From positions 192,001 through 256,000 of the forward strand of contig CAXRHT010000001.1 in assembly GCA_964230645.1 (NCBI GenBank): a stretch of 64,000 nt of DNA, written 5' to 3'. The DNA comes from Bdellovibrionales bacterium. GTDB lineage: Bacteria; Bdellovibrionota; Bdellovibrionia; Bdellovibrionales; JAGQZY01. The notes under the pieces are model-generated. The model had not been told where the DNA came from and made no database searches. It was given only the letters and a program-made list of their open reading frames with translations. Shown here piece by piece: positions 1 to 64,000 of this stretch (positions within the stretch are counted from its first letter, which is position 1; each line of letters opens with the position of its first letter). A program made the translations under genes and the position numbers.

Positions 1-702
1 CGTCCACACAGGTCCTGGTGCCACCGCATTGACTCGGATTCTTCTTTTCGCCAGTTGCTTTGCTAATGACTTGGTAAAACTTCGAATAGCGCCCTTGGTG
101 GCCGAATAGTCTATTAGGGAATCATCTCCCACGTAGGCCAGAATGGAGGCTGTATTAATGATGTTTGAGCCTTCTTTAAGCAGAGGTAAGAGGGCTTTAG
201 TGACTTTGAACATGCCAATGATATTGGTGTTGAACGTCTTTTCAAACTGTTTGACCTGTAAGTCCTCAATGGAGTCCACATGATTTTGAAAGGCAGCGTT
301 GTTCACTAGGATATCAAACTCACAAAAATCTTTTTTTGCCTGGGAAACCAAATTCGCAATGGACTTTTCATCTTCAAGGTCCAAGGCTATGGAAAAAGCT
401 TTTTGACCCTCGTTTCGGATTTCTTTAAGAGTTTTTGTGGCATCCTCTTTTTCCTCAGGGAGATGAGTAATAAACACATCAGCCCCTTCTCTGGCGAACA
501 TCACTGCCACAGATCTTCCAATCCCTGAGTCTCCCCCCGTGATTAGCGCCTTTTTCCCAGCTAATTTTTTAGAACCAATATAATCGTCGGTCATATAAAC
601 TGGCTCGGGCGTGAGCTGGTTTTCCATCCCTGGGGGATGATCTTGAGTTTTTGTAAATGGGGGCTTGTATTTAGGCTTATGTGAAATTTCAGTTGTCTTC
701 AT
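1..702 (-). CDS. SDR family oxidoreductase (general-stress YhxC/YdaD-like), runs off the window edge
   Basis: Manual translation of the reverse strand: MKTTEISHKP...KKALITGGDSGIGRSVAVMFAREGADV...ILVNNAA...DYSATKGA...IRVNAVAPGPVWT, with TGxxxGxG, NNA and YxxxK motifs. GAGGAG lies upstream of the ATG. Not in the ORF track because it is truncated. Confidence 0.9.
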   Translation of the reverse strand, partial: MKTTEISHKPKYKPPFTKTQDHPPGMENQLTPEPVYMTDDYIGSKKLAGKKALITGGDSGIGRSVAVMFAREGADVFITHLPEEKEDATKTLKEIRNEGQKAFSIALDLEDEKSIANLVSQAKKDFCEFDILVNNAAFQNHVDSIEDLQVKQFEKTFNTNIIGMFKVTKALLPLLKEGSNIINTASILAYVGDDSLIDYSATKGAIRSFTKSLAKQLAKRRIRVNAVAPGPVWT

Positions 703-966
703 GATCATCTCCTCTGTCAAATCAGGATAGAAGTAAGATTAGCCCAAACCCTTTACGAAAACTTCGAGATGAGGTTCAGATAGGTTTTAAAATCCTACAA
801 ATTACTGCCCGTAGTTCGAGAGATTGAGATGAAAAACCCACTCGCTGCCTTCTATATTTCTTACAGAATTCTGATCCATAAGGGCCAGTAAACTTTATAA
901 AAGCCAGTGAAGTTCATGATTCTCAGTGAAGTCTTCGTTAAAGCTTTGGTTTCAGAGGAGAATTCC

Positions 967-3585
967 ATGAAATCTATACTTTTATTTATTGGCCTGATCG
1001 GCTTTTCCCCCTCACTTTTTGGGATGTGTTATGAGCGCTTTTACACTCAAGAACACCTTGCCAAACATCCCGATCAAGAAGTGCGGTCGGTGATCGTGCA
1101 AAATGAGGATTGGGCTAGTTTTATTAGCGACGAATTCCCCATCACAGTCCAAATTCATCTCGTTCAGAATGGAAAAGACAAGTTGGCTGAAGTCACAGGA
1201 CGTTGTCAGTACGACAATCCAGAGGACCCTTGGGCCGCTCAAAGGGAAGGTCGCCCCGCCACCGGAACCTGTAACTTCAATTCGCAAGGGCCTCGCTCAG
1301 CAACGTTTCGCGCGAAAATGGAGTCCTCTCTTTTTGGGTATGAACCTGGAGAAATCCTTTTCAAGGTCGCCAGCGACTTTGTCTACGACGATGTCACAGC
1401 TGGAAGTAGGCCGGGATCAAAAATCGAAATTACCGATTACGACAACACTTTTCTCGTTCACTTTAATGCCATGGAATCCAATTTGGGGCGAACCTGCGAA
1501 CAAACACTTTTAATGGCTCATAAGAAAAACCTTCCTCGCTATTGGAACGAAGCCATTCTGCACAGTATCCGCAATGACTTGGCCAGACCCACGGTTACCG
1601 CCAGAAACCTATTTCACCTCTCAGCCCTTCTCTGGGATATTTACGCTCTCTATAACTCGGAAAAGACTTACTACCTCAACCCAAACACCAATCTTCCAAC
1701 CTCTAATGATGAAACCGCCTCAATGAACAAAGTCATGAGCTTTGCCGCTCATAGACTCCTAAAAACACGCTATGAGTTGGCTCCTGGAAATGGCGATAAC
1801 TATCCCAATTGGGAACTGGGAACCGATGGAGAACCAGATAACCGTGTGAATCTCTTTTTAGACCGGGCCTTAAAACGTCTTGGCTATTTTCTAGAAGACC
1901 AGGGAGCGGAAGCTCTGCTTGGTCAGCAGTTGGCTGAGGAATTAATCCAGTCCCAACTAGATGATGGATCTCGTGAAGCGAATAACTACTCGGATCCCGA
2001 CTTTCAAAACATGGTGAATAACCAAATTGCAGACATCTCTCAATCAGGTTTAAAAAAGCCCCACGACTACGGTGAGGGAGGAGATATTTTCTCCTTCATG
2101 CCAGAGTATCTGTTTGATCACTTTGGCTTTAGTATCGAGGATCAAAGCCTTGTCGACAGTGATGTAAAGTCAGGCCCTTCTATTGCTGGGGAGGTCGATA
2201 TCGATCATTGGATCAGGCTTCATATCCCGGGCTCCATTGATCAAAGTGGAAATGCTCAAGCCAGTGAACAACAACCGCTCACTCTTTTCTGGGGTGAATT
2301 GCCTACCTTTGGGAATCTCAGTGAGTACCGCTCAAGTGACAAACCGGGAGTCTATTTTGACCCCTCCGAGCACTATCCTTCCTTTCGAGATAGTCCCGAG
2401 GAGGTGATCCTAGCCAATCTTCAGGTGGTGGGATTTAGTGCCCTTCTTAATCCTCAAGATATGTCGAACTTTGATTTCGATCGCGACGGGAAACCCGATC
2501 ACAATCAAGGCGCTGAGATGATCGACATTTCACCAGGTCACCTTGGAAACAATTCTCTTGGAGCCAATGATGGCGCTGGAAGATCGATTAACCCTATTAC
2601 TGGTCAAAGTTATGAGCCCTACAAGGTAAAGGCTGCCAATTATTATCGCTCCATTGCAGAGTTTTGGGCCGATGGCCCCTCTTCTGAAACGCCCCCAGGT
2701 CACTGGAACACCTTAGCGAATTACGTCATGGATCAATTACAGAAGAAACAAAAAGGTTTTTACTGGCTTGGAGACCAACAGAAAAAACTAACACGCAAAG
2801 AGTACGAATTAAGACTTTACCTCACCCTCAATGGTGCCCTTCACGATGCTGCTGTCGTGGCCTGGGGAATCAAGGGACATTTCCAAGGAAACCGTCCCAT
2901 TACAGTGATCAGAAAGCTCGCCACCATGGCGGAAAAAGATCCTCAATTTGGAGCCTACCTTGAAAGCCTCGCCCCAGACCTTGTGAAAATGGTGACCTAT
3001 AAAAAAGAAGTTTTAAACTCTAAGGGTCAAATGGAAACCAAAGAAGTCACACGTCTTGCTATCAAAGCCTGGCGTGGTCCTCGAGAGCACGGTTTTTATT
3101 TGGGCGACTTTGATGGTGGCGGATATGTGGAGATGCGTGATTTCAGTTTTAAAAAACGCGATTCCCTCGCTTTAGAGGAAAATGATTTTTTCAGTCGGAT
3201 GAATCACGCCGGTGTGGGTTGGATTCTCGCAGAAAACTGGCTCCCCTACCAAAGACAAACCTTTGTTACTCCACCTTTTCCTGGTTTCGTTTCAGGACAT
3301 AGTACTTTTAGCCGAGCGGCTGCTGAAATATTAACGGGTGTGACTGGGAGTGAGTACTTTCCTGGAGGATTGGGGACCTACCCCGCCCCTCCACTTCATT
3401 TTGAATACGATGAAACCAAAGATTTTGAATTTCAGTGGGCCACTTATTTTGATGCTTCAGACACCAGCGGAATCTCAAGACTTTACGGCGGTATTCACGC
3501 TTCTTATGACGATCTTCCCGCTAGAAAGATTGGCTCGAAAGTGGGTAAGAAAGCCTTGGAAAAAGCGAAAGCATTTTTCCAATAG
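967..3585 (+). CDS. Secreted vanadium-dependent haloperoxidase / PAP2 superfamily protein with an extra N-terminal domain
   Basis: Motifs KGHFQGNRP (K-x6-RP), TPPFPGFVSGHSTF, SRLYGGIH and FWADGP..TPPGHW. Signal peptide begins at ATG 967 after GAGGAG; the ORF track start at 907 is probably too long. Confidence 0.85.
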   Translation: MKSILLFIGLIGFSPSLFGMCYERFYTQEHLAKHPDQEVRSVIVQNEDWASFISDEFPITVQIHLVQNGKDKLAEVTGRCQYDNPEDPWAAQREGRPATGTCNFNSQGPRSATFRAKMESSLFGYEPGEILFKVASDFVYDDVTAGSRPGSKIEITDYDNTFLVHFNAMESNLGRTCEQTLLMAHKKNLPRYWNEAILHSIRNDLARPTVTARNLFHLSALLWDIYALYNSEKTYYLNPNTNLPTSNDETASMNKVMSFAAHRLLKTRYELAPGNGDNYPNWELGTDGEPDNRVNLFLDRALKRLGYFLEDQGAEALLGQQLAEELIQSQLDDGSREANNYSDPDFQNMVNNQIADISQSGLKKPHDYGEGGDIFSFMPEYLFDHFGFSIEDQSLVDSDVKSGPSIAGEVDIDHWIRLHIPGSIDQSGNAQASEQQPLTLFWGELPTFGNLSEYRSSDKPGVYFDPSEHYPSFRDSPEEVILANLQVVGFSALLNPQDMSNFDFDRDGKPDHNQGAEMIDISPGHLGNNSLGANDGAGRSINPITGQSYEPYKVKAANYYRSIAEFWADGPSSETPPGHWNTLANYVMDQLQKKQKGFYWLGDQQKKLTRKEYELRLYLTLNGALHDAAVVAWGIKGHFQGNRPITVIRKLATMAEKDPQFGAYLESLAPDLVKMVTYKKEVLNSKGQMETKEVTRLAIKAWRGPREHGFYLGDFDGGGYVEMRDFSFKKRDSLALEENDFFSRMNHAGVGWILAENWLPYQRQTFVTPPFPGFVSGHSTFSRAAAEILTGVTGSEYFPGGLGTYPAPPLHFEYDETKDFEFQWATYFDASDTSGISRLYGGIHASYDDLPARKIGSKVGKKALEKAKAFFQ

Positions 3586-3756
3586 TCACTTCTACGTCTC
3601 TTCCCTACGCCCCTCTCAACTACTATGGGGGGGGGGCATGGAAGAGAGTTTTGAAATTTTTTATTCCATTTATAAAATCTTTTATTTCTAAGTTATTTTT
3701 ACACACTTACTTAGGGAGCCCTCCCCAACCAAGCCCCCTTATGCTACTCCCAGGGC

Positions 3757-4338
3757 ATGAAACGAATCATTCTTTGCGTGGCATTTGTCCTGTCTCCTCT
3801 ATTTTCGCAAGCCCTTCAATGTGCTGAGGCTCTCGGTGTTCCACAAAAATCAATAGGACTTTATTGGGACCTAACGGACACTAGGATTGCACTAGAAAAC
3901 TTTAATTCCCGCGACAACAATAATTTTCGCACCATGGAGCTTGAATGGATGCCCCTTGGAGAGTTACTACAAAAAGCTCGTATGACTGAAAAGAGGGTAA
4001 ACATTCACTATGTCCAAGAGGATATGAACGCTCTTTACTTAGGAGAGTCCTATTTGGACTTAATCGACACCCCCGCTTTAACAGCCCTGCTCTGGGCTGA
4101 TCAAGACCATCTAGCAATAACCAGTAATGCCCAGGCCAAAGCTTTGTACGAGCTTTATCGCCAAGGCCTTATTTCAAAAGAGGAAAATATTCCGGTGGTG
4201 ATTCAGTCCCTACCCACAAGTGGAAAAGACGAACTGACACAGCCTCGGTGGTCATTTGAGGAAGCGGCCTACTTTCAAGAAGGTTCAACGGGTGAACGAC
4301 TCGTGCCTACTGAGCCTATTCCCCATCTAGCATTTTAA
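3757..4338 (+). CDS. Hypothetical secreted protein
   Basis: 193-aa ORF with a signal-peptide-like N-terminus (MKRIILCVAFVLSPLFSQA). Confidence 0.7.
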   Translation: MKRIILCVAFVLSPLFSQALQCAEALGVPQKSIGLYWDLTDTRIALENFNSRDNNNFRTMELEWMPLGELLQKARMTEKRVNIHYVQEDMNALYLGESYLDLIDTPALTALLWADQDHLAITSNAQAKALYELYRQGLISKEENIPVVIQSLPTSGKDELTQPRWSFEEAAYFQEGSTGERLVPTEPIPHLAF

Positions 4339-4430
4339 AAAGTCCCATATCGAGACAGTCTTTTGATTTTTTGTGGATCGTAAACATTGTTTGATTCTCC
4401 TATTCTGTAAACATCAAAGGGAGAGATAAA

Positions 4431-4826
4431 ATGAAAAAAGGACTTCTACTCATTCTCGGTTTAGGCTCATTTATCCTTGGCTTTTTAAGTGTGGAATTTC
4501 TTCCGCTGGATTCCAAACAGAAGAACACTGTCAAACAAGCTCAAGTCGAAGAGCCCGTCACACTCTCTATTCCAAAAGCTCAAGTCATTGAACCAAAAGT
4601 TGAAGCCAGGAAGGTCAAAACAAAAAATCCCATGAAGCAACAGGGAATCACCTTAGATATTCAAATCGAAGATCGCAGCCAAAGAGTTCAAGCTTATGAT
4701 GACAGCCTAGACAACGCCCTTATCGACATGATGGAGGAAGGGCGAAAACTAAGTTCCGCCGAGAAACACAGAAACGATCTCCAAAAAGAAATTTATCAGG
4801 AATCCACCCACTTAAAAATTCAATAA
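4431..4826 (+). CDS. Hypothetical membrane-anchored protein
   Basis: 131-aa ORF with GGGAGAG RBS and an N-terminal hydrophobic helix. Confidence 0.7.
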   Translation: MKKGLLLILGLGSFILGFLSVEFLPLDSKQKNTVKQAQVEEPVTLSIPKAQVIEPKVEARKVKTKNPMKQQGITLDIQIEDRSQRVQAYDDSLDNALIDMMEEGRKLSSAEKHRNDLQKEIYQESTHLKIQ

Positions 4827-4855
4827 GAATCACCTTTGAAGAGGGCCAAAGCCAC

Positions 4856-4916
4856 AAGGTCGACCACTCAAAAAAGCCACAGAGGGCTCTTTTTTGGGAC
4901 GTCGGCCTTTTTTTTG
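4856..4916 (+). terminator. Probable intrinsic terminator
   Basis: Imperfect hairpin AAGGTCGAC...CAAAAAAG/CTTTTTTG...GTCGGCCTT followed by a T-run, downstream of the ORF. Confidence 0.5.
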
Positions 4917-5005
4917 GGCAAAATAACCTCCTATGTCATGAACTTTATAGACAGTGACTTGCCACAGCCTCAAATTAAGTTTAGAAACACAGTTCTTTCC
5001 GCGAC

Positions 5006-5082
5006 GCGGGTGTAGCTCAGTTGGCTAGAGCGCAACCTTGCCAAGGTTGAGGTCGTGGGTTCGAGCCCCATCACCCGCTCCA
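5006..5082 (+). tRNA. tRNA-Gly (GCC)
   Basis: Acceptor stem GCGGGTG/CACCCGC, D-arm TAGCTCAGTTGGCTAGAGC, anticodon arm CAACC-TTGCCAA-GGTTG, T-loop GGTTCGAG and encoded CCA end. Confidence 0.98.
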
Positions 5083-5258
5083 ATTAATTCCTAAAATCTT
5101 GCTTGCCTAGATTACCATGCCTTTTCTGCGTGGAATTTTTTGATGGGGCACGGGGCCTTCCGACATGCACGGCCTACGCCGCGCGAGCCTTCAGGTTGCT
5201 CTGCACCAAAATGTACCGCTGGCACATTTTAGCGCAGGCATAACCATCACCCGCTCCA
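5068..5258 (+). repeat. 15-bp direct repeat of the tRNA-Gly 3' end (CCATCACCCGCTCCA) flanking a 161-bp structured insert
   Basis: Identical copies at 5068-5082 and 5244-5258. Confidence 0.9.
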
Positions 5259-5392
5259 TTTTCCTGTCATAGTGAGCGCAACTTTTCTGTCACCTCATTC
5301 TCAAATTGAGCCAGTTCTATAAAAAGCTATTTAATATATCTTATTTATTTCTTAGTCTAAAGTTGAGGGCATCCTCTGCCGATTGAGAGGTC

Positions 5393-8035
5393 ATGGAACG
5401 TCTTCTCGGGTTAATTTTAATGTCCAGCCTTTTTGTTGGCTGCGGACTCGATCTTAAAGTGAATAGTGACTTGACCACTCCGTTAAATAAGGAAGTCACG
5501 ATCGCCTCTCCCACACCTGGCCAAGTTTTTAATGATAACAAGGCTTCCTCTTTGAAAGTTTCAGGACTTTGCTCGTCTTTGCAATCTGAAGACTTCATCA
5601 TTGTAAACTTGCGTGAAAATATTAAAGTGGACTGCTCCTCTCAAAACGAGTGGAGCTTGGATATACCGTGGCAAAGAATTCCGGAAGGCCAAAACACTAT
5701 CACTATCCATAACTCCTCTGGCCAACTTATCAAATCATTAAATTTTGAAAAGTCATTTATGCCTGATCATGTGATTTTTAATAAAAGAGTTAAAAAGATA
5801 TCAAGTTACAATCAAATTGATAGTTCTCCCTATCACAATAAATCTGAAGCCATAGCCTACGTTTCCGATGAGTACTGTATCGTACTTGGGTGCTCGGCTA
5901 AAAATATCGTCCTTAGAATCAAACAGGACAACTACGAAACCGCCCATTTTGTGACTAGCAGTCTCACTAAATCTTTCTCCTGGCCAAGGGTCGTTCAGGT
6001 CTCTGAAAACCAGTTAAGAGTTTTCTACATTGCAGACAGGAGCAACAATGATAGCCGTAACGTTGTTTATAAGGACTTCAATCTTGCAAACAAGACCTTC
6101 ACATCAGAAAAAAGCCTAACCAATTTTGGACCAAACGAAATGCTCAACAGTTTGCAATTGGAACAAAGCAAAGAGGGAGAAATATTCCTTAGTTACGCGT
6201 CAAAAGAGTACTGCGCCCAAAATGCCTGTGATCTTTTTCGAGCCGTCGTTAGATCATCCAAAGACAACTACCAATCGAGAAAATATTTTGGCCAAGAATC
6301 CACTTGTGACGTTAATATGGTGCGCACTGGTTTACGTGATAACACGCAGGACTTTTATCTTTTTTACAACTTTGAGCGAAACACAGGCAACTGCACCAGT
6401 TGGCAGAACTATTTTAACTATAGCGTTCACGACGGCGACCAATGGTCTGCACCCACAAGTTTTACCAATGGCCGCAACCCTGGAAGCGCTCACTTTGCCA
6501 TTGATAATTTCGGAGAAATCTTTGTTTTCCACCATTCGACATGGCATGCCGGTTGTTCGAATTGGGCTCTTTACTATGGATCCAGCCAAGATAATTTTGC
6601 ATCGGTCAATATGGTGCCAGGCTCCTGTGCCTATTCTCATTCCTACCCCAATGAACATCATCGTCCCAGCAGCCAGGTGAAAAACGATGGACATATTTAC
6701 TTGTTATCGGCAAGAAGAGGGGCGCCGACTCCTGCGGACTTTTCTCACCACTTTTTTATATCAGACTCAAGCAACGATTATGCCACTCCTTATATTTTTT
6801 ATGAGAACGACTTTTCAAACTGGACACCATCCCTTTCCCTCTCACAAGATGCAAACTCCTTAGTTGCAAATGTGATGATTGGATCAGGCTCCAAAAGTGG
6901 TCTCAATCAATTCAGAATAAACAAAGATTTTTCCGCTACAACCAGTCACTTGATCGAAGGACCTGCCAACAATTTTATAAAAACAGTGGCCCTTGATGAT
7001 GGAGAAATTGGCTTTGTCGGACAATCCTCTGAATACTGTGAGACTCTTGGTAGTTGTGAAAATTCTAATTTTTATCTGCAAAATATTTTTGGGACAGAAA
7101 AGACCTGGTTGACTAAAAAGACTGACAACACAATTGAAATCAGTTCTCCACACTACCTCTCTCGCCCCGGTGACACGGATGTATTCATTTATGCCTCAAA
7201 CGAAAAAAACTCTAAATTTATGGGAAGTCGATTTAGCACGTCTTCTGATAATTTTACTGTGAGTACGGATTTCGCCAGCATTGATGCCAATACGTTACCC
7301 GTTATTTCTACCATTGGATTGGATGACTCTGGAACCGTCTATACCGCTGGAAGTATGGGAGATGCCTATCTTTTTGATAGTACTGATAACTTTTCTAGTT
7401 ACACGCTTATCAACGATGGAAACTTGGGAAGCTCTCCCGGACCGGGAGCCGTACGCCATGATGGAGAATATGTACTGGCCTACGGCTCTAATGGAGGCGG
7501 TTGGCGCGGGCGGTTTCGTTGGTCTCTGGACTCATATACAAGCGATCAATATGTTTCAAGCGATGGTAGAATTAAATACGGTGGATGGACCCCTCTGTGG
7601 CGACCTGATGATGGTTTAGATGTCTTCTTATTGACTGACTCTAATTCTGACGGACGCGTTGATATATCAGTGTTGGACTCAGCCGATGGTTTTAGCAGCC
7701 TAAGCCCACTTATTGCATTTACCGATCAATCAATTTGTAGATCCTTCACCCCCGGTTCGAGTGCAGGAACCCCCTTTCTACAGGCAAAATATGATGACCT
7801 AGGACGATTGAATATTTTGTATTCAGCAAGAACAGACAGTGATCCTGCATGCTATCTTTATCTAAAACGATCTGATGACTGGAATAAAAGCTGGAAAATT
7901 CCCACCACTCAAGGGGTTAGCCTCGAGCCCGATGGTCTTTTCTTAAGACCGGATGATGCACCTATCGTTTGCGCCAAATCTTTGAGTGACTACTACTGTA
8001 TGGATCTAAGTTTGATTGAGCCAATATCTGATTAA
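5393..8035 (+). CDS. Large lipoprotein with an N-terminal Ig-like region and Asp-box/BNR-like beta-propeller repeats
   Basis: Lipobox FVGC; recurrent S-x-D-[NG]-[FY] motifs; GAGAGG RBS. Confidence 0.75.
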   Translation: MERLLGLILMSSLFVGCGLDLKVNSDLTTPLNKEVTIASPTPGQVFNDNKASSLKVSGLCSSLQSEDFIIVNLRENIKVDCSSQNEWSLDIPWQRIPEGQNTITIHNSSGQLIKSLNFEKSFMPDHVIFNKRVKKISSYNQIDSSPYHNKSEAIAYVSDEYCIVLGCSAKNIVLRIKQDNYETAHFVTSSLTKSFSWPRVVQVSENQLRVFYIADRSNNDSRNVVYKDFNLANKTFTSEKSLTNFGPNEMLNSLQLEQSKEGEIFLSYASKEYCAQNACDLFRAVVRSSKDNYQSRKYFGQESTCDVNMVRTGLRDNTQDFYLFYNFERNTGNCTSWQNYFNYSVHDGDQWSAPTSFTNGRNPGSAHFAIDNFGEIFVFHHSTWHAGCSNWALYYGSSQDNFASVNMVPGSCAYSHSYPNEHHRPSSQVKNDGHIYLLSARRGAPTPADFSHHFFISDSSNDYATPYIFYENDFSNWTPSLSLSQDANSLVANVMIGSGSKSGLNQFRINKDFSATTSHLIEGPANNFIKTVALDDGEIGFVGQSSEYCETLGSCENSNFYLQNIFGTEKTWLTKKTDNTIEISSPHYLSRPGDTDVFIYASNEKNSKFMGSRFSTSSDNFTVSTDFASIDANTLPVISTIGLDDSGTVYTAGSMGDAYLFDSTDNFSSYTLINDGNLGSSPGPGAVRHDGEYVLAYGSNGGGWRGRFRWSLDSYTSDQYVSSDGRIKYGGWTPLWRPDDGLDVFLLTDSNSDGRVDISVLDSADGFSSLSPLIAFTDQSICRSFTPGSSAGTPFLQAKYDDLGRLNILYSARTDSDPACYLYLKRSDDWNKSWKIPTTQGVSLEPDGLFLRPDDAPIVCAKSLSDYYCMDLSLIEPISD

Positions 8036-8177
8036 GGTATTGATAGTGAATTTTAATTCTCTCCTGCGAAATTAATTGAGTGATCATTCCATCGTCTAAA
8101 TATTTGACAGTCTTTGTAATGGCTTCAGACCACCGGTTAAAAGTGGATTCTTTTAGAGGAGAAGGTAAAATGTTTAC

Positions 8178-9851
8178 ATGCTTAGTTTGCAGAAAAGATA
8201 TTCATTTACCCTCTTTAGCTTTTGTTTTCTGCTCTTAGTTTTCCCTAAAACCTCTTTGGCTCTGAGTTGCCCGGAAAACCTTCCTAGTCTTAGTGAAAAG
8301 AGTTTCTATACACCGGGAGAGCAAAGATCCCTTCTTTGCTATCTGAAGGACGTTCTTGAAAATCGTCATTCAGGAAAAGTGTTTAATAATTTTCAAAGCC
8401 ATGTCGACTCTATATTCAACACTTGTGGAGAGACAATTGGCTCAAGTAACCTTGATCGAGTCCAAACCAATGGCCTCCTAAAGAAATGTCTTTCACATTT
8501 CCGGAACGGACATATCTCTGTCAACCTTAGAAACACTGTTAAGGTAAGACTCCCCTTTCAAGTTCTTTACACACAAGGAAAGTATCTCGTTAAGAGTGTG
8601 TTCCCCAGAGAAAGTTGCGTTTCGATGAACAGTTTGCAGCGAGGCGATGAAATCTTGATGATTGACGGCAAGCCCATTGAAGAATTCGTTACTGATCTCA
8701 AAACCTATCAGATCAATAGCTCCTCTCACGCTCAGGTGCAAAAAGCCGTCAGTGCTTTAACAACAAGAAACTATGCCTATCCAGAAACCTCTGTGGCTCA
8801 AATTCAGGTTAAAAGAGAGAGAGAGGTTATTGACCTTAGAGAAAATTACTACTTCTTTCGAGACGATTTTAGCGACGACCAATTGCAACCACTTGTCGAA
8901 AGATCCATAACCCAGTGTTACAGAGAACAGGATCAACCTCATCAGGGAAGAGGTTATTATTTTTCTCGCTCCCTTTACTCAACCTCATGGACAGCCTTTT
9001 CTGACTCTTCACGCGTAAAAGAGATCGCTTCATTTTCTAAAGGAGTGGAGGGACTCCCCATTAACTCCTGCTATTTAAAAATTAAAGATTTCAACCATAA
9101 TCAGGTTTTCTTGAACTCCTCAGGTGAAGAGACAGACTTATGGGATCAAATCGAAGTTGATATTGATCAGTGCAAATACGAGCAAAAAAAATTGATCTTG
9201 GATATTCGCTCAAATGTCGGAGGTGCTTATCAGCGCTTATCAAGGCTTCTCAATGTTCTTGTACCGGCTCATCTCAATAATGGTTCAGAGTATCGTTCCT
9301 TAAGAGTGCAGCACAGTTTTGCCGGCGAATTTAGCTGTGAGCTAGAATCCATCACAGAAAATTTTGAGGGACTAAACCTTGAGACTTTTTCCTCCTCCCT
9401 CTGTCGGACGCTTGATATTGAGCCCATGTGGCTTGAAGGCTATGCTCAAGAAATTCTAGTTCTAACCTCGCCTTTTTGCAAAAGCTCCTGCGATCTACTC
9501 ACTCGGACTTTAAAGAATCTTCCCAACACCACACTTTTAGGAACTCCTACAGAGGGTGCCTTTAACGGGGTGTCTTTTTATCAAAGGCAAGGCCTCGACA
9601 CACTCCCCTATTCCTCTTTTGTCTCACTCTATTTTGATGATGTGACCACCATGGTTCATGAGGATTTCAATCCCATTGATTCAAGTCTTTACTGCAACTC
9701 TGAAAATCGTCAATGCTTCCGCCCGCTGGAAGGAGAGGCCGTAACCCCTCATATAATTTATGAACCAAGCCTTGAAGACTTAACCCTTCGTCCTTTTGGA
9801 TCAGGACTAAGACAAAGAATCGAGGACATTATCTCGCCACTTCATCAATAG
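8178..9851 (+). CDS. S41 family peptidase with PDZ domain, secreted
   Basis: PDZ-like LQRGDEILMIDGKPI; S41 motifs LILDIRSNVGG, CKSSCD and LLGTPTEGA; signal peptide. Confidence 0.8.
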   Translation: MLSLQKRYSFTLFSFCFLLLVFPKTSLALSCPENLPSLSEKSFYTPGEQRSLLCYLKDVLENRHSGKVFNNFQSHVDSIFNTCGETIGSSNLDRVQTNGLLKKCLSHFRNGHISVNLRNTVKVRLPFQVLYTQGKYLVKSVFPRESCVSMNSLQRGDEILMIDGKPIEEFVTDLKTYQINSSSHAQVQKAVSALTTRNYAYPETSVAQIQVKREREVIDLRENYYFFRDDFSDDQLQPLVERSITQCYREQDQPHQGRGYYFSRSLYSTSWTAFSDSSRVKEIASFSKGVEGLPINSCYLKIKDFNHNQVFLNSSGEETDLWDQIEVDIDQCKYEQKKLILDIRSNVGGAYQRLSRLLNVLVPAHLNNGSEYRSLRVQHSFAGEFSCELESITENFEGLNLETFSSSLCRTLDIEPMWLEGYAQEILVLTSPFCKSSCDLLTRTLKNLPNTTLLGTPTEGAFNGVSFYQRQGLDTLPYSSFVSLYFDDVTTMVHEDFNPIDSSLYCNSENRQCFRPLEGEAVTPHIIYEPSLEDLTLRPFGSGLRQRIEDIISPLHQ

Positions 9852-10716
9852 TAGAGCTTTCTTGAGCCTCGGGACTATTTCTAAACCGATTGTGGCAACC
9901 TACAAGTTCAATGACATGATTACAAAAGGCTCTCATAGGCTGGGAGGGATACTCCTGCTCAGGCATATTGCATTCCTCTTGAAATAGAGGTCTCATTTCG
10001 TGTAAACATTTGGCTTGATCGAGCCCCCTTTGTTCAGGGGGAAGAATCGGCTCAGAACCGAAATACTCGAAAGTTCGAGTCTCCTCAAAGGCCACTCCCT
10101 GCCCTAACTCTTGCTCACAAGCGGACCTCAAGGCTTCAAAGCGTTGCAACTTGTCCTTAATGCAATAAGCTTGACGCTCTTGCCAGGTTTCGTTTCTATC
10201 AAAAGCGGCTCTCATCCAATTAGAAAGTCCCCAAATGATTCCAATAATTCCGCCCGTTCCATTGGGATCAAGAGCAAAGGCTTTTGTAAAAACAAGATGA
10301 GAGGGCTCGGTGGCTTTGGCATTTTGAAATCCGAGGATATTGTCGATTTTTCCTTTATTGGGAAGACTATAGGTACGACCATTAATATTTAACTTGGTAT
10401 GGGACTTGTTAGCCTTTTCAAAATAAACCACATATTTTTTATTTCTGGTTTGAATATGAATCTTAGCTTTGATGAGTTTGATTTTTTCTTTTTTAATCGA
10501 CTTTAAAAATGAAATTGTTTTTTGAGCGTTAATTGGAGACATGACCAAAAGAAAAGACTTTTGAATATCTTTGAAATCTATTGGCTTCGTCATTTTTTCA
10601 TAGACCATATTTGTCATGACAAAAGACGACAGTGCCGGCATGGGCTTTTTATTTTTATCGCTCGCCTGAGTTGTTAGAGAAAATACCGTAAACGAGGATA
10701 GCAATATCTTTACCAT
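9829..10716 (-). CDS. Hypothetical secreted protein
   Basis: 295-aa ORF with a signal-peptide-like start, a basic N-half and a Cys-containing helical C-half. Overlaps the S41 gene convergently by 23 bp. Confidence 0.65.
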   Translation of the reverse strand: MVKILLSSFTVFSLTTQASDKNKKPMPALSSFVMTNMVYEKMTKPIDFKDIQKSFLLVMSPINAQKTISFLKSIKKEKIKLIKAKIHIQTRNKKYVVYFEKANKSHTKLNINGRTYSLPNKGKIDNILGFQNAKATEPSHLVFTKAFALDPNGTGGIIGIIWGLSNWMRAAFDRNETWQERQAYCIKDKLQRFEALRSACEQELGQGVAFEETRTFEYFGSEPILPPEQRGLDQAKCLHEMRPLFQEECNMPEQEYPSQPMRAFCNHVIELVGCHNRFRNSPEAQESSTIDEVAR

Positions 10717-11030
10717 GGCTTTATGATAGACCCTCCATTGTCAGCAGATACTAAAAGTTCACAGAACTAGACGTAAAGCGGGATATCATGATCCCTCCAA
10801 TTCGCATCCAAAAGGGTTCTCCTTTTTGTTTATTGATTCAATCTGATACACTTGAGCAGAAGTGTACGACTGTATAGAAATTAGTGTTTCAATAGGATAT
10901 GCTATTTAGCCTTTAAACCTCAGCCGTTAACCAAGTGGTTTGAAGGTATTAATTTTGGATTTTTCTAGATCATTCTATCTGGAATCATCCTTGCACCTTA
11001 AGAGGGTGGTATGGATCATGAGGGGGCATT

Positions 11031-13385
11031 TTGATACGCAAACGAATTTCTTTCATCTTATCTCTATTAACTGTTAGCGCCGTGTTTGGATTTCAAAGTT
11101 GTGGACCAGGGTTTTCTGGAAGTGACTTGGACATCGGAGCACAATTTAACTCTTCAGCCCTTCTGAATAGCGCTGACATTAAAGGAAATCTTTACCTAGA
11201 GGGACGTAGACTTTCTGGGGTTGTTTGTTCCAATGACCACTATGTCGAATTGGAAGTCGGAGCTGGTTCTAATAAAAAAAATATCCAACCAGCCCTCACC
11301 TTCACCGGAAGTGATCTTAAAAAGCAAAACCGTTTTATCAGTAAAGAATGTCAGAATATGACTCACCTGAGTTTTTTCAGTGCCAATCTTCCCAATTCAC
11401 TTAAAAATACTAAGAATTGGAAGGTAATTGGTCAGCATAGTGCCATGTCTTTTGAACCGATCTTACTCAACAGCAAGGGACGCAATTATGGAATTCTTTA
11501 CCACACCTGGCACTGCCCGGTTTCCGAAGAATTTGATCCTGATCATGTTTACGATGTTGAAAAAATCCTGAAAGGACAAGGAGACTGGGGACCTTTAAAC
11601 TGGCCTCATTGGGTGGGAAAACCATTTGACGGTTACTACTGCTTAAAGAACCGACCCGAGATCATTAAAAAGCACGCCATCCAATTAGTGAATGCTGGAA
11701 TTGACTATATTTATATCGATATCACCAATTGGCCTTACGCCTACAATGACGATGGAGGCTACGATCAGGAATTTAAAGATAAAATCCATGATCCTCTTAT
11801 GAAGCTTCTACAAGTCTACAGGCAACTCCAGGCATCAGGAATCGCCGTTCCTAAAGTTGTTCCCTGGATTGGAGCCACCAATTACCAAAAGAAAAGGGAC
11901 ATTCGTTACAAGAATTCCGTGGTCAAATGGGCCCGTGAGGTCTTCCATCCACAATCTGCTGGTGTAAGGTTTCACGACGGTTCTAAGCCCTTTCTCTTTT
12001 ATAAAGTGGCCAATGGCCACTACAATTACCCTGATGTTAAACCCATGATTGATCAGCTAAGAGACAAATTCTACCCCATTCCGAAATGGGCTCAAGTGGA
12101 ACACTTTGCTAAAAGTCCGCAAAAACCTTTTGAAGGCCTTAATAAAAGAGGTGTGTGGAGCTATCTTGAACCCTGTAAAGTGGATGGGAACCACAACATT
12201 GTAAAAGGCTGTAAGCAAAGACGAGCCGGCAACCAGGCTTCCGTCGCTCCTGCCTATCAACACAGTCATATGCTTCATCCCTTAGCTCAAGGTAAAAATA
12301 ATGGCATTACCCTTTATCATCAGTTCCAAGGGGCCATGAAAAATGGAATCCGTTTTGTGTCCATTGCGAGCTGGAACGAGTGGTTGGGTAGAAAATCGTG
12401 CAAAAGCATTCCTCACTCAGGGAATGCCCCGCTTTTTATTGAGCATGATGATATCTCGGACTACTTTAACTACCGCTGTCGGCAAGGCGCTGAGGAGACT
12501 GTCACTTATCAAGGAAAACAGTATCCTTTCTTTGCTGATGCGTTCAACTATAACCGTTCACGAGGCCTTGAGCCCAATAGAAAGTTCTCTGACTGCTACT
12601 ATCAGTTGATGAGACATATGATTCATGCTGATAAAATGGGACAAGGAGACCTCTCTCCTAAGGAAAAACAATCGTTTGCTAAAAATTGTGGATTTAAAAA
12701 CTTACGGTCTCCTTCTAGCTACACCCCAGTGGAACTTCCAGAAGCCAAACCGGTGAAGACGAATCCACAACCTAAGAAACCTACGCCTAAGAAGCCTACA
12801 CCTAAGAAGCCTACACCTAAGAAACCTACGCCTAAGAAGCCTACACCTAAGAAGCCTACACCTAAGAAACCTACGCCTAAGAAACCTACACCTAAGAAGC
12901 CTACACCTAAGAAACCTACACCTAAGAAACCTACACCTAAGAAACCTACACCTAAGAAACCTACACCTAAGAAACCTACACCTAAAAGTCCAAATCCCGC
13001 TCCTAAAAAGGTTTCCTACGGTCCTGTCGTTGGTAGTATCGCTAGTGTGGCAAAACTTAAAGATGGGAGAGTTCGAATCAAAGGTTGGGCTTGTCAAAAA
13101 GGCGTGGATAAGTCGATCGCTGTTCATATCTATGTGGGCAATCCTTATCGGTCAAAAAATAGTGGTGACTTTTTCGGAAAGGCTCTCACTCGCGATCGAT
13201 CAGAAAAGGCCGTGCATGACGAATGTAAAACCAAAGGGTCTGTCACTCACCGATTTGACCTCATTTTCTCTGAAAAGAAGAGAGTACGATTTAAAGGGAA
13301 AAAGGTTTATATGTACGGTATCCGAGAGAAAGGCTCCGTTACAAATTCCAGCCTCAATCGTTCGGGTCAATTTAGAATTCCCTAA
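11031..13385 (+). CDS. Lipoprotein with GH71/GH99-like glycoside hydrolase domain, (PKKPT)14 linker and C-terminal GWAC-motif beta domain
   Basis: Lipobox FQSC; motifs YHTWH, GKPFDGYY, HAIQLVNAGIDYIYID, SWNEW and LEP resemble GH99-like TIM barrels; C-terminal GWAC...SIAVHIY...HRF. Confidence 0.7.
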   Translation: MIRKRISFILSLLTVSAVFGFQSCGPGFSGSDLDIGAQFNSSALLNSADIKGNLYLEGRRLSGVVCSNDHYVELEVGAGSNKKNIQPALTFTGSDLKKQNRFISKECQNMTHLSFFSANLPNSLKNTKNWKVIGQHSAMSFEPILLNSKGRNYGILYHTWHCPVSEEFDPDHVYDVEKILKGQGDWGPLNWPHWVGKPFDGYYCLKNRPEIIKKHAIQLVNAGIDYIYIDITNWPYAYNDDGGYDQEFKDKIHDPLMKLLQVYRQLQASGIAVPKVVPWIGATNYQKKRDIRYKNSVVKWAREVFHPQSAGVRFHDGSKPFLFYKVANGHYNYPDVKPMIDQLRDKFYPIPKWAQVEHFAKSPQKPFEGLNKRGVWSYLEPCKVDGNHNIVKGCKQRRAGNQASVAPAYQHSHMLHPLAQGKNNGITLYHQFQGAMKNGIRFVSIASWNEWLGRKSCKSIPHSGNAPLFIEHDDISDYFNYRCRQGAEETVTYQGKQYPFFADAFNYNRSRGLEPNRKFSDCYYQLMRHMIHADKMGQGDLSPKEKQSFAKNCGFKNLRSPSSYTPVELPEAKPVKTNPQPKKPTPKKPTPKKPTPKKPTPKKPTPKKPTPKKPTPKKPTPKKPTPKKPTPKKPTPKKPTPKKPTPKKPTPKSPNPAPKKVSYGPVVGSIASVAKLKDGRVRIKGWACQKGVDKSIAVHIYVGNPYRSKNSGDFFGKALTRDRSEKAVHDECKTKGSVTHRFDLIFSEKKRVRFKGKKVYMYGIREKGSVTNSSLNRSGQFRIP
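12771..12985 (+). repeat. Coding tandem repeat, 14 x 15 bp (CCTAAGAARCCTACR), encoding PKKPT
   Basis: Directly visible; units differ only at synonymous positions. Confidence 0.97.
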
Positions 13386-13454
13386 ACGACCAGTCATCCA
13401 GACTCCTTGCTTTATAGGAAGTCACAAGTATAGACTTCAAGCAAGGAGACTCAA

Positions 13455-13877
13455 ATGCTAGAAAAAGACAAGGTTCTCGCCTACACTCTTCTTCGACTTA
13501 CAATGGGTGTGAACATGCTAGGACATGGGATCGTTCGAATCCCAAAAATTTTTGGTTTTAGAGATTGGATGCTGGAAGTCTTTTCCAGTTCCCTACTTCC
13601 CGACTTTCTCGTAGACCTATTCGGTCTCAGTTTACCATTTTTAGAACTAGGACTGGGTGTACTTTTAGTTTTAGGACTTTTTACTCGGCAAGCTCTGCAT
13701 TTTGGGGCTTTATTAATCCTCGCCCTTATTTTTGGGTCTTGCTTGGTTGAGAAGTGGGATTGGGTCGCCTTTCAAATGATCTACGCCCTTTTCTATTTCA
13801 CTTTGTCACTTTTTATCGATTTGAATCAAATTTCTCTAGACAACCAAATACTTAAAAAAACAAAAGGGAACCTTTAG
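13455..13877 (+). CDS. DoxX family membrane protein
   Basis: LLRLTMGVNMLGHG and LPFLELGLGVLLVLGLFTR; four TM segments; AGGAG RBS. Confidence 0.85.
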   Translation: MLEKDKVLAYTLLRLTMGVNMLGHGIVRIPKIFGFRDWMLEVFSSSLLPDFLVDLFGLSLPFLELGLGVLLVLGLFTRQALHFGALLILALIFGSCLVEKWDWVAFQMIYALFYFTLSLFIDLNQISLDNQILKKTKGNL

Positions 13878-13886
13878 TTCCCTTTT
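13862..13886. terminator. Bidirectional terminator hairpin
   Basis: AAAAGGGAAC-CTTTA-GTTCCCTTTT between convergent genes. Confidence 0.75.
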
Positions 13887-13959
13887 ACCAACTGGCCGCC
13901 AAACCACTCGAATTTTTATTAAAGTCCCATGAAATCAAGCAGCCGACATTTTGTTTTTA

Positions 13960-14787
13960 TTAATAGGCCTGTAAATATTCGTTCGGGATTGAACTATTAA
14001 CTATCACTCTCACAGTGGAGCGATTGGCAAGAACTCCGGAACGCCTTCCTCCGATTTCCCTCATTAACCCATTTAGTTTTTCAGCCACTGAGAGGCGTGT
14101 GCGTATACAACCAGCCGAGGCTCGGGAACCGAGGTATTTGTAATTGCCTGTGCTCGTTGCGTGAATAAAAATATTTCCATGAATTTGCATGGCGTAATAA
14201 AGAGCGGCTCCAGAATAGAGGCTTGAGACTCTATTTCTTCCGGCTAACTCTTCGACATTGAAAAATCCATTGGGTGTGATTTTACCAGAACGAGCGGTTG
14301 ATACATAGGCCCAAAGCGATCCACCGAAGTCCATTTGCATACCGTTACGGAAAGCATAAAGACGTTGGGAACTCTTTGAAACCATGATGCAAAGAGGACG
14401 ACTGAGGCAGTCCATATACTGGGCATGCCCAACGGATCTTTGAATTCGAGCCGCATTGTAAATTTTTTCCTTATCGAAATCCTCCATCGCCTCTTCATCC
14501 AGACCATAAAACCAGGCGATTTCCTCACTGTCTAACTTTTCTAGAACATCGTCACCGGCAAGATTTTTATTCTCTCCAAGGAGAGCCTGGTAGGCTTTCT
14601 TTTGCGCCGGGCTCAATTCTTCATCGTCCATTACCTGCTGCAAGAATTTTGCACGCTCATCGGGATGACTTTTGAAATATTCATAGGGCGAATTTTCCCC
14701 AAAGGTTAGACTTTCTGCTTCAGCGAACAGACTGATAGACATTAGAGACATGACTAGCATTAATACACGAAAACTTTTTACGATCAT
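13960..14787 (-). CDS. L,D-transpeptidase (YkuD family), secreted
   Basis: VSKSSQRLY, VSTARSGKITPNGFF and IFIHAT...LGSRASAGCIR (catalytic His and Cys); GGGAGG RBS. Confidence 0.88.
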   Translation of the reverse strand: MIVKSFRVLMLVMSLMSISLFAEAESLTFGENSPYEYFKSHPDERAKFLQQVMDDEELSPAQKKAYQALLGENKNLAGDDVLEKLDSEEIAWFYGLDEEAMEDFDKEKIYNAARIQRSVGHAQYMDCLSRPLCIMVSKSSQRLYAFRNGMQMDFGGSLWAYVSTARSGKITPNGFFNVEELAGRNRVSSLYSGAALYYAMQIHGNIFIHATSTGNYKYLGSRASAGCIRTRLSVAEKLNGLMREIGGRRSGVLANRSTVRVIVNSSIPNEYLQAY

Positions 14788-15053
14788 TGACCCTCCCAGG
14801 ACTCAAATTAAAAAATGTCAATTTGTTACTGAGAGGTAAAACTACTCGATATTCAGGCGAATAATGAGATCTTTTTCTCAATACTGAATTGTTTTCCTCG
14901 ATTGTATTTTTTATATAAATAAGCAAAAAAGAAGCGAGCTCGAAAGATCAAAATTTTTCGGAGAATTGGGGCGGAAAAATGTCTGTAAACCCCTGAACTT
15001 TGGCCTTTGGATTCTGAATTAAATTCGAAGGTTTTTAAGAAACGAGAGGAAGT

Positions 15054-15266
15054 CTAATTTCCTTCACTCGAACTTTGGTAATCGAGGTTTTTCTCCCGAT
15101 CTTTGCCCGCAGAGTTTTCCTCTTCATCCCCTTGCAAATTTCTTTTGTCGACATCCTCTTTAAGTCCACCATTTTCTCTGGCTTGAACGTCTTCTGAGCT
15201 ATTGCCTGCTTCTGAGGGCGATGCTTTCGTACTGTCATTCATATTAAATCCGCCTTGGTTTCTCAT
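15054..15266 (-). CDS. Small acidic hypothetical protein (uncertain)
   Basis: 70-aa hydrophilic ORF filling the gap, with TATACT upstream; no recognisable family. Confidence 0.35.
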   Translation of the reverse strand: MRNQGGFNMNDSTKASPSEAGNSSEDVQARENGGLKEDVDKRNLQGDEEENSAGKDREKNLDYQSSSEGN

Positions 15267-15338
15267 TTATCACAGTAGTATAGCAACAAACGGACCTCTA
15301 CGGCCTCTAACGAATATGCACAAATTGTGAAAGATTCA

Positions 15339-16352
15339 TCAAAAAGTGACTAGACCCAGGGCCTCATAGGTTTTCTTGCGCGTCTCAATAGCAACACTAC
15401 GAGCTCTCTCGGCATTGGTTTTCATGATATTTTTGAGATGATCAGGGTTTTCCATAAGATCTTGATACTTTTCCTGAACCGGAGCGAAGGTATCGCAAAC
15501 AAGATCGGCCAGTGCTACCTTCAGATGACCATACATTTTACCTTCGAACTCTTTTTCGATTTGATCCATCGTTTGCCCGCTTAGGACAGAATAGATTGTC
15601 ATCAAATTAGCCAGCCCCTTTTTATTTTCCTCATCATATTTGATGACCGCATTGGGATCAGAGTCCGTCACGGCCGCTTTAATTTTCTTTTGGATTTTTT
15701 TAGGGGGATCAATGATCGAAACAAAAGCCTTAGGGTTCTCATCGGATTTTGACATTTTTTTATCAGGGTCTTGCAACGACATGATACGAGCCCCGGATTT
15801 TCCTATAAAAGGTTCTGGAACTGTGAAAATAGGGTTTGCCTCGCTCGCGTATCGCTTATTAAACGAGAGAGCCAGATCACGAGTGAGTTCAAGATGTTGT
15901 TTCTGGTCGGCACCCACAGGCACGAGGTCGGCTTGGTAGAGTAAAATGTCGGCGGCCATTAATACCGGGTAGGTATAAAGACCGTTATTGATTTCTTTGG
16001 TTCGCTCTGATTTTTCTTTGAACTGGGTCATTCGGTTCAGAGCTCCCATGGGGGTGATACAGTTAAGGGCCCAGCAGAGTTCTGCATGCTCAGGCACATG
16101 AGACTGAACAAAGACCACATTGCGATCAGGATCTAAACCACAGGCTAGGTACTGAGCAAAAAAACTCAGCACTCTTTTCTGCAATTCTTCCGGGCGTTGA
16201 AATACGGTCAGCGAGTGCAGGTCAGCCACCATATAAAAGCAATCGTACTGCTCTTGCATGGGTTTCCAATTGTTGATCGCACCGACGTAGTTACCTAAGG
16301 TAAGGTCACCGGTTGTCGTACTAGCACTCAAAACTTTCTTTTTTTTCGTCAT
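15339..16352 (-). CDS. trpS: Tryptophan--tRNA ligase
   Basis: TLGN (HIGH variant), ADLHSLT, YPVLMAADILLY, VPVGADQKQHLE and KMSKS. Confidence 0.97.
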   Translation of the reverse strand: MTKKKKVLSASTTTGDLTLGNYVGAINNWKPMQEQYDCFYMVADLHSLTVFQRPEELQKRVLSFFAQYLACGLDPDRNVVFVQSHVPEHAELCWALNCITPMGALNRMTQFKEKSERTKEINNGLYTYPVLMAADILLYQADLVPVGADQKQHLELTRDLALSFNKRYASEANPIFTVPEPFIGKSGARIMSLQDPDKKMSKSDENPKAFVSIIDPPKKIQKKIKAAVTDSDPNAVIKYDEENKKGLANLMTIYSVLSGQTMDQIEKEFEGKMYGHLKVALADLVCDTFAPVQEKYQDLMENPDHLKNIMKTNAERARSVAIETRKKTYEALGLVTF

Positions 16353-16390
16353 AGACAATTCTTAGCTTAAAACCGCCAAACAGGCAAAGG

Positions 16391-17905
16391 CTACATTTTC
16401 TGACCAGACTCAAAAACGGGATGAAGCTCCCCCCCAGGCTCAGCGGGATGAGAGATTTTAAGCCACAGGTCACTCTCCCCTTTCACCATTCGCACTCGCC
16501 ATTTATTTTTAGAAAAATCCAAGGGTGTCGGTAATGGGTGAGGTTCTAAATTCTTCCCCTGGCCGTCAAACTTCACAATTTCAGAGATTTTATGACTTTT
16601 GTAGCGAGGACCTAATATGTTTTTACTTTTCTTGTCAAAATGAAGGCCCACTAGAGAGTAGCCCACTTTTTTAGCAAAAACGCGCCAGTTCTCAGTGACC
16701 ACATTGTAGACGTAGATCTCCCCTCCGCGATCTTCGTTATAAAGATAAATTTCACTACGATAGGGGTTAAATGTCATAGCCGTTGGCCACCGGAGGGCAG
16801 GAATTGTCAATGGAGCATGGATGGGAGTGAAATCATTTTTTTCTTTATTCCATGTTCCGAATTGAAAATTTCGAATCACAAAAAGTTTGTCTGAACCCTT
16901 ATCATAGTGGGCCTGCATGGTTTTTTCAGGCAGAGGAAAAGTTTTCACTTGGCCATCTTGTTTCAATTGGTAGTGATCGGCTAAAAGAGTTTTACCTTGC
17001 CTTTTCCAGTGGATGCCATTGGCAAATCGGGAGTCATCCACAGTGGAGCTTAATCCTCGCTCGATACTCTCAGGCTCTTGATTGGGAATATCTAAAAAGG
17101 GCACCTTAAAATAGCGTCCCACTTCCTTGCCCTGGAAACTCGAAATACTCTTTCCTGTGTATTCTTTCAATGCCAAAGCCAGGCGACGAAACTCGTTTTC
17201 AGAATTCCCTAGCTCTTCCCAAGCAATGGGATAAGCGCAGAGTTGATCTTTGGTAAAATAGGTCACCTTGGTTTCTTTAGAAAGACCATCAATCCACACA
17301 AGCTCTGGTCCGATCACAATCACTTCTTTCACATTCGATAAAGCTTGATCCTTCCAATTTTCGGGTAACTCTTTGTTTCGATCAAGGACCACAGAAATAT
17401 CTTCGACGACTTGAGACTCTTCGGGAGGAGTGACCAGGGGTTCCGTCATCGAGACATGAGGAGGTACAAACTCTAGATTCCATTGCAGCATAGTTTGGCT
17501 AATTAAAACCAAGGTGGTTGGATACTTAAAGGACTCTAACTGAATATCGACGAAATGGCCTGGTTCGACTTTGCCATTTTCCATAAAACTGGGGCGAGGT
17601 CGCGCGACAGAAACCACATGCAGTTTCTCAAACTTTTGCTCTGGGTTAACCCATAAAGATTCTGGACAATTTTTTTGTGACTGGCAGAGAGAATCTTTAT
17701 TAACAGCGCTTTTAGGAATGGACCAATAAGCTTCATCGGTGTTGTGATCACCACACGCAAAGCTTACCTGCGCCTCGTTATCTTCCATTCTTTTTTCAGC
17801 CTGGTAAAAAAGGCTTTTAAGGAAGAGCAGCATTCCGAGCTGCACACACATTAGAAAGATAAAAATATTGAAACACCATTTAAACCATTTATCAGAACCA
17901 ATCAT
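16391..17905 (-). CDS. Hypothetical membrane-anchored periplasmic protein with probable C-terminal beta-propeller
   Basis: 504-aa ORF with an N-terminal TM helix and propeller-like repeats (WPTAMTFNP, GLHFDKK). Confidence 0.75.
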   Translation of the reverse strand: MIGSDKWFKWCFNIFIFLMCVQLGMLLFLKSLFYQAEKRMEDNEAQVSFACGDHNTDEAYWSIPKSAVNKDSLCQSQKNCPESLWVNPEQKFEKLHVVSVARPRPSFMENGKVEPGHFVDIQLESFKYPTTLVLISQTMLQWNLEFVPPHVSMTEPLVTPPEESQVVEDISVVLDRNKELPENWKDQALSNVKEVIVIGPELVWIDGLSKETKVTYFTKDQLCAYPIAWEELGNSENEFRRLALALKEYTGKSISSFQGKEVGRYFKVPFLDIPNQEPESIERGLSSTVDDSRFANGIHWKRQGKTLLADHYQLKQDGQVKTFPLPEKTMQAHYDKGSDKLFVIRNFQFGTWNKEKNDFTPIHAPLTIPALRWPTAMTFNPYRSEIYLYNEDRGGEIYVYNVVTENWRVFAKKVGYSLVGLHFDKKSKNILGPRYKSHKISEIVKFDGQGKNLEPHPLPTPLDFSKNKWRVRMVKGESDLWLKISHPAEPGGELHPVFESGQKM

Positions 17906-17911
17906 ATGTTC

Positions 17912-17938
17912 TTATCGGTGTTTTGCCAAAAAAACTTA
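17912..17938 (-). promoter_or_regulatory. Sigma28 (FliA)-type promoter
   Basis: Reverse strand reads TAAG-N15-ACCGATAA, ending 6 nt before the ATG at 17905. Confidence 0.7.
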
Positions 17939-18181
17939 CTTATTAAAGAATAAAAACGCCTAAAAAACAGGCTGACCAAGGGTTAGGTCTGCTGTCACTT
18001 TCTTAACTGAGAAATTACAGTGCAAAAAAAGAGAGCAAAGCTTAAAAGTAAAGTTTCAACATCGAGCAAAAAAACCTGCCTACACACTGTACATCGGTCC
18101 AGAATAAACCACATATTCAGCACATAAAGGCTGACAGGTATTTAAATTCCATGAAATTCACTCGACCCGAATAAAACCTGT

Positions 18182-18210
18182 TTGACAGCCCTGGGGGTTA
18201 GCACTACCGT
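18182..18210 (+). promoter_or_regulatory. Sigma70-type promoter of nrdAB
   Basis: TTGACA-N17-TACCGT. Confidence 0.65.
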
Positions 18211-18231
18211 CTTTAGACAGGGATACACATC

Positions 18232-18278
18232 AACCTAGATGTAGTATGAACAAAGTGGGAAAAAACTAGATTTAGTTA
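18232..18278 (+). promoter_or_regulatory. Tandem NrdR boxes
   Basis: aacCTAGATGTAGtat (18232-18247) and aaaCTAGATTTAGtta (18263-18278) start 31 bp apart, matching the NrdR consensus and spacing, upstream of nrdA. Confidence 0.85.
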
Positions 18279-18414
18279 AATCTTTCCAAAAGAAAGACCA
18301 AAATCTGGAAGCAACAAAAGGAGGCCTCGGCCTTCTTTTGGCGTCTTATACACTTTTTTTCAAGGACTATAGTCTAGGTCGTGTTCAAACAGCAAGTTTG
18401 GGGAGGCGAGACGA

Positions 18415-20796
18415 ATGGAAGCGACTAAGAACAAAACAACAAAATCAAATACGAAATCAAGCAAAACAGAAAACCTGATGCGAGTTCGCAAAAGAGACGG
18501 AAGTCTTGAGGCTGTGGACGTTACAAAGATTGTAAAACGAGTGACCGAGTGTTCGGAAGATCTCCGTGATATCGATCCCCACAGAGTGGCTATTAAGGCC
18601 ATCAGTGGACTTTACGATGGAGCCTCTACCAAAGAGCTCGACAATCTAAGTATCCAAACAGCCGCTATGCTTATTGGTGAAGAGCCTCAGTACTCTCTAC
18701 TCGCTAGCCGTCTTCTTGGTATTTATATTAATGAAGAGGTCAAAAACCGCGGTATTTATAGCTTTAGTGAATCTGTTGCCTATGGCCACAGCCGCGGCTT
18801 GATTGCAAAAAAGACTCTCGACTTTGTTTTAGAGCACCAAGAAACTCTAGAAGCGGCTATCCAGCGACGTCGCAATGAAAAGTTCCAATACTTTGGATTG
18901 CGCACTGTTTACGATCGCTATCTTTTAAAAGACCCTGAAACACGAGATGTGTTCGAAACACCTCAGTACTTCTTTATGCGTGTTGCCTGCGGGTTGGCAA
19001 AGTCGCCTGAGGAAGCCATTGAACTTTATAAACTAACATCCAATTTGGATTATTTGCCTAGTACCCCTACCCTTTTCAATTCGGGAACTATGCACCCGCA
19101 AATGTCTTCTTGTTATCTTTTGGATTCTCCTCAAGATGACCTGAAATCCATCTATAATAAATACCAAGACATCGCTCTTCTTTCAAAATTTGCTGGCGGA
19201 ATTGGGGTGGCTTACCACCGTGTGCGCTCAAGAGGATCTTTGATCAAAGGAACCAACGGCCACTCAAATGGGATCGTCCCTTGGCTCAAAACTTTGGACT
19301 CTTCTGTGGCCGCCGTAAATCAAGGTGGAAAAAGAAAAGGGGCTTGCTGTGTGTATCTTGAGTCATGGCATGCGGATATCGAGGAGTTCCTTGAACTTCG
19401 CGATAACACTGGAGATGAGGCCAAAAGAACTCATAACTTAAACCTTGCCAACTGGGTTCCCGACCTTTTTATGAAGCGTGTGGAAGCTGATGAGATGTGG
19501 TCACTCTTTGATCCTAAAATCATGCCAGAGTTGACTGATACTTTTGGTGAAGAGTTTGAAAAACTTTATATCCAAGCCGAAAAAGAAGAAAAATATATGA
19601 AGCAGGTAAAGGCTCGTGATCTTTACTCTCGTATGATGAAAACATTGGCCCAAACCGGTAACGGTTGGATCACTTTTAAAGATCATAGCAATCTTAAAAG
19701 TAACCAAACGGCCAAAAAAGAAAACGTGATTCACCTCTCAAATCTTTGCACAGAGATCCTTGAGGTAACAAACAATCGCGAAACAGCTGTTTGTAACCTA
19801 GGTTCTGTGAACCTCTCACACCATGTGACAGAAAATGGGGTGAACTACCGCAAGATCAGAGAAACTGTGGCAACAGCCGTTAAGTTCTTAGACCGAGTGG
19901 TAGACATTAACTTCTACCCTATTGATCAAGCCAAAGGCTCTAACCACAAATGGCGCCCTGTTGGTCTTGGGGCCATGGGTCTTCAGGATGTTTTCTTTAA
20001 ACTTGGTCTTCCCTTTGATAGCGACCAGGCCCGAAAGATTTCTAAGAAAATCCAAGAGGAAATTTACTACGCCGCTGTTAAAACTTCTTGTGAGTTAGCT
20101 CAAGAATTAGGGCCTCACGAGAACTTTAATGAAACTCGCGCCGCCCAAGGTGATCTGCAGTTTGACCGCTGGGGTGTCGAGCCAGACCGTAGTGAGAGAT
20201 GGCAAAAGCTTAAAGCCGATATTAAAAAGCACGGGCTTCGTAACTCTTTGATTATTGCGATTGCTCCAACGGCGACCATTGCAAGTATCAGTGGTTGTTA
20301 TGAGGCCATTGAACCTCAGGTTTCAAATCTGTTTAAAAGAGAAACTCTGTCAGGTGAGTTCTTGCAAATCAATCGCTACCTCGTAAAGGATCTTAAAAAG
20401 ATTGGTCTATGGACTCAGGACATCCGTGACCAAATTAAATCCAACGAAGGTTCCGTGCAGGAAATCACCGAAATTCCAGAGACCTTGAGAAAAGTCTACC
20501 GAACCGCTTGGGAGATCCCTATGAAGGGATTGATCGAGATGGCCGCCGACCGTGGTGCCTTTATTGACCAATCGCAGTCACTCAACCTTTTTATGGAAAG
20601 CCCCACAATCGGTAAACTTTCTTCCATGTATATGTACGCTTGGAAAAAAGGACTCAAGACAACTTATTACTTAAGAAGTCGCCCGGCCACGCGAATCAAT
20701 AAGACGACTGTGACCAACAAAAAGAAAACCTACACCGATGAAGAAGCCCTAGCTTGTTCACTAGAAAACCCAGAAGCCTGTGACGCCTGTCAGTAG
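18415..20796 (+). CDS. nrdA: Ribonucleoside-diphosphate reductase class Ia, alpha subunit
   Basis: N-terminal ATP cone (VRKRDGSLE), SSCYL, SNLCTEI, VCNLGS, APTAT, TYYLR and a C-terminal CxxC. Confidence 0.97.
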   Translation: MEATKNKTTKSNTKSSKTENLMRVRKRDGSLEAVDVTKIVKRVTECSEDLRDIDPHRVAIKAISGLYDGASTKELDNLSIQTAAMLIGEEPQYSLLASRLLGIYINEEVKNRGIYSFSESVAYGHSRGLIAKKTLDFVLEHQETLEAAIQRRRNEKFQYFGLRTVYDRYLLKDPETRDVFETPQYFFMRVACGLAKSPEEAIELYKLTSNLDYLPSTPTLFNSGTMHPQMSSCYLLDSPQDDLKSIYNKYQDIALLSKFAGGIGVAYHRVRSRGSLIKGTNGHSNGIVPWLKTLDSSVAAVNQGGKRKGACCVYLESWHADIEEFLELRDNTGDEAKRTHNLNLANWVPDLFMKRVEADEMWSLFDPKIMPELTDTFGEEFEKLYIQAEKEEKYMKQVKARDLYSRMMKTLAQTGNGWITFKDHSNLKSNQTAKKENVIHLSNLCTEILEVTNNRETAVCNLGSVNLSHHVTENGVNYRKIRETVATAVKFLDRVVDINFYPIDQAKGSNHKWRPVGLGAMGLQDVFFKLGLPFDSDQARKISKKIQEEIYYAAVKTSCELAQELGPHENFNETRAAQGDLQFDRWGVEPDRSERWQKLKADIKKHGLRNSLIIAIAPTATIASISGCYEAIEPQVSNLFKRETLSGEFLQINRYLVKDLKKIGLWTQDIRDQIKSNEGSVQEITEIPETLRKVYRTAWEIPMKGLIEMAADRGAFIDQSQSLNLFMESPTIGKLSSMYMYAWKKGLKTTYYLRSRPATRINKTTVTNKKKTYTDEEALACSLENPEACDACQ

Positions 20797-20815
20797 TATT
20801 TAAGGAGGAATAGAC

Positions 20816-21814
20816 ATGATTTTAGATCCGGGATTTGATTTAACACTAAGACCTATGAAGTACCCTGTCTTTTACGAAATGTATAAAGACGCAATTAAAA
20901 ACACTTGGACCGTTGATGAAGTGGATTTTTCCAAGGACGTTAGCGATCTTACTAATAAAATGAGCCCTGCTGAAAGACATCTTATCAACCGTCTTGTGGC
21001 CTTTTTTGCCACAGGGGACTCGATTGTTGGCAACAACTTGGTTCTAAACCTTTATAAACACGTGAATTCCCCTGAGGCGAGACTCTATCTTTCTCGTCAA
21101 CTTTTTGAGGAAGCTCTACACGTGCAATTTTACCTAACACTACTAGACACCTATATCCCCAATCACGATGAGCGAGCCAAGGCTTTCGCCGCTATTGACA
21201 ATATCCCGTCAATTAAGAAAAAGGCTGAGTTTTGCTTTAAGTGGATGGACTCTATCAATGAAGTTAACGAGATTAACTCTCTTGAGGATCGCAGAAAGTT
21301 CTTAATGAATCTTATCTGTTTTGCCACCTGTATTGAAGGTCTCTTTTTCTTTGGAGCTTTTGCTTACGTTTACTATCTTCGTTCAAAAGGTCTCCTTGAT
21401 GGCCTAGCGAGTGGAACGAACTGGGTTTTCCGTGATGAATCGGCCCACATCAACTTCGCTCTTGAGGTTGTGGAAACCGCTAGAAAAGAAGATCCTGAAA
21501 TTTTCACACCCCAGATGAACGATATGATTACACTTATGATCGAAGAGGCTGTGGAGTGTGAAATGGCTTTTGCTGAGGACGTGCTTGAACAAGGGATTGC
21601 TGGTCTTTCCATGAAAGATATGCGTCAGTATCTTGAGTTCGTAGCCGACTCTAGGCTTGAAGCTCTAAACATTGAAAAACGTTATAACTCCAAAAATCCA
21701 TTTGATTTTATGGAACTTCAAGACGTGCAAGAGCTTACCAACTTTTTTGAAAGAAAAGTCTCGGCCTACCAAGTGGGTGTTACAGGAGATGTTTCTTTTG
21801 ACGAGAGTTTTTAA
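20816..21814 (+). CDS. nrdB: Ribonucleoside-diphosphate reductase class Ia, beta subunit
   Basis: FFATGD, EEALHVQFY (radical Tyr), IEGLFF, RDESAH and NFFE..Y. Confidence 0.97.
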   Translation: MILDPGFDLTLRPMKYPVFYEMYKDAIKNTWTVDEVDFSKDVSDLTNKMSPAERHLINRLVAFFATGDSIVGNNLVLNLYKHVNSPEARLYLSRQLFEEALHVQFYLTLLDTYIPNHDERAKAFAAIDNIPSIKKKAEFCFKWMDSINEVNEINSLEDRRKFLMNLICFATCIEGLFFFGAFAYVYYLRSKGLLDGLASGTNWVFRDESAHINFALEVVETARKEDPEIFTPQMNDMITLMIEEAVECEMAFAEDVLEQGIAGLSMKDMRQYLEFVADSRLEALNIEKRYNSKNPFDFMELQDVQELTNFFERKVSAYQVGVTGDVSFDESF

Positions 21815-21849
21815 TTTAAATATTTAATTGCCATTATTAAACTTCGACT

Positions 21850-21876
21850 AGGGATCTTTTAAAGATCCCTTTTTTT
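21850..21876 (+). terminator. Intrinsic terminator after nrdB
   Basis: AGGGATCTTT-T-AAAGATCCCT followed by a T-run. Confidence 0.75.
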
Positions 21877-22146
21877 ATGACAAATCAGACCAATGAGCTC
21901 TTTAATTTGGCAATTTTTCTCCACATCGTGTCTTAACTTCTTATTCCCAATGACTTTGTAATGATTTTTGCGCCCCTGTTTTGTAATGGAAATATAGCCC
22001 TCAGCCTCCAGGTCATGGATGATTTTTTGAGTGGCTCTTTCCGTGATCCCGACAATCGAGGCCATTTCTTTGGCCGTCTGGTCGGGATTACGGCTTATTA
22101 AAAAGAGAATGTGACCGTAATTGGTGAAAAAACTCCATTGAGACAT
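21859..22146 (-). CDS. Winged-helix (MarR/AsnC-like) transcriptional regulator
   Basis: WSFFTNYGHIL...VGITERATQKIIHDLEAEGYI..KQGRKNHY; likely start MSQW at 22146. Confidence 0.85.
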   Translation of the reverse strand: MSQWSFFTNYGHILFLISRNPDQTAKEMASIVGITERATQKIIHDLEAEGYISITKQGRKNHYKVIGNKKLRHDVEKNCQIKELIGLICHKKRDL

Positions 22147-22330
22147 GTTTTGAACACTAAAGAACCTGTGACGATAAGGCAACAAAATACGAAAATTAAT
22201 TCGTGTATTTTTGTTCACATATTAAAAAATGACTTAATACTGAACCTGACTTACTGTATTTATATAGAGACGCGCACGTTGCAGAATCCTGAAGGAGCTA
22301 TAGATTCCTTTTGAGATTTAGGGAAAAATT

Positions 22331-24373
22331 ATGTCCAGAGAACTTCTCATTCGAACTCCATTCAAACCACTGTGGAGAGTTTTACTTAGTTACAGAGACT
22401 TTTATCCGGTCATCATCGTCTACTCCATTTGCGTGAGCTTTCTCACTCTAGCTACCCCGATCTCCGTACAATCACTTGTAAGTACTTTTTCCTTTGGCGC
22501 TTATTTTCAACCTATTTTCATTCTGAGCCTCATCCTCCTGGCCCTTCTTGCCATTCTGGGACTGGTCAAATCATTGCAATACCTGATGGTCGAGTACTTG
22601 CAACGAAAGCTCTACGCGAAAATAACAGCGATTATTGGTATGGCCTATCAGCTCCAAGACGGTGAGAAGAAAGATTTAAGCCTCGCTAGAAAAGCCAATC
22701 GCTATTTTGATATTATTCTTATCCATAAAAGCTTAGCCTTTTTGATGACCGATGGAATTACGGTAGCCCTGCAGACTTTCCTGGGTCTCATCCTGATCTC
22801 TTTTTACCACCCTTTCTTTATTGTTTTTGGTGGCTTGATTCTGCTCTCTATTGTAGGGCCCATTTATTTTTTTGGTATTCGGGGCCTAAAAACATCCATT
22901 GATGAGTCCAACAGAAAGTACGATGTGGCTGACTACTTAGAAGAGTTGGCGGCTCGATTTGAAAGTGGCGAGTCCATTGACCAAGTCCAAAAAACCGATG
23001 AGCAAATTGGCTATTTTCTCTCGGGTCGCGCTCGTCATTTTAAGACCTTATTCACTCAAAACATCCTTTATATGGCTCTCTATGCCTTTTTAAATGCTCT
23101 CCTTCTGGCCCTTGGAGGGTATTTAGTGATTGAGAATCAATTGACCCTAGGACAGTTGGTTGCTGCCGAAATCGTGGTCAATGCTATTTTAAGTCACCTC
23201 CTCTATGCCATGAAGTATCTGGAGTCTTTCTACGATCTCTATGCCGCCACTTATAAGGTGTCCCCTTTCTTTGAGGTTTTTGAAGAGTTGGCGGAAAAAG
23301 AAAGAAAAGACTGGAACTTCCTTGATCGCTACCCTCCTGTGGGACGCGCGATCACCAAGATGAAATCCCTCAAACAAGTCTACACTCCTACGAACTATCG
23401 CAAGCTCAGCCTCAAGTTTGGTTTATCCGTCCTTGCGATCACACTGACATTTATTTTTGTCCCCTGGCAGCAGTTCAGTCGCGGACGCGGAAGTGTCGTC
23501 GCTTTAGACCCTAACGATCGCGTGCAAACCATCACGGCCCCCTTGGCGGGGATTGTGGAAGAATGGCTTGTTCAAGACGGACAAACAGTTAAAAAAGGCG
23601 AACCCATAGTGAGGGTGGTCGACAACGACCCCAACTACCTCACTCGCCTGGAGGCAAAACGAGATGCTGCCGTTGCAAAATTTGAAGCGGCCAAAGAGGC
23701 CAGTGACACGGGCCGCTTGAACTATCACCGGCAGGAAAAGCTCAATCGCGATGGTCTAAGTTCCTCCAAAGAGTTTGAACAAGCCAAAATTCGCTACAAA
23801 CAACTAAGAGCCGAAGAATCGGCTGCGGCCGCCAACTTGGCTAAAGCCGAAGTAGAACTCTCAAGGCAGCAACAACAAACCGTGGTCGCCCCCAGAGATG
23901 GCCGTATTCGCCGGATCCAAATTGGCTCTGGTCAAACTAAAGTGAAAGCCGGAGACCCACTGGTAGAGTTCGTGCCCGACACAGAGAACAGAGCCGTAGA
24001 GCTTTATGCGGATGCTAACGATTTACCACTAGTTCATTCGGGTCGAAAGGTGAGATTACAATTTGAAGGCTGGCCGGCGGTGCAATTCACCGGGTGGCCA
24101 TCGGTCTCGGTAGGAAGCTTTGGAGGAGTCGTCACCATGGTTGACCCTTCGGTTGATTCCAACGGGCAGTTTCGAATACTAGTAAAACCAGACCCAGAAG
24201 ACCCTGAACCCTGGCCCGATGAATTTTTCCTTAGGCAAGGAACCCGTGTGCTAGGAATCATTAACCTTGATGTGGTCACAGCCGGATACGAAGTTTGGCG
24301 ACAAATAAATGGCTTCCCTAAGTCTATGGATGTGGCTACCGAATACTTTAACGGGCAGGATAAAAAGAAGTGA
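22331..24373 (+). CDS. Fusion of an ABC-exporter transmembrane domain and a HlyD-family membrane fusion protein, with no nucleotide-binding domain
   Basis: Residues 1-~315 form a 6-TM ABC TMD (LATPISVQSLV, LTLGQLVAAEIVV). Residues ~355-680 are an MFP (PWQQ, lipoyl-like WLVQDGQTVKKG, GRKVRLQFEGWPAVQFTGWP). No Walker A/B or LSGGQ. Confidence 0.85.
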   Translation: MSRELLIRTPFKPLWRVLLSYRDFYPVIIVYSICVSFLTLATPISVQSLVSTFSFGAYFQPIFILSLILLALLAILGLVKSLQYLMVEYLQRKLYAKITAIIGMAYQLQDGEKKDLSLARKANRYFDIILIHKSLAFLMTDGITVALQTFLGLILISFYHPFFIVFGGLILLSIVGPIYFFGIRGLKTSIDESNRKYDVADYLEELAARFESGESIDQVQKTDEQIGYFLSGRARHFKTLFTQNILYMALYAFLNALLLALGGYLVIENQLTLGQLVAAEIVVNAILSHLLYAMKYLESFYDLYAATYKVSPFFEVFEELAEKERKDWNFLDRYPPVGRAITKMKSLKQVYTPTNYRKLSLKFGLSVLAITLTFIFVPWQQFSRGRGSVVALDPNDRVQTITAPLAGIVEEWLVQDGQTVKKGEPIVRVVDNDPNYLTRLEAKRDAAVAKFEAAKEASDTGRLNYHRQEKLNRDGLSSSKEFEQAKIRYKQLRAEESAAAANLAKAEVELSRQQQQTVVAPRDGRIRRIQIGSGQTKVKAGDPLVEFVPDTENRAVELYADANDLPLVHSGRKVRLQFEGWPAVQFTGWPSVSVGSFGGVVTMVDPSVDSNGQFRILVKPDPEDPEPWPDEFFLRQGTRVLGIINLDVVTAGYEVWRQINGFPKSMDVATEYFNGQDKKK

Positions 24374-25746
24374 GAATCGTTTTTTTTACTCTCTTGTTCT
24401 TCTCTCTTCCGACTTTCGCCATTACCCCAGAAGAAGTGGTGGCTTCAAGTCTTAATCACTTCCCAAAAGTGATTCAGTCCATCAAGCAATTGGAAATTGA
24501 AGAGAACAAGACCATGGAAAAGCGTGGAGCCTTTGATGGCAGCATTCAGGGAAAAATGAGTGCACGTACCGAGGGCTATTATGAGGGCGACTACTACGAG
24601 TTAAAAGCTGAAAAACCTATTCCCTATTTCAATACAAAAATCTTTGGAGGAAAAAGACAAGGCTTTGATGATTTTCCCGTTTATGAGGCCGAGTACGAAA
24701 CGCTCAACGAAGGTGAGCTTTTTGCGGGTTTTTCCGTATCACTTTTAAGAAACTCCTTAATCGATATGAATCGCTTTAATTTGTACTATCAACAGGAGAA
24801 CCGAACTCAGGCCAAAATTGACGTTAAAGATGTGAAGATCAATGTCCAGACTATGGCTCTTAAGGCCTATTGGACCTGGTTTGTAAAAGGCCAACAATTG
24901 TCCGTTCACCAGGGAATTCTAAAACTAGCCGCAGAACGGATGGGTAACTTTAAAAAAAGAGTGAAACTAGGAGATCTCCCCGCCATTTACCTCACAGAAA
25001 ACAATCAGTATCTTCTAGCCCGTAAAGCCAAAGTCATTGAGACGAGTCTAGAGTTTCAAAAAGCAAGCTTCTACCTCTCTCTATTTTACCGTAATGAGAA
25101 AGGTGTTCCGAAAGTGCCCGATCTCGAAGACCTTCCCTCTCTAGAAAAAATTGATTTAAGTGCTTCTGGGATCACCAATGATCTCTATAAGCGAGCGGTT
25201 GAAAACAATCTGGATTTAAAGAAGTTAAGATCCCAGGAAAAACAAGCTGAACTTGAGGTTCGAATGGGAAATAACGATCTAATTCCCGAACTTGATCTCT
25301 CCTATGAGTGGAGGCAAGATCAAGGGGTTGGACCAGAGCGCCTTCGACCCGAGGAGAACAAAGTCCTTTTGAGCCTTGAGATCCCTTTTCAGTTTAGAAA
25401 AGGACTGGGACAAAAACGTGCGGCTAAAGCAAAAATAGAACAGATTAAGACAAAAAAGAATTGGCAAATCGATCAACTCAACACGAAAGTAGCCAGCTTA
25501 AAGACTGAAATTGAGGCCTACTCTTCTATCTACCAAACAACAAAACAACAGGTGGAAATGGCCGACAAACTCGCCGATGCTGAAAGACGCAAATTTTCCC
25601 AAGGTGCCAGTGACCTTATTCTCGTAAACATTCGCGAAATCAACTACGCGGAAGCTCAGGTCAAAAATCTCATGAGTCTTCTTAAGTACGAGTTTGCATC
25701 GGCCGATCTTAAAAAACAATTGGTTGAATTCATCCCCCTTCAGTGA
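24370..25746 (+). CDS. TolC family outer membrane efflux protein
   Basis: Signal peptide; LIPELDL, LSLEIPF and AERRKFSQGASDLILVNIRE; GTGA overlap with the upstream gene. Confidence 0.9.
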   Translation: MRIVFFTLLFFSLPTFAITPEEVVASSLNHFPKVIQSIKQLEIEENKTMEKRGAFDGSIQGKMSARTEGYYEGDYYELKAEKPIPYFNTKIFGGKRQGFDDFPVYEAEYETLNEGELFAGFSVSLLRNSLIDMNRFNLYYQQENRTQAKIDVKDVKINVQTMALKAYWTWFVKGQQLSVHQGILKLAAERMGNFKKRVKLGDLPAIYLTENNQYLLARKAKVIETSLEFQKASFYLSLFYRNEKGVPKVPDLEDLPSLEKIDLSASGITNDLYKRAVENNLDLKKLRSQEKQAELEVRMGNNDLIPELDLSYEWRQDQGVGPERLRPEENKVLLSLEIPFQFRKGLGQKRAAKAKIEQIKTKKNWQIDQLNTKVASLKTEIEAYSSIYQTTKQQVEMADKLADAERRKFSQGASDLILVNIREINYAEAQVKNLMSLLKYEFASADLKKQLVEFIPLQ

Positions 25747-25911
25747 TGAGGTTTACCCCCTCACTGATTCCTCTTTTGAATCTTGATGACTACTGGCACA
25801 GCGGTCTAAAAAAAATGCTGTTGATAATTTAGCTTGAATAATTGGTGTAGTTTTTAGAACAATTGTGTTTGAGCTTGCTCGCTTTGTGAAGTTCTGGGTA
25901 AAAGAATAAAC

Positions 25912-26331
25912 ATGCGTTGTATCCTCATTTTATTGTTTGTTCTTCTCGCCTCTCCTTTCCAAGCTCTGTCGAAATCTATAACAATTAAGATAGATGCCGA
26001 GGAGAGCAAAAAACATAAAGTCTATATGAGTGTCTTTACCCAAAGCGAAGGTTTCCCCGATCAAGCCAAGAAAGCTAAAAGAAATATTGTTTTAGAACCT
26101 GGCAAACAACAGATAACCATTAGGCTAAAAGAGCAGACCCTAGCTTTATCAGCCTTTATCGATACCAACGGAAATAAGGCTTTGGACAAAAATAGTCTTG
26201 GTATACCAACCGAGCCCATAGGCTTTAGCTCAAACCCGACCCTCGTATTTTCTGCACCCGACTTTGATTCCTCGGCCATCGAATTAAAGGAGACCTCGAC
26301 TGTCATTAATATGAAATTCAAGACTTACTGA
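25912..26331 (+). CDS. DUF2141 family secreted protein
   Basis: AFIDTNGNKALDKNSLGIPTEPIGFSSNP. Confidence 0.85.
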   Translation: MRCILILLFVLLASPFQALSKSITIKIDAEESKKHKVYMSVFTQSEGFPDQAKKAKRNIVLEPGKQQITIRLKEQTLALSAFIDTNGNKALDKNSLGIPTEPIGFSSNPTLVFSAPDFDSSAIELKETSTVINMKFKTY

Positions 26332-26528
26332 CCTTCCCTTTCTTCTACCAACCTTCGCCTTTAGCCCTCGATCATGCTTGGTGGCTCGGTATTTTTAGTT
26401 AACACCGAACGTTAGAGAGCAAATCATAGAGAAACTTACCCACTCCCCTGGTATTCTTGCAAAAGAGGAAGGCTTAAGCCAATGGCTTATTTTCTTGCTT
26501 TGATAGACCTCTAAACAAAGGGGGGATT

Positions 26529-27587
26529 ATGAGTGACTGGATAAAAGATTATTTTGTTCGGGAAAAGTCAGTGCTTAACAGATATGGTCTCTCTTTACTC
26601 CTTCTTGCCACTTCTTTTGTTGTTATGAATTTCGTATCTAACATTGAACAAGTGAATCTCTCTTCAGCGATTCTTGGAGCCGTTGTCCTCTCAGCGATCC
26701 ATGGGGGCTTTGGCCCAGCTATAGCTGTTAGCCTCATCGGCGCTCTAGGCCTCGATTTTTTCTATGTAGCCCCGATCCACTCGGTCTTGGACTCGCTCAA
26801 CTCTTTCCTCCGGTTTTTTATTTTTATTTCAGGTTCAATGCTTGTCTCCTTTATTGTCGTCCTATTGAGAAATTCTCTTATAGAGACTGAGAACTTTAGA
26901 CATGATTTGCAAGAAAACCATAGGCAAACTAATAATCTAATGGCTGTTATCGCCCACGACTTAAGAAACCCTATTGGAGCAATCAAAGGATTTGCCGATT
27001 TACAGAGGCAGTCTGATACCTTGAACTTGGATTTCATTGAGAGAATCTACAATAACTCAAACTTTTGCTTAGAACTGATTGAAGATTTGCAGGAGTTCTC
27101 TTCTTTTAGGCACTCCAATTTCACTCTAAAACCCAACCCCATAGACTTAAACTCAGCTCTGAGAGAGGTTTTAGAATCCATTCAACCTTTAGCCCGAAAA
27201 AAAGATATTCAAATTGTATTTGAGTCCCCAACCACAGATTTTACTGTGAAGGCTGACAAGAACCTTTTAAGAAGAGCCATTCAAAACATTATGGACAATG
27301 CGATTAAGTACTCTCCTTCTGGAACCGTTGTTACAATCGAACTCACAGAGTCTCAGCACGATTTGCAGCTTAAAGTCAGCGATCAAGGACTTGGTATCAA
27401 GGAAGAAGAAATTAAAAAAATATTTACTCCTTTTTACAAAACGCCCCACAAACCCACAAATGGTGAATCCAGTACAGGCCTGGGATTAGCCTCAGTGGTT
27501 TCAATCCTCAAAGCTCATCAAGGGGAAATTAAAGTTTCCAGTCAGCCGGGCGCAGGATCCTGCTTTACTATCCATTTACCAAAATAA
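26529..27587 (+). CDS. Sensor histidine kinase with DUF4118 (KdpD-like) membrane domain
   Basis: TM region with GFGPAI..LDFFYVAP; H-box AHDLRNP, N-box DNAIKYS, DQGLGI and STGLGL. Confidence 0.92.
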   Translation: MSDWIKDYFVREKSVLNRYGLSLLLLATSFVVMNFVSNIEQVNLSSAILGAVVLSAIHGGFGPAIAVSLIGALGLDFFYVAPIHSVLDSLNSFLRFFIFISGSMLVSFIVVLLRNSLIETENFRHDLQENHRQTNNLMAVIAHDLRNPIGAIKGFADLQRQSDTLNLDFIERIYNNSNFCLELIEDLQEFSSFRHSNFTLKPNPIDLNSALREVLESIQPLARKKDIQIVFESPTTDFTVKADKNLLRRAIQNIMDNAIKYSPSGTVVTIELTESQHDLQLKVSDQGLGIKEEEIKKIFTPFYKTPHKPTNGESSTGLGLASVVSILKAHQGEIKVSSQPGAGSCFTIHLPK

Positions 27588-27591
27588 AAAA

Positions 27592-27612
27592 GCAGCCGGT
27601 CCCACCGGCTGC
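27592..27612. terminator. Terminator hairpin between convergent genes
   Basis: GCAGCCGGT-CCC-ACCGGCTGC preceded by an A-run. Confidence 0.7.
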
Positions 27613-27652
27613 ACTTAAGATCTCCTTTCCCTTTTGTTTATTTTTTTATCCT

Positions 27653-28075
27653 TTAGTAATTTCTTATTAATTCAATTTTCTCGATCCTTAAATCTTCCTC
27701 CCCTTCTGACATCAGAACCTCATTGAGGCCCGGTTCTAGTTCTATCTTCCTATGTTCTGTTGTTAATTCTTGGGAGGGGTAGAGAAAAACCTCCTCCTCC
27801 TTGTTTTGATTTATTTCGAAATGAAATGGCACACCCAAGGTTCCCGTGGTTTTATAAAAAATGATCATCTCGTAAGTTCCTGGAGCCATTGTGCCGATGA
27901 CTGCCGAGAGCTGCTGCGGTTTCTCGGTTGTCGCTTGAAAATCTGAGGGCGTAAGGGTGCAGCCCTCATCACAGGCAAGAGCCTGAAAACCAGTTTCGTC
28001 ATGGTTGCTTTGAGCCACTGCAATTTCAACTATAGCTAAAGATAATAGAAAAATAAGGAAGCTTCGAAGTCCCAT
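27653..28075 (-). CDS. Hypothetical secreted beta-sandwich protein (CBM-like ending)
   Basis: Signal peptide from MGLRSF; C-terminal IELEPGLNEV...IEKIEL. Confidence 0.6.
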   Translation of the reverse strand: MGLRSFLIFLLSLAIVEIAVAQSNHDETGFQALACDEGCTLTPSDFQATTEKPQQLSAVIGTMAPGTYEMIIFYKTTGTLGVPFHFEINQNKEEEVFLYPSQELTTEHRKIELEPGLNEVLMSEGEEDLRIEKIELIRNY

Positions 28076-28233
28076 AGTCCACCCTTGAAAAAATAACCCA
28101 CAGACTTCTTTTGCAAAATAAATTCCATCTCTTCTCACTATGAATGGCTAATAGAGATGGTTATCTTGTCAAAAGATACAACGAGTGAATGTCTTGTATG
28201 CAATTTTCTCGGGCTGAGACAGTGAATGAAATT

Positions 28234-29316
28234 TCAGAGATTATCAAATATCTCTTGCGGCTCTTCATTGATCACCATATGCCCAGCACCTTCGACTTCG
28301 ACAAGGCGGGCATTGAGTCCACGATCCAGAAGAAGGTTAAAGAACTCCAATTCCATTTCTCGGGGCACAAGTTGATCATTTTCGCCAAGGATTAGTTGAA
28401 AATCAATTTGAGACGGTAAATCATCAACAACATCGCGACCGTCGAAAGAGCGAATTCCCTTTGTGATCTTAATGGCTGCTGCCACATGCTGTTCGATCAC
28501 ATAATTTCTTGTCTGGCGTCTTTCACGCCTTTGGCTGGATTCCTTAATATTTCGGATTGTGACTTCACTCAACTCTGGAACTCTTTGGTTAAGAAGCTTC
28601 TTAAAATGCTTGGTGTACATCTTAGTCATAAAAAGATCGGTCATAGGATCCGTAGTAAAAGCCTCCATACGGGCCTTGAATCGATCCGTGATAAAACTTT
28701 GCATCACTCTTAAAAAAGGTAGGCCTCCCATATAAAAAATCGTGTTCTCGGCCTTATAACCATCAATCCGATAAACATAGGGGGCAATCACAGTAAGTTT
28801 AGAGCTAATCAAGTTTTTCCCAAAAGGATGGGTGGCAATACTGGTTGCAATCCCTCCTCCATAAGAGTGGCCCGTTACTTGTGGGTTTCGTATGCCATAA
28901 TCTTGCCTCAATCGCTTAAGCACTTGAATTACATCAGACACGTTAAGACGATAATTATCTCTAGTATCAAGAAGCTTCATTCCCAACTGATAATCTTTAG
29001 CAAGTGTTCGAGCATGGCCATGAAGGTCTACTCGAATGACCCCTTCTCCATTTTCTAGAGCTTTTTTTGCAACAGCTTCCCAGCCAATATGGCTATCCAT
29101 TAAGCCGTGAATCAGGAAATGCCACTTTTTTGGCTCTTGACCATTTGGAGGTTTCTCGATCTTGACGAACATTGAGCGATTAAGACGTTTATGGGTTGTT
29201 ATATAGCCTTCAAATAAGACGTGCGAGGGGTTGCTGAATAGTTCCGAGCAAACAGGGGCCCCTTGAGATTGAGAACAAACGAGAATAAGAGAAAACAGAA
29301 AAATAAGATTCCGCAT
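28234..29316 (-). CDS. Alpha/beta hydrolase, secreted
   Basis: IHGL, DLHGHA, nucleophile elbow GHSYGG, GENDQLVP and GAGH. Confidence 0.88.
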   Translation of the reverse strand: MRNLIFLFSLILVCSQSQGAPVCSELFSNPSHVLFEGYITTHKRLNRSMFVKIEKPPNGQEPKKWHFLIHGLMDSHIGWEAVAKKALENGEGVIRVDLHGHARTLAKDYQLGMKLLDTRDNYRLNVSDVIQVLKRLRQDYGIRNPQVTGHSYGGGIATSIATHPFGKNLISSKLTVIAPYVYRIDGYKAENTIFYMGGLPFLRVMQSFITDRFKARMEAFTTDPMTDLFMTKMYTKHFKKLLNQRVPELSEVTIRNIKESSQRRERRQTRNYVIEQHVAAAIKITKGIRSFDGRDVVDDLPSQIDFQLILGENDQLVPREMELEFFNLLLDRGLNARLVEVEGAGHMVINEEPQEIFDNL

Positions 29317-29464
29317 GACATTCTTAAATCGTTGCAAATGAGACTCCATCGTCAATCCTCGTCAGTTACTTTTAAGCCCCACCCACGAATAAGCAATGAA
29401 AAATTTTTCAATCAGGACGCAAAGAATGTCATGGATTGAAAAAGCTTGCCTTCAAGATTTGGTT

Positions 29465-30358
29465 TTATTTTTTAATACTGCCGACCGCATCGTGAGCATG
29501 AAGACTCTCGTAATGGTGGGTTTTGACTTGAAAGTCCTTGAGAAAATCAAGCTGATTAAGACTATGCTTCATATTGCGAAGAGCGTCCTCAACAAACATG
29601 CTGTTCTCACCGTTAAGACGAGCAAATTCCTGCTCGTCTTCTCTTTTCACCGCACTTTGCACAGGGGTCTTTAGGCCTTCTTCCACAGCATCAATCATTT
29701 CTTTGATCGGGAAGTTTGTCACATTTTCTTTAAACTCGACAGTAATGTCCGCACGACTTCGCTGTGAATGAGGAGCTGCTATGCGAGACTCACCCAGCCA
29801 ATCAAAGACTTTTTTGAAGCTCATATTGTCTTCACAGAACTCCTTAGCAAAGGCTTTCTGATAGAGTTGCCGAGCCAAAGCCGCGGAACACGGACATGCG
29901 CTGGAATAAAAAAGAGAGAACTTCAATTCAAAACGGCATTGATCATCGGTCTGAACCGCTCTTAGCTCCACTGGATAATTTTTCCAGCCTTTATTATCAC
30001 TAAGAAGGGCCTTTCTTGAGAGGAGTTCATCCCATCTCAAAACAAGGAGGCTCGCGCTGGCTAGGCCCTTTTGAGACTCAACAAACTGATTGAGTAGTTT
30101 TTTGACCTGCTCCATCTCAAGGCTTTTATTCTCTAGGCCTTCATGAAGAGCGAGATAAAGGCGAGACATATGGATGCCTTTGGCCTCGGCTTTGGCTAAA
30201 TTAACAAAAATATCGGCTTGAGCAGAGACCTGGCGGTTCCCCTCGACTTGTACAGGAATATAAATATTCTCCATACCGACCCACTGCAGATCGCTTTCGA
30301 ACTGGGACTTTTCACTCAATGCCACGTCGGGCAATTCTCTTTTCTGATTTGGATCCAT
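29465..30358 (-). CDS. folE2: GTP cyclohydrolase IB
   Basis: KGIHMSRLY, SSACPCSAAL, PHSQRS, VKREDEQEFA, FVEDALR and HYESLHAHDA. Confidence 0.95.
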   Translation of the reverse strand: MDPNQKRELPDVALSEKSQFESDLQWVGMENIYIPVQVEGNRQVSAQADIFVNLAKAEAKGIHMSRLYLALHEGLENKSLEMEQVKKLLNQFVESQKGLASASLLVLRWDELLSRKALLSDNKGWKNYPVELRAVQTDDQCRFELKFSLFYSSACPCSAALARQLYQKAFAKEFCEDNMSFKKVFDWLGESRIAAPHSQRSRADITVEFKENVTNFPIKEMIDAVEEGLKTPVQSAVKREDEQEFARLNGENSMFVEDALRNMKHSLNQLDFLKDFQVKTHHYESLHAHDAVGSIKK

Positions 30359-30745
30359 CAACATTCCTCGCTTTTAACAGAATTCCTTATAAAAACAATC
30401 CTCATTGCAAGAAATCCATAGGGTCTACAGGCTCTTAACGTCCCGCGTCTATTTTAAGAGCCACTGAAACGGGCTCTATATTGTGCCTCTTCTTAACAAA
30501 GGGCCCAATTGTGGGAAAGGCAAGCCTATGAGTAAAAAAAAAGGAAGTGTTTGTTCAACACTTCCTTTAAAACTAGCAACAAAGACCATCGTTATTGAGT
30601 TGGCAGAAATAAGTATGCCCATGTCGGGGAGTTCCAATCAAGAAAATCAGATCACGACGTGTGATATTAGGACCCCTGGTCTCTGGTCCAGGCCTCCAAG
30701 ATATAAGGTCTCAGGGCCTTAACCCTTTGATATACTTAGGATCTC

Positions 30746-31297
30746 ATGAACAAGATTGCACTTTCCCCTTTTTTAGCTTTTTTAAGTATTTTCTTCTTGT
30801 GCAGCCTAAGCCGCGCTCAGAGCAATACGACCACGAATACAAGTCAGAACACCACATTTTTAGGAGCAAAAACAGGCGCCCTCCTCCCCTCAGGAATAGA
30901 AGGGGTAAGGGAAACTCTCCCCATGTGGGGGTTGAAGTTTGGTCATGCGATCGGAGAGACCCTTTCACTGGAATACGATGTCGACGCCGCCAACGCCAAG
31001 GGTATCAATTATTATTTGGCCTATTTTAGTCTGCGCCATGATTTCACCATTGGTGATGCTCTTCCCCTATTTGCTTTGATCGGACTCGACGCCCACTACT
31101 TCAAAAGGAGAGACTCCTACGGGGAGATCACGGGGACACGCCGGGAGTATGATTTTCGCTTTTCCTCGGGTTGGCATTTAGGAGTTGGAACAGAAACAAA
31201 AGTATATGGAAACCTTTATGGCCGCGCTGATTTTCGCATGGGATTTAGTCCCGGCAGACAATTGGTGGTCACAATCGGAGGGGTTTACCGCTTCTAA
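30746..31297 (+). CDS. Outer-membrane beta-barrel protein (8-strand type)
   Basis: Signal peptide, amphipathic strands and C-terminal GGVYRF. Confidence 0.75.
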   Translation: MNKIALSPFLAFLSIFFLCSLSRAQSNTTTNTSQNTTFLGAKTGALLPSGIEGVRETLPMWGLKFGHAIGETLSLEYDVDAANAKGINYYLAYFSLRHDFTIGDALPLFALIGLDAHYFKRRDSYGEITGTRREYDFRFSSGWHLGVGTETKVYGNLYGRADFRMGFSPGRQLVVTIGGVYRF

Positions 31298-31312
31298 AGA
31301 AAGGATATCTTC

Positions 31313-32650
31313 ATGAGAAAAATCCACTTAGTCCTTATTTCCATGGTGTTTGCATCTCTCGCGCAGGCCAATGTGGTTGGAGTGGACGCACAAAACTTCA
31401 ACCCCACGAGTAACGGGATTGATTTTGTCACCGTTCAGTCCTCTGAGACTCTTGAACCAGGGATTTTAAACCTTGGACTCTTTTTCAACTACGCCATCAA
31501 TACCCTTCCTAACTATCAAAACACCACAACACAAACCAGAGATGAACCTAAAGACCAACTGGTCTCAATGGATACAAGCATTGGACTAGGGCTTACAAAA
31601 AATTGGGACATTGGCTTTACCGTGCCTCAAGTGGTTTGGCAGGACGTGGATGAAAATTCGACGGTCTTTCGAGGTCAGTTTGAAAATACCGGAGTGACTG
31701 AGTACCGTATAAATACCAAGTATCGTTTTTTCGGAGATGCTAATGGCGGCTTAGCCACGATCCTTACCATGAACTATTATGCTATTGAAAATTACCCTTT
31801 TACTGGGATCGATCCGGGGCCTACTTTTAATTTTGAACTGGCCTATGACTTCACCATCGACAACTTTAACATTGGAACCAATGTGGGCTATCGCCTTCGC
31901 AACCCCGGCACCCCTGTGGCCGGAGTTCCAGTTGAACCCTGGCCCAATGAGTTCTTGATTTCCGTGGCAGGAAGTTATCTTGTCAGTAGCATTGATACCA
32001 AATTCATTGCAGAGATTTTTAGTGGAATTCCCACAGAGGATGTTCAGTTCACAAGTGATCGAGAGCTCTCTTCGGCTGAGATGATTATTGGAGCCAAATG
32101 GGATGTCACCAATGACGTCGCTTTTCACCTTGGAGGCGGAACGGAACTTTACCATGGCTCAGCCTCCCCTGACTGGCGGGTCTACACGGGAATCAACTGG
32201 GCCATCGGACCTCTTTTTGGAACCCAGTATGAAACCTACACAGAGCCTGAAGTGGTTTTTATAGAAGATCTCGATTTTCAAAAAAGAGCCAATGGGGATG
32301 AAGTTTTTATCGCTAAAGATGTTCTTTTTGAATTCAATAGTGCTCGAGTCACCCCAGAGTTTCGTGCGACATTAAAAAAACTGGCGCGCTACCTAACCGG
32401 TGGTGAGGGCTTTGAAACTCTTCTTATTACAGGTCACACGGACAGTGTCGGAAGTATCGCCTATAACGATCGCTTAAGCTTAAAAAGGGCCCGCAGCGTG
32501 CGCCAAGAGCTTCTAGCTTACCTTCCTCCTAGCGAGCACGACAAGATCACAGCGCAAGGACGAGGGGAAAGAGACCCTATTGCTGACAACGGTAATTATC
32601 AGGGACGCGCTCTTAATCGAAGAGTGGAATTCAATTTACGTCGCCCCTAA
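31313..32650 (+). CDS. OmpA family protein with large N-terminal beta-barrel
   Basis: C-terminal VLFEFNS, ITGHTDSVG...NDRLSLKRA and NRRVEF; barrel ends PDWRVYTGINW. Confidence 0.9.
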   Translation: MRKIHLVLISMVFASLAQANVVGVDAQNFNPTSNGIDFVTVQSSETLEPGILNLGLFFNYAINTLPNYQNTTTQTRDEPKDQLVSMDTSIGLGLTKNWDIGFTVPQVVWQDVDENSTVFRGQFENTGVTEYRINTKYRFFGDANGGLATILTMNYYAIENYPFTGIDPGPTFNFELAYDFTIDNFNIGTNVGYRLRNPGTPVAGVPVEPWPNEFLISVAGSYLVSSIDTKFIAEIFSGIPTEDVQFTSDRELSSAEMIIGAKWDVTNDVAFHLGGGTELYHGSASPDWRVYTGINWAIGPLFGTQYETYTEPEVVFIEDLDFQKRANGDEVFIAKDVLFEFNSARVTPEFRATLKKLARYLTGGEGFETLLITGHTDSVGSIAYNDRLSLKRARSVRQELLAYLPPSEHDKITAQGRGERDPIADNGNYQGRALNRRVEFNLRRP

Positions 32651-32659
32651 ATCTCTGCT

Positions 32660-32681
32660 TGCGACACCAATCGGTGTCGCA
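32660..32681. repeat. Short palindrome / possible terminator
   Basis: TGCGACACC-AATC-GGTGTCGCA just after the OmpA stop, with no T-tail. Confidence 0.55.
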
Positions 32682-32958
32682 GTGCTCTAAGTGACAGCGA
32701 TCTAAAATAAATAACCTTATTTCCTTTTCATTTTTACCATCGTGCTTTTGAAATCTTTTTAATGGCAGGCCTTTGAAAATTTTAAATGAGGCTAGAAAGC
32801 TCCCCTAAGCTCAAACACCGTCTTTTAAGAGATAACAAAAGAATTTTTTATAGCGCTCATTTCAAAGCATTATTTGCCTTTCAAGCCGCTAGACGCGATC
32901 ACTCTTCTAAGGGACAACAAACAAACATCTATAAACGAACAACAGGGGGGGGGATTTC

Positions 32959-33441
32959 ATGACCCAATTCTTTAAATTAACTGTGGTCATTTTTCTTCTC
33001 ACACCTCTAACAGCACAGGGTTCCAACGAGACCAGTTTTAGTGCCGAAGAGCTACAACAGCTCTCCCCTTTTGATCCCTCTGTGCAGGAAAAGGTTCTCT
33101 CGGATGTGATTCGATTGATGGACCATCAAAAAGATAATGAAAAAGAAATACCGCCTGTACGCGTCTCAGAATCTGTGAGTGAGGAAGAAACCGAAGTGAT
33201 CGCAGCTTGTGAACACCAAGGAATGCCGGGATGGGCCCTAGCTAAGGGAATTAATATTTATCTCTTCAAGCTCAATATGATTCTCCTTGGCTCCGAAATG
33301 AAACTTCATAACCTAGCCCATGAGTACGCCCACTACGTTCAGTTGAAGTATGATCAAATGGACGAGCGAGAATTCAGTTTGGATTATCCGGAACAAGAGG
33401 CCGTTTATATTCAAAACTATTTTCGTGAGCCCTTTAACTAG
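32959..33441 (+). CDS. Secreted hypothetical protein with HExxH zinc-metallopeptidase motif
   Basis: Signal peptide; LAHEYAHYVQ with downstream EQEA. Confidence 0.7.
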   Translation: MTQFFKLTVVIFLLTPLTAQGSNETSFSAEELQQLSPFDPSVQEKVLSDVIRLMDHQKDNEKEIPPVRVSESVSEEETEVIAACEHQGMPGWALAKGINIYLFKLNMILLGSEMKLHNLAHEYAHYVQLKYDQMDEREFSLDYPEQEAVYIQNYFREPFN

Positions 33442-33452
33442 GATCAGTCTCA

Positions 33453-34145
33453 GTGAAGTTTCTTTTTTTTATCACTCTTTTTGCTGTAGCTAATCCCGTT
33501 TGGGCCTCACAAGCCGACCCTCTGCGCACTTCGCAAATGCCTAGGCTTAAAGATGGGGTTTTAAAAATATCAGGCCCCATTGATTCTCACATCTACGATG
33601 CTCTAGCTTATATGCAAGCCGATCTGACCTCCGAGGTTGTCGTGGAATTGAACTCTTGGGGTGGTTCTACGGATTGGGCTTTAGAAATTGCTCGTAAGAT
33701 TCGATCGTTGGGCTTGGACACCTCTCTTCCAGAGGGACATGTCTGTGCAAGCGCTTGTGTTTATCTTTTTTCAGCCGGTAAAAAACGCTTTGCTGCCTCC
33801 TCAACCTGGTTTGGTATTCACGGTGCAAGGCTTGGAAAAGGTTTCCTAGTGGAATTTCAAAGCACTTGCTTTGAACAAGACGCAAAGGCCCAGTGGCTTT
33901 TCAATCAAGAAAAAAAGAATTGCTCTGAAGTGATTGAAAAATGGGAGGCTATCGCTATGGACTCCACTTTAGAGTCTTTTGCCTTCCTTGAGGCCGGCGG
34001 TGTTTCTAGCCAGTTAAGAACGGACTACCTCTCTATGGAAGAAGATCCCAACTGGCCCCTACAAGGGAACATCATAAAAATCAGAGATTGGAAGTTACAA
34101 ACCTTACAAGCACTCGAGTACAACCTAGTGACCGATATCTTATAA
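33453..34145 (+). CDS. Secreted ClpP/crotonase-fold protein
   Basis: ISGPID, LNSWGG, CASAC and FGIHG. Confidence 0.7.
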   Translation: MKFLFFITLFAVANPVWASQADPLRTSQMPRLKDGVLKISGPIDSHIYDALAYMQADLTSEVVVELNSWGGSTDWALEIARKIRSLGLDTSLPEGHVCASACVYLFSAGKKRFAASSTWFGIHGARLGKGFLVEFQSTCFEQDAKAQWLFNQEKKNCSEVIEKWEAIAMDSTLESFAFLEAGGVSSQLRTDYLSMEEDPNWPLQGNIIKIRDWKLQTLQALEYNLVTDIL

Positions 34146-34760
34146 AAAATCTCTAAGAAGCCCGCCCATTTCCCCAGAGAAAAAGATGGCCCAGTAATAA
34201 AGTACAAAACGAGGCACGCGCACAAGGGCTGCGATCAGAAAAGTTTTAAATGGAAGTTTAAATATGCCAGCGAGCCAACAGGTCAGAGAAAAAGGCAGTG
34301 GTGTTAGTGCTCCGATGACCACCATCCAAAAACCAAATTTTTTAACCGAACCTTTGTGTTCTCTTTTAAAGCTCTCGATAAAGCGATGAAGGATTTTAAG
34401 ATGCTCTAGTTTTTGTCCGATCAACCAACCGCACAAACCCGCTGCCGTGGATATTAACCCTAAGAGAGGGACCCAAATCATCCACTCTTGGTGAAGCGCA
34501 CTTTTTCCAATGAAGAAGAGAGCCGCGTCAGGAGGAATGGGAGAAATCAATAGGTCGGCCACAAAAACGCAGACTCCGATTCCCCAGAATCCAAAATTTT
34601 CAGTGAGCCAAGTCGCTGTGGCTCTTATTTGAGGCTCGAAACTTAAGGCGAGAAAGAAAATCAGCCCCACAAGGACAGTCAAAAACACCAATCCACGTAA
34701 CAACTGCTTTCGAAAGATTCGCTTTAATTCAGGGTTTTCCAGGTCTCTCAATTCAGTCAC
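34140..34760 (-). CDS. DedA/YqaA (VTT domain) membrane protein
   Basis: SPIPPD, GALTPLPFS...AG and RVPRF; probable GTG start at 34760. Confidence 0.85.
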   Translation of the reverse strand: MTELRDLENPELKRIFRKQLLRGLVFLTVLVGLIFFLALSFEPQIRATATWLTENFGFWGIGVCVFVADLLISPIPPDAALFFIGKSALHQEWMIWVPLLGLISTAAGLCGWLIGQKLEHLKILHRFIESFKREHKGSVKKFGFWMVVIGALTPLPFSLTCWLAGIFKLPFKTFLIAALVRVPRFVLYYWAIFFSGEMGGLLRDFL

Positions 34761-34980
34761 TTGTCGCTTGCTCCCACGCCCAGGTCTTAACTTTAATGCT
34801 CTTAAAAAGCTATCCTCAAAGTGACAAATTTTGTACTGAGTAAGTCTTACAACGACCATTTTCGGCACCAAAGCCTCGTAGAGTCTAGCGATCTCCTGTT
34901 ATTTCAGTGATTTAAACCCTCTCTCATTTTGGGACACTCTTTGCACTAGTAATGGGTATTAAAGTACTAGGAGGAAATCC

Positions 34981-35538
34981 ATGAATACCCCAAGCTTACT
35001 CCCAAGAGGGTTAGTTTTGGTTTTTGCTATACTGACTTTCAACCTACTGGCTTGTCACAATGCAAGCTTCGAGGCTGTGGGTCCGAACGATCAAGGCCAA
35101 AACACTCTACAACCTCGCGGAGGAGATCTCACAGATGGGGCCAATGAGATTCACTACTTTGGAAATGATGATCCCATTTATTGGTCCAGTCGCGAAGACA
35201 ACATTTATAAAGACGATATTGATGACTGTATTATTGGCCTTTCACAAAGTGCCGACGATGACGAAGTTGAAAGAAGAATCAGGCAACTTGCTACAATCTT
35301 AAGTCGCTCCCAGGTGGGTCGTGGCTCAAGAGAGGAGCCCGCAGCCGGTTCTCGTTATCTAGTTATCTATTACACCGATGGCAACCGCCGCGTTTTTAAT
35401 CTTAATGGTCAGCACGCCTCTCGTAATGAAGAATTTCTCAGCAATGGAAATGAAGTCATTGCCTTTTATGACCAGATCGACGCTGATCTTGAGGCCTACG
35501 GTCAGAGATCCTGCCCTTACGGTAAAGGTGACAAATAA
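34981..35538 (+). CDS. Hypothetical lipoprotein
   Basis: AGGAGG RBS; lipobox LLAC. Confidence 0.75.
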   Translation: MNTPSLLPRGLVLVFAILTFNLLACHNASFEAVGPNDQGQNTLQPRGGDLTDGANEIHYFGNDDPIYWSSREDNIYKDDIDDCIIGLSQSADDDEVERRIRQLATILSRSQVGRGSREEPAAGSRYLVIYYTDGNRRVFNLNGQHASRNEEFLSNGNEVIAFYDQIDADLEAYGQRSCPYGKGDK

Positions 35539-35572
35539 ATCTTAATAAAATTAAGTGGAACGTTAGCAGTTG

Positions 35573-35597
35573 GTGGGATCCCTAAAAGGGGTCCCAC
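35573..35597. terminator. Hairpin between convergent genes
   Basis: GTGGGATCCCT-AAA-AGGGGTCCCAC. Confidence 0.6.
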
Positions 35598-35621
35598 TGG
35601 CGTTTTTACAGTAAACTCGCA

Positions 35622-37397
35622 CTACTCAATCAGAATATCAAAAGGAAGTCTTGTCTTAAAGCTTTCTTGAATCGACTTTTTCTTAGCACTCAGAGCATTT
35701 CTTAAACTCTCAGGTAAAATCTGATTAAGCAAAGAGACCGAAACTCCCCCCATTTGTTTTAAAATGGCTTGAAAGGGCGAGAGCGGTTTCGGGTAAATAA
35801 CCACATCATAATCTTCAAGCTTGGCCAACTCCGCAGCTTTTAAAACCGCTTCGTTCAGACCTCCCATCTCATCGACAAGTCCTTTTTCAAGAGCATCCTT
35901 ACCAATCCACACTCGTCCTTGCGCCACTTCGTGAGTTTGTTCAATAGTTTCAAAGCTCGTGCGGCCATTGGTCACCACTGTCAAAAAGTCTTCATAAACC
36001 TGCTCGACAACATTCTGAACCTTTTGTCTTTCCTCTAAATCCACAGGACGCACAAGGGCATTTAAATCGGAAAAGCGGTGAGACTTATAAGTATCAAAGG
36101 TCATTCCCACTTTTTTATTCCAAAAATCTTTTGTGGCAAAACGAAGCCCAAAAACACCAATGGAGCCGGTAATGGTCGAGGGTTCTGCAAATATATACTG
36201 GCTTCCCGCTGAAATATAATAGCCTCCACTGGCGGCTACATTTCCGAAAGACGTCACAAAAGGTTTGGCGTCTTTTAACCACTGAGTGGAGGTCCAAATC
36301 ACATCAGATGCCAAAGCGGATCCTCCAGGGCTATTCACTCGCATCACAACAGCCTTCACTTCCTCTTCGCGCCGAATTTCCGTTAAAATTTCCGTGAGCT
36401 TTCTTGAGGAAATCCCCTCACCATCGGTTTCCTCTGTGGCAATACCACCTTCAGCAAAAACCACGGCGATTTTATTCTCTGAGCGCGCAACACGTGAATC
36501 CTTGTATTCCCGATAATACTTTCTCCAAGGTACGTATTTGGTCTTTTCTTCGGCTCCCGAGAGTTCTTTTAACTTCTCATCGACTTCCTCTTGGGAAGCT
36601 AACAGGTTTACAAACCCAGCCTTAAGCGCATCGGAGGCATACATGACAGAAAGCTCATCAGCCATCTCGTTCAAAGTCTCCACACTATTGTTGGATTTCT
36701 CAGAGGCGTATTTAAGAAGTTGATCCCAACTGCCTTGCACAAGAGCGCTAATCTGCTCGCGACTTGATTCACTCATTTCCTCATTAATAAAAGGCTCAAT
36801 GGCTGATTTGTATTTCCCCACTCGAAAAACTTGCGGCTCAACATCTAATTTTTTTGCCGTATTCTTTAAAAAGCTAAGCTTGGAAAAGAGACCATCCCAT
36901 TCAAAAAATCCTTTAGGGTAAAGAATAATTTCATCACTGGCTGAGGCCACAAGGTAATCCATCTCCGAATAGGCTTCTGCGTAAGAAATCAAAAACTTCC
37001 CTGATTTCTTAAAGCGAACAAGCTCACGGCGAAGCCCCTCGGCATTGGCCATTGCGGTCATCAGATTATCAAAACGGAGAATCACTCCTTGAATACGATC
37101 ATCTTTAGCGGCTTGTTGTAAAACCAAGGAAATTTCATAAAGCCCACTGACGGGCGGTTCATCGTAATTAACAATAGATGAGAAAATATCCCGCCGACTC
37201 ACATGATCTTTGAGTGGGCCATCAAAGGTGATTTCAAGAACGGAATTGTTCTCAATCCCCAACATCTCAGGCTCCCACTCGCTTGTGGTCGAAGATGCCA
37301 TAATGGCAATAAACATCATCAGCCCAAAAAACATCAAACTAAAAGCCAAAGTCGTCCCCATCATCGACGCCATAACAACTTTAAAAAACTGCTTCAA
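35622..37397 (-). CDS. sppA: Signal peptide peptidase SppA (67K type)
   Basis: RVGKYKSAIEPF, RVNSPGGSALAS, AASGGYY, TGSIGVFG and QGRVWIG; TTG start after AGGAGG. Confidence 0.95.
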   Translation of the reverse strand: MKQFFKVVMASMMGTTLAFSLMFFGLMMFIAIMASSTTSEWEPEMLGIENNSVLEITFDGPLKDHVSRRDIFSSIVNYDEPPVSGLYEISLVLQQAAKDDRIQGVILRFDNLMTAMANAEGLRRELVRFKKSGKFLISYAEAYSEMDYLVASASDEIILYPKGFFEWDGLFSKLSFLKNTAKKLDVEPQVFRVGKYKSAIEPFINEEMSESSREQISALVQGSWDQLLKYASEKSNNSVETLNEMADELSVMYASDALKAGFVNLLASQEEVDEKLKELSGAEEKTKYVPWRKYYREYKDSRVARSENKIAVVFAEGGIATEETDGEGISSRKLTEILTEIRREEEVKAVVMRVNSPGGSALASDVIWTSTQWLKDAKPFVTSFGNVAASGGYYISAGSQYIFAEPSTITGSIGVFGLRFATKDFWNKKVGMTFDTYKSHRFSDLNALVRPVDLEERQKVQNVVEQVYEDFLTVVTNGRTSFETIEQTHEVAQGRVWIGKDALEKGLVDEMGGLNEAVLKAAELAKLEDYDVVIYPKPLSPFQAILKQMGGVSVSLLNQILPESLRNALSAKKKSIQESFKTRLPFDILIE

Positions 37398-37427
37398 AAC
37401 TCCTCCTACGAACCTTCTCAAAAAAGA

Positions 37428-37605
37428 CTGGCCTGTGCCTTCCGTAGGAAACAATTAGAATGTCTTTGAGTACAGGCTCGAGCAGCGAGCATTGCGTATC
37501 TTGGAGCGCGACATGCAATGGCGCGATCCGGGAGACGAAATGCACCCGCATGCGTGCCTGTGCTCAAAGACATTCTAATTGTTTCCTACGGAAGGCACAG
37601 GACAG
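37428..37605. repeat. Long palindromic (MITE/REPIN-like) intergenic element
   Basis: 46-bp inverted arms at 37432-37477 and 37556-37601 with 1 mismatch, plus an inner ~22-bp imperfect stem. Confidence 0.9.
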
Positions 37606-37612
37606 GCCACAA

Positions 37613-38617
37613 TTATGCTTCGCGAACCATCTTCGCGCAAGCTTCGATCCAGTGATCATCGTCATTGAGGCAGGGCACAAATCGAAAGGACTCTCCTCCC
37701 GCGGCTAGAAAGCTCTCTTTTCCACCAAGAGCGATCTCTTCAAGGGTTTCTAACCCATCAACAGAGAATCCAGGACAGATGACACTCACCTTTTTATGTC
37801 CCTTTCCGGCCAACTCTTTGAGTTTGTTCTCTGTTGAAGGTTCTAACCACTTCTGACGCCCCAATCGGGATTGAAAACTAACACTATAATCCTCGGGACT
37901 GAGGCCCAACTCTTTGCTTAAAAGTTGAGCGGTCTTAAGGCACTGAGCTCGGTAACAAGTTTTTAAAACGTTTTGTGGTGCTTTTTCACAGCAGTTTTCT
38001 ACTTTCAGGCAGTGCTGTCCTGTGGGGTCCGTTTTGAAAAGGTGACTTTCTGGAAGACCGTGAAAACTCATTAATAAGTGCTCACCTTTCTGAGGCAGCC
38101 CTTGAGTCTTTAAAAAAACACCATAGGCTTTAATGAAGCGAGAATCATCAAAATAAGGCTCTATTACCGTGGCTTTTTCATTCTCAAAATACTGCTCAAA
38201 TTTTTCAAGACCCGTTTTAACCGTTGAGTCCGCATACTGCGGGTACTGAGGAAAGAAAATGATCTTCTCGCAGTCTTTAAGCTCATCGTGGGCGCTTTTA
38301 AAACCAGGCTCACCGTATCTCATGGCAACCACGACTTGGTAGTTTTGCCCCAATTTTTGCTGAAGCGCCTGAGCGGCTTTTTTTGTTTCCACTAACAGAG
38401 GAGAACCCTCACTCGTCCAAACTTTTTTATAATTGGCTGCTGATTTCGATTTCCTAAAAGGCACGATGATCCCCTTAACTAAAAGGGCTCGAAAAAACCA
38501 GGGCAGTTGGATGACATGTTTATCCATTAGAAATTCACCCAAATAGCGTCCTAAGGCTTTGGAATCGGGTCCATCCGGAGTTCCTAGGTTTGAGAAAACC
38601 ACTCCTATTTTAGCCAA
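37613..38617 (-). CDS. hemH: Ferrochelatase
   Basis: NLGTP, GSPL, AMRYGEP, PQYPQY, SFHGLP, FQSRLGRQKWLEP and DGLETLEEI. Confidence 0.95.
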   Translation of the reverse strand: MAKIGVVFSNLGTPDGPDSKALGRYLGEFLMDKHVIQLPWFFRALLVKGIIVPFRKSKSAANYKKVWTSEGSPLLVETKKAAQALQQKLGQNYQVVVAMRYGEPGFKSAHDELKDCEKIIFFPQYPQYADSTVKTGLEKFEQYFENEKATVIEPYFDDSRFIKAYGVFLKTQGLPQKGEHLLMSFHGLPESHLFKTDPTGQHCLKVENCCEKAPQNVLKTCYRAQCLKTAQLLSKELGLSPEDYSVSFQSRLGRQKWLEPSTENKLKELAGKGHKKVSVICPGFSVDGLETLEEIALGGKESFLAAGGESFRFVPCLNDDDHWIEACAKMVREA

Positions 38618-39833
38618 AGTGGCCTCCTTCAATTTTCTTTAAATTTTTCCTAGCCTTGAGCAAAATTTTACTCAACCCTAAATCCCCTAGATAATTTCCA
38701 ATAAAGAGATAAGGAGATTTGTCGTTTTCTAGATCCACGAGAAACTCTCTTAAGGCACTGTCATAAAGAGGAATCTTACCGGGCCACTGATAGACATAGG
38801 TTTTCTTTGGATCCACCCTCTCACCAGTAAGTTTATAACGATCCGTCATCACGTAGCGGATCAGAGCGGTATGACTCATATGGGAGAAATCCATTTTGTC
38901 GTCATTGAGAATCCAAGTTTCTGAAACGTGCGAGCCTCCACGACCTTTAAATATATTGTTATTAAATAAGACTCCCAAAGAATTAAAGCTTTCTTTTTTC
39001 GGAAATAAGCAGCCAAATCCGTCTTTCTTTTGAGCCACTTTGTTTTTTCCAAAACACAAAGTGACGGAAGTGAGAGAGACCGACTTTGTTTCAAGTATAC
39101 TTTTTGGAATATCCAACCTCTGACTATTCACAAGGCTTCTCATATCAGCCAAGCTCACTGCAAAAATAGTGGGATTTTGATTGAGATTCTCTTTTTCGGT
39201 TTCCAGAAAAAACTCACAACCATTTTCCACTAGATATTTGCGGGTCTGCTCGATCCACTCTCCCATTCCACCTTCAGGAGCGACGGATCCTCTTAACTTA
39301 CCTTTCTTTGGCCTTTTCTTAAGGGAGTCTAAAATCAATTGGGCATCAAGGTTTTTGGATTCGGTCGCGTAAACACCCTGCATACCGGGCTCCAAAAGGT
39401 TTTCTGTGACAGAAGCCCCAAGCAGTCGACATCCCCAGTCCCACAAACTCTCATCAGGACTTGCAACCAATTTGTCTTTACCCCATTTTGCCATCAGAGC
39501 AAATTTAGCCAGGGGAAGACTTTCAAAAAGACTCAGTGGCCAGCGGCTCATCTCTCCGTTGTTATAGACATAACGTTTACGCGCTTTCCTTTTTTTGGGG
39601 CGTAATTTCACCCCAATAACCGACGCGACTCGCTCAAGCTCTTTATTGGCAAGAAAAGCATTGGCTCCCTGTTCGATCAAAAATGGGGAATCCAACTTAG
39701 TACCAAGCAGTCCTCCTACTTTGGTTTCTTTTTCAAAAACCCGAACATTATAGCCTTTCTCTGTTAAATAGAAGGCCTGCATTAGCCCTGAGAAACCGCC
39801 ACCAATGATGTCAATTTTTATATCTTTACTCAC
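38610..39833 (-). CDS. hemG: Protoporphyrinogen/coproporphyrinogen oxidase (HemY-type FAD enzyme)
   Basis: IIGGGFSGL, EQGANAF, GVYA and GFGCLFP; located in the hem operon. Confidence 0.88.
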   Translation of the reverse strand: MSKDIKIDIIGGGFSGLMQAFYLTEKGYNVRVFEKETKVGGLLGTKLDSPFLIEQGANAFLANKELERVASVIGVKLRPKKRKARKRYVYNNGEMSRWPLSLFESLPLAKFALMAKWGKDKLVASPDESLWDWGCRLLGASVTENLLEPGMQGVYATESKNLDAQLILDSLKKRPKKGKLRGSVAPEGGMGEWIEQTRKYLVENGCEFFLETEKENLNQNPTIFAVSLADMRSLVNSQRLDIPKSILETKSVSLTSVTLCFGKNKVAQKKDGFGCLFPKKESFNSLGVLFNNNIFKGRGGSHVSETWILNDDKMDFSHMSHTALIRYVMTDRYKLTGERVDPKKTYVYQWPGKIPLYDSALREFLVDLENDKSPYLFIGNYLGDLGLSKILLKARKNLKKIEGGHFG

Positions 39834-39847
39834 TTAAAGGAAGCTCC

Positions 39848-41197
39848 TTACAAGGATTTAGAGAAAATTTCAGACTCTGGTTTTTTACGCAGAAGCCTTT
39901 CATCTAGAGAAAGACAGGCGTTACGCAAAAAGGGCTTTCCTTTTTTGGTTAAGCGCATCTCACCCTCTTTAATTTCAACCAACTGGTCTTGAATCATTTC
40001 TTTTAAAAATTCTTTCACTCGTTTTTCTTGCGCCTCGTTTTCAAAGCGAGTTTTACCAATAGTCATAAACTCTAAAATTTGCTCTCGCCTCTTCTGATCT
40101 TCCTCGGTTAAAAGATGACCTCGTAAAGTGGAAATTTCCCCTTGTTGAGTACGCCTTTCATAAACTGGCAAAGCTTTTTCATTCTGATGAAAGCAGTCTG
40201 GGGTTTCTGAGATCGCACTCACGCCAAGACCTAAAAGCACTTGCGTGCGCTCTTCGACATAACCCATGAAATTTCGGTGAAGCTCATTTTTCTCGAAACT
40301 TTTAGAGAGATCGTCAGTGGGAAGGGCGAAATGGTCCATACCAATTTCTACATAGCCTTTCTCTAAGAGAAAGGCTCTTGAGATTTCATAAAGTCGTCTT
40401 TTGTCTTTTCCCTTAGGGAGATCTTCGTCTTTGAAAAGTTTTTGAGCGGGTTTGATCCATGGAACGATCGCCAGGGAATAAAGAGCAATACGGTCGGGCT
40501 TAAGCGTCCAAGTTTTCTCCATCATATCCATGACTGAGGCCTCTGTTTGCGTGGGAAGGCCATAGATCAAATCAAAATTAACCGAGGAATAGCCTAAGCT
40601 TCTTGCTGCCTCGGTGATTTCCAAAGTTTGTTCGTAAGGCTGCACTCGGTGCACCAAACGCTGCACCTCAGGGTCAAAGTCTTGAACCCCTAAGCTCACT
40701 CGTGAAAAGCCCACGTCCCGCAATCTTTTTAAATGCTCTTTTGTGGTGCGCCGAGGGTCCACCTCAAAAGAGCCATGAAAGTTTTCAGGACGATTGAGAT
40801 TTTTCATAATCTCAAGAGCTAATGTTTGTAAATTTTTAGGACTTAAAAAGGTGGGTGTTCCTCCCCCAAAATGAAATTGCTGAAGGGGGGATTCCATTAA
40901 CTCGGGCAAAGCCTCCAAATAAAGACTCATTTCCTTGAGCACAATATCCATATAGGGCTCTTCTCTTTTATGATTACGAGTAATACTGGTGTTGCATCCA
41001 CAAAAGGTGCACAGCGTTTCGCAATAGGGAATATGAACATAAAGAGACCATGGCGGACGATTTTTATAGGCTTTTTTTAACGACTCAATCCACTGCTCTG
41101 TTGTGGGTGAATCCGACCAATAAGGAACCGTCGGATAACTGGTGTAGCGAGGTACGGGTACATTGTACTTATAAAAAAGTTCGTCTGAATCTTTCAA
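39848..41197 (-). CDS. hemN: Oxygen-independent coproporphyrinogen III oxidase (radical SAM)
   Basis: PRYTSYPT, YVHIPYCETLCTFCGC, GGGTP and HRNFMGY; TTGA overlap with the hemE stop. Confidence 0.95.
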   Translation of the reverse strand: MKDSDELFYKYNVPVPRYTSYPTVPYWSDSPTTEQWIESLKKAYKNRPPWSLYVHIPYCETLCTFCGCNTSITRNHKREEPYMDIVLKEMSLYLEALPELMESPLQQFHFGGGTPTFLSPKNLQTLALEIMKNLNRPENFHGSFEVDPRRTTKEHLKRLRDVGFSRVSLGVQDFDPEVQRLVHRVQPYEQTLEITEAARSLGYSSVNFDLIYGLPTQTEASVMDMMEKTWTLKPDRIALYSLAIVPWIKPAQKLFKDEDLPKGKDKRRLYEISRAFLLEKGYVEIGMDHFALPTDDLSKSFEKNELHRNFMGYVEERTQVLLGLGVSAISETPDCFHQNEKALPVYERRTQQGEISTLRGHLLTEEDQKRREQILEFMTIGKTRFENEAQEKRVKEFLKEMIQDQLVEIKEGEMRLTKKGKPFLRNACLSLDERLLRKKPESEIFSKSL

Positions 41198-42210
41198 AAG
41201 GACTCCCTTACGATTTTTACAAAGTTTTTCACATTTTCTTCTGGGGTTTTCGGAAGAACTCCATGCCCCAAACCACAAACCCAACCGGCTCGTTCTTCTT
41301 CTGTCATTTCCTGGAAGGGTTTCAGGTAGGCTCTGAGTGATTTTTCAAATTCATCGGGCTTTTGGAAAAGTTGGGATTGATCAAAGTTTCCTTGCACGAA
41401 CCCCTCCCCTTTATTCATCCAATCTGTTAAATGCCAACGGTGGTCATAACCGAAACCTGCGAACTTGGATTTTTCCCAAAGAGTGTGCAGATGACCGGGG
41501 AGAGTGTTTTTTGAATAATAACCGAGCTGTCCTGCAAAAGTTTTTGATAAATCAATAAGGTAGGGATGCAGAAGATGCCAGTAGTCTTGGCAGGCCAACT
41601 CACCGGCTGCCGTGTCAAAAACCATGACCTTTTCCGCTCCCCCACGAAGTTGCAGTTCAATGTTTTTCTCCATTAATGGAGCGATCATTTCACAAAAGGC
41701 TGGAAAAAGAGAGAGTCTTTTCTTCACTTCAATAAGACTGCCTTTATGTGATCCCGCCACAGCGTAAACAAAAAGAGTCCATGGACTACCAACAAAGCCG
41801 ATAAGGCTTTTTTCTTCGGGAAGCACTTTACGAGTTTCTCTCACAGCCTCTTCTTGAAACTGAAGCATTTCGAAAGCTTGATCCACGGTGTTCATCTTTT
41901 TAAAATCCTCAGCGGAATCAAGGTACCAACCAAGCTCCGGAGCCGGGTCATATTTTAATCCCATCCCCAGCCCTTCGAGCGGGAAAAGAAGATCACTAAA
42001 AAGAATGGAAACATCAAAATCGAATTCCGCCACGGGACCCAGCGCCACTTCTGCGGCAAGCTTTGGTGTTTTACAAAGTTCCACAAAACTGTGCTGCTTT
42101 CGCATACCCTGATAGTGCTTGTGATAGCGTCCCGCTTGTCTCATCATCCACACCGGAGGAACTTTCTGAGCTTTTCTTGAACAAGCATTTTTAAATTTTT
42201 CATTTCTCAT
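41194..42210 (-). CDS. hemE: Uroporphyrinogen decarboxylase
   Basis: PVWMMRQAGRY, ILFSDL, GFVGSPWT and LGHGVLP. Confidence 0.96.
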   Translation of the reverse strand: MRNEKFKNACSRKAQKVPPVWMMRQAGRYHKHYQGMRKQHSFVELCKTPKLAAEVALGPVAEFDFDVSILFSDLLFPLEGLGMGLKYDPAPELGWYLDSAEDFKKMNTVDQAFEMLQFQEEAVRETRKVLPEEKSLIGFVGSPWTLFVYAVAGSHKGSLIEVKKRLSLFPAFCEMIAPLMEKNIELQLRGGAEKVMVFDTAAGELACQDYWHLLHPYLIDLSKTFAGQLGYYSKNTLPGHLHTLWEKSKFAGFGYDHRWHLTDWMNKGEGFVQGNFDQSQLFQKPDEFEKSLRAYLKPFQEMTEEERAGWVCGLGHGVLPKTPEENVKNFVKIVRESF

Positions 42211-42866
42211 GGGTTCTCTCCTTTTAAGGCCCAAAGGTAACCTTCTCCTCGTACCGAACGTATCCACTCATGGTCTTCATCAAGAAGCATTTGCCTGATA
42301 CCAACCACAGCGTTGTCCACTGTTCGATGAGAAGGGTTCTGATCCTTTCCATAAACATAATCAATAATTTCATCTCGGCTCACCACTTGGGGAGCTCTCT
42401 GTACTAGAATTTTTAACAAACGGAAGTCTCTTTTATTGAGAAGATGAGTGTCTTTACTCGTGGTGATCTGCCTTTTATGAAGATCTAAAGTCGTCCCATT
42501 GAGACTCCACTGGCTCTTCGCCTCTTGTTTCTCTCCAAGCGCTCGATCAATCTTTAAGAACAGCTCTTGCAGCAAAAAAGGCTTAGGAATAAAGTCCATT
42601 GCTCCGAGCTCTACCCCTTTTAGTCTATTTTCCGGATCACTCATGGCACTCATAATAATAACAGGGCAGCCCAGTGGTTTTACTAAATCAAAGCCTGTTC
42701 CATCAGGCAAATTCAAATCAAGGATGGCGAGATCAAACTCTCCTTCTCTTTTTTCTAGAGCCTCATTAAAATTCTGGGACCAATGCACCTGATAGCTTCT
42801 TTTTTCCAACTCATCACGAATCAAACGCCCAAGGTCTCTGTCATCTTCCACCAGAAGAATATTCAT
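42207..42866 (-). CDS. OmpR/PhoB-family response regulator within the hem operon (HemR-like)
   Basis: ILLVEDD, LDLNLPDG, DFIPKPF and wHTH SVRGEGY. Confidence 0.9.
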   Translation of the reverse strand: MNILLVEDDRDLGRLIRDELEKRSYQVHWSQNFNEALEKREGEFDLAILDLNLPDGTGFDLVKPLGCPVIIMSAMSDPENRLKGVELGAMDFIPKPFLLQELFLKIDRALGEKQEAKSQWSLNGTTLDLHKRQITTSKDTHLLNKRDFRLLKILVQRAPQVVSRDEIIDYVYGKDQNPSHRTVDNAVVGIRQMLLDEDHEWIRSVRGEGYLWALKGENP

Positions 42867-43708
42867 TAAAATCCTCCTGGAAGTTGGATATGGACTTTCA
42901 GTGAGCCCGATGGCGATTGAGAAAAATTAAGTTTTCCTCCAAGCTTTGAAACCCACTGTCTTACAATAATCAAACCAAAGCCGGAGTTGCCCTGACTGGT
43001 TTCCTGCTGAGGATAGCCTAAACTTTCTAGATTTCCTTTAAAGCTTTTGCCATTGTCTTCGTAAATTATTTGGGAATTTTTATTTTCGTTTCTTAGAGTC
43101 ACTTTAACCTGATCGGCTTCTCCGTGAAAAAAAGAATTGTGAAAAAGGTTTTTAAAAATACTATGCAAGGCTTTACGGTCCGAGCGTATTTCCTCTTCTC
43201 CAGAGAATTGGATCGTGATCTCAGGCCATTGGATGTGTAGGTCCATCAGTAGGTTTTTTAAATTTATGTTTTCAATAAAAGTGCTTTTGCGCTGACCGAT
43301 GGTGGAATCCAGTCCGTTTTCAAAATCGATTTGCATCTTTCTCGTATGACCCAGAATTTTATCCCAACTCTCATCCTCGTTCTCACCAGCCGCTTTCTCC
43401 ACCTGGAGCTGTAAGCGAAAAAGATTTGTCTTCATGTCGTGAGCGAAGCTAGCAAAAAACATCTCTTTGGCAGACTTTTCTTTATACATTCTATAGGCAA
43501 GGTAAAAAAGCGCTAGGCCTCCACTGAGAAGACAGAAAAGAAGCACGGTACCTTCGGTAAACAGCATCTTTTGATGTTTGGCTAGTTGCGAGGGCATTCC
43601 AAGAGAGGCCGCTTTAGAAAGGGTTGTGATTCCAAAATAAAGCCACCAGCCCGCTAAAGACATAACAAAACTAAGCCAAACAAAAATGATCGCAAAGATC
43701 CATCTCAC
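42866..43708 (-). CDS. Sensor histidine kinase within the hem operon (HemK/Hklep-like)
   Basis: Two TM helices with a short loop (WW...MLFTEG), H-box AHDMKT, NLFHNS, EDNG and GFGL. Confidence 0.88.
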   Translation of the reverse strand: MRWIFAIIFVWLSFVMSLAGWWLYFGITTLSKAASLGMPSQLAKHQKMLFTEGTVLLFCLLSGGLALFYLAYRMYKEKSAKEMFFASFAHDMKTNLFRLQLQVEKAAGENEDESWDKILGHTRKMQIDFENGLDSTIGQRKSTFIENINLKNLLMDLHIQWPEITIQFSGEEEIRSDRKALHSIFKNLFHNSFFHGEADQVKVTLRNENKNSQIIYEDNGKSFKGNLESLGYPQQETSQGNSGFGLIIVRQWVSKLGGKLNFSQSPSGSLKVHIQLPGGF

Positions 43709-44997
43709 GCCTTTAACTTCTCCTTCAAACCAGTGAAAGCTTTTTTAAAGCGATGGGTGGCTTCGACCAGAACTTTCTCATTGTGGGCCCAAGAAAGAAA
43801 CGACACTTCAAAGCCACTGGGTGCTAAGAAGATTTTTTGCTTCAAACACTGATGAAAAAGTTCGGTGAAAAGTTCGCCTTGCTTAGTTGATATTTCCGGA
43901 AGAGATTCAGGCTCTTTTTTATCCGAGCCGTGCATCCAAAGAAGAGAACCTTGTTGTACAATTTTTAATGGAAGCTCAAGATCGCTAATATGGGATTCCA
44001 AAGCTTCCACAAAGCCTTCCGTTCTTTGAGTCATTTTCGCCAGAATATTTTCCCTACGTACTTTCTCAAGAGTCGTAAGACCTGCCACCATACCGACGGG
44101 ATTTCCACTCAAAGTACCGGCTTGATAAACAGGACCCTGTGGCGCCACATAGTCCATCAGATCTTTGCGGCCACCGTAACAACCCACTGGAAAACCGCCA
44201 CCGATCACTTTACCGTAGGTCACAAGATCCGGCGTTACCCCTGAGATCTCAGCCATGCCGCCAAGAGCCACTCGAAAACCTGAAATCACTTCATCAAAAA
44301 TAAGAAGACTGTCATTTTCTTTTGTGATTTTTCGCAAGAACTTTAAAAACTCAGGATCTTGCTTCAACATTCCAAAGTTAGCCGGAAGGGGTTCAATAAT
44401 AACGGCAGCAATATCGTCGTGATCATTGAATATCTTTTCAACGGACTCTTGATCCCCTAGGGAAGCAAGCAGAGTTTCCGAGGCGACTTTGTCTGAAACG
44501 CCGGCACTATCACTTGCGGACTGCCCTGCGAGGCCACTGCCAGCTTTCACAAGAAGAGAGTCCATATGACCATGGTAGCAACCTTCAAATTTCAAGATTT
44601 TATTTTTACCTGTCGCTCCACGAGCCACTCTCAGAGCACTCATGACGGCTTCGGTTCCTGAGCTGACAAAACGTAGATTTTCAACATGAGGCACATGTTC
44701 AACGATCCATTCGGCCAATTTTAAACTATAGGGTTCGCAAGCTCCGAAGGTCCACGCGGTTTTGATCATTTCCTCCACCGCCGAGGAAACATCCGGGTCT
44801 CTATGTCCCAGAATTAAGGGGCCAAAGCTTTGGCAGAAGTCTATGTACTCGTCACCTTCAACACTCGTGAGAGTAGCACCTTCGGCCTTTGCAAAAAACA
44901 GAGGATTTCCGCCTACACTTTTAAAAGCCCTGACGGGTGATTGAACCCCTCCTGGGGAGACTTTAACGGCTCTTTCATAGAGTTTCTTTGAATCCAT
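43705..44997 (-). CDS. hemL: Glutamate-1-semialdehyde 2,1-aminomutase
   Basis: PGGVQSPVRAF, SGTEAVMSALR, FDEVISGFR, GKVIGGG and YQAGTLSGNP. Confidence 0.97.
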   Translation of the reverse strand: MDSKKLYERAVKVSPGGVQSPVRAFKSVGGNPLFFAKAEGATLTSVEGDEYIDFCQSFGPLILGHRDPDVSSAVEEMIKTAWTFGACEPYSLKLAEWIVEHVPHVENLRFVSSGTEAVMSALRVARGATGKNKILKFEGCYHGHMDSLLVKAGSGLAGQSASDSAGVSDKVASETLLASLGDQESVEKIFNDHDDIAAVIIEPLPANFGMLKQDPEFLKFLRKITKENDSLLIFDEVISGFRVALGGMAEISGVTPDLVTYGKVIGGGFPVGCYGGRKDLMDYVAPQGPVYQAGTLSGNPVGMVAGLTTLEKVRRENILAKMTQRTEGFVEALESHISDLELPLKIVQQGSLLWMHGSDKKEPESLPEISTKQGELFTELFHQCLKQKIFLAPSGFEVSFLSWAHNEKVLVEATHRFKKAFTGLKEKLKA

Positions 44998-45014
44998 AAT
45001 TTTTGTCCTGTTGT

Positions 45015-46499
45015 CTATTGGATCAGTTTTTCCCAAACCGAGCGGTTGGGTAAAATTTCCGGTTTATTTTCAATACCCCGCTCTTTTAACACCTTCGAGA
45101 GCTTGCGGAAAGTATGGCCCGGCCCACAAAAATGACGAGCCTTGGCGATCTCCGGTACTTTGTTCAGGCAGTGCTCAAACTGGGAGCCACTGGACCAAAA
45201 GAATTCTTTGTACTCTTCAAGAAAAGAGAGGTCTTGCTCTTTTTCCACCAATTCATAAGTCAAAAGGGTGTCTTTTTCCTCGCCTTGAGTTCCTTCTTTG
45301 TGAGTCCATTTAAGCCACTTTTGCTCAGGCCACAAAGCTTTCAGCTGAGGGTCTTCTTTTTCTCCAAGTGATTCGGTTGAGCCATGAACCCAATGTCCTT
45401 TCTCTGCTAACTTTAACCAGGTTTTCATCCCAGCCACCCAGAGGAGATTGTCTTCAAAGTTTTCGCCCCCCTGAAGGCAAGAGGCTTTGGCGATAAAATG
45501 GCAATTGGCCTCGGCCTTTTTTTCCAAGGGGTATTTGAGATCTTTGCGTTCAAAAAGCTCAAGCTTGCCTGTGAAAGGTTTTTTGAGGCGAATCTTTTGA
45601 TCTTTGACACTCAAGTCTTCAAGAGTCTCCCCCTCTTCGGTCTCCCCTTTAAGATAAATCACTTCGCCGTAATCTCGACTCAACTGACTCACACCAATTT
45701 TCTGATGACAGCCACCCCCATGGGATTTCAGAATGCGCCTTTCGTTACACACCGCCTTCCAAGTGGACTCACAGTTAATTTTTAACAGGCTTTCCTTCAG
45801 ATCTTTTCTTTTGTCTGAAATTTCTATGGCAAGAGCCCCTTGGGCGGCCGCTGTTGGGTTTTCTGTCAGAGGAAGAACTTGGAAATCACAGAGGCTTAGG
45901 GCTTCGCGAATTTCGGTTTGAGATTTTTTGAATTCCTCTCTATTTGCTAGAAGCATGCGATCAATTGCGGCTTTGGCCACAATCAGTCCATCGACCTCCG
46001 GGTTTTCTAGCATTTTTCTAATACGTGTATTGATGTTCCCTCTCACATTTTCAAAACGGACTTCGTGTAAATCCCAGGGTAGGTACTTTTTAAAAAAGGG
46101 GGTGAGGTTATATATTCTTCGAGGGGATGAGGAAAACACAACCAGCTTACCCGTTTTTGAAAGCTTTTTTCTATGGGCTTTTTTAAAGAGGAAAAGATCC
46201 CGAAGATCAGCCCTGGGGAGTGTGGCAACTATTTGGGTGCCCTTACCGATATCCACCGGAAGGTCTTTCCATGAATGAACGACCATATCCCACTCACCAT
46301 TGATTAATCCCTCGCGAAAGTCTTCCGTGAAGACTCCTTTTTCGGGCATCTTCCAAAGAGGGTCGTTTTGATTCTGATCGCCAAGGGAAGTTCGGAAGTA
46401 ATAATCGATGTTGAAACCTCTTTTCTCTAAAAGGTCTCCAACTTGGTAGGCTTGTAAACGAGCTAAATCACTTTTTCTTGCGGCTATGCGCAGGTCCAT
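45015..46499 (-). CDS. hemC: Hydroxymethylbilane synthase with C-terminal HemD-like extension
   Basis: RKSDLARLQ, KGVFT, VHSWKDLP, SSPRR, RGNINTR, AAAQGAL and GGGC, plus ~190 extra C-terminal residues (TYEL, FWSSGS, GPGHT). Confidence 0.92.
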   Translation of the reverse strand: MDLRIAARKSDLARLQAYQVGDLLEKRGFNIDYYFRTSLGDQNQNDPLWKMPEKGVFTEDFREGLINGEWDMVVHSWKDLPVDIGKGTQIVATLPRADLRDLFLFKKAHRKKLSKTGKLVVFSSSPRRIYNLTPFFKKYLPWDLHEVRFENVRGNINTRIRKMLENPEVDGLIVAKAAIDRMLLANREEFKKSQTEIREALSLCDFQVLPLTENPTAAAQGALAIEISDKRKDLKESLLKINCESTWKAVCNERRILKSHGGGCHQKIGVSQLSRDYGEVIYLKGETEEGETLEDLSVKDQKIRLKKPFTGKLELFERKDLKYPLEKKAEANCHFIAKASCLQGGENFEDNLLWVAGMKTWLKLAEKGHWVHGSTESLGEKEDPQLKALWPEQKWLKWTHKEGTQGEEKDTLLTYELVEKEQDLSFLEEYKEFFWSSGSQFEHCLNKVPEIAKARHFCGPGHTFRKLSKVLKERGIENKPEILPNRSVWEKLIQ

Positions 46500-47362
46500 A
46501 GATCTTCCCAACCGAAGGGTCTTTGCTTTTCAAAAAGGCTGAAATTCACGGTGTGCTTTTCCACGGCTAGAAAGGCTTTTTTGCGGATTTTATGGGCTTG
46601 ATCTTTATTTTTCTCAATACTGGCAAAAAGAGTCCGCAAGGGAGTGGCACTTTTCACTTCAAGGGGATCTTCCACACTCGAACCTCTAAGATCATAAACA
46701 TGATCGAAGCCATCGAGGTTTACTCTTTCCTGTAACTCCTGAGATTCGATGGGGGCTGCCACCACCAAAACTCCACGACTGGAAAGACCAGAAAGCTCAT
46801 CCATAGGGAGCAGCTCTAAATTATCCTGCCCCTCTTCGAGCTCTTTGTACTTTTCCGGGCGCCGAGTAAAAACCTTGATTTTCACATCCATTTTCGCAAA
46901 CCAAGGGACGATATCTTGAGTGAGCGCTCCAGCTCCGATCAATACAAATTCTCCGGATTTATTTTTTAAATTTTTTCTTAAAAGACTACCGTAAGAAGTG
47001 CAGCCAAGGTTTTGTAAATACTGGGTTCTTACACTTTTGGCGTCTCGCTTGAGTTGGGTGACGATCTCACCCATTGTTACCGAAAAGTGCTCCTGATTCT
47101 TGCGGCAAAATTCTTTGAACTGCCCCAAAATTTCAGTTTCTCCGAGCATCGGAGAGTCCAGACCACAGATCACTGAGAGAAGAAAGCCGTAGGCCTTATC
47201 CCCTTGTTTTCTTTCGTAATTTTCCAGAATATCAGGATTTTCATCTTTTTGGTCAGAGATAATAATAGAACGTAAACACGTGGCCATATGCCAGTGGTTT
47301 TTGGGGAGGCTCATTGCCCGCCCCGGCTCTTTTCTATGATATAGGACCAAATTCTCCGTCAT
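46484..47362 (-). CDS. hemA: Glutamyl-tRNA reductase, short form
   Basis: TCLR (catalytic Cys), GLDSPMLGETEILGQ and IGAG; first gene of the hem operon. Confidence 0.88.
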   Translation of the reverse strand: MTENLVLYHRKEPGRAMSLPKNHWHMATCLRSIIISDQKDENPDILENYERKQGDKAYGFLLSVICGLDSPMLGETEILGQFKEFCRKNQEHFSVTMGEIVTQLKRDAKSVRTQYLQNLGCTSYGSLLRKNLKNKSGEFVLIGAGALTQDIVPWFAKMDVKIKVFTRRPEKYKELEEGQDNLELLPMDELSGLSSRGVLVVAAPIESQELQERVNLDGFDHVYDLRGSSVEDPLEVKSATPLRTLFASIEKNKDQAHKIRKKAFLAVEKHTVNFSLFEKQRPFGWEDLWTCA

Positions 47363-47397
47363 GACCCTTTCAATATAACTGAAAACGTAATGAGATT

Positions 47398-47413
47398 TGT
47401 CATAGAAATGTCA
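47398..47413 (-). promoter_or_regulatory. TGACA-N6-TGACA direct repeat (HemR/PhoB-type box) upstream of hemA
   Basis: Reverse strand reads TGACA-TTTCTA-TGACA, 35 nt before the hemA ATG. Confidence 0.75.
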
Positions 47414-47480
47414 CCCGGCTCGATTCTTTGCCCATTTTCTCGATTTAAGACACACCACATTATAGGTAAGTATTATGTTT

Positions 47481-47602
47481 CACTTGCTGCCCAAAGGTAG
47501 CGCTAGCGTGTCAAACATTACGCACCTTAGCTACCACTCGGAAGCAGGTACCTATAGGTGACGCAGAGGCGCTACCAATGGGAAGCAGGTACCTTTTGGT
47601 GA
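47481..47602. repeat. Intergenic repeat cluster (two direct 32-bp copies plus a partial inverted copy)
   Basis: GCTACCAnTnGGAAGCAGGTACCTnTnGGTGA at 47530-47561 and 47571-47602 (28/32 identical); inverted degenerate copy at 47481-47501. Confidence 0.8.
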
Positions 47603-47911
47603 TTAGAGTTTTTTCTCTAGGTCTTGCATTTCTTTTATGCGGATTCTTAGGAGCTCTTTGAGAGCTTTGACGATGTATTTTTCTAAATCGGCGTCTGTGG
47701 CTCCTGTGTTTGAAACCACTTTATCGTAGATCTTTCGGGTTTCCTCGGTGACAGAAAGAGTGATCTTGTACTCGCTCAGATAGTCGTCGACGAGATCACG
47801 GATAAGACCACTCACATTTAGCCCTGAGTTGACTAGATGTTGATGCTGGTCCTCTCTCATCATTAAGCTAATTCGGCGTAAATCTTTGGCACTGTCTTTT
47901 TCTTTGCTCAA
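47603..47911 (-). CDS. Small putative DNA-binding protein (tandem ribbon-helix-helix-like)
   Basis: RRISLMMREDQ...NVSGLIRDLVDDYL followed by KITLSVTEET... Confidence 0.65.
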   Translation of the reverse strand: MSKEKDSAKDLRRISLMMREDQHQHLVNSGLNVSGLIRDLVDDYLSEYKITLSVTEETRKIYDKVVSNTGATDADLEKYIVKALKELLRIRIKEMQDLEKKL

Positions 47912-47991
47912 TGAAATCCCTCTCTCTAAAAGGCATTTAAAAACTTAAACCTAACCTTAGGACAGTTCCTTTATACAATCCATATTCAAAA

Positions 47992-48888
47992 GTGCAAAAG
48001 GAAACTAATATAATAGACATGACACTCTTAGACTACTTTCCTGAGTCCTTTGAAAAGTTAGAGGACAGCGCCCTTAAGGACCTTATGAGTTCGGTAGAGG
48101 CCTTTAGTTACGACAAAGAAGATTTAGATGAGGACACTGACTTATCGGGAAAAATTGCGGTCGGCGATCATATTCAAACATCAGCTTTCTTAAAAAACTT
48201 TGTGGAAAATAAACTAAGCAATGTCGTACAAACTTCAAACGACGATCTCCCCTACGAGCTTTTTATTGCCAGTATCATTCTTAAAAAGCCACGACTGTTC
48301 CTCAACAACCCCTTAACCATTCTCAATTCTCAAGACTCCTCAGCAACAGCTATGAGAGTATGGCAAGAAAACTTTAACTGCACTGAGCACAAAGAACGAG
48401 TCATGGAGAGTATTCAGAAGTTTATAGGGCGCAATAAGTCCATGAACCGACTTTCCGATAATATTTTAATAGTAATTGATGAACTTTTCTCCAACGCCCT
48501 TTTTAATGCTCCGGTCGATGAAGGCGGTTACCGAATTTTCAAAAACATGCACCGCAATGAACATGTGCGCTTCCCAGGCAATAAAAATGCAAAAATCTTT
48601 GCAGTGCACACTCAGAACGATCTTTTTATAGGTGCCGTGGACCCATGGGGGTCTGTCGATAGAGATGGTATTTGTCATTCTCTCTACAAGGCTTATAATG
48701 AACGCAAGGTGGATGAAACTTCCAAAGGCGCCGGTTTCGGTCTGCGCATGATGCTCGACCGGTCCAGATCAATCTACATCCTTTGTGAAAAGGGTAAAAG
48801 GACACTGGCCTGCTGCCATATGCGTCTTAACATTAGCTTAAAAAAAGTAGAAAATGTTCCGAAACAACTCCATATTAACTGTTTTTAG
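47992..48888 (+). CDS. GHKL/HATPase_c protein (RsbW-like serine kinase / anti-sigma-like)
   Basis: DELFSNAL (N-box), VDPWGS and GAGFGL, with no His-box; alternative start ATG 48019. Confidence 0.75.
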   Translation: MQKETNIIDMTLLDYFPESFEKLEDSALKDLMSSVEAFSYDKEDLDEDTDLSGKIAVGDHIQTSAFLKNFVENKLSNVVQTSNDDLPYELFIASIILKKPRLFLNNPLTILNSQDSSATAMRVWQENFNCTEHKERVMESIQKFIGRNKSMNRLSDNILIVIDELFSNALFNAPVDEGGYRIFKNMHRNEHVRFPGNKNAKIFAVHTQNDLFIGAVDPWGSVDRDGICHSLYKAYNERKVDETSKGAGFGLRMMLDRSRSIYILCEKGKRTLACCHMRLNISLKKVENVPKQLHINCF

Positions 48889-48896
48889 GTGAGGCA

Positions 48897-49391
48897 ATGA
48901 GCGGATTTAAAGTAACAACGAAAATTGACGACAATATGAAGACCCGTATTCAAATTGATGGGGCCATGGATGAGCATTCGGATTACTCATCCATTGAGAC
49001 GAAGTTCACAGATGAAGTTGTTTTTGATTTCAACAATGTCGAACATATCAACTCGACAGGCATCAAGCATTGGGTGCATTGGGTGGCTAAGGTTTCGGAA
49101 TCTAATCCCGAGCTTAAGTTTTATTTTGTAAATTGTCCTAAACCTATAGTGGATCAAATTAATATGGTGGATGGGTTTCTTCCTCCAAAGTCCACAGTTA
49201 AATCCTTCAAGGTTCCTTATTTTTGCGAGGTCTGCGATAAAGATATGACTTGCACCTTCGTGCTAGGTCGTGAGTACAGCTTTGAAGATGGCAAGGCGGT
49301 TCTATCCATCCCCGACAACACCTGCGATCGTGGCGACTGTGAAATGGAGCCCGACGTGGTTGAACAAAAGTATTTCCGTTTTCTTAAATAA
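48897..49391 (+). CDS. STAS-like domain protein with C-terminal Cys4 zinc-ribbon-like segment
   Basis: IDGAMDE, FDFNNVEHINSTGI (STAS phosphosite-like), CPKPIVDQIN and PYFCEVC...C-x4-C. Confidence 0.75.
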   Translation: MSGFKVTTKIDDNMKTRIQIDGAMDEHSDYSSIETKFTDEVVFDFNNVEHINSTGIKHWVHWVAKVSESNPELKFYFVNCPKPIVDQINMVDGFLPPKSTVKSFKVPYFCEVCDKDMTCTFVLGREYSFEDGKAVLSIPDNTCDRGDCEMEPDVVEQKYFRFLK

Positions 49392-49392
49392 G

Positions 49393-49420
49393 AAAAGGAG
49401 CTTAAAAAAGCTCCTTTTTT
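49393..49420. terminator. Bidirectional terminator
   Basis: AAAAGGAGCTT-AAAA-AAGCTCCTTTTTT. Confidence 0.8.
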
Positions 49421-49423
49421 CAA

Positions 49424-49789
49424 TTACAGCTCATCAATAAGTTGAGGATCTAAGACCTCTTCGAGATCTTGCTCACAAGAAACGCCGGTGGACTCAATGT
49501 CCTCTGGGCTCAGAGTGGCGTAGGAAGTATCTACAAGAGCGTACTCACACATGGGCTCACTTTGCTCACAGTAGTCAATTTCACCCTGAGGAGCACAGTT
49601 ATCAGTGTTCACTGTAAAGCTCACTTTATAGATATCTTCTTGAGTTAACTCATCACTAAAAACCTTCTCAACCCCTATGACTGAAACGTACCGGTAGGCC
49701 TTAGAGCCCTGAAAATCCATCAGGCTCAACGCACTTGTGGCTAAAACAATCTGTGGCAAACTGATTAAAAGAATGACTAGAGTTTTCAT
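49424..49789 (-). CDS. Small acidic secreted Cys-containing hypothetical protein
   Basis: GGAGG RBS before MKTLVILL; signal peptide; four Cys. Confidence 0.65.
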   Translation of the reverse strand: MKTLVILLISLPQIVLATSALSLMDFQGSKAYRYVSVIGVEKVFSDELTQEDIYKVSFTVNTDNCAPQGEIDYCEQSEPMCEYALVDTSYATLSPEDIESTGVSCEQDLEEVLDPQLIDEL

Positions 49790-49963
49790 ATCCCCTCCAA
49801 ATTTAATAGTCATCGCTCTTATAGGCCTCTCCTGACGCCCAGACAACGATTGGTGTAATTTTTACCGCTCCTAGCTAGGATCCGAGAAACAGAGAGTCAT
49901 GCATGGACTCGGGGCCCCTTGGAACTCCTCGCTCTCTTTGTATTTTTGAGATAGGCTAGAGTC

Positions 49964-50566
49964 ATGAGTCGAATTCTTAGAGGCAAAGCCTTTCTTTTTT
50001 TTCTTATCGCCCTCATTTTACTCCTGTGGTACTCCGCCGATCGTGAGGCCAGGCAGAACGTTATTGAGTTACAAAAAAAACAGAGCCCTCTTACTGAGGT
50101 AGAGACAAGTGAAGCGAAAAGACCCAGCCCTTTGGATTTTGCAAAAAGTCTCGCTGCAAGACTAAAAATACCAGAGGAGCAAATACAAGGTCCACTTGAT
50201 AAAAATGAGAGTCCTGACAATACCTTCCTCTTTCAACAAGAATGGCGCAAATACCCCGTCTATGAAGCCACTTTGGTTATCCAGGCTCAAGGCCCCGAAG
50301 GTTTTGAAGTTCTACAGAATAGTTTGAAAACAATTAAAGACGCTCAGGCCAATACACGTTTTGAAGCCAATGAAATTCTAGAAAACTTTAAAAATGCGCA
50401 ACCCGATAGCCTCATAGTTGGCGAGCTTCAGCAGGTGCTCTTTGTTCAGATGGAAAAAGGAGAGCTGGCCTACCTAATAAATTATGAAAATAAAGAGGGT
50501 GAAAAAAAGCAAACTCTTGTTAGTGCCGTTTCCAGTGAAGTTTTGTTAGAAAAGAAAACTTTCTAA
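49964..50566 (+). CDS. Membrane-anchored protein resembling the FTP + PepSY propeptide of M4 peptidases
   Basis: FQQEWRKYPVYEATLVI (FTP-like) and LAYLINY...LVSAVSSEVL (PepSY-like); no HExxH. Confidence 0.6.
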   Translation: MSRILRGKAFLFFLIALILLLWYSADREARQNVIELQKKQSPLTEVETSEAKRPSPLDFAKSLAARLKIPEEQIQGPLDKNESPDNTFLFQQEWRKYPVYEATLVIQAQGPEGFEVLQNSLKTIKDAQANTRFEANEILENFKNAQPDSLIVGELQQVLFVQMEKGELAYLINYENKEGEKKQTLVSAVSSEVLLEKKTF

Positions 50567-50583
50567 AGCCCTAAGAGCCGGTA

Positions 50584-51231
50584 TTAAAAGTTTGGAGTAT
50601 TCAAAGATCCTTCCTGATCTTGAAAATAAATGCTAATTTTTTTGCTTTTTTGCTCCGGCAAGAGCCATTTTTCAATCAACTGCCCTAGTTCCCTTCGAGC
50701 CGTTTCTCTGACAAGAGCCTTGTTTTCTAAAGCTCTGTTACCAAGATAAGTTGAAAGCCTCTTCATCAATCGATCTTTAACGCTGGCTTCATTGCGAAAC
50801 ATACTGGACTTTTCATAGTGAATTTTAATCGCTGAAATGTCTGTGGCTGGACGATTAAACTCTAGAGGAGGAGCGATTACCACAATTTCCTGATCCTTTT
50901 CAGTCACCGTCCACGGCTTTTTTAAGTCAATAAAGTAAGTGAAGCGGACGGGAAGCTCCACCGAGACCACAACAGGAGGCAGCTCTAATTTTTCCCAAAA
51001 AATTTTGCGCCGGCTTGTTTCTGAAAACTCTTCAACCTGATCCAGTTCTGCTAACTGAAGATTTTGAACTCCTTGAAGGCTTGTAAGAAAACTTCTTAGC
51101 TCGACTTGCTTTTCTTCCTTGGTGAATTCTGTGACCAGACTTTTTGTCCACTGTCCGGTGAAGTAGAGAAACAAGCCCCCAGTAAGGAGAAAAATACCCA
51201 AAATGCCAGTGAGGAGTTTGATAATTTTCAT
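50584..51231 (-). CDS. DUF4230 family protein
   Basis: N-terminal TM; YFIDLK...IVVIAPP pattern with a helical C-terminus. Confidence 0.7.
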   Translation of the reverse strand: MKIIKLLTGILGIFLLTGGLFLYFTGQWTKSLVTEFTKEEKQVELRSFLTSLQGVQNLQLAELDQVEEFSETSRRKIFWEKLELPPVVVSVELPVRFTYFIDLKKPWTVTEKDQEIVVIAPPLEFNRPATDISAIKIHYEKSSMFRNEASVKDRLMKRLSTYLGNRALENKALVRETARRELGQLIEKWLLPEQKSKKISIYFQDQEGSLNTPNF

Positions 51232-51522
51232 GAGCTTATAGCCTAGCATGTTTATTGGCGAAGCTTCCACTCATTCTTTCCCCCATTTCCCCTCAAAGCC
51301 TTGAGCTCAAAAACAACCCAACCAAAACGGTTTACCTGATAAAGTATTTTAATTTAAATTACTTTCCCTAATAAGGGCGCAGCCTGAATTTTCAGCACTC
51401 AAAAGTTGCCTCATTACGAGCCACCCCTTGAAAGCGGAAAGTAGTCGGCCCTCCTGGAACCCCCGGTTTCAGTGCAATTGTTTTTTTTCTTCATTTTTTT
51501 GTTTCATCATGGAGCGCTTTTC

Positions 51523-51550
51523 TAAACTCATGGCCTGAGTCTTCCGATAA
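51523..51550 (+). promoter_or_regulatory. Sigma28 (FliA)-type promoter
   Basis: TAAA-N16-TCCGATAA upstream of the FliG-C-like gene. Confidence 0.6.
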
Positions 51551-51581
51551 AAACTTACTACAGATTTGAGGTGTAAAATAT

Positions 51582-52043
51582 ATGTCAATACTAGCGCGAT
51601 ACAAAAAACCAGGTGGCTTTAAACAGCTCCTCCAGCTCATCGAGACCAGTCAACCCCTCAAACAGGAAAAGCTCCTCGAAGTTGTTGAAAAGGAGGATCC
51701 CTCTTGGGCACAAAAAATTCGAGAAAAGAAAATCAGTCCAGAAATGGTTCTTGAATGGGAACATGACCATCTATCTTTGATTTTTGAGAACATGATCTCA
51801 CAACACTGCTCTAATATTTTCAAGTCTATGGGAGAGGAAAAGATCAAAGAGTTCTCAACTCTCCTGCGGGCCGATAAATATCGAGAGCTTAAGCAGCTTG
51901 TTGACGACTCCTCAGAGCCTAGTCCATCCCAGTTAGCCGCGGCTTACAGTAATATGCTGGAAACTGTTCGCTATCTTGACGAAGAAAAAATTATTGATTT
52001 ACGCTATATCGATCCTGTCCTGGATCTAGGAGAGGCGGTTTAG
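51582..52043 (+). CDS. Stand-alone FliG C-terminal-domain-like protein
   Basis: LLEVVEKEDPSWAQKIREK...MLETVRYLDEEKII pattern; GAGGTG RBS. Confidence 0.65.
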   Translation: MSILARYKKPGGFKQLLQLIETSQPLKQEKLLEVVEKEDPSWAQKIREKKISPEMVLEWEHDHLSLIFENMISQHCSNIFKSMGEEKIKEFSTLLRADKYRELKQLVDDSSEPSPSQLAAAYSNMLETVRYLDEEKIIDLRYIDPVLDLGEAV

Positions 52044-52072
52044 TTTAAAGAAGAAATCTTTGAACTTATCTT

Positions 52073-52098
52073 AAAAGGGAACCTTTAGGTTCCCTTTT
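52073..52098. terminator. Bidirectional terminator hairpin
   Basis: AAAAGGGAACCT-TT-AGGTTCCCTTTT. Confidence 0.75.
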
Positions 52099-53542
52099 TA
52101 TGTTTTGGAAAGTAGCAGATAAATTCGCTACCAAGACCCGGAGCACTTTTTAAATCCACATGCCCCTCCATTTTAACCATGCAGTTTCGGACGATCGAAA
52201 GTCCTAAACCTGTTCCCTTAGCTTGTTGGTTTTGTTCGTCGCGCACTCGGTAAAAACGTTCAAAAAGTCGGCCTTGATGATAGCTTTCAATTCCCGGCCC
52301 ATTGTCTTTTACGCTCAAAAAACTATAGTTCTCCCCTTCACCCCAGCGAATTTTGATCTGTGAACCTTTTTGGGTGTATTTAATAGCATTCTCAACAAGG
52401 TTTACCAGAACATGCTCAAGGAGATCATAGTTGGCCTTGATCTTTTTTATTTCGTAACTCATATGAATGTCCGATTCATGCTCACGAATGTGTCCACTCA
52501 AGTCATGAAGCACAGCTTCGGTAATCTCCAATGTGTCTAGGTTTTCTATATGCACAGACTCGGCCGATTCAATTTTTGATAACTCTAAAAGATCTTGAAT
52601 AATATTATTGAGACGAAAAAGATTGTTCTCAACCACCTTGAAAGACTCCTCAAGGGTGGAATTGTTTTTCGCCATACTGTCTTTAATAAAACCCAAATAG
52701 CCTTGTATCGAAGTCAATGGAGTTTTTAGTTCATGGGAAGCATTGGCCACAAAGTCCATGCGGACCTTTTCTAATTTTTTGTGATCGGTGATATCGTGAA
52801 AAATAGCTACGGCTCCACGGGTGCGATTCTTTTTTTCATCCAGAAATGGAGAGATGGAAACTTGAAAGTAGTGAGTGGCCGAGTCCACCGACATATCATG
52901 CTGGGCCCCTACCCACTGACTTTTCTGTGTTCGAATACACTCGTTAAAGCCTTCAATGATTTTCTGACTGCGTAGAATTTCGTTGAGCTTCTTACCCCAA
53001 TTGCCTTCTTCTTTTTGATCAAAGAAAAGAGCCATGGGGGCGTTGTAGTAGCGAATGTTCATGTCGCGATCGACGGCCAAAATGGCATCGTTTGCGGCCG
53101 TGAGAAGGGCCTCTAACTCATTTCTTTCCTTTTCAACATCCGCTTTTTTGGTCTTAAGATCTTTCCAAATCTTATTGAGGGATAAATCGAGCTGATACCA
53201 CTCCCCTCGGCTCTCTTTAATCACTTCACTTTTTTTAATATTAAGAGAGCCCTTTTTAATCGCCCTAGCTTTTGCGATCAAAGCCCCTAGAGGCGAGAAA
53301 AAAAGTCGCACGTAAACGAGGCCAAAAATCATGGCCATGGCGAGTAAGACCCAAAACGAGTAAACTAAAACCTTATCGAGTTCAGAAAAAAAGCGGGCGA
53401 TTTCCGGCTGGCTCGCATCGAGCTTGGTTTTTAAGAAATAGCGGAAAAAAGAGCCGACCAGCAAAAATAAAAACAGAAAAAAGCCCACAAACCAGGTGTA
53501 GGCTTTTCGACTGACAATGGCGGCAGACTTAAAAATGGTCAT
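52085..53542 (-). CDS. phoR: Phosphate regulon sensor histidine kinase (TM-HAMP-PAS-HisKA-HATPase)
   Basis: DFVANASHELKTPLTSIQGY, NLVENAIKY, RLFERFYRV and GTGLGLSIV; follows phoU-phoB. Confidence 0.9.
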   Translation of the reverse strand: MTIFKSAAIVSRKAYTWFVGFFLFLFLLVGSFFRYFLKTKLDASQPEIARFFSELDKVLVYSFWVLLAMAMIFGLVYVRLFFSPLGALIAKARAIKKGSLNIKKSEVIKESRGEWYQLDLSLNKIWKDLKTKKADVEKERNELEALLTAANDAILAVDRDMNIRYYNAPMALFFDQKEEGNWGKKLNEILRSQKIIEGFNECIRTQKSQWVGAQHDMSVDSATHYFQVSISPFLDEKKNRTRGAVAIFHDITDHKKLEKVRMDFVANASHELKTPLTSIQGYLGFIKDSMAKNNSTLEESFKVVENNLFRLNNIIQDLLELSKIESAESVHIENLDTLEITEAVLHDLSGHIREHESDIHMSYEIKKIKANYDLLEHVLVNLVENAIKYTQKGSQIKIRWGEGENYSFLSVKDNGPGIESYHQGRLFERFYRVRDEQNQQAKGTGLGLSIVRNCMVKMEGHVDLKSAPGLGSEFICYFPKHKKGT

Positions 53543-54245
53543 CCCTTATTCGGTAACCGATTCCTCGCACCGTTTCAATTAAATCTGCATATTTCCCCAA
53601 TTTTTTTCTCAAACCAAAGACATGGGTATCAATGGTTCGCCCTATCACAGAGATTCCCTCGCCTTGCACTTCCTCAATCAAACGGGCTCGGGTTAAAACT
53701 CGACCGCGATACTCGAGCATCGTAGCAAGAAGCTTAAACTCCGAAGGGGTGAGGCTAAGCATTTCCCCGTCTAAGTAAGCTTTGTAAGTTTTAAGGGATA
53801 CTCTTAAAGGGCCCACCTCAATTTCATCTTGCAAATCCGGCTGACTACTTTGTACCGGGGCCACCGTGTTTCTCTGCACTCTTCTCAACAGAGAAGACAT
53901 GCGCGCTTTAAGAATGTCGGGGCTAAAAGGCTTGGTGATATAGTCATCAGCCCCAGCCTCAAGACCCTCAACAATATTATCGGGATCCGACTTGGCGGTA
54001 AGCATAAGAATGGCAATATCTTTCATGGTATCCATTTTTCGAACCAACTGAGCAATCTCAATTCCTGAGAGTCCTGGCAGCATCCAATCAAGCAACATCA
54101 CATCGTAGCTGTCTCGGTTTAATAAAGCCAAAGCCTCTTCTCCGGAGGTGACATGATCCACAGAGTAGCCCATATTCTCAACCTGCATTTTTAACAGACG
54201 TCCAATATCCATTTCATCTTCAACAATTAATACCCTAGAACTCAT
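53529..54245 (-). CDS. phoB: Phosphate regulon response regulator
   Basis: LIVEDE, LDWMLPGLSG, GLEAGADDYITKPFS, RTIDTH and ETVRGIGY. Confidence 0.9.
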   Translation of the reverse strand: MSSRVLIVEDEMDIGRLLKMQVENMGYSVDHVTSGEEALALLNRDSYDVMLLDWMLPGLSGIEIAQLVRKMDTMKDIAILMLTAKSDPDNIVEGLEAGADDYITKPFSPDILKARMSSLLRRVQRNTVAPVQSSQPDLQDEIEVGPLRVSLKTYKAYLDGEMLSLTPSEFKLLATMLEYRGRVLTRARLIEEVQGEGISVIGRTIDTHVFGLRKKLGKYADLIETVRGIGYRIRDDHF

Positions 54246-54942
54246 TGTTTCCCTCCCTTGGCCCATCAAGTTCTCGTTCTCCACTTTCGTGTCGAATGTC
54301 CTCCCCTGAAATGAGGAAGATGGCTTCTTCGGCAATGTTGGTTGCATGGTCACCGATCCTTTCTAAGTTGCGAATAATTGTGAACAGTTCTAAATTTCCA
54401 TCAATATTGGTTTGGCTCTTACGCATAGACTCGCGAATGGCTTCACTGAGGGAGTCACGGTATCCATCCACGGAGTCGTCAATTTTCAAAACTTCCCTAG
54501 CCTCCTCCTCATCGTTTTGAATGAAGGCATTGAGACCTTTTCTGACCATCAGACGAACCAGGTCGGCCATTTTAGGGATTTCGTTGGCCACAGGCAGAGG
54601 CTGACCTTTCATGTAGTCATAGATGCTATAGGTCATTGAACAGGCTAAATCCCCCATGCGTTCAAGATCCATAGCCATTTTCGTGCAAACCAACAACAAG
54701 CGCAGATCCGAGGCCACGGGAGATTGTCTAGCCAATAACTTAAAGCAGTCTCGATCTATTTTTTTATGGAATTCATTAATTTTGTCTTCCAGTTCAAAAA
54801 CTCGCTCGAGACCTGCCGTATTTTTCTTGGCAAGGGCTTTGGTTGAGATCACAATGGACTCCTCCACCAATCCCGACATTTCATTCACCGCTGATTTCAG
54901 ACGGGTGAGATATTGTTGTAAAAGAGTATCCATATTAACCAA
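54235..54942 (-). CDS. phoU: Phosphate signalling complex protein PhoU
   Basis: QSPVASDLR, DLERMGDLA, DDSVD and LERIGDHATNIAE. Confidence 0.96.
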   Translation of the reverse strand: MVNMDTLLQQYLTRLKSAVNEMSGLVEESIVISTKALAKKNTAGLERVFELEDKINEFHKKIDRDCFKLLARQSPVASDLRLLLVCTKMAMDLERMGDLACSMTYSIYDYMKGQPLPVANEIPKMADLVRLMVRKGLNAFIQNDEEEAREVLKIDDSVDGYRDSLSEAIRESMRKSQTNIDGNLELFTIIRNLERIGDHATNIAEEAIFLISGEDIRHESGERELDGPREGNNEF

Positions 54943-55696
54943 ACCTTCCGGTAATATAATCTTCCGTTCTTGTATCTTTGGGGTTCATAAAAAGGTCCGA
55001 AGTCTTTCCAACCTCAATCAACTCACCATCAAGAAGAAAGGCGGTGCGATCAGAAATACGGGCCGCCTGCTTTCTTGAGCTGGTAGTGAATATGACTGGG
55101 AACTTTTCAGAGAACTCCCGAATTAATTGTTCAATTTGTAAGGTCACTTGTAAGCCCACTCGGCTAGTCACCTCGTCCATCAACATAACTTTTGGCTTCA
55201 AACAAAGAGAGCGCGCAATACATACAAGCTGTTTTTCACCAGCGCTTAAGCGTTGTGGATAGCGATTTAAATTTTGTCTTAAATCATCCCATAAACCCAC
55301 TTGAATCAAAGCCTTTTCGACAGCCTCTCCGATATGAGCTCCTGACTCAATACGGTTCAGTCTCATGCCTAAGGCAATATTTTCAAAAATCGACAAATGA
55401 GAAAACGTGGTGGGCTCGGCAAAGATCATAGAGAAATTACGGCGAAGTTTAAGTAAATTGTAATGACTAGAGAGAAGGTTTTTACCATTAAACCAAATTT
55501 CCCCCTCGACCCGATTTCCCTGCCTCTCTTCAAAGAGACGGTTAATACACCGGAGCAGAGTGGACTTACCACTTCCCCTAGGGCCAATAATTGAAAGTAT
55601 TTTTTTATTCTCTACACCGAGATTCACTCGGTCTAAAATTTTGCGAGAATCTGACCAGGCCTCTAGATCCTTTATATCCATAATTGTTTTAGCCAT
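54935..55696 (-). CDS. pstB: PstB-like phosphate ABC ATP-binding protein with degenerate catalytic motifs
   Basis: GPRGSGKSTLLRCINR, GLWDD, QAARISD and TEDYITGRFG identify PstB; the Q-loop, signature, D-loop and H-loop are altered. Confidence 0.88.
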   Translation of the reverse strand: MAKTIMDIKDLEAWSDSRKILDRVNLGVENKKILSIIGPRGSGKSTLLRCINRLFEERQGNRVEGEIWFNGKNLLSSHYNLLKLRRNFSMIFAEPTTFSHLSIFENIALGMRLNRIESGAHIGEAVEKALIQVGLWDDLRQNLNRYPQRLSAGEKQLVCIARSLCLKPKVMLMDEVTSRVGLQVTLQIEQLIREFSEKFPVIFTTSSRKQAARISDRTAFLLDGELIEVGKTSDLFMNPKDTRTEDYITGRFG

Positions 55697-56450
55697 ACTC
55701 CACCTCGTGATAATTCATTTGGGAATCGAGCACGGCCCTAAGTAGATGAAGCAAGACAAAGACAAGAGCAAGGCTGGCTGTTTTTTGCTGATCCTTGGCG
55801 ATATGAAAGAAAAACTCAAGGGAGAGATAGTGAAAGTCCCCATCACTATCTGAAAACAAGAATAAAAATGGAGTCACTAAGGCCACCAAATAAAGAAAGG
55901 TCGAGACAAAGTGTCCCCCATAGGTTTTGTAGTAACGTCTGATAAAGAGTTGATAGGCGATCACAGCCCGACTGAGCCCCATGGCTTGCATGCCCTCAAT
56001 TTCTAGGGATCTTATTTTTTCAGAAATTTGAATCCAACGCTGACTGAGTTTAATAGCTCCAATAAAAAAGAGACTGGTAAACATTATGATTTTTTGACCA
56101 CTAAAAACGTAAAGAAAACCCACCCCAATGAGGAGAACGGGAGTTCGAACGAGCCAATTCAAAAGCCTTCGAATCCCGGGATTTGATCTCGTGTGTTTTC
56201 TTGAAATAAAAATATAAGTGGCCGCTCCACTAAATGGCGCTGCCGTCAATAAGCTAATCAAAACCAATCCCAGAGTTTCTGGCAAATAGGTCATATCCTG
56301 CAATATTTGCGATAAGGAAATATTATAAAAAATATGAAAAGCCAGAACCAACAGATAGGAAACCAGTAAAATGAAGGAGAAACTAGCCAACAAATAAAGG
56401 CTTAACATCATCGAGTGGTTGGTACGGTTACGAAATTCACGACGAGGCAT
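55689..56450 (-). CDS. pstA: Highly divergent PstA-like permease
   Basis: Six TMs; LVRTPVLLIG and an EAA-loop remnant EGMQAMGLSR; located before pstB. Confidence 0.6.
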   Translation of the reverse strand: MPRREFRNRTNHSMMLSLYLLASFSFILLVSYLLVLAFHIFYNISLSQILQDMTYLPETLGLVLISLLTAAPFSGAATYIFISRKHTRSNPGIRRLLNWLVRTPVLLIGVGFLYVFSGQKIIMFTSLFFIGAIKLSQRWIQISEKIRSLEIEGMQAMGLSRAVIAYQLFIRRYYKTYGGHFVSTFLYLVALVTPFLFLFSDSDGDFHYLSLEFFFHIAKDQQKTASLALVFVLLHLLRAVLDSQMNYHEVEYG

Positions 56451-57423
56451 AAGCTTGCCTCTCTTTTTTAATAAATTTCATCTCAACATAGGTAAAAGCC
56501 AGATAACAAACGAGCAGCACTCCTGCTATTTTCCATAAGAAAGCTTCCTCAAGGGGGCGCTTGATGGAAAAGGAAATAAAAAGTGAACTCAAACTCGCCC
56601 CCCACTGCTCGTGGTGTGGTCGATGATTGAACATAAAAAAGTGCAGGAGAGAGTAAGTGATCAAACCTTCGAAAAAACAGACTCGAGTGAAGTGAATAAG
56701 TATGGAGTTGAATCGATTTTTCATCGACTGCATCACTGTCATATGAATGCTTTCCCATGAGGTTCCGCCGAGAGACTTAATAATCTCAAAACTTTTTAAG
56801 CTCTCCTCCCCTTTCAAGGTTTTCTCCATAAAAAGAATCATTTTAGGTAAGATGTAGAGAAAAAGGCCGAGAACAACCACTACTGCCACAAGCCCGGCTT
56901 GCGCAAAATCGATCACTCTCTCTAAGGTCGATTGAAAAAAAGAATCCACGCTTAAGTCGGCATCGAAAAAAGGAAGAATCGTTAAAGGGTATAAAAGCAG
57001 AGTAATGGCAAAGGCCACCGATTGGGTCAAAAAATTAGAAGACGAAAAGAAATAGGTCCACTGATTTTGAAGAGCTAAAAAGCCCGGCTCCCCAATCACC
57101 TCTACATAGATGTAAACAAATAAAACCAGAGGCAAAGACGAGTAATATTTTAAGAACACTCGGATGGCGCGAATCAGTCGCCCCTTTTTTCTATGCTCCA
57201 TCAATGTGGCAAAAGAAAGAGCAAAGGGCCAACTAGAGAGGCTGGCTAACAATGAAACACTCAAGCCCACTGAAACCCATAGAAAGATTTTTCGAAAATC
57301 AAAAGATTCAAGATCGAGAAACAATGCCACCAAATAAAAGGCGCCCAACCCACAAAGAGCGGCAAGATAGAGGCTAATGAGTAGGAAAACGATCTTTTCC
57401 ATTCCTTTAAAAATAAGACTCAT
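56437..57423 (-). CDS. pstC: Highly divergent PstC-like permease
   Basis: Multi-TM; SSLPLVLF, YILPK and an EAA-loop remnant EIIKSLGGTSWESI; first gene of the operon. Confidence 0.6.
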   Translation of the reverse strand: MSLIFKGMEKIVFLLISLYLAALCGLGAFYLVALFLDLESFDFRKIFLWVSVGLSVSLLASLSSWPFALSFATLMEHRKKGRLIRAIRVFLKYYSSLPLVLFVYIYVEVIGEPGFLALQNQWTYFFSSSNFLTQSVAFAITLLLYPLTILPFFDADLSVDSFFQSTLERVIDFAQAGLVAVVVVLGLFLYILPKMILFMEKTLKGEESLKSFEIIKSLGGTSWESIHMTVMQSMKNRFNSILIHFTRVCFFEGLITYSLLHFFMFNHRPHHEQWGASLSSLFISFSIKRPLEEAFLWKIAGVLLVCYLAFTYVEMKFIKKERQAYASS

Positions 57424-57518
57424 ACTCTCCGATCCTTTGCACCCTTGGCATCGCTACAACTGGCAACACTCGCTCCCTTATTTTCTAAAAGGATTCCCAG
57501 GCCAAGTCCAGCTGAGCA

Positions 57519-57555
57519 TGTCAAGATTCTGTCAAGATATTCTCAGGGTTTGTCT
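57519..57555. promoter_or_regulatory. Pho-box-like 11-bp-period direct repeats between pstC and dinB
   Basis: TGTCA (57519), TGTCA (57530), TCTCA (57541) and TGTCT (57551) on the + strand. Confidence 0.65.
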
Positions 57556-57586
57556 AAGTTATTAAAAAAACGATTTTTTTATAAAC

Positions 57587-57615
57587 TTGCTATCTTAAGA
57601 TGGTGTCGGTAGTTT
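57587..57615 (+). promoter_or_regulatory. Sigma70-type promoter of dinB (probably leaderless)
   Basis: TTGCTA-N17-TAGTTT, 5 nt before the ATG. Confidence 0.55.
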
Positions 57616-57620
57616 GAGGC

Positions 57621-58703
57621 ATGGACTACGGTCATCGCAAGATTATCCACATTGATATGGATTGCTTTTACGCGGCTGTTGAGATGCGTGATCGTCCGGA
57701 TCTCAAAAATCGCCCACTAGCTGTGGGTGGTTCTCCCACAGGTCGTGGCGTACTAACCACCTGTAATTATCCAGCCAGGCGCTATGGTTTGCGCTCAGCT
57801 CTCTCCGCCAGAGAAGCCGTTAAACTCTGCCCTGATTTAGTCATCTTACCCGTTCGCATGAACAAATACCGGGAAGTCAGTCTGGAAATCTTAGAAATTA
57901 TGAAAAGCTATGCCTCTAAAATTGAAAGAGTTTCACTCGATGAGGCCTACTTGGATGTCACAGACTCCTCTCTCTTTGAGGGCAGTGCTAGTTTAATCGC
58001 AAAGAAGTTGCGTACAGACATTCGCGAAAAACTTGATCTCACGGCCTCTGCCGGAATTGCTCCCAATAAATTTTTAGCCAAAGTGGCCAGTGATTGGAAA
58101 AAGCCCGATGGGCAATACACTCTTGCTCCGGCTGATATCCCAGAATTTATAAAAACCCTTCCCGTTCAGAAAGTGCCAGGCGTGGGTCGTAGTTTTCTCG
58201 CTAAACTCTCCGAGAAAAATTTGAAAACCTGTGGAGATCTTCAGGCGATCAGCCTCAGTGATATGACTCACTATTGGGGCCAATGGGGAGCCAGACTTTT
58301 TGATCTTTGCCGAGGAGTGGATCAAAGCCCTGTGAGGTCAGAGAGAAAACGGAAGTCCATTTCCGTTGAAAGAACTTTTCGGAAAGATATTTCCACTTGG
58401 GAGGATTTGCGTCCTTGGGTAGAAAATCTTTTTGAGGAGCTTGAGTACCGAGTGAATAAAAACAACATCCAAACGGAACAACTCAAAAGCCTTGGAGTGA
58501 AAATGAAAACCCAGGACTTTGAAATTACAAGCCTTGAGAAGACTCTTCCCTTTGAGCTAGATAGCTATCTAGATCTCAGCCAAAAACATTTTTACAATCA
58601 GAATAAACCACTAAGACTTTTGGGGCTGGGTGCAAAACTCAACGAAAAAACTGAAAAGAAAAACCGCCAACAAATGAAGTTTGAACTAAGTCCAGGAGTG
58701 TGA
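57621..58703 (+). CDS. dinB: DNA polymerase IV
   Basis: IIHIDMDCFYAAVE, CNYPARRYG, SLDEAYLDV and NKFLAKVASDWKKPDG. Confidence 0.97.
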   Translation: MDYGHRKIIHIDMDCFYAAVEMRDRPDLKNRPLAVGGSPTGRGVLTTCNYPARRYGLRSALSAREAVKLCPDLVILPVRMNKYREVSLEILEIMKSYASKIERVSLDEAYLDVTDSSLFEGSASLIAKKLRTDIREKLDLTASAGIAPNKFLAKVASDWKKPDGQYTLAPADIPEFIKTLPVQKVPGVGRSFLAKLSEKNLKTCGDLQAISLSDMTHYWGQWGARLFDLCRGVDQSPVRSERKRKSISVERTFRKDISTWEDLRPWVENLFEELEYRVNKNNIQTEQLKSLGVKMKTQDFEITSLEKTLPFELDSYLDLSQKHFYNQNKPLRLLGLGAKLNEKTEKKNRQQMKFELSPGV

Positions 58704-59395
58704 GTTCTGTGATCAGTGTTGAACAAATTTTACTCAGCTTTATCCCCTTTGTCATTGGGATCAGTCTTCTCGCCTACTATTCCATCAACCTTAAAGAACT
58801 TCTCTACGCTAGTGTTCGCATGGTTTTACAACTTGTGGGAATTGGCTATGTACTCACCTACCTCTTTGCAAAAGATCATTTTCTTTGGACCTCCCTTTTA
58901 CTAACTATTATGATTGTTGTCTCGTCATGGGTTTCTCTAAGAGTGGTAAAAAAAGAGCGTTTAAAACTTTTGAAATATTCTTTTCTAGCTCTTCTTTTTG
59001 GATCCACCCCTGTGCTCTTCTGGACCACAGGGCTTGTGATTCCGGGTGAGAGCATTTGGGACCCTCGTTTTGTGATCCCACTGGCCGGCATGGTTTACGC
59101 CAATTCGATGAACACACTAAGTCTTGCTGCTGAAAGGCTCCTTAATGAATTAAAAATCCACCCCTGGCCGATGGCACAAAGTTTAGCTCTAAAAGCTGCC
59201 TTTATCCCTCACATTAACACCTTTCTTGTCGTGGGTTTGGTTTCACTACCCGGAATGATGACCGGGCAAATTCTCTCCGGCGTCGACCCATTGATCGCCG
59301 TTCGTTATCAAATTGTGATTATGACGATGATCTTTTCGTCCAGTGCGCTGAGCAGTTTACTTTTTGTTAAATTATTAGGGTCAAACCTGGATTAG
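58700..59395 (+). CDS. fetB: UPF0014 / FetB-YbbM ABC permease
   Basis: RMVLQL..IGYVL, IPLAGMVYANSM and GLVSLPGMMTGQILSG.DP..AVRYQI. Confidence 0.88.
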   Translation: MSSVISVEQILLSFIPFVIGISLLAYYSINLKELLYASVRMVLQLVGIGYVLTYLFAKDHFLWTSLLLTIMIVVSSWVSLRVVKKERLKLLKYSFLALLFGSTPVLFWTTGLVIPGESIWDPRFVIPLAGMVYANSMNTLSLAAERLLNELKIHPWPMAQSLALKAAFIPHINTFLVVGLVSLPGMMTGQILSGVDPLIAVRYQIVIMTMIFSSSALSSLLFVKLLGSNLD

Positions 59396-59396
59396 A

Positions 59397-59516
59397 GTGA
59401 TCCCGAGAAATGTTCATAGTCATCCTGAGATTTATTCATAGTCATCCTGAGACTTGTTCATTGTCATCCTGAGCGAAGCGAAGGATCTTAGGTCTTTCGC
59501 TTCGCTCAAGACGACA
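59397..59516. repeat. REP-like palindrome preceded by 22-bp-period tandem copies of its left end
   Basis: TGTCATCCTGAGCGAAGCGAAGGATCT (59462-59488) is inverted at 59490-59516. GTCATCCTGAG recurs at 59419, 59441 and 59463, with a degenerate copy at 59397. Confidence 0.88.
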
Positions 59517-59558
59517 TGCTCTCATCCAAGAAGACAGGCTTTCATCCGATATGACTTG

Positions 59559-60284
59559 CTACTTCAAGCAGTCGCGATACTGCCTCACCGTATTTTTCCA
59601 CCCCTCATTAAGAGCGTCACAGACCAAGGCGTGACCAATGGAAACTTCGGCGAGTTCGTCAATATGGTCATTGAAGAACTTTAAATTGTGGAGGTTTAAG
59701 TCATGACCAGCATTGACCTTCATTCCCATGGAATCGGCGAGCTTGGCGCACTTCTGATAGGCTTTGATTTCCTCTTCCTGCTGCCCCACCTTGAAAGCCT
59801 CAGCATAAGACTCGGTGTAAAGTTCCACGCGATCCACACCAAGATCTCGAAAAGCCAGAAGTTCTTTCATTTGAATTTCATTAGGATCCACAAAAAGAGA
59901 GACGCGGATATTTTTATTTTTCAATGTCGAGATCGCTTTTTTAAGGAGCTCCTCATTGCCTTCAAGCCTCCAACCCGCATTGGAAGTGAGCACCTCAGGT
60001 GGATCGGGTACGAGAGTGCACTGGTCCGGCTTTATTTGACCCACCTTCTCTAGAAAATGGCTCTCCGGAAAGCCCTCAACGTTGAGTTCCACTGAAATAT
60101 TTTCTTTAAGTTCTACCACATCGGGCCAGCGGATGTGGCGACCATCAGGCCTTGGATGAACGGTAATCCCCTGAGCGCCGAATTCGATAATCTTTAAAGA
60201 TTCACTGAGTACATTGGGTAGATCTTTACCTCGCGCATTGCGAAGGGTGGCTACCTTATTCACATTCACACTCAGTCGGGTCAT
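59559..60284 (-). CDS. pdxJ: Pyridoxine 5'-phosphate synthase
   Basis: LSVNVNKVATLRNAR, GITVHPRPD.RHI, VELYTE, NAGHDL and EVSIGH. Confidence 0.97.
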   Translation of the reverse strand: MTRLSVNVNKVATLRNARGKDLPNVLSESLKIIEFGAQGITVHPRPDGRHIRWPDVVELKENISVELNVEGFPESHFLEKVGQIKPDQCTLVPDPPEVLTSNAGWRLEGNEELLKKAISTLKNKNIRVSLFVDPNEIQMKELLAFRDLGVDRVELYTESYAEAFKVGQQEEEIKAYQKCAKLADSMGMKVNAGHDLNLHNLKFFNDHIDELAEVSIGHALVCDALNEGWKNTVRQYRDCLK

Positions 60285-60408
60285 GAGGCTCTTTATAGCG
60301 GAAAAATGGAGGAATACAAAGAAAAATCCTACGCCTCCACGGGGTCCTTGCGGTGGACTCTTGGCCCATTTAAGGATAAGCTCAGGCTTTCTAATGGGAG
60401 GAAGAAAT

Positions 60409-61659
60409 ATGAAGTTGCAACCCGTGCGAGGAACGCGAGACATTTACGGCGAAGAAGCTCTTCTTTTTAGAGAAATCGAGAGCCAGTTTTCCCGCACAGC
60501 AAAAATCTTTGATTTTCACGAGATTCAAACCCCCATTTTTGAATTCACTCAAGTTTTTAAAAGATCTCTTGGTGACGAAACCGATATTGTTAATAAAGAA
60601 ATGTACACTTTCGAAGATCGCAGTGGTGATTCTCTTACACTGAGACCTGAAGGCACAGCCAGTGTTGTGCGCTCAGTTCTTTCCGAAAGTCTGCTTAGAG
60701 ATTTACCTTTGAAGCTTTTTTACTCAGGTCCGATGTTCCGTCACGAAAGACCACAAAAAGGGCGGTACCGACAATTCACTCAGTTTGGAGTAGAAATGAT
60801 TGGTGTCGGCGATCCGGTGGGTGACATCGAAATTCTTTCTTTTGCTTGGAACTTTTTTAAAGGCTGCCAGCTTGATAAAAAAGTCGAACTTGAAATCAAC
60901 ACCATCGGTGATCTTGAAAGCCGTAAAAAATATCTAGATAAGTTGACCACCTTCTTAGAGTCCTACAAAAAAGATCTATCAGAGGATTCGCAAAGACGCC
61001 TTAAAAGCAATCCCCTTCGAATCTTAGATTCCAAGGACGAAAATGATAAAAAGATCGTCAGTGAGGCCCCTAGCCTTTCAGATTCACTTAATGACGAGTC
61101 GAAAAGTTTTTTCGACCAGGTACTCTCTGGTCTTGAGAAGTTGGGGCTTTCCTATAAACTCAATCCCCTTCTTGTGCGTGGTTTAGATTATTATAACCAC
61201 AGTGTTTTTGAATTCACCACAACCCATCTAGGCTCACAGAATGCCGTACTTTCTGGTGGCCGTTACAATAATCTTATTGAAACCATGGGAGGTCCCAGTA
61301 CACCGGGTGTAGGTTGGGCTGCGGGGACCGATAGAATTGCCTTACTTTTAGAAAAACCCAAAAACCCTCACAAAACATTGGCTCTTATTGCTGCCACAGA
61401 GAAAGGTAGCGAGCATCGTTTTAAACTCCTCAACGAGCTGCGAGAGGCGGAAATTCCAAGCCAAATCATTTACTCCGGTAACATTTCAAAACAAATGAAA
61501 AAGGCGAACAAACGTAACTGTTCCCACGCTCTCATAATCGGCGACGAAGAGATTGAAAAGGAAACCTATGAGCTTAAGAATTTAAAGGATGGTTCCCAGG
61601 AGAGTTTTCCAAAGGAGAAACTTTTTGATTTTCTAAAAAAACAAGACTGGGGCCTTTAA
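60409..61659 (+). CDS. hisS: Histidine--tRNA ligase
   Basis: VRGTRD, LRPEGTA, FRHERPQKGRYRQF, VRGLDYY and GGRY; start after GGAGG. Confidence 0.97.
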   Translation: MKLQPVRGTRDIYGEEALLFREIESQFSRTAKIFDFHEIQTPIFEFTQVFKRSLGDETDIVNKEMYTFEDRSGDSLTLRPEGTASVVRSVLSESLLRDLPLKLFYSGPMFRHERPQKGRYRQFTQFGVEMIGVGDPVGDIEILSFAWNFFKGCQLDKKVELEINTIGDLESRKKYLDKLTTFLESYKKDLSEDSQRRLKSNPLRILDSKDENDKKIVSEAPSLSDSLNDESKSFFDQVLSGLEKLGLSYKLNPLLVRGLDYYNHSVFEFTTTHLGSQNAVLSGGRYNNLIETMGGPSTPGVGWAAGTDRIALLLEKPKNPHKTLALIAATEKGSEHRFKLLNELREAEIPSQIIYSGNISKQMKKANKRNCSHALIIGDEEIEKETYELKNLKDGSQESFPKEKLFDFLKKQDWGL

Positions 61660-61660
61660 A

Positions 61661-62242
61661 ATGACACCCATCATCCTGGCTAGCAGTTCCCCCTTTAGGC
61701 AAGAGCAGATGACAAACTTAGGTTTTAAGTTTGAGTCTCTTTCTCCTGCGGTTGACGAGCGAGCTCTGGAGAAAAATTACACTGATCCCATCGAAAAGCT
61801 TTCTGATTTTTTAGCAGAGAGAAAAGCTCAGGCCATTGCCCAACTGAATCCTGAGAAAGTGGTCATTGGATCAGACCAAGTCCTTATCTACCAAGGGCAA
61901 TCTTGGGCCAAACCGGAAACTCTTCTGGAGGTTGAAGAACGACTGGAAGCTCTTCAAGGAGACACCCACGAACTGCACACCAGTATCTGTGTGAAATTCA
62001 AAAAGCAGACTGTCATTGAAAAAGTGGTTTCCTCTATGTCGATGCATCCCTTGTCTCAAAGCGAGATTAAAAAATATGTCAGCCTCGACCAGCCCATTGG
62101 CTGTGCCGGAGGTTACAAGTTTGAAAAAAGAGGCTCAGCTTTGTTTTACAAGGTTGAGACCACAGACCCCACCTCCATCATAGGGCTCCCCCTCCTCCCT
62201 TTGGTCTCGATCCTTAGAAAATGGGGCATTTCCATACTTTGA
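61661..62242 (+). CDS. maf: Maf family nucleotide pyrophosphatase (YceF-like)
   Basis: ILASSSPFR, KA, IGSDQV, CAGGYKFE and IIGLPL. Confidence 0.93.
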   Translation: MTPIILASSSPFRQEQMTNLGFKFESLSPAVDERALEKNYTDPIEKLSDFLAERKAQAIAQLNPEKVVIGSDQVLIYQGQSWAKPETLLEVEERLEALQGDTHELHTSICVKFKKQTVIEKVVSSMSMHPLSQSEIKKYVSLDQPIGCAGGYKFEKRGSALFYKVETTDPTSIIGLPLLPLVSILRKWGISIL

Positions 62243-62247
62243 TCGGG

Positions 62248-62274
62248 TGAGTTAAATCCTAAAAATCCCGATAG
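62248..62274 (+). promoter_or_regulatory. Possible sigma28-type promoter (leaderless)
   Basis: TGAG-N15-CCCGATAG ending 6 nt before the ATG at 62281. Confidence 0.5.
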
Positions 62275-62280
62275 GTTCAT

Positions 62281-63714
62281 ATGGGATTTGCAGCGGAAAA
62301 AAACGAAGAACAGCAGTTAGTAAAAGACCAAATCAATCTTGAGAAAAGACGATTGGGACGATCCGAACTTATGGTTTCACCCATATGTTTCGGAAGTCTA
62401 CGCCTCACTCCTGAAAATGGCATTTACAAAGAAACTCTTTACCAAGCTCTCAACAGTGGGATCCAGTTTATTGATACCAGCGGAGCTTACGGTAACGGAG
62501 CCTCAGAAATTGTTATTGGGGAAGCTTTAAGAGAATACGTTGGTCAGTATCCCGATAAAAAAGACTCCATCGTACTTTGTACGAAAATGGGTATTGTACA
62601 AGGCGCCACTTTACAAGAATTACAAATGCGCTCCCAAATGGGTCATAAAATCCCCGGGGCCTACAAGATCAGCGAACGTATGAGCTACTGCCTCACTCCA
62701 GAATACATTGAATCACAATTAAGCCTTTCTTTAAGACGACTGCAAACCGAACGCGTAAGTCTCGTTCTTCTGCAAAACCCAGAATATCTTTTAAAGATTC
62801 TAGGATCAAAAAAAGAGTTCACCACTTATCTTAAAAGGGCTTTTGAGCACCTAGAAGTGGAAGTGGCTAAAGGAAGAATCTCTCACTATGGAATTAGTTC
62901 GAGTGCCTTTTTGAAAAAAGAGATTGCGCCTGATTTCCTTGATATTGATGAGGTGGTGGCGATTGCCGAATCGATTTCCAAGAAACATCACTTCTCAGTG
63001 GCCCAGGTTCCTTTCAACTTATTTGAGTCAGGACCTCTATTCACTAAGAATCAAAACAAAAGATCCTTTTTTGAAGCGGCCCACATGCACGATCTTGGGG
63101 TACTCACCTGCCGTCCTCTCACAAGCCATCATCGCGATAAGGTTCATCATTTTATCACCTTCCCTGGAAAAGACGAGGTTTCTATTAAAGGACGCCTACA
63201 TACCTTATTAATGGAAGTTGTCGAGCTTGAAAAAGAGCTGTTTAAAAAGATGCCTGAACACAAAGACCTCAAATGGGGACACCTTCTTCGGAACAACCTC
63301 AATAAAATTAGCGACTGGTGGAAGTGGAATCAGTACTTACAAAAAAACATACTTCCTAGTATGCAAGAAAGTATCGAGAAATTACCCCACTCTCCTGAGT
63401 GGAACAATTGGAAAGTGAACTACGTCAATCGCATGCACTCACTTTTTGGCTTAGTTACTGACAGTTTACAAGGGATTGCGAACCTACGCACCAATCAAAT
63501 CTGTCACTACCTCAATCAGGAGTGCGCTTCCCTTGAGGACGAGACTAAGCTTTCTAATAAAGTGACAAGGCTTTATCTTTCTCTCCCGGAGATTCACTCG
63601 GTGGTTATGGGGCTATCTCATCCTGACCATGTGGAAGATCTTTTGGAACTCGGAGAGATTCCTGATACGCAGACCACACTGCAAATTCTTAAGAAAGTTA
63701 AGATGCATTTCTAG
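62281..63714 (+). CDS. Aldo/keto reductase family protein with helical insertion
   Basis: RLGRSELMVSPICFG, IDTSGAYGNGASE, TKMG, SLRRLQ, G.ISHYGISS and QVPFNL. Confidence 0.88.
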   Translation: MGFAAEKNEEQQLVKDQINLEKRRLGRSELMVSPICFGSLRLTPENGIYKETLYQALNSGIQFIDTSGAYGNGASEIVIGEALREYVGQYPDKKDSIVLCTKMGIVQGATLQELQMRSQMGHKIPGAYKISERMSYCLTPEYIESQLSLSLRRLQTERVSLVLLQNPEYLLKILGSKKEFTTYLKRAFEHLEVEVAKGRISHYGISSSAFLKKEIAPDFLDIDEVVAIAESISKKHHFSVAQVPFNLFESGPLFTKNQNKRSFFEAAHMHDLGVLTCRPLTSHHRDKVHHFITFPGKDEVSIKGRLHTLLMEVVELEKELFKKMPEHKDLKWGHLLRNNLNKISDWWKWNQYLQKNILPSMQESIEKLPHSPEWNNWKVNYVNRMHSLFGLVTDSLQGIANLRTNQICHYLNQECASLEDETKLSNKVTRLYLSLPEIHSVVMGLSHPDHVEDLLELGEIPDTQTTLQILKKVKMHF

Positions 63715-63728
63715 AAATTGATATCTTG

Positions 63729-63910
63729 AGGATGGGGCTCGATCGGAAGGCCTCGGTTGCCTTCGTTTGGCGGGAACATTCGCTAAAATAAACCGCGGCT
63801 CCTGCCTAACCTAAATTTCGCCCTCTGGGCGAAAACGCGTCCGCTTTTAGGAGGTTCATTTTAGCGAATGTTCCCGCCAAACGAAGGCTATCGTGGTTCG
63901 AACGTGTCCT
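63729..63910. repeat. Long palindromic intergenic element
   Basis: Perfect 31-bp inverted arms at 63759-63789 and 63858-63888, with imperfect extensions and an inner TTTCGCCC-TCT-GGGCGAAA hairpin. Confidence 0.88.
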
Positions 63911-64000
63911 TGATCAAATTAGCTTTTTTTATAGCTTGTTCATTAAAATTTTCTTTACTTGTTTCTTTAAATTCGGAAGAATTTCTTTTTCGAACCAGGG

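Follow-up and report, generated by a model that had tools for sequence, protein, structure and literature searches.

The 64,000-nt window analysed here comes from a Bdellovibrionales genome (G000) that is 99.6% complete in 3 contigs, and at 52085..57423 it carries six open frames, all on the minus strand, in the order pstC-pstA-pstB-phoU-phoB-phoR. The first gene is pstC-like (56437..57423) and encodes a 328-aa protein with the ABC type I permease fold, followed by a pstA-like gene (55689..56450; 253 aa) whose product also has the permease fold, with a shortened first periplasmic loop. The third is a pstB-like gene for a pseudo-ATPase (54935..55696; 253 aa), in which Walker A and Walker B are retained and the other motifs are lost. 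The remaining three genes encode a canonical two-repeat PhoU (54235..54933; 232 aa), a PhoB-type response regulator (53529..54242; 237 aa, ATG start), and a PhoR-type kinase (52085..53542; 485 aa). For phoU, the ATG start is preferred over the TTG at 54942 called by the ORF tool. A first-pass annotation had described the frames as intact and overlapping throughout; all six are indeed open, and neighbouring genes overlap by 8–14 nt at four junctions, but the pstB stop is separated from the phoU ATG by 1 nt. Upstream of pstC, a Pho-box-like array of 11-bp direct repeats occupies 57519..57559 on the minus strand, with two strong half-sites at 57519-57537 and two weaker ones further upstream. At the other end, where phoR converges on a FliG-C-like gene, a hairpin between A and T runs (52073..52098) is a possible bidirectional terminator. 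Broken frames were seen in two relatives, with phoR split into two frames in G001 and pstC lying in three pieces in L047; either could be an assembly error or true decay.

The PstB-like protein clearly descends from PstB, as indicated by its C-terminus, its gene context, and its PDB match. TIGR00972 is its best family, at 265 bits, which is under the cut-off of 343. The motifs read in the sequence are GPRGSGKST, MIFA, LSAGE, LMDE, SRVG, TTSS, QAARISD, and TEDYITGRFG, all of them as first reported, and a pairwise alignment with E. coli PstB (9k3x_C) places them in the corresponding positions. Three features had been overlooked in that report, namely loss of the A-loop aromatic residue, loss of both arginines of the membrane phosphate site, and the repeat at 57519-57537. 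Of the seven nucleotide-binding-domain motifs (A-loop, Walker A, Q-loop, LSGGQ, Walker B, D-loop, and H-loop), only Walker A and Walker B remain; the roles of such motifs in ATP hydrolysis are described in PMC3971661. The columns of Q160 and E179 (E. coli PstB numbering) are also both retained, while the other motifs are lost.

The degenerate PstB is present in all 13 genomes of the genus, and in none of them does the Q-loop Gln, the signature Gly, or the switch His survive. Canonical relatives, in contrast, have the Q-loop Gln, SGGQ, the D-loop Asp, and the His in 17 of 17 cases and the A-loop aromatic in 16 of 17. Judged from these alignments, the losses are not due to chance. Across 49 homologues, the switch His and the second signature Gly are absent from every member, the Q-loop Gln and the A-loop aromatic each persist in one, and the D-loop Asp persists in nine; at the signature column one finds V, L, P, R, or F. 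The Walker A Lys (K44) and Walker B Asp (D174) are found in 49/49 and the catalytic Glu (E175) in 48/49. A new SSRK motif at PstB 206-209 is nearly invariant (R208 in 48/49, K209 in 49/49), position 40 is basic in 35/49, and W14, which adjoins the lost A-loop column and might still stack adenine, occurs in 37/49. Forty of the 49 proteins are exactly 253 aa long. Whole-PstB divergence is equal in the two groups (0.67 degenerate vs. 0.65 canonical), whereas identity is distributed differently along the protein: it is lower in the degenerate group at the Q-loop (0.68 vs. 0.95) and signature (0.54 vs. 0.82) and higher in the Walker A region (0.84 vs. 0.74) and C-terminus (0.87 vs. 0.65–0.71). By this measure, constraint on PstB has shifted and has not disappeared. 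The PstB-specific residues retained across degenerate lineages are N52, R53, W136, E189, Q210, R213, S215, E228, T232, F236, T244, G250, and R251.

No relevant Pfam or NCBIfam model matched PstC or PstA, and sequence-profile searches of the two against the PDB gave nothing significant (E 0.2–2.7). Their AlphaFold models (pLDDT 78 for PstC and 81 for PstA) nevertheless find E. coli PstC (9k3x_B, E 2e-4) and PstA (9k3s_A, E 4e-4), respectively, as top Foldseek matches, and hhalign to canonical relatives returns probabilities of 93% and 90%. The EAA coupling loops are retained in both. PstA identity inside the genus is only 20–51%, and PstC has acquired a new invariant FFE motif. Residues of the Arg220/Arg237 site bind Pi and are required for import in E. 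coli (PMC12976172), and canonical relatives have all of the corresponding PstC and PstA residues in 8/8 cases. Among the degenerate proteins, by alignment register, the PstC Arg237 column holds I, V, or L in 12/13 and K in 1/13, the PstA Arg220 column holds R in 1/14, and the PstA Glu224 column is conserved in 0/14. The PstC Glu241 column is kept as E252 in 13/13, and an R or K lies one residue out of register in 11/13. The shifted residue makes the loss of the PstC arginine somewhat less certain, and the membrane may still contain half of a phosphate site.

The signalling genes, by comparison, look ordinary. PhoU scores 187.7 bits against TIGR02135 (cut-off 130), its PDB matches are PhoU structures, and it is the sole PhoU in the genome. 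PhoB consists of a receiver and a Trans_reg_C domain; its best NCBIfam model is the PhoB model TIGR02154, at 214.6 bits against a cut-off of 296, and for PhoR the PnpS and PhoR models are best, both likewise under cut-offs that, as for PhoB, are proteobacterial. PhoR has two membrane helices with a loop of ~20 aa between them, followed by PAS, HisKA, and HATPase_c domains; it has no periplasmic sensor domain, and its H-box and ATP-binding motifs are intact.

The six-gene operon is the sole Pst-like locus of the source genome. The absence of pstS stated in the first-pass annotation extends to the whole of this genome, in which no PstS was found with TIGR02136 or with tblastn and an HMM, both based on the PstS of five relatives. 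A PF12849 match was rejected, as the protein is a LysR-type regulator. A second canonical pstSCAB, suggested in the first-pass annotation as something to look for, was likewise not found: the next TIGR00972 match reaches only 166 bits, and profiles of canonical PstC and PstA reveal no further copies. The other 12 genomes of the genus give no strong PstS match, while strong matches occur in 9 of 13 other genomes of the family. At none of the 13 loci is the operon flanked by a gene for a binding protein. A PhnD-type binder was considered as a stand-in for PstS; none exists in the source genome, and weak matches occur in 2/13. PiT/PHO4 was not found in the source genome or in the 12 other genomes of the genus.

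Each of the 13 genomes does possess exactly one of two alternative importers, NptA or a PiT-like permease. In the source genome this is NptA, in a short form of 380 aa that lacks a PhoU domain. Pfam gives no match for the PiT-like protein, whose putative role is taken from an automatically assigned Atlas name (score 0.98). The 11-bp repeat is shared by these importers and the operon. The pstC upstream region has the highest box score among 1505 upstream regions of the source genome, and a box precedes the degenerate operon in 11/13 genomes (10/12 relatives), with none before pstC in G001 and G012. The same repeat precedes canonical pstS in 9/9 genomes of the family, NptA in 8/8, and the PiT-like permease in 5/5, and the importer boxes all rank in the top 4% against a background of 1505 regions. 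A pattern search with two mismatches gave no genome-wide excess over a reversed control, which leaves exact and one-mismatch matches and the upstream-region ranking as the informative measures. PhoB is inferred to bind the boxes, and PhoU-PhoR-PhoB are predicted to control the separate phosphate importer. In the source genome, strong boxes also stand before a gene of the MgtC family and before an efflux operon resembling CzcCBA. mgtC was rejected as a conserved regulon member, since its box is clear only in the source genome and weak in 1–2 of 11 (G004).

All 13 genomes belong to a single clade, within which the five that carry the PiT-like permease group together as a subclade (97/90); the pattern therefore amounts to one loss and one importer swap and not to 13 events. 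In 13/13 genomes, pstC, pstA, and pstB read as open frames despite near-saturated synonymous sites. Omega is 0.032 for pstB, 0.028 for phoU, 0.035 for phoB, 0.023 for phoR, 0.051 for pstC, and 0.095 for pstA, values for which dS is saturated in many pairs. The substitutions are thus shared and under purifying selection, as the first-pass annotation had proposed to check, and ratios of 0.03–0.10 argue against decay. In the PstB tree, the degenerate clade sits on a long branch next to no canonical group. The PstB cut-off is passed in 315 of 384 genomes of the order. Candidates for degenerate PstB elsewhere in the order were sought in five genomes with sub-threshold or second matches, and none was degenerate: three are amino-acid ABC ATPases, one is a canonical PstB interrupted by Ns, and one is a divergent ATPase with all motifs. 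More widely, at least three catalytic motifs are missing in 29 of 150 PstB cluster representatives, and a Bacteroidota-like lineage has the arrangement permease-pseudoPstB-phoU with no pstS adjoining.

Taken together, the sequences make it very probable that a former PstSCAB, now non-transporting, signals within the Pho regulon. The complex likely no longer pumps because PstS and most of the hydrolysis and phosphate-site residues are lost. This agrees with the initial proposal of a transport-dead complex kept as a sensor or scaffold. Its further suggestion of a non-phosphate cue and a repurposed regulon fares poorly, as the same box stands before canonical pstS and before the alternative phosphate importers. 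Its idea that nucleotide may be bound but not hydrolysed suits the invariant P-loop and Walker B, but less so the loss of the adenine-stacking A-loop aromatic in 48 of 49 homologues. An active version, in which the non-pumping Pst senses a ligand and reports cytoplasmic phosphate status to PhoU-PhoR, has about an even chance of being correct. Under such a mechanism, PstC'A'B'2 would still assemble, adopting an open-type, inward-facing conformation, since the bulky side chains found in place of the signature Gly would impede formation of the ATP sandwich. PhoU would dock onto the conserved C-terminal base of PstB'; in one model, PhoU sits at the PstB base (PMC13577022). PstB' would bind a ligand of cytoplasmic phosphate status, most likely Pi and otherwise nucleotide, at a site in which the new SSRK motif joins the P-loop and Walker B; occupancy would turn repression on, with liganded PstB' setting the kinase/phosphatase balance of PhoR through PhoU. 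When cytoplasmic phosphate drops, PhoB~P would switch on both its own operon and the secondary importer (NptA in the source genome, the PiT-like permease in five relatives), which would carry out uptake. The signal to which PhoR responds in Salmonella is intracellular (PMC10055408). Against sensing stands the Caulobacter Pst-PhoR pathway, which is blind to cytoplasmic Pi (PMC11208175), and conservation of the P-loop could be structural instead.

A possible though less likely reading is that the complex is a passive scaffold, a fixed open-state platform that holds PhoU by PhoR while PhoU or the PhoR PAS domain senses cytoplasmic Pi. It shares all of the evidence for a non-transporting, Pho-signalling core, and with purified PhoU of M. 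smegmatis, modulation of SenX3 depends on Pi even though Pst is absent (PMC12301784). PhoU is canonical, and the PstB-specific residues common to all degenerate lineages fit a docking surface. A scaffold, however, leaves the invariant Walker A Lys, the Walker B acids, and the newly fixed R208-K209 unexplained. In addition, the locked E. coli pstB mutant Q160K shows no starvation response, its output remaining low even at Pi exhaustion (PMC5775613), from which it can be argued that mere locking of the complex would keep the regulon from switching on, though that mutant was plasmid-borne and in another species.

Slow movement of phosphate or another solute without PstS, whether by a leak, a facilitator, or an importer of altered specificity, is improbable. 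The retained permease fold, coupling loops, catalytic Glu, PstC E252, and nearby Arg/Lys would suit it, and E. coli PstCAB shows ATPase activity without PstS (PMC12976172). PstB is a homodimer, however, so both nucleotide sites are without the His, Q-loop Gln, and signature, and the variable signature column, the divergence of PstA, the missing binding-protein genes (PhnD-type included), and the boxed secondary importer in every genome all weigh against transport. Similarly improbable is a rewired system that answers a cue unrelated to phosphate and governs another regulon. The new invariant SSRK and FFE motifs and the boxes before the MgtC-family gene and efflux operon speak for it; the box is nevertheless that of the relatives' canonical pstS, precedes phosphate importers in 13/13 genomes, and is clear before mgtC in one genome of 11. 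Early pseudogenisation following loss of pstS can be considered extremely unlikely, since the open frames, low omega, and uniform PstB length oppose it even though the catalytic motifs are gone, PstA is highly divergent, and pstC is fragmented in one relative.

It is conceivable, but rather unlikely, that the Pst pump repeatedly became a dedicated cytoplasmic phosphate receptor in several phyla, with the pseudo-ATPase P-loop reading free Pi, not ATP, and passing the state to PhoU-PhoR. If so, these complexes would represent a kind of ABC-derived sensor that has so far gone unrecognised, and the residues common to all such lineages would outline where the canonical complex signals and where its long-sought intracellular Pi site lies. 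Whether PhoR responds to transport cycling or to Pi outside or inside the cell is disputed, and the answers differ between studies of E. coli mutants, of Salmonella, of Caulobacter, and of M. smegmatis. A natural complex without a binding protein or working motor, whose predicted regulon still comprises phosphate importers, would part sensing from transport, and the residues retained in degenerate lineages are mutation targets for canonical PstB. There is also a practical consequence: these proteins are annotated “phosphate transport system ATP-binding protein”, so metagenomic pstB counts, used as a marker of high-affinity uptake, include likely non-transporters. No published report of a natural degenerate Pst was found in the main texts of a mostly open-access literature.

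Among known systems, PstSCAB-PhoU-PhoR-PhoB of E. coli and Salmonella (PDB 9k3s, 9k3x, 9k3y) has orthologous PstC, PstA, PstB, PhoU, PhoB, and PhoR, and shares the permease folds, coupling loops, 11-bp box, and a PAS-bearing PhoR without a periplasmic sensor. It differs in that the system described here has no PstS in the genome, has lost the A-loop, Q-loop, signature, D-loop, His, and Arg220/Arg237 columns, and is predicted to leave uptake to NptA or a PiT-like permease. Signalling is split from transport, as is probable here, in the transport-dead E. coli mutants pstB Q160K and E179Q (PMC5775613) and in pstA R220Q and pstC R237Q/E240Q, which signal without transport as cited in that paper. 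In those cases the change is a single engineered one, PstS is present, and output is fixed in the pstB mutants, whereas the changes here are natural and conserved across a genus. A further comparison is the canonical pstCAB-phoU-phoB-phoR operon of a sister genus (g3; G014, G018, G021), which follows pdxJ in the same order, has pstS already elsewhere, and shares a ~40-aa PstC insertion, PhoU features, and the same box. Its motifs are all intact and a boxed pstS is present, unlike in the degenerate genus; this operon is likely near the ancestral state, although the PstB tree leaves the sister group open. PhoU-like control of a PhoR-type kinase apart from Pst transport is also known from S. aureus, with PitR and NptA-PhoU-domain regulators (PMC13170248), and from M. 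smegmatis PhoU-SenX3 (PMC12301784), a comparison set that also shares NptA under Pho control, and a PstB with an accessory role is known from the E. faecalis pair PstB1/PstB2 (PMC12096839). The S. aureus and M. smegmatis systems employ working importers or free PhoU, whereas here a probably dead Pst is retained alongside an NptA without a PhoU domain.

Six closely joined reading frames, pstC-pstA-pstB-phoU-phoB-phoR, occupy the minus strand at 57423-52085 of the window, and every PstB motif quoted in the first-pass annotation is found in its sequence. PstB scores best with the family TIGR00972, reaching 265 bits where the cut-off is 343. PhoU scores above its family cut-off, and the top matches of PhoB and PhoR are the PhoB and PnpS/PhoR models, both below cut-off. 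PhoR possesses two membrane helices with a loop of ~20 residues; it also has a PAS domain, and its H-box and ATP-binding motifs are intact. PstC and PstA matched no relevant family in a search of family models. The top PDB folds for their AlphaFold models (pLDDT 78 and 81) are E. coli PstC and PstA, and profile alignment to the canonical proteins of a relative gives probabilities of 93% and 90%, respectively. The degenerate pstC-pstA-pstB set is referred to here as the pseudo-Pst, and its 253-aa ATPase as PstB'.

In the window, pdxJ is separated from pstC by dinB (Pol IV) and by a gene of the UPF0014 family (57621-60443); pdxJ and pstC are adjacent in basal members of the genus and in the sister genus, and dinB is split in G008. 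A lone 153-aa protein that weakly resembles FliG C-terminal/MgtE-N (51582-52043, plus strand) is convergent with phoR in most loci of the genus. Genes of 298 aa and 164 aa without a Pfam match (47992-49391, plus strand), which by eye resemble an anti-sigma kinase and a STAS-type antagonist, are conserved close to the locus in relatives too.

The PstB cut-off is passed by 315 of 384 genomes of the order, and all 13 members of the genus fall below it. The other 12 members of the genus all carry the type of PstB seen in the window, at 60-87% identity and in the same gene order. Among 49 family members obtained by protein search, the Walker A Lys (K44) and Walker B Asp are kept in all and the Walker B Glu in 48, as is the column of E. 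coli Q160 in 49/49. The Q-loop Gln survives in 1/49, the D-loop Asp in 9/49, the His in none, and the A-loop aromatic in 1/49; the second signature Gly is always replaced (by V, L, P, R, F and others). In canonical relatives, Gln, SGGQ, Asp and His are present in 17/17 and the A-loop aromatic in 16/17 (for the roles of these motifs in ABC ATPases, see PMC3971661). Two new residues, R208 (48/49) and K209 (49/49), are nearly invariant.

The permeases are altered as well. With the EAA loop setting the register of the columns, that of Arg237 in PstC holds I, V or L in 12 of 13 sequences and K in one, and Glu241 is kept in 13/13; in PstA, the Arg220 column has an Arg in 1/14, and Glu224 is kept in 0/14. 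All four residues are present in the canonical rows (8/8). The EAA loops are preserved, and the first periplasmic loops are shorter. In E. coli, PstA Arg220 and PstC Arg237 bind Pi, the first periplasmic loops contact PstS, and PstCAB hydrolyzes ATP also without PstS (PMC12976172).

Codon models over the 13 genomes gave omega values of 0.032 (pstB), 0.051 (pstC), 0.095 (pstA), 0.028 (phoU), 0.035 (phoB) and 0.023 (phoR). In the least saturated genome pair the values are 0.06, 0.17, 0.19, 0.11, 0.13 and 0.23, in the same order; dS is saturated in many other pairs. Overall mean identity is alike in the degenerate (0.67) and canonical (0.65) PstB sets; the former is looser at the Q-loop, signature and D-loop, and tighter in the Walker A region and the C-terminal 40 residues. 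The substitutions are common to orthologues and under purifying selection, and the early decay that the first-pass annotation had named as its alternative is refuted by the low omega and by this regional tightening at equal divergence. Contrary to an absence of decay, phoR of one congener (G001) lies in two frames (L115:8172-9466), and pstC is in three pieces in L047 (292-1112), a locus matching the genus; either may be an assembly error or real.

The genome holding the window (3.78 Mb, 3 contigs, 99.6% complete) contains one PstB-like gene, at this locus only, and no second canonical pstSCAB. Searches of it for PstS by TIGR02136, and by tblastn and HMM from five relatives' PstS, found none; its sole PF12849 match was rejected on sequence as a LysR-type regulator. 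PF12849 gave no strong match and one weak match in the 12 other genomes of the genus, and strong matches in 9 of 13 other genomes of the family. None of the 12 other loci of the genus has a binding-protein gene beside the pseudo-Pst.

A PHO4/PiT search of the same genome found nothing, and a 380-aa Na+/Pi cotransporter, NptA, is present (scoring above cut-off with PF02690 and NF037997 and below it with TIGR01013). NptA is absent from exactly the five genomes of the genus that carry a 314-aa permease; since these form one subclade, the replacement is a single swap. The permease has no Pfam match and resembles clusters automatically named phosphate/sulfate permease (0.98); family loci include L114:289-1233 (G012) and L202-L205. 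This PiT-like family, boxed (see below) and replacing NptA in one subclade, is a candidate uncharacterised phosphate importer. In the window's genome, nptA is followed by genes for a 474-aa secreted protein without family match and a DUF3450 protein (L134:4887-7134, G000:C2), and the same neighbour is downstream of nptA in G009; these genes may belong to a TonB-type uptake cluster. A ~27-nt repeat in about four tandem copies lies between nptA and the next gene (L134:4540-4645).

An 11-bp direct repeat occurs at 57519-57537 of the window and, in 10 of 12 relatives, ahead of pstC, a count that is not independent, as the pattern was written after the sequences were seen. G001 and G012 lack it, and there the locus reads on from pdxJ. 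The pstC sites of six distinct relatives were then made into a matrix, which was tried on independent promoters, with 1505 upstream regions of the window's genome as background. Before canonical pstS it scores 13.5-23.3 in 9/9 family genomes (background second-best 16.0, seventh 13.1), for which reason the repeat is likely the Pho box of the family. Boxes also precede nptA (top 0.5% in 7/8 genomes, top 4% in the remaining one) and lie ~37 nt upstream of the 314-aa permease gene (5/5 genomes, top 0.1-4%). Given these three targets, the regulon likely still serves phosphate uptake, which opposes the earlier suggestion of a non-phosphate cue.

Other boxes were seen. An MgtC-family gene (G000:C2:1639631; L133:3740-4537) has a three-repeat Pho-like box, second-best of the 1505 regions, that is clear in this genome only and weak in G004. 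A very strong match to the box lies at G000:C2:19942 (L132:4178-10510); ~210 nt separate it from the small ORF and the CzcCBA-like efflux operon, with its cation-diffusion facilitator, that it precedes. By eye, a weak -35/-10-like pair with 17-nt spacing directly follows the box in the window (57482-57510, minus strand), and the like is seen in several relatives as well as ahead of pstS in G014, a sister-genus genome; the promoter scan did not report it.

In the sister genus the gene order is pdxJ-pstCAB-phoU-phoB-phoR, the motifs are intact and pstS lies elsewhere in the genome; an insertion of ~40 residues in PstC and features of PhoU are shared with the genus. We infer that the pseudo-Pst descends from such a state, the detached pstS then being lost. 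The 13 PstB proteins of the genus form one clade (100/100) whose sister group the tree leaves unresolved. A divergent PstCAB-like set (G048:C29, L127; 282 bits) with all motifs intact lies by what looks by eye like an arsenite-methyltransferase gene.

PhoU binds PstB as well as PhoR's PAS domain, and PhoR stays on when Pst or PhoU is lost (PMC5775613, PMC13577022); the E. coli R220Q, R237Q and E240Q mutants do not transport but still signal (work cited in PMC5775613). The pseudo-Pst may thus be retained since PhoR would need it to be switched off, and, because PstS and the cycle are missing, the signal input would have to come from inside the cell. PstB' might actively bind Pi or nucleotide at the invariant P-loop, Walker B and the new SSRK residues; that it is a ligand-binding sensor of this kind we consider an even prospect. 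The adenine-stacking column is lost and the phosphate-binding loop kept, which points to Pi as the putative ligand. Alternatively, the complex could be passive, with PhoU itself sensing Pi in the way of the purified protein from M. smegmatis (PMC12301784); this seems possible, if somewhat doubtful. The locked E. coli Q160K mutant fails to respond to starvation (PMC5775613), which argues that a switch is needed. As for an intracellular signal, data from Salmonella favour it (PMC10055408), whereas those from Caulobacter say the opposite for that species (PMC11208175).

The family profile was also searched against 1.84 billion cluster representatives. Among the best 150, six catalytic motifs are kept in 88, two or more are missing in 44, and three or more in 29, two of which belong to this family; the 29 mostly retain QAARIS and the C-terminal motif. 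As the query favours degenerate proteins, these counts should not be read as frequencies, and pseudogene products may be among them. In a quick, poorly resolved tree the degenerate proteins are scattered, and some of them group with canonical ones (support 97). The representative P0087 is related at 51-78% identity to 16 proteins, of which one is named Saprospiraceae, and its family has lost the Gln, signature, D-loop and His, with the Walker B Glu changed to Lys; P0147 has four close relatives and a similar loss pattern. Four of six metagenome loci hold true P0087 members. Three, from two organisms, combine one degenerate permease, a pseudo-PstB and phoU, with pstS absent within 8-15 kb, and in the fourth a pseudo-PstB is followed by phoU. 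This independent pseudo-Pst, from a Bacteroidota-like lineage, has no pstS, phoB or phoR next to it at L221:6238-8455 and L223:2446-4745, where a single degenerate permease and phoU accompany a PstB with Lys in place of the Walker B Glu. The genus, along with 75% or more of 26 other degenerate proteins, retains the following PstB-specific residues, judged against an outgroup of only 8 non-Pst ATPases: N52, R53, W136, L143, C159, E189, Q210, R213, S215, E228, T232, F236, T244, G250 and R251; they are candidates for the PhoU surface.

On sequence grounds, then, the pseudo-Pst is real and conserved and it recurs, and through it what PhoR senses can be put to a direct test. Literature searches turned up no natural degenerate Pst, and the main text of a 926-genome survey (PMC13170248) contains neither the word "degenerate" nor "Bdellovibrio". 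PstB1/B2 of E. faecalis keep their motifs (PMC12096839), unlike PstB'. The pseudo-Pst does not belong to the working PstSCAB importers, as four tested features that define them are missing from it; as judged from its genes, it would act like a Pst-PhoU-PhoR signalling complex.
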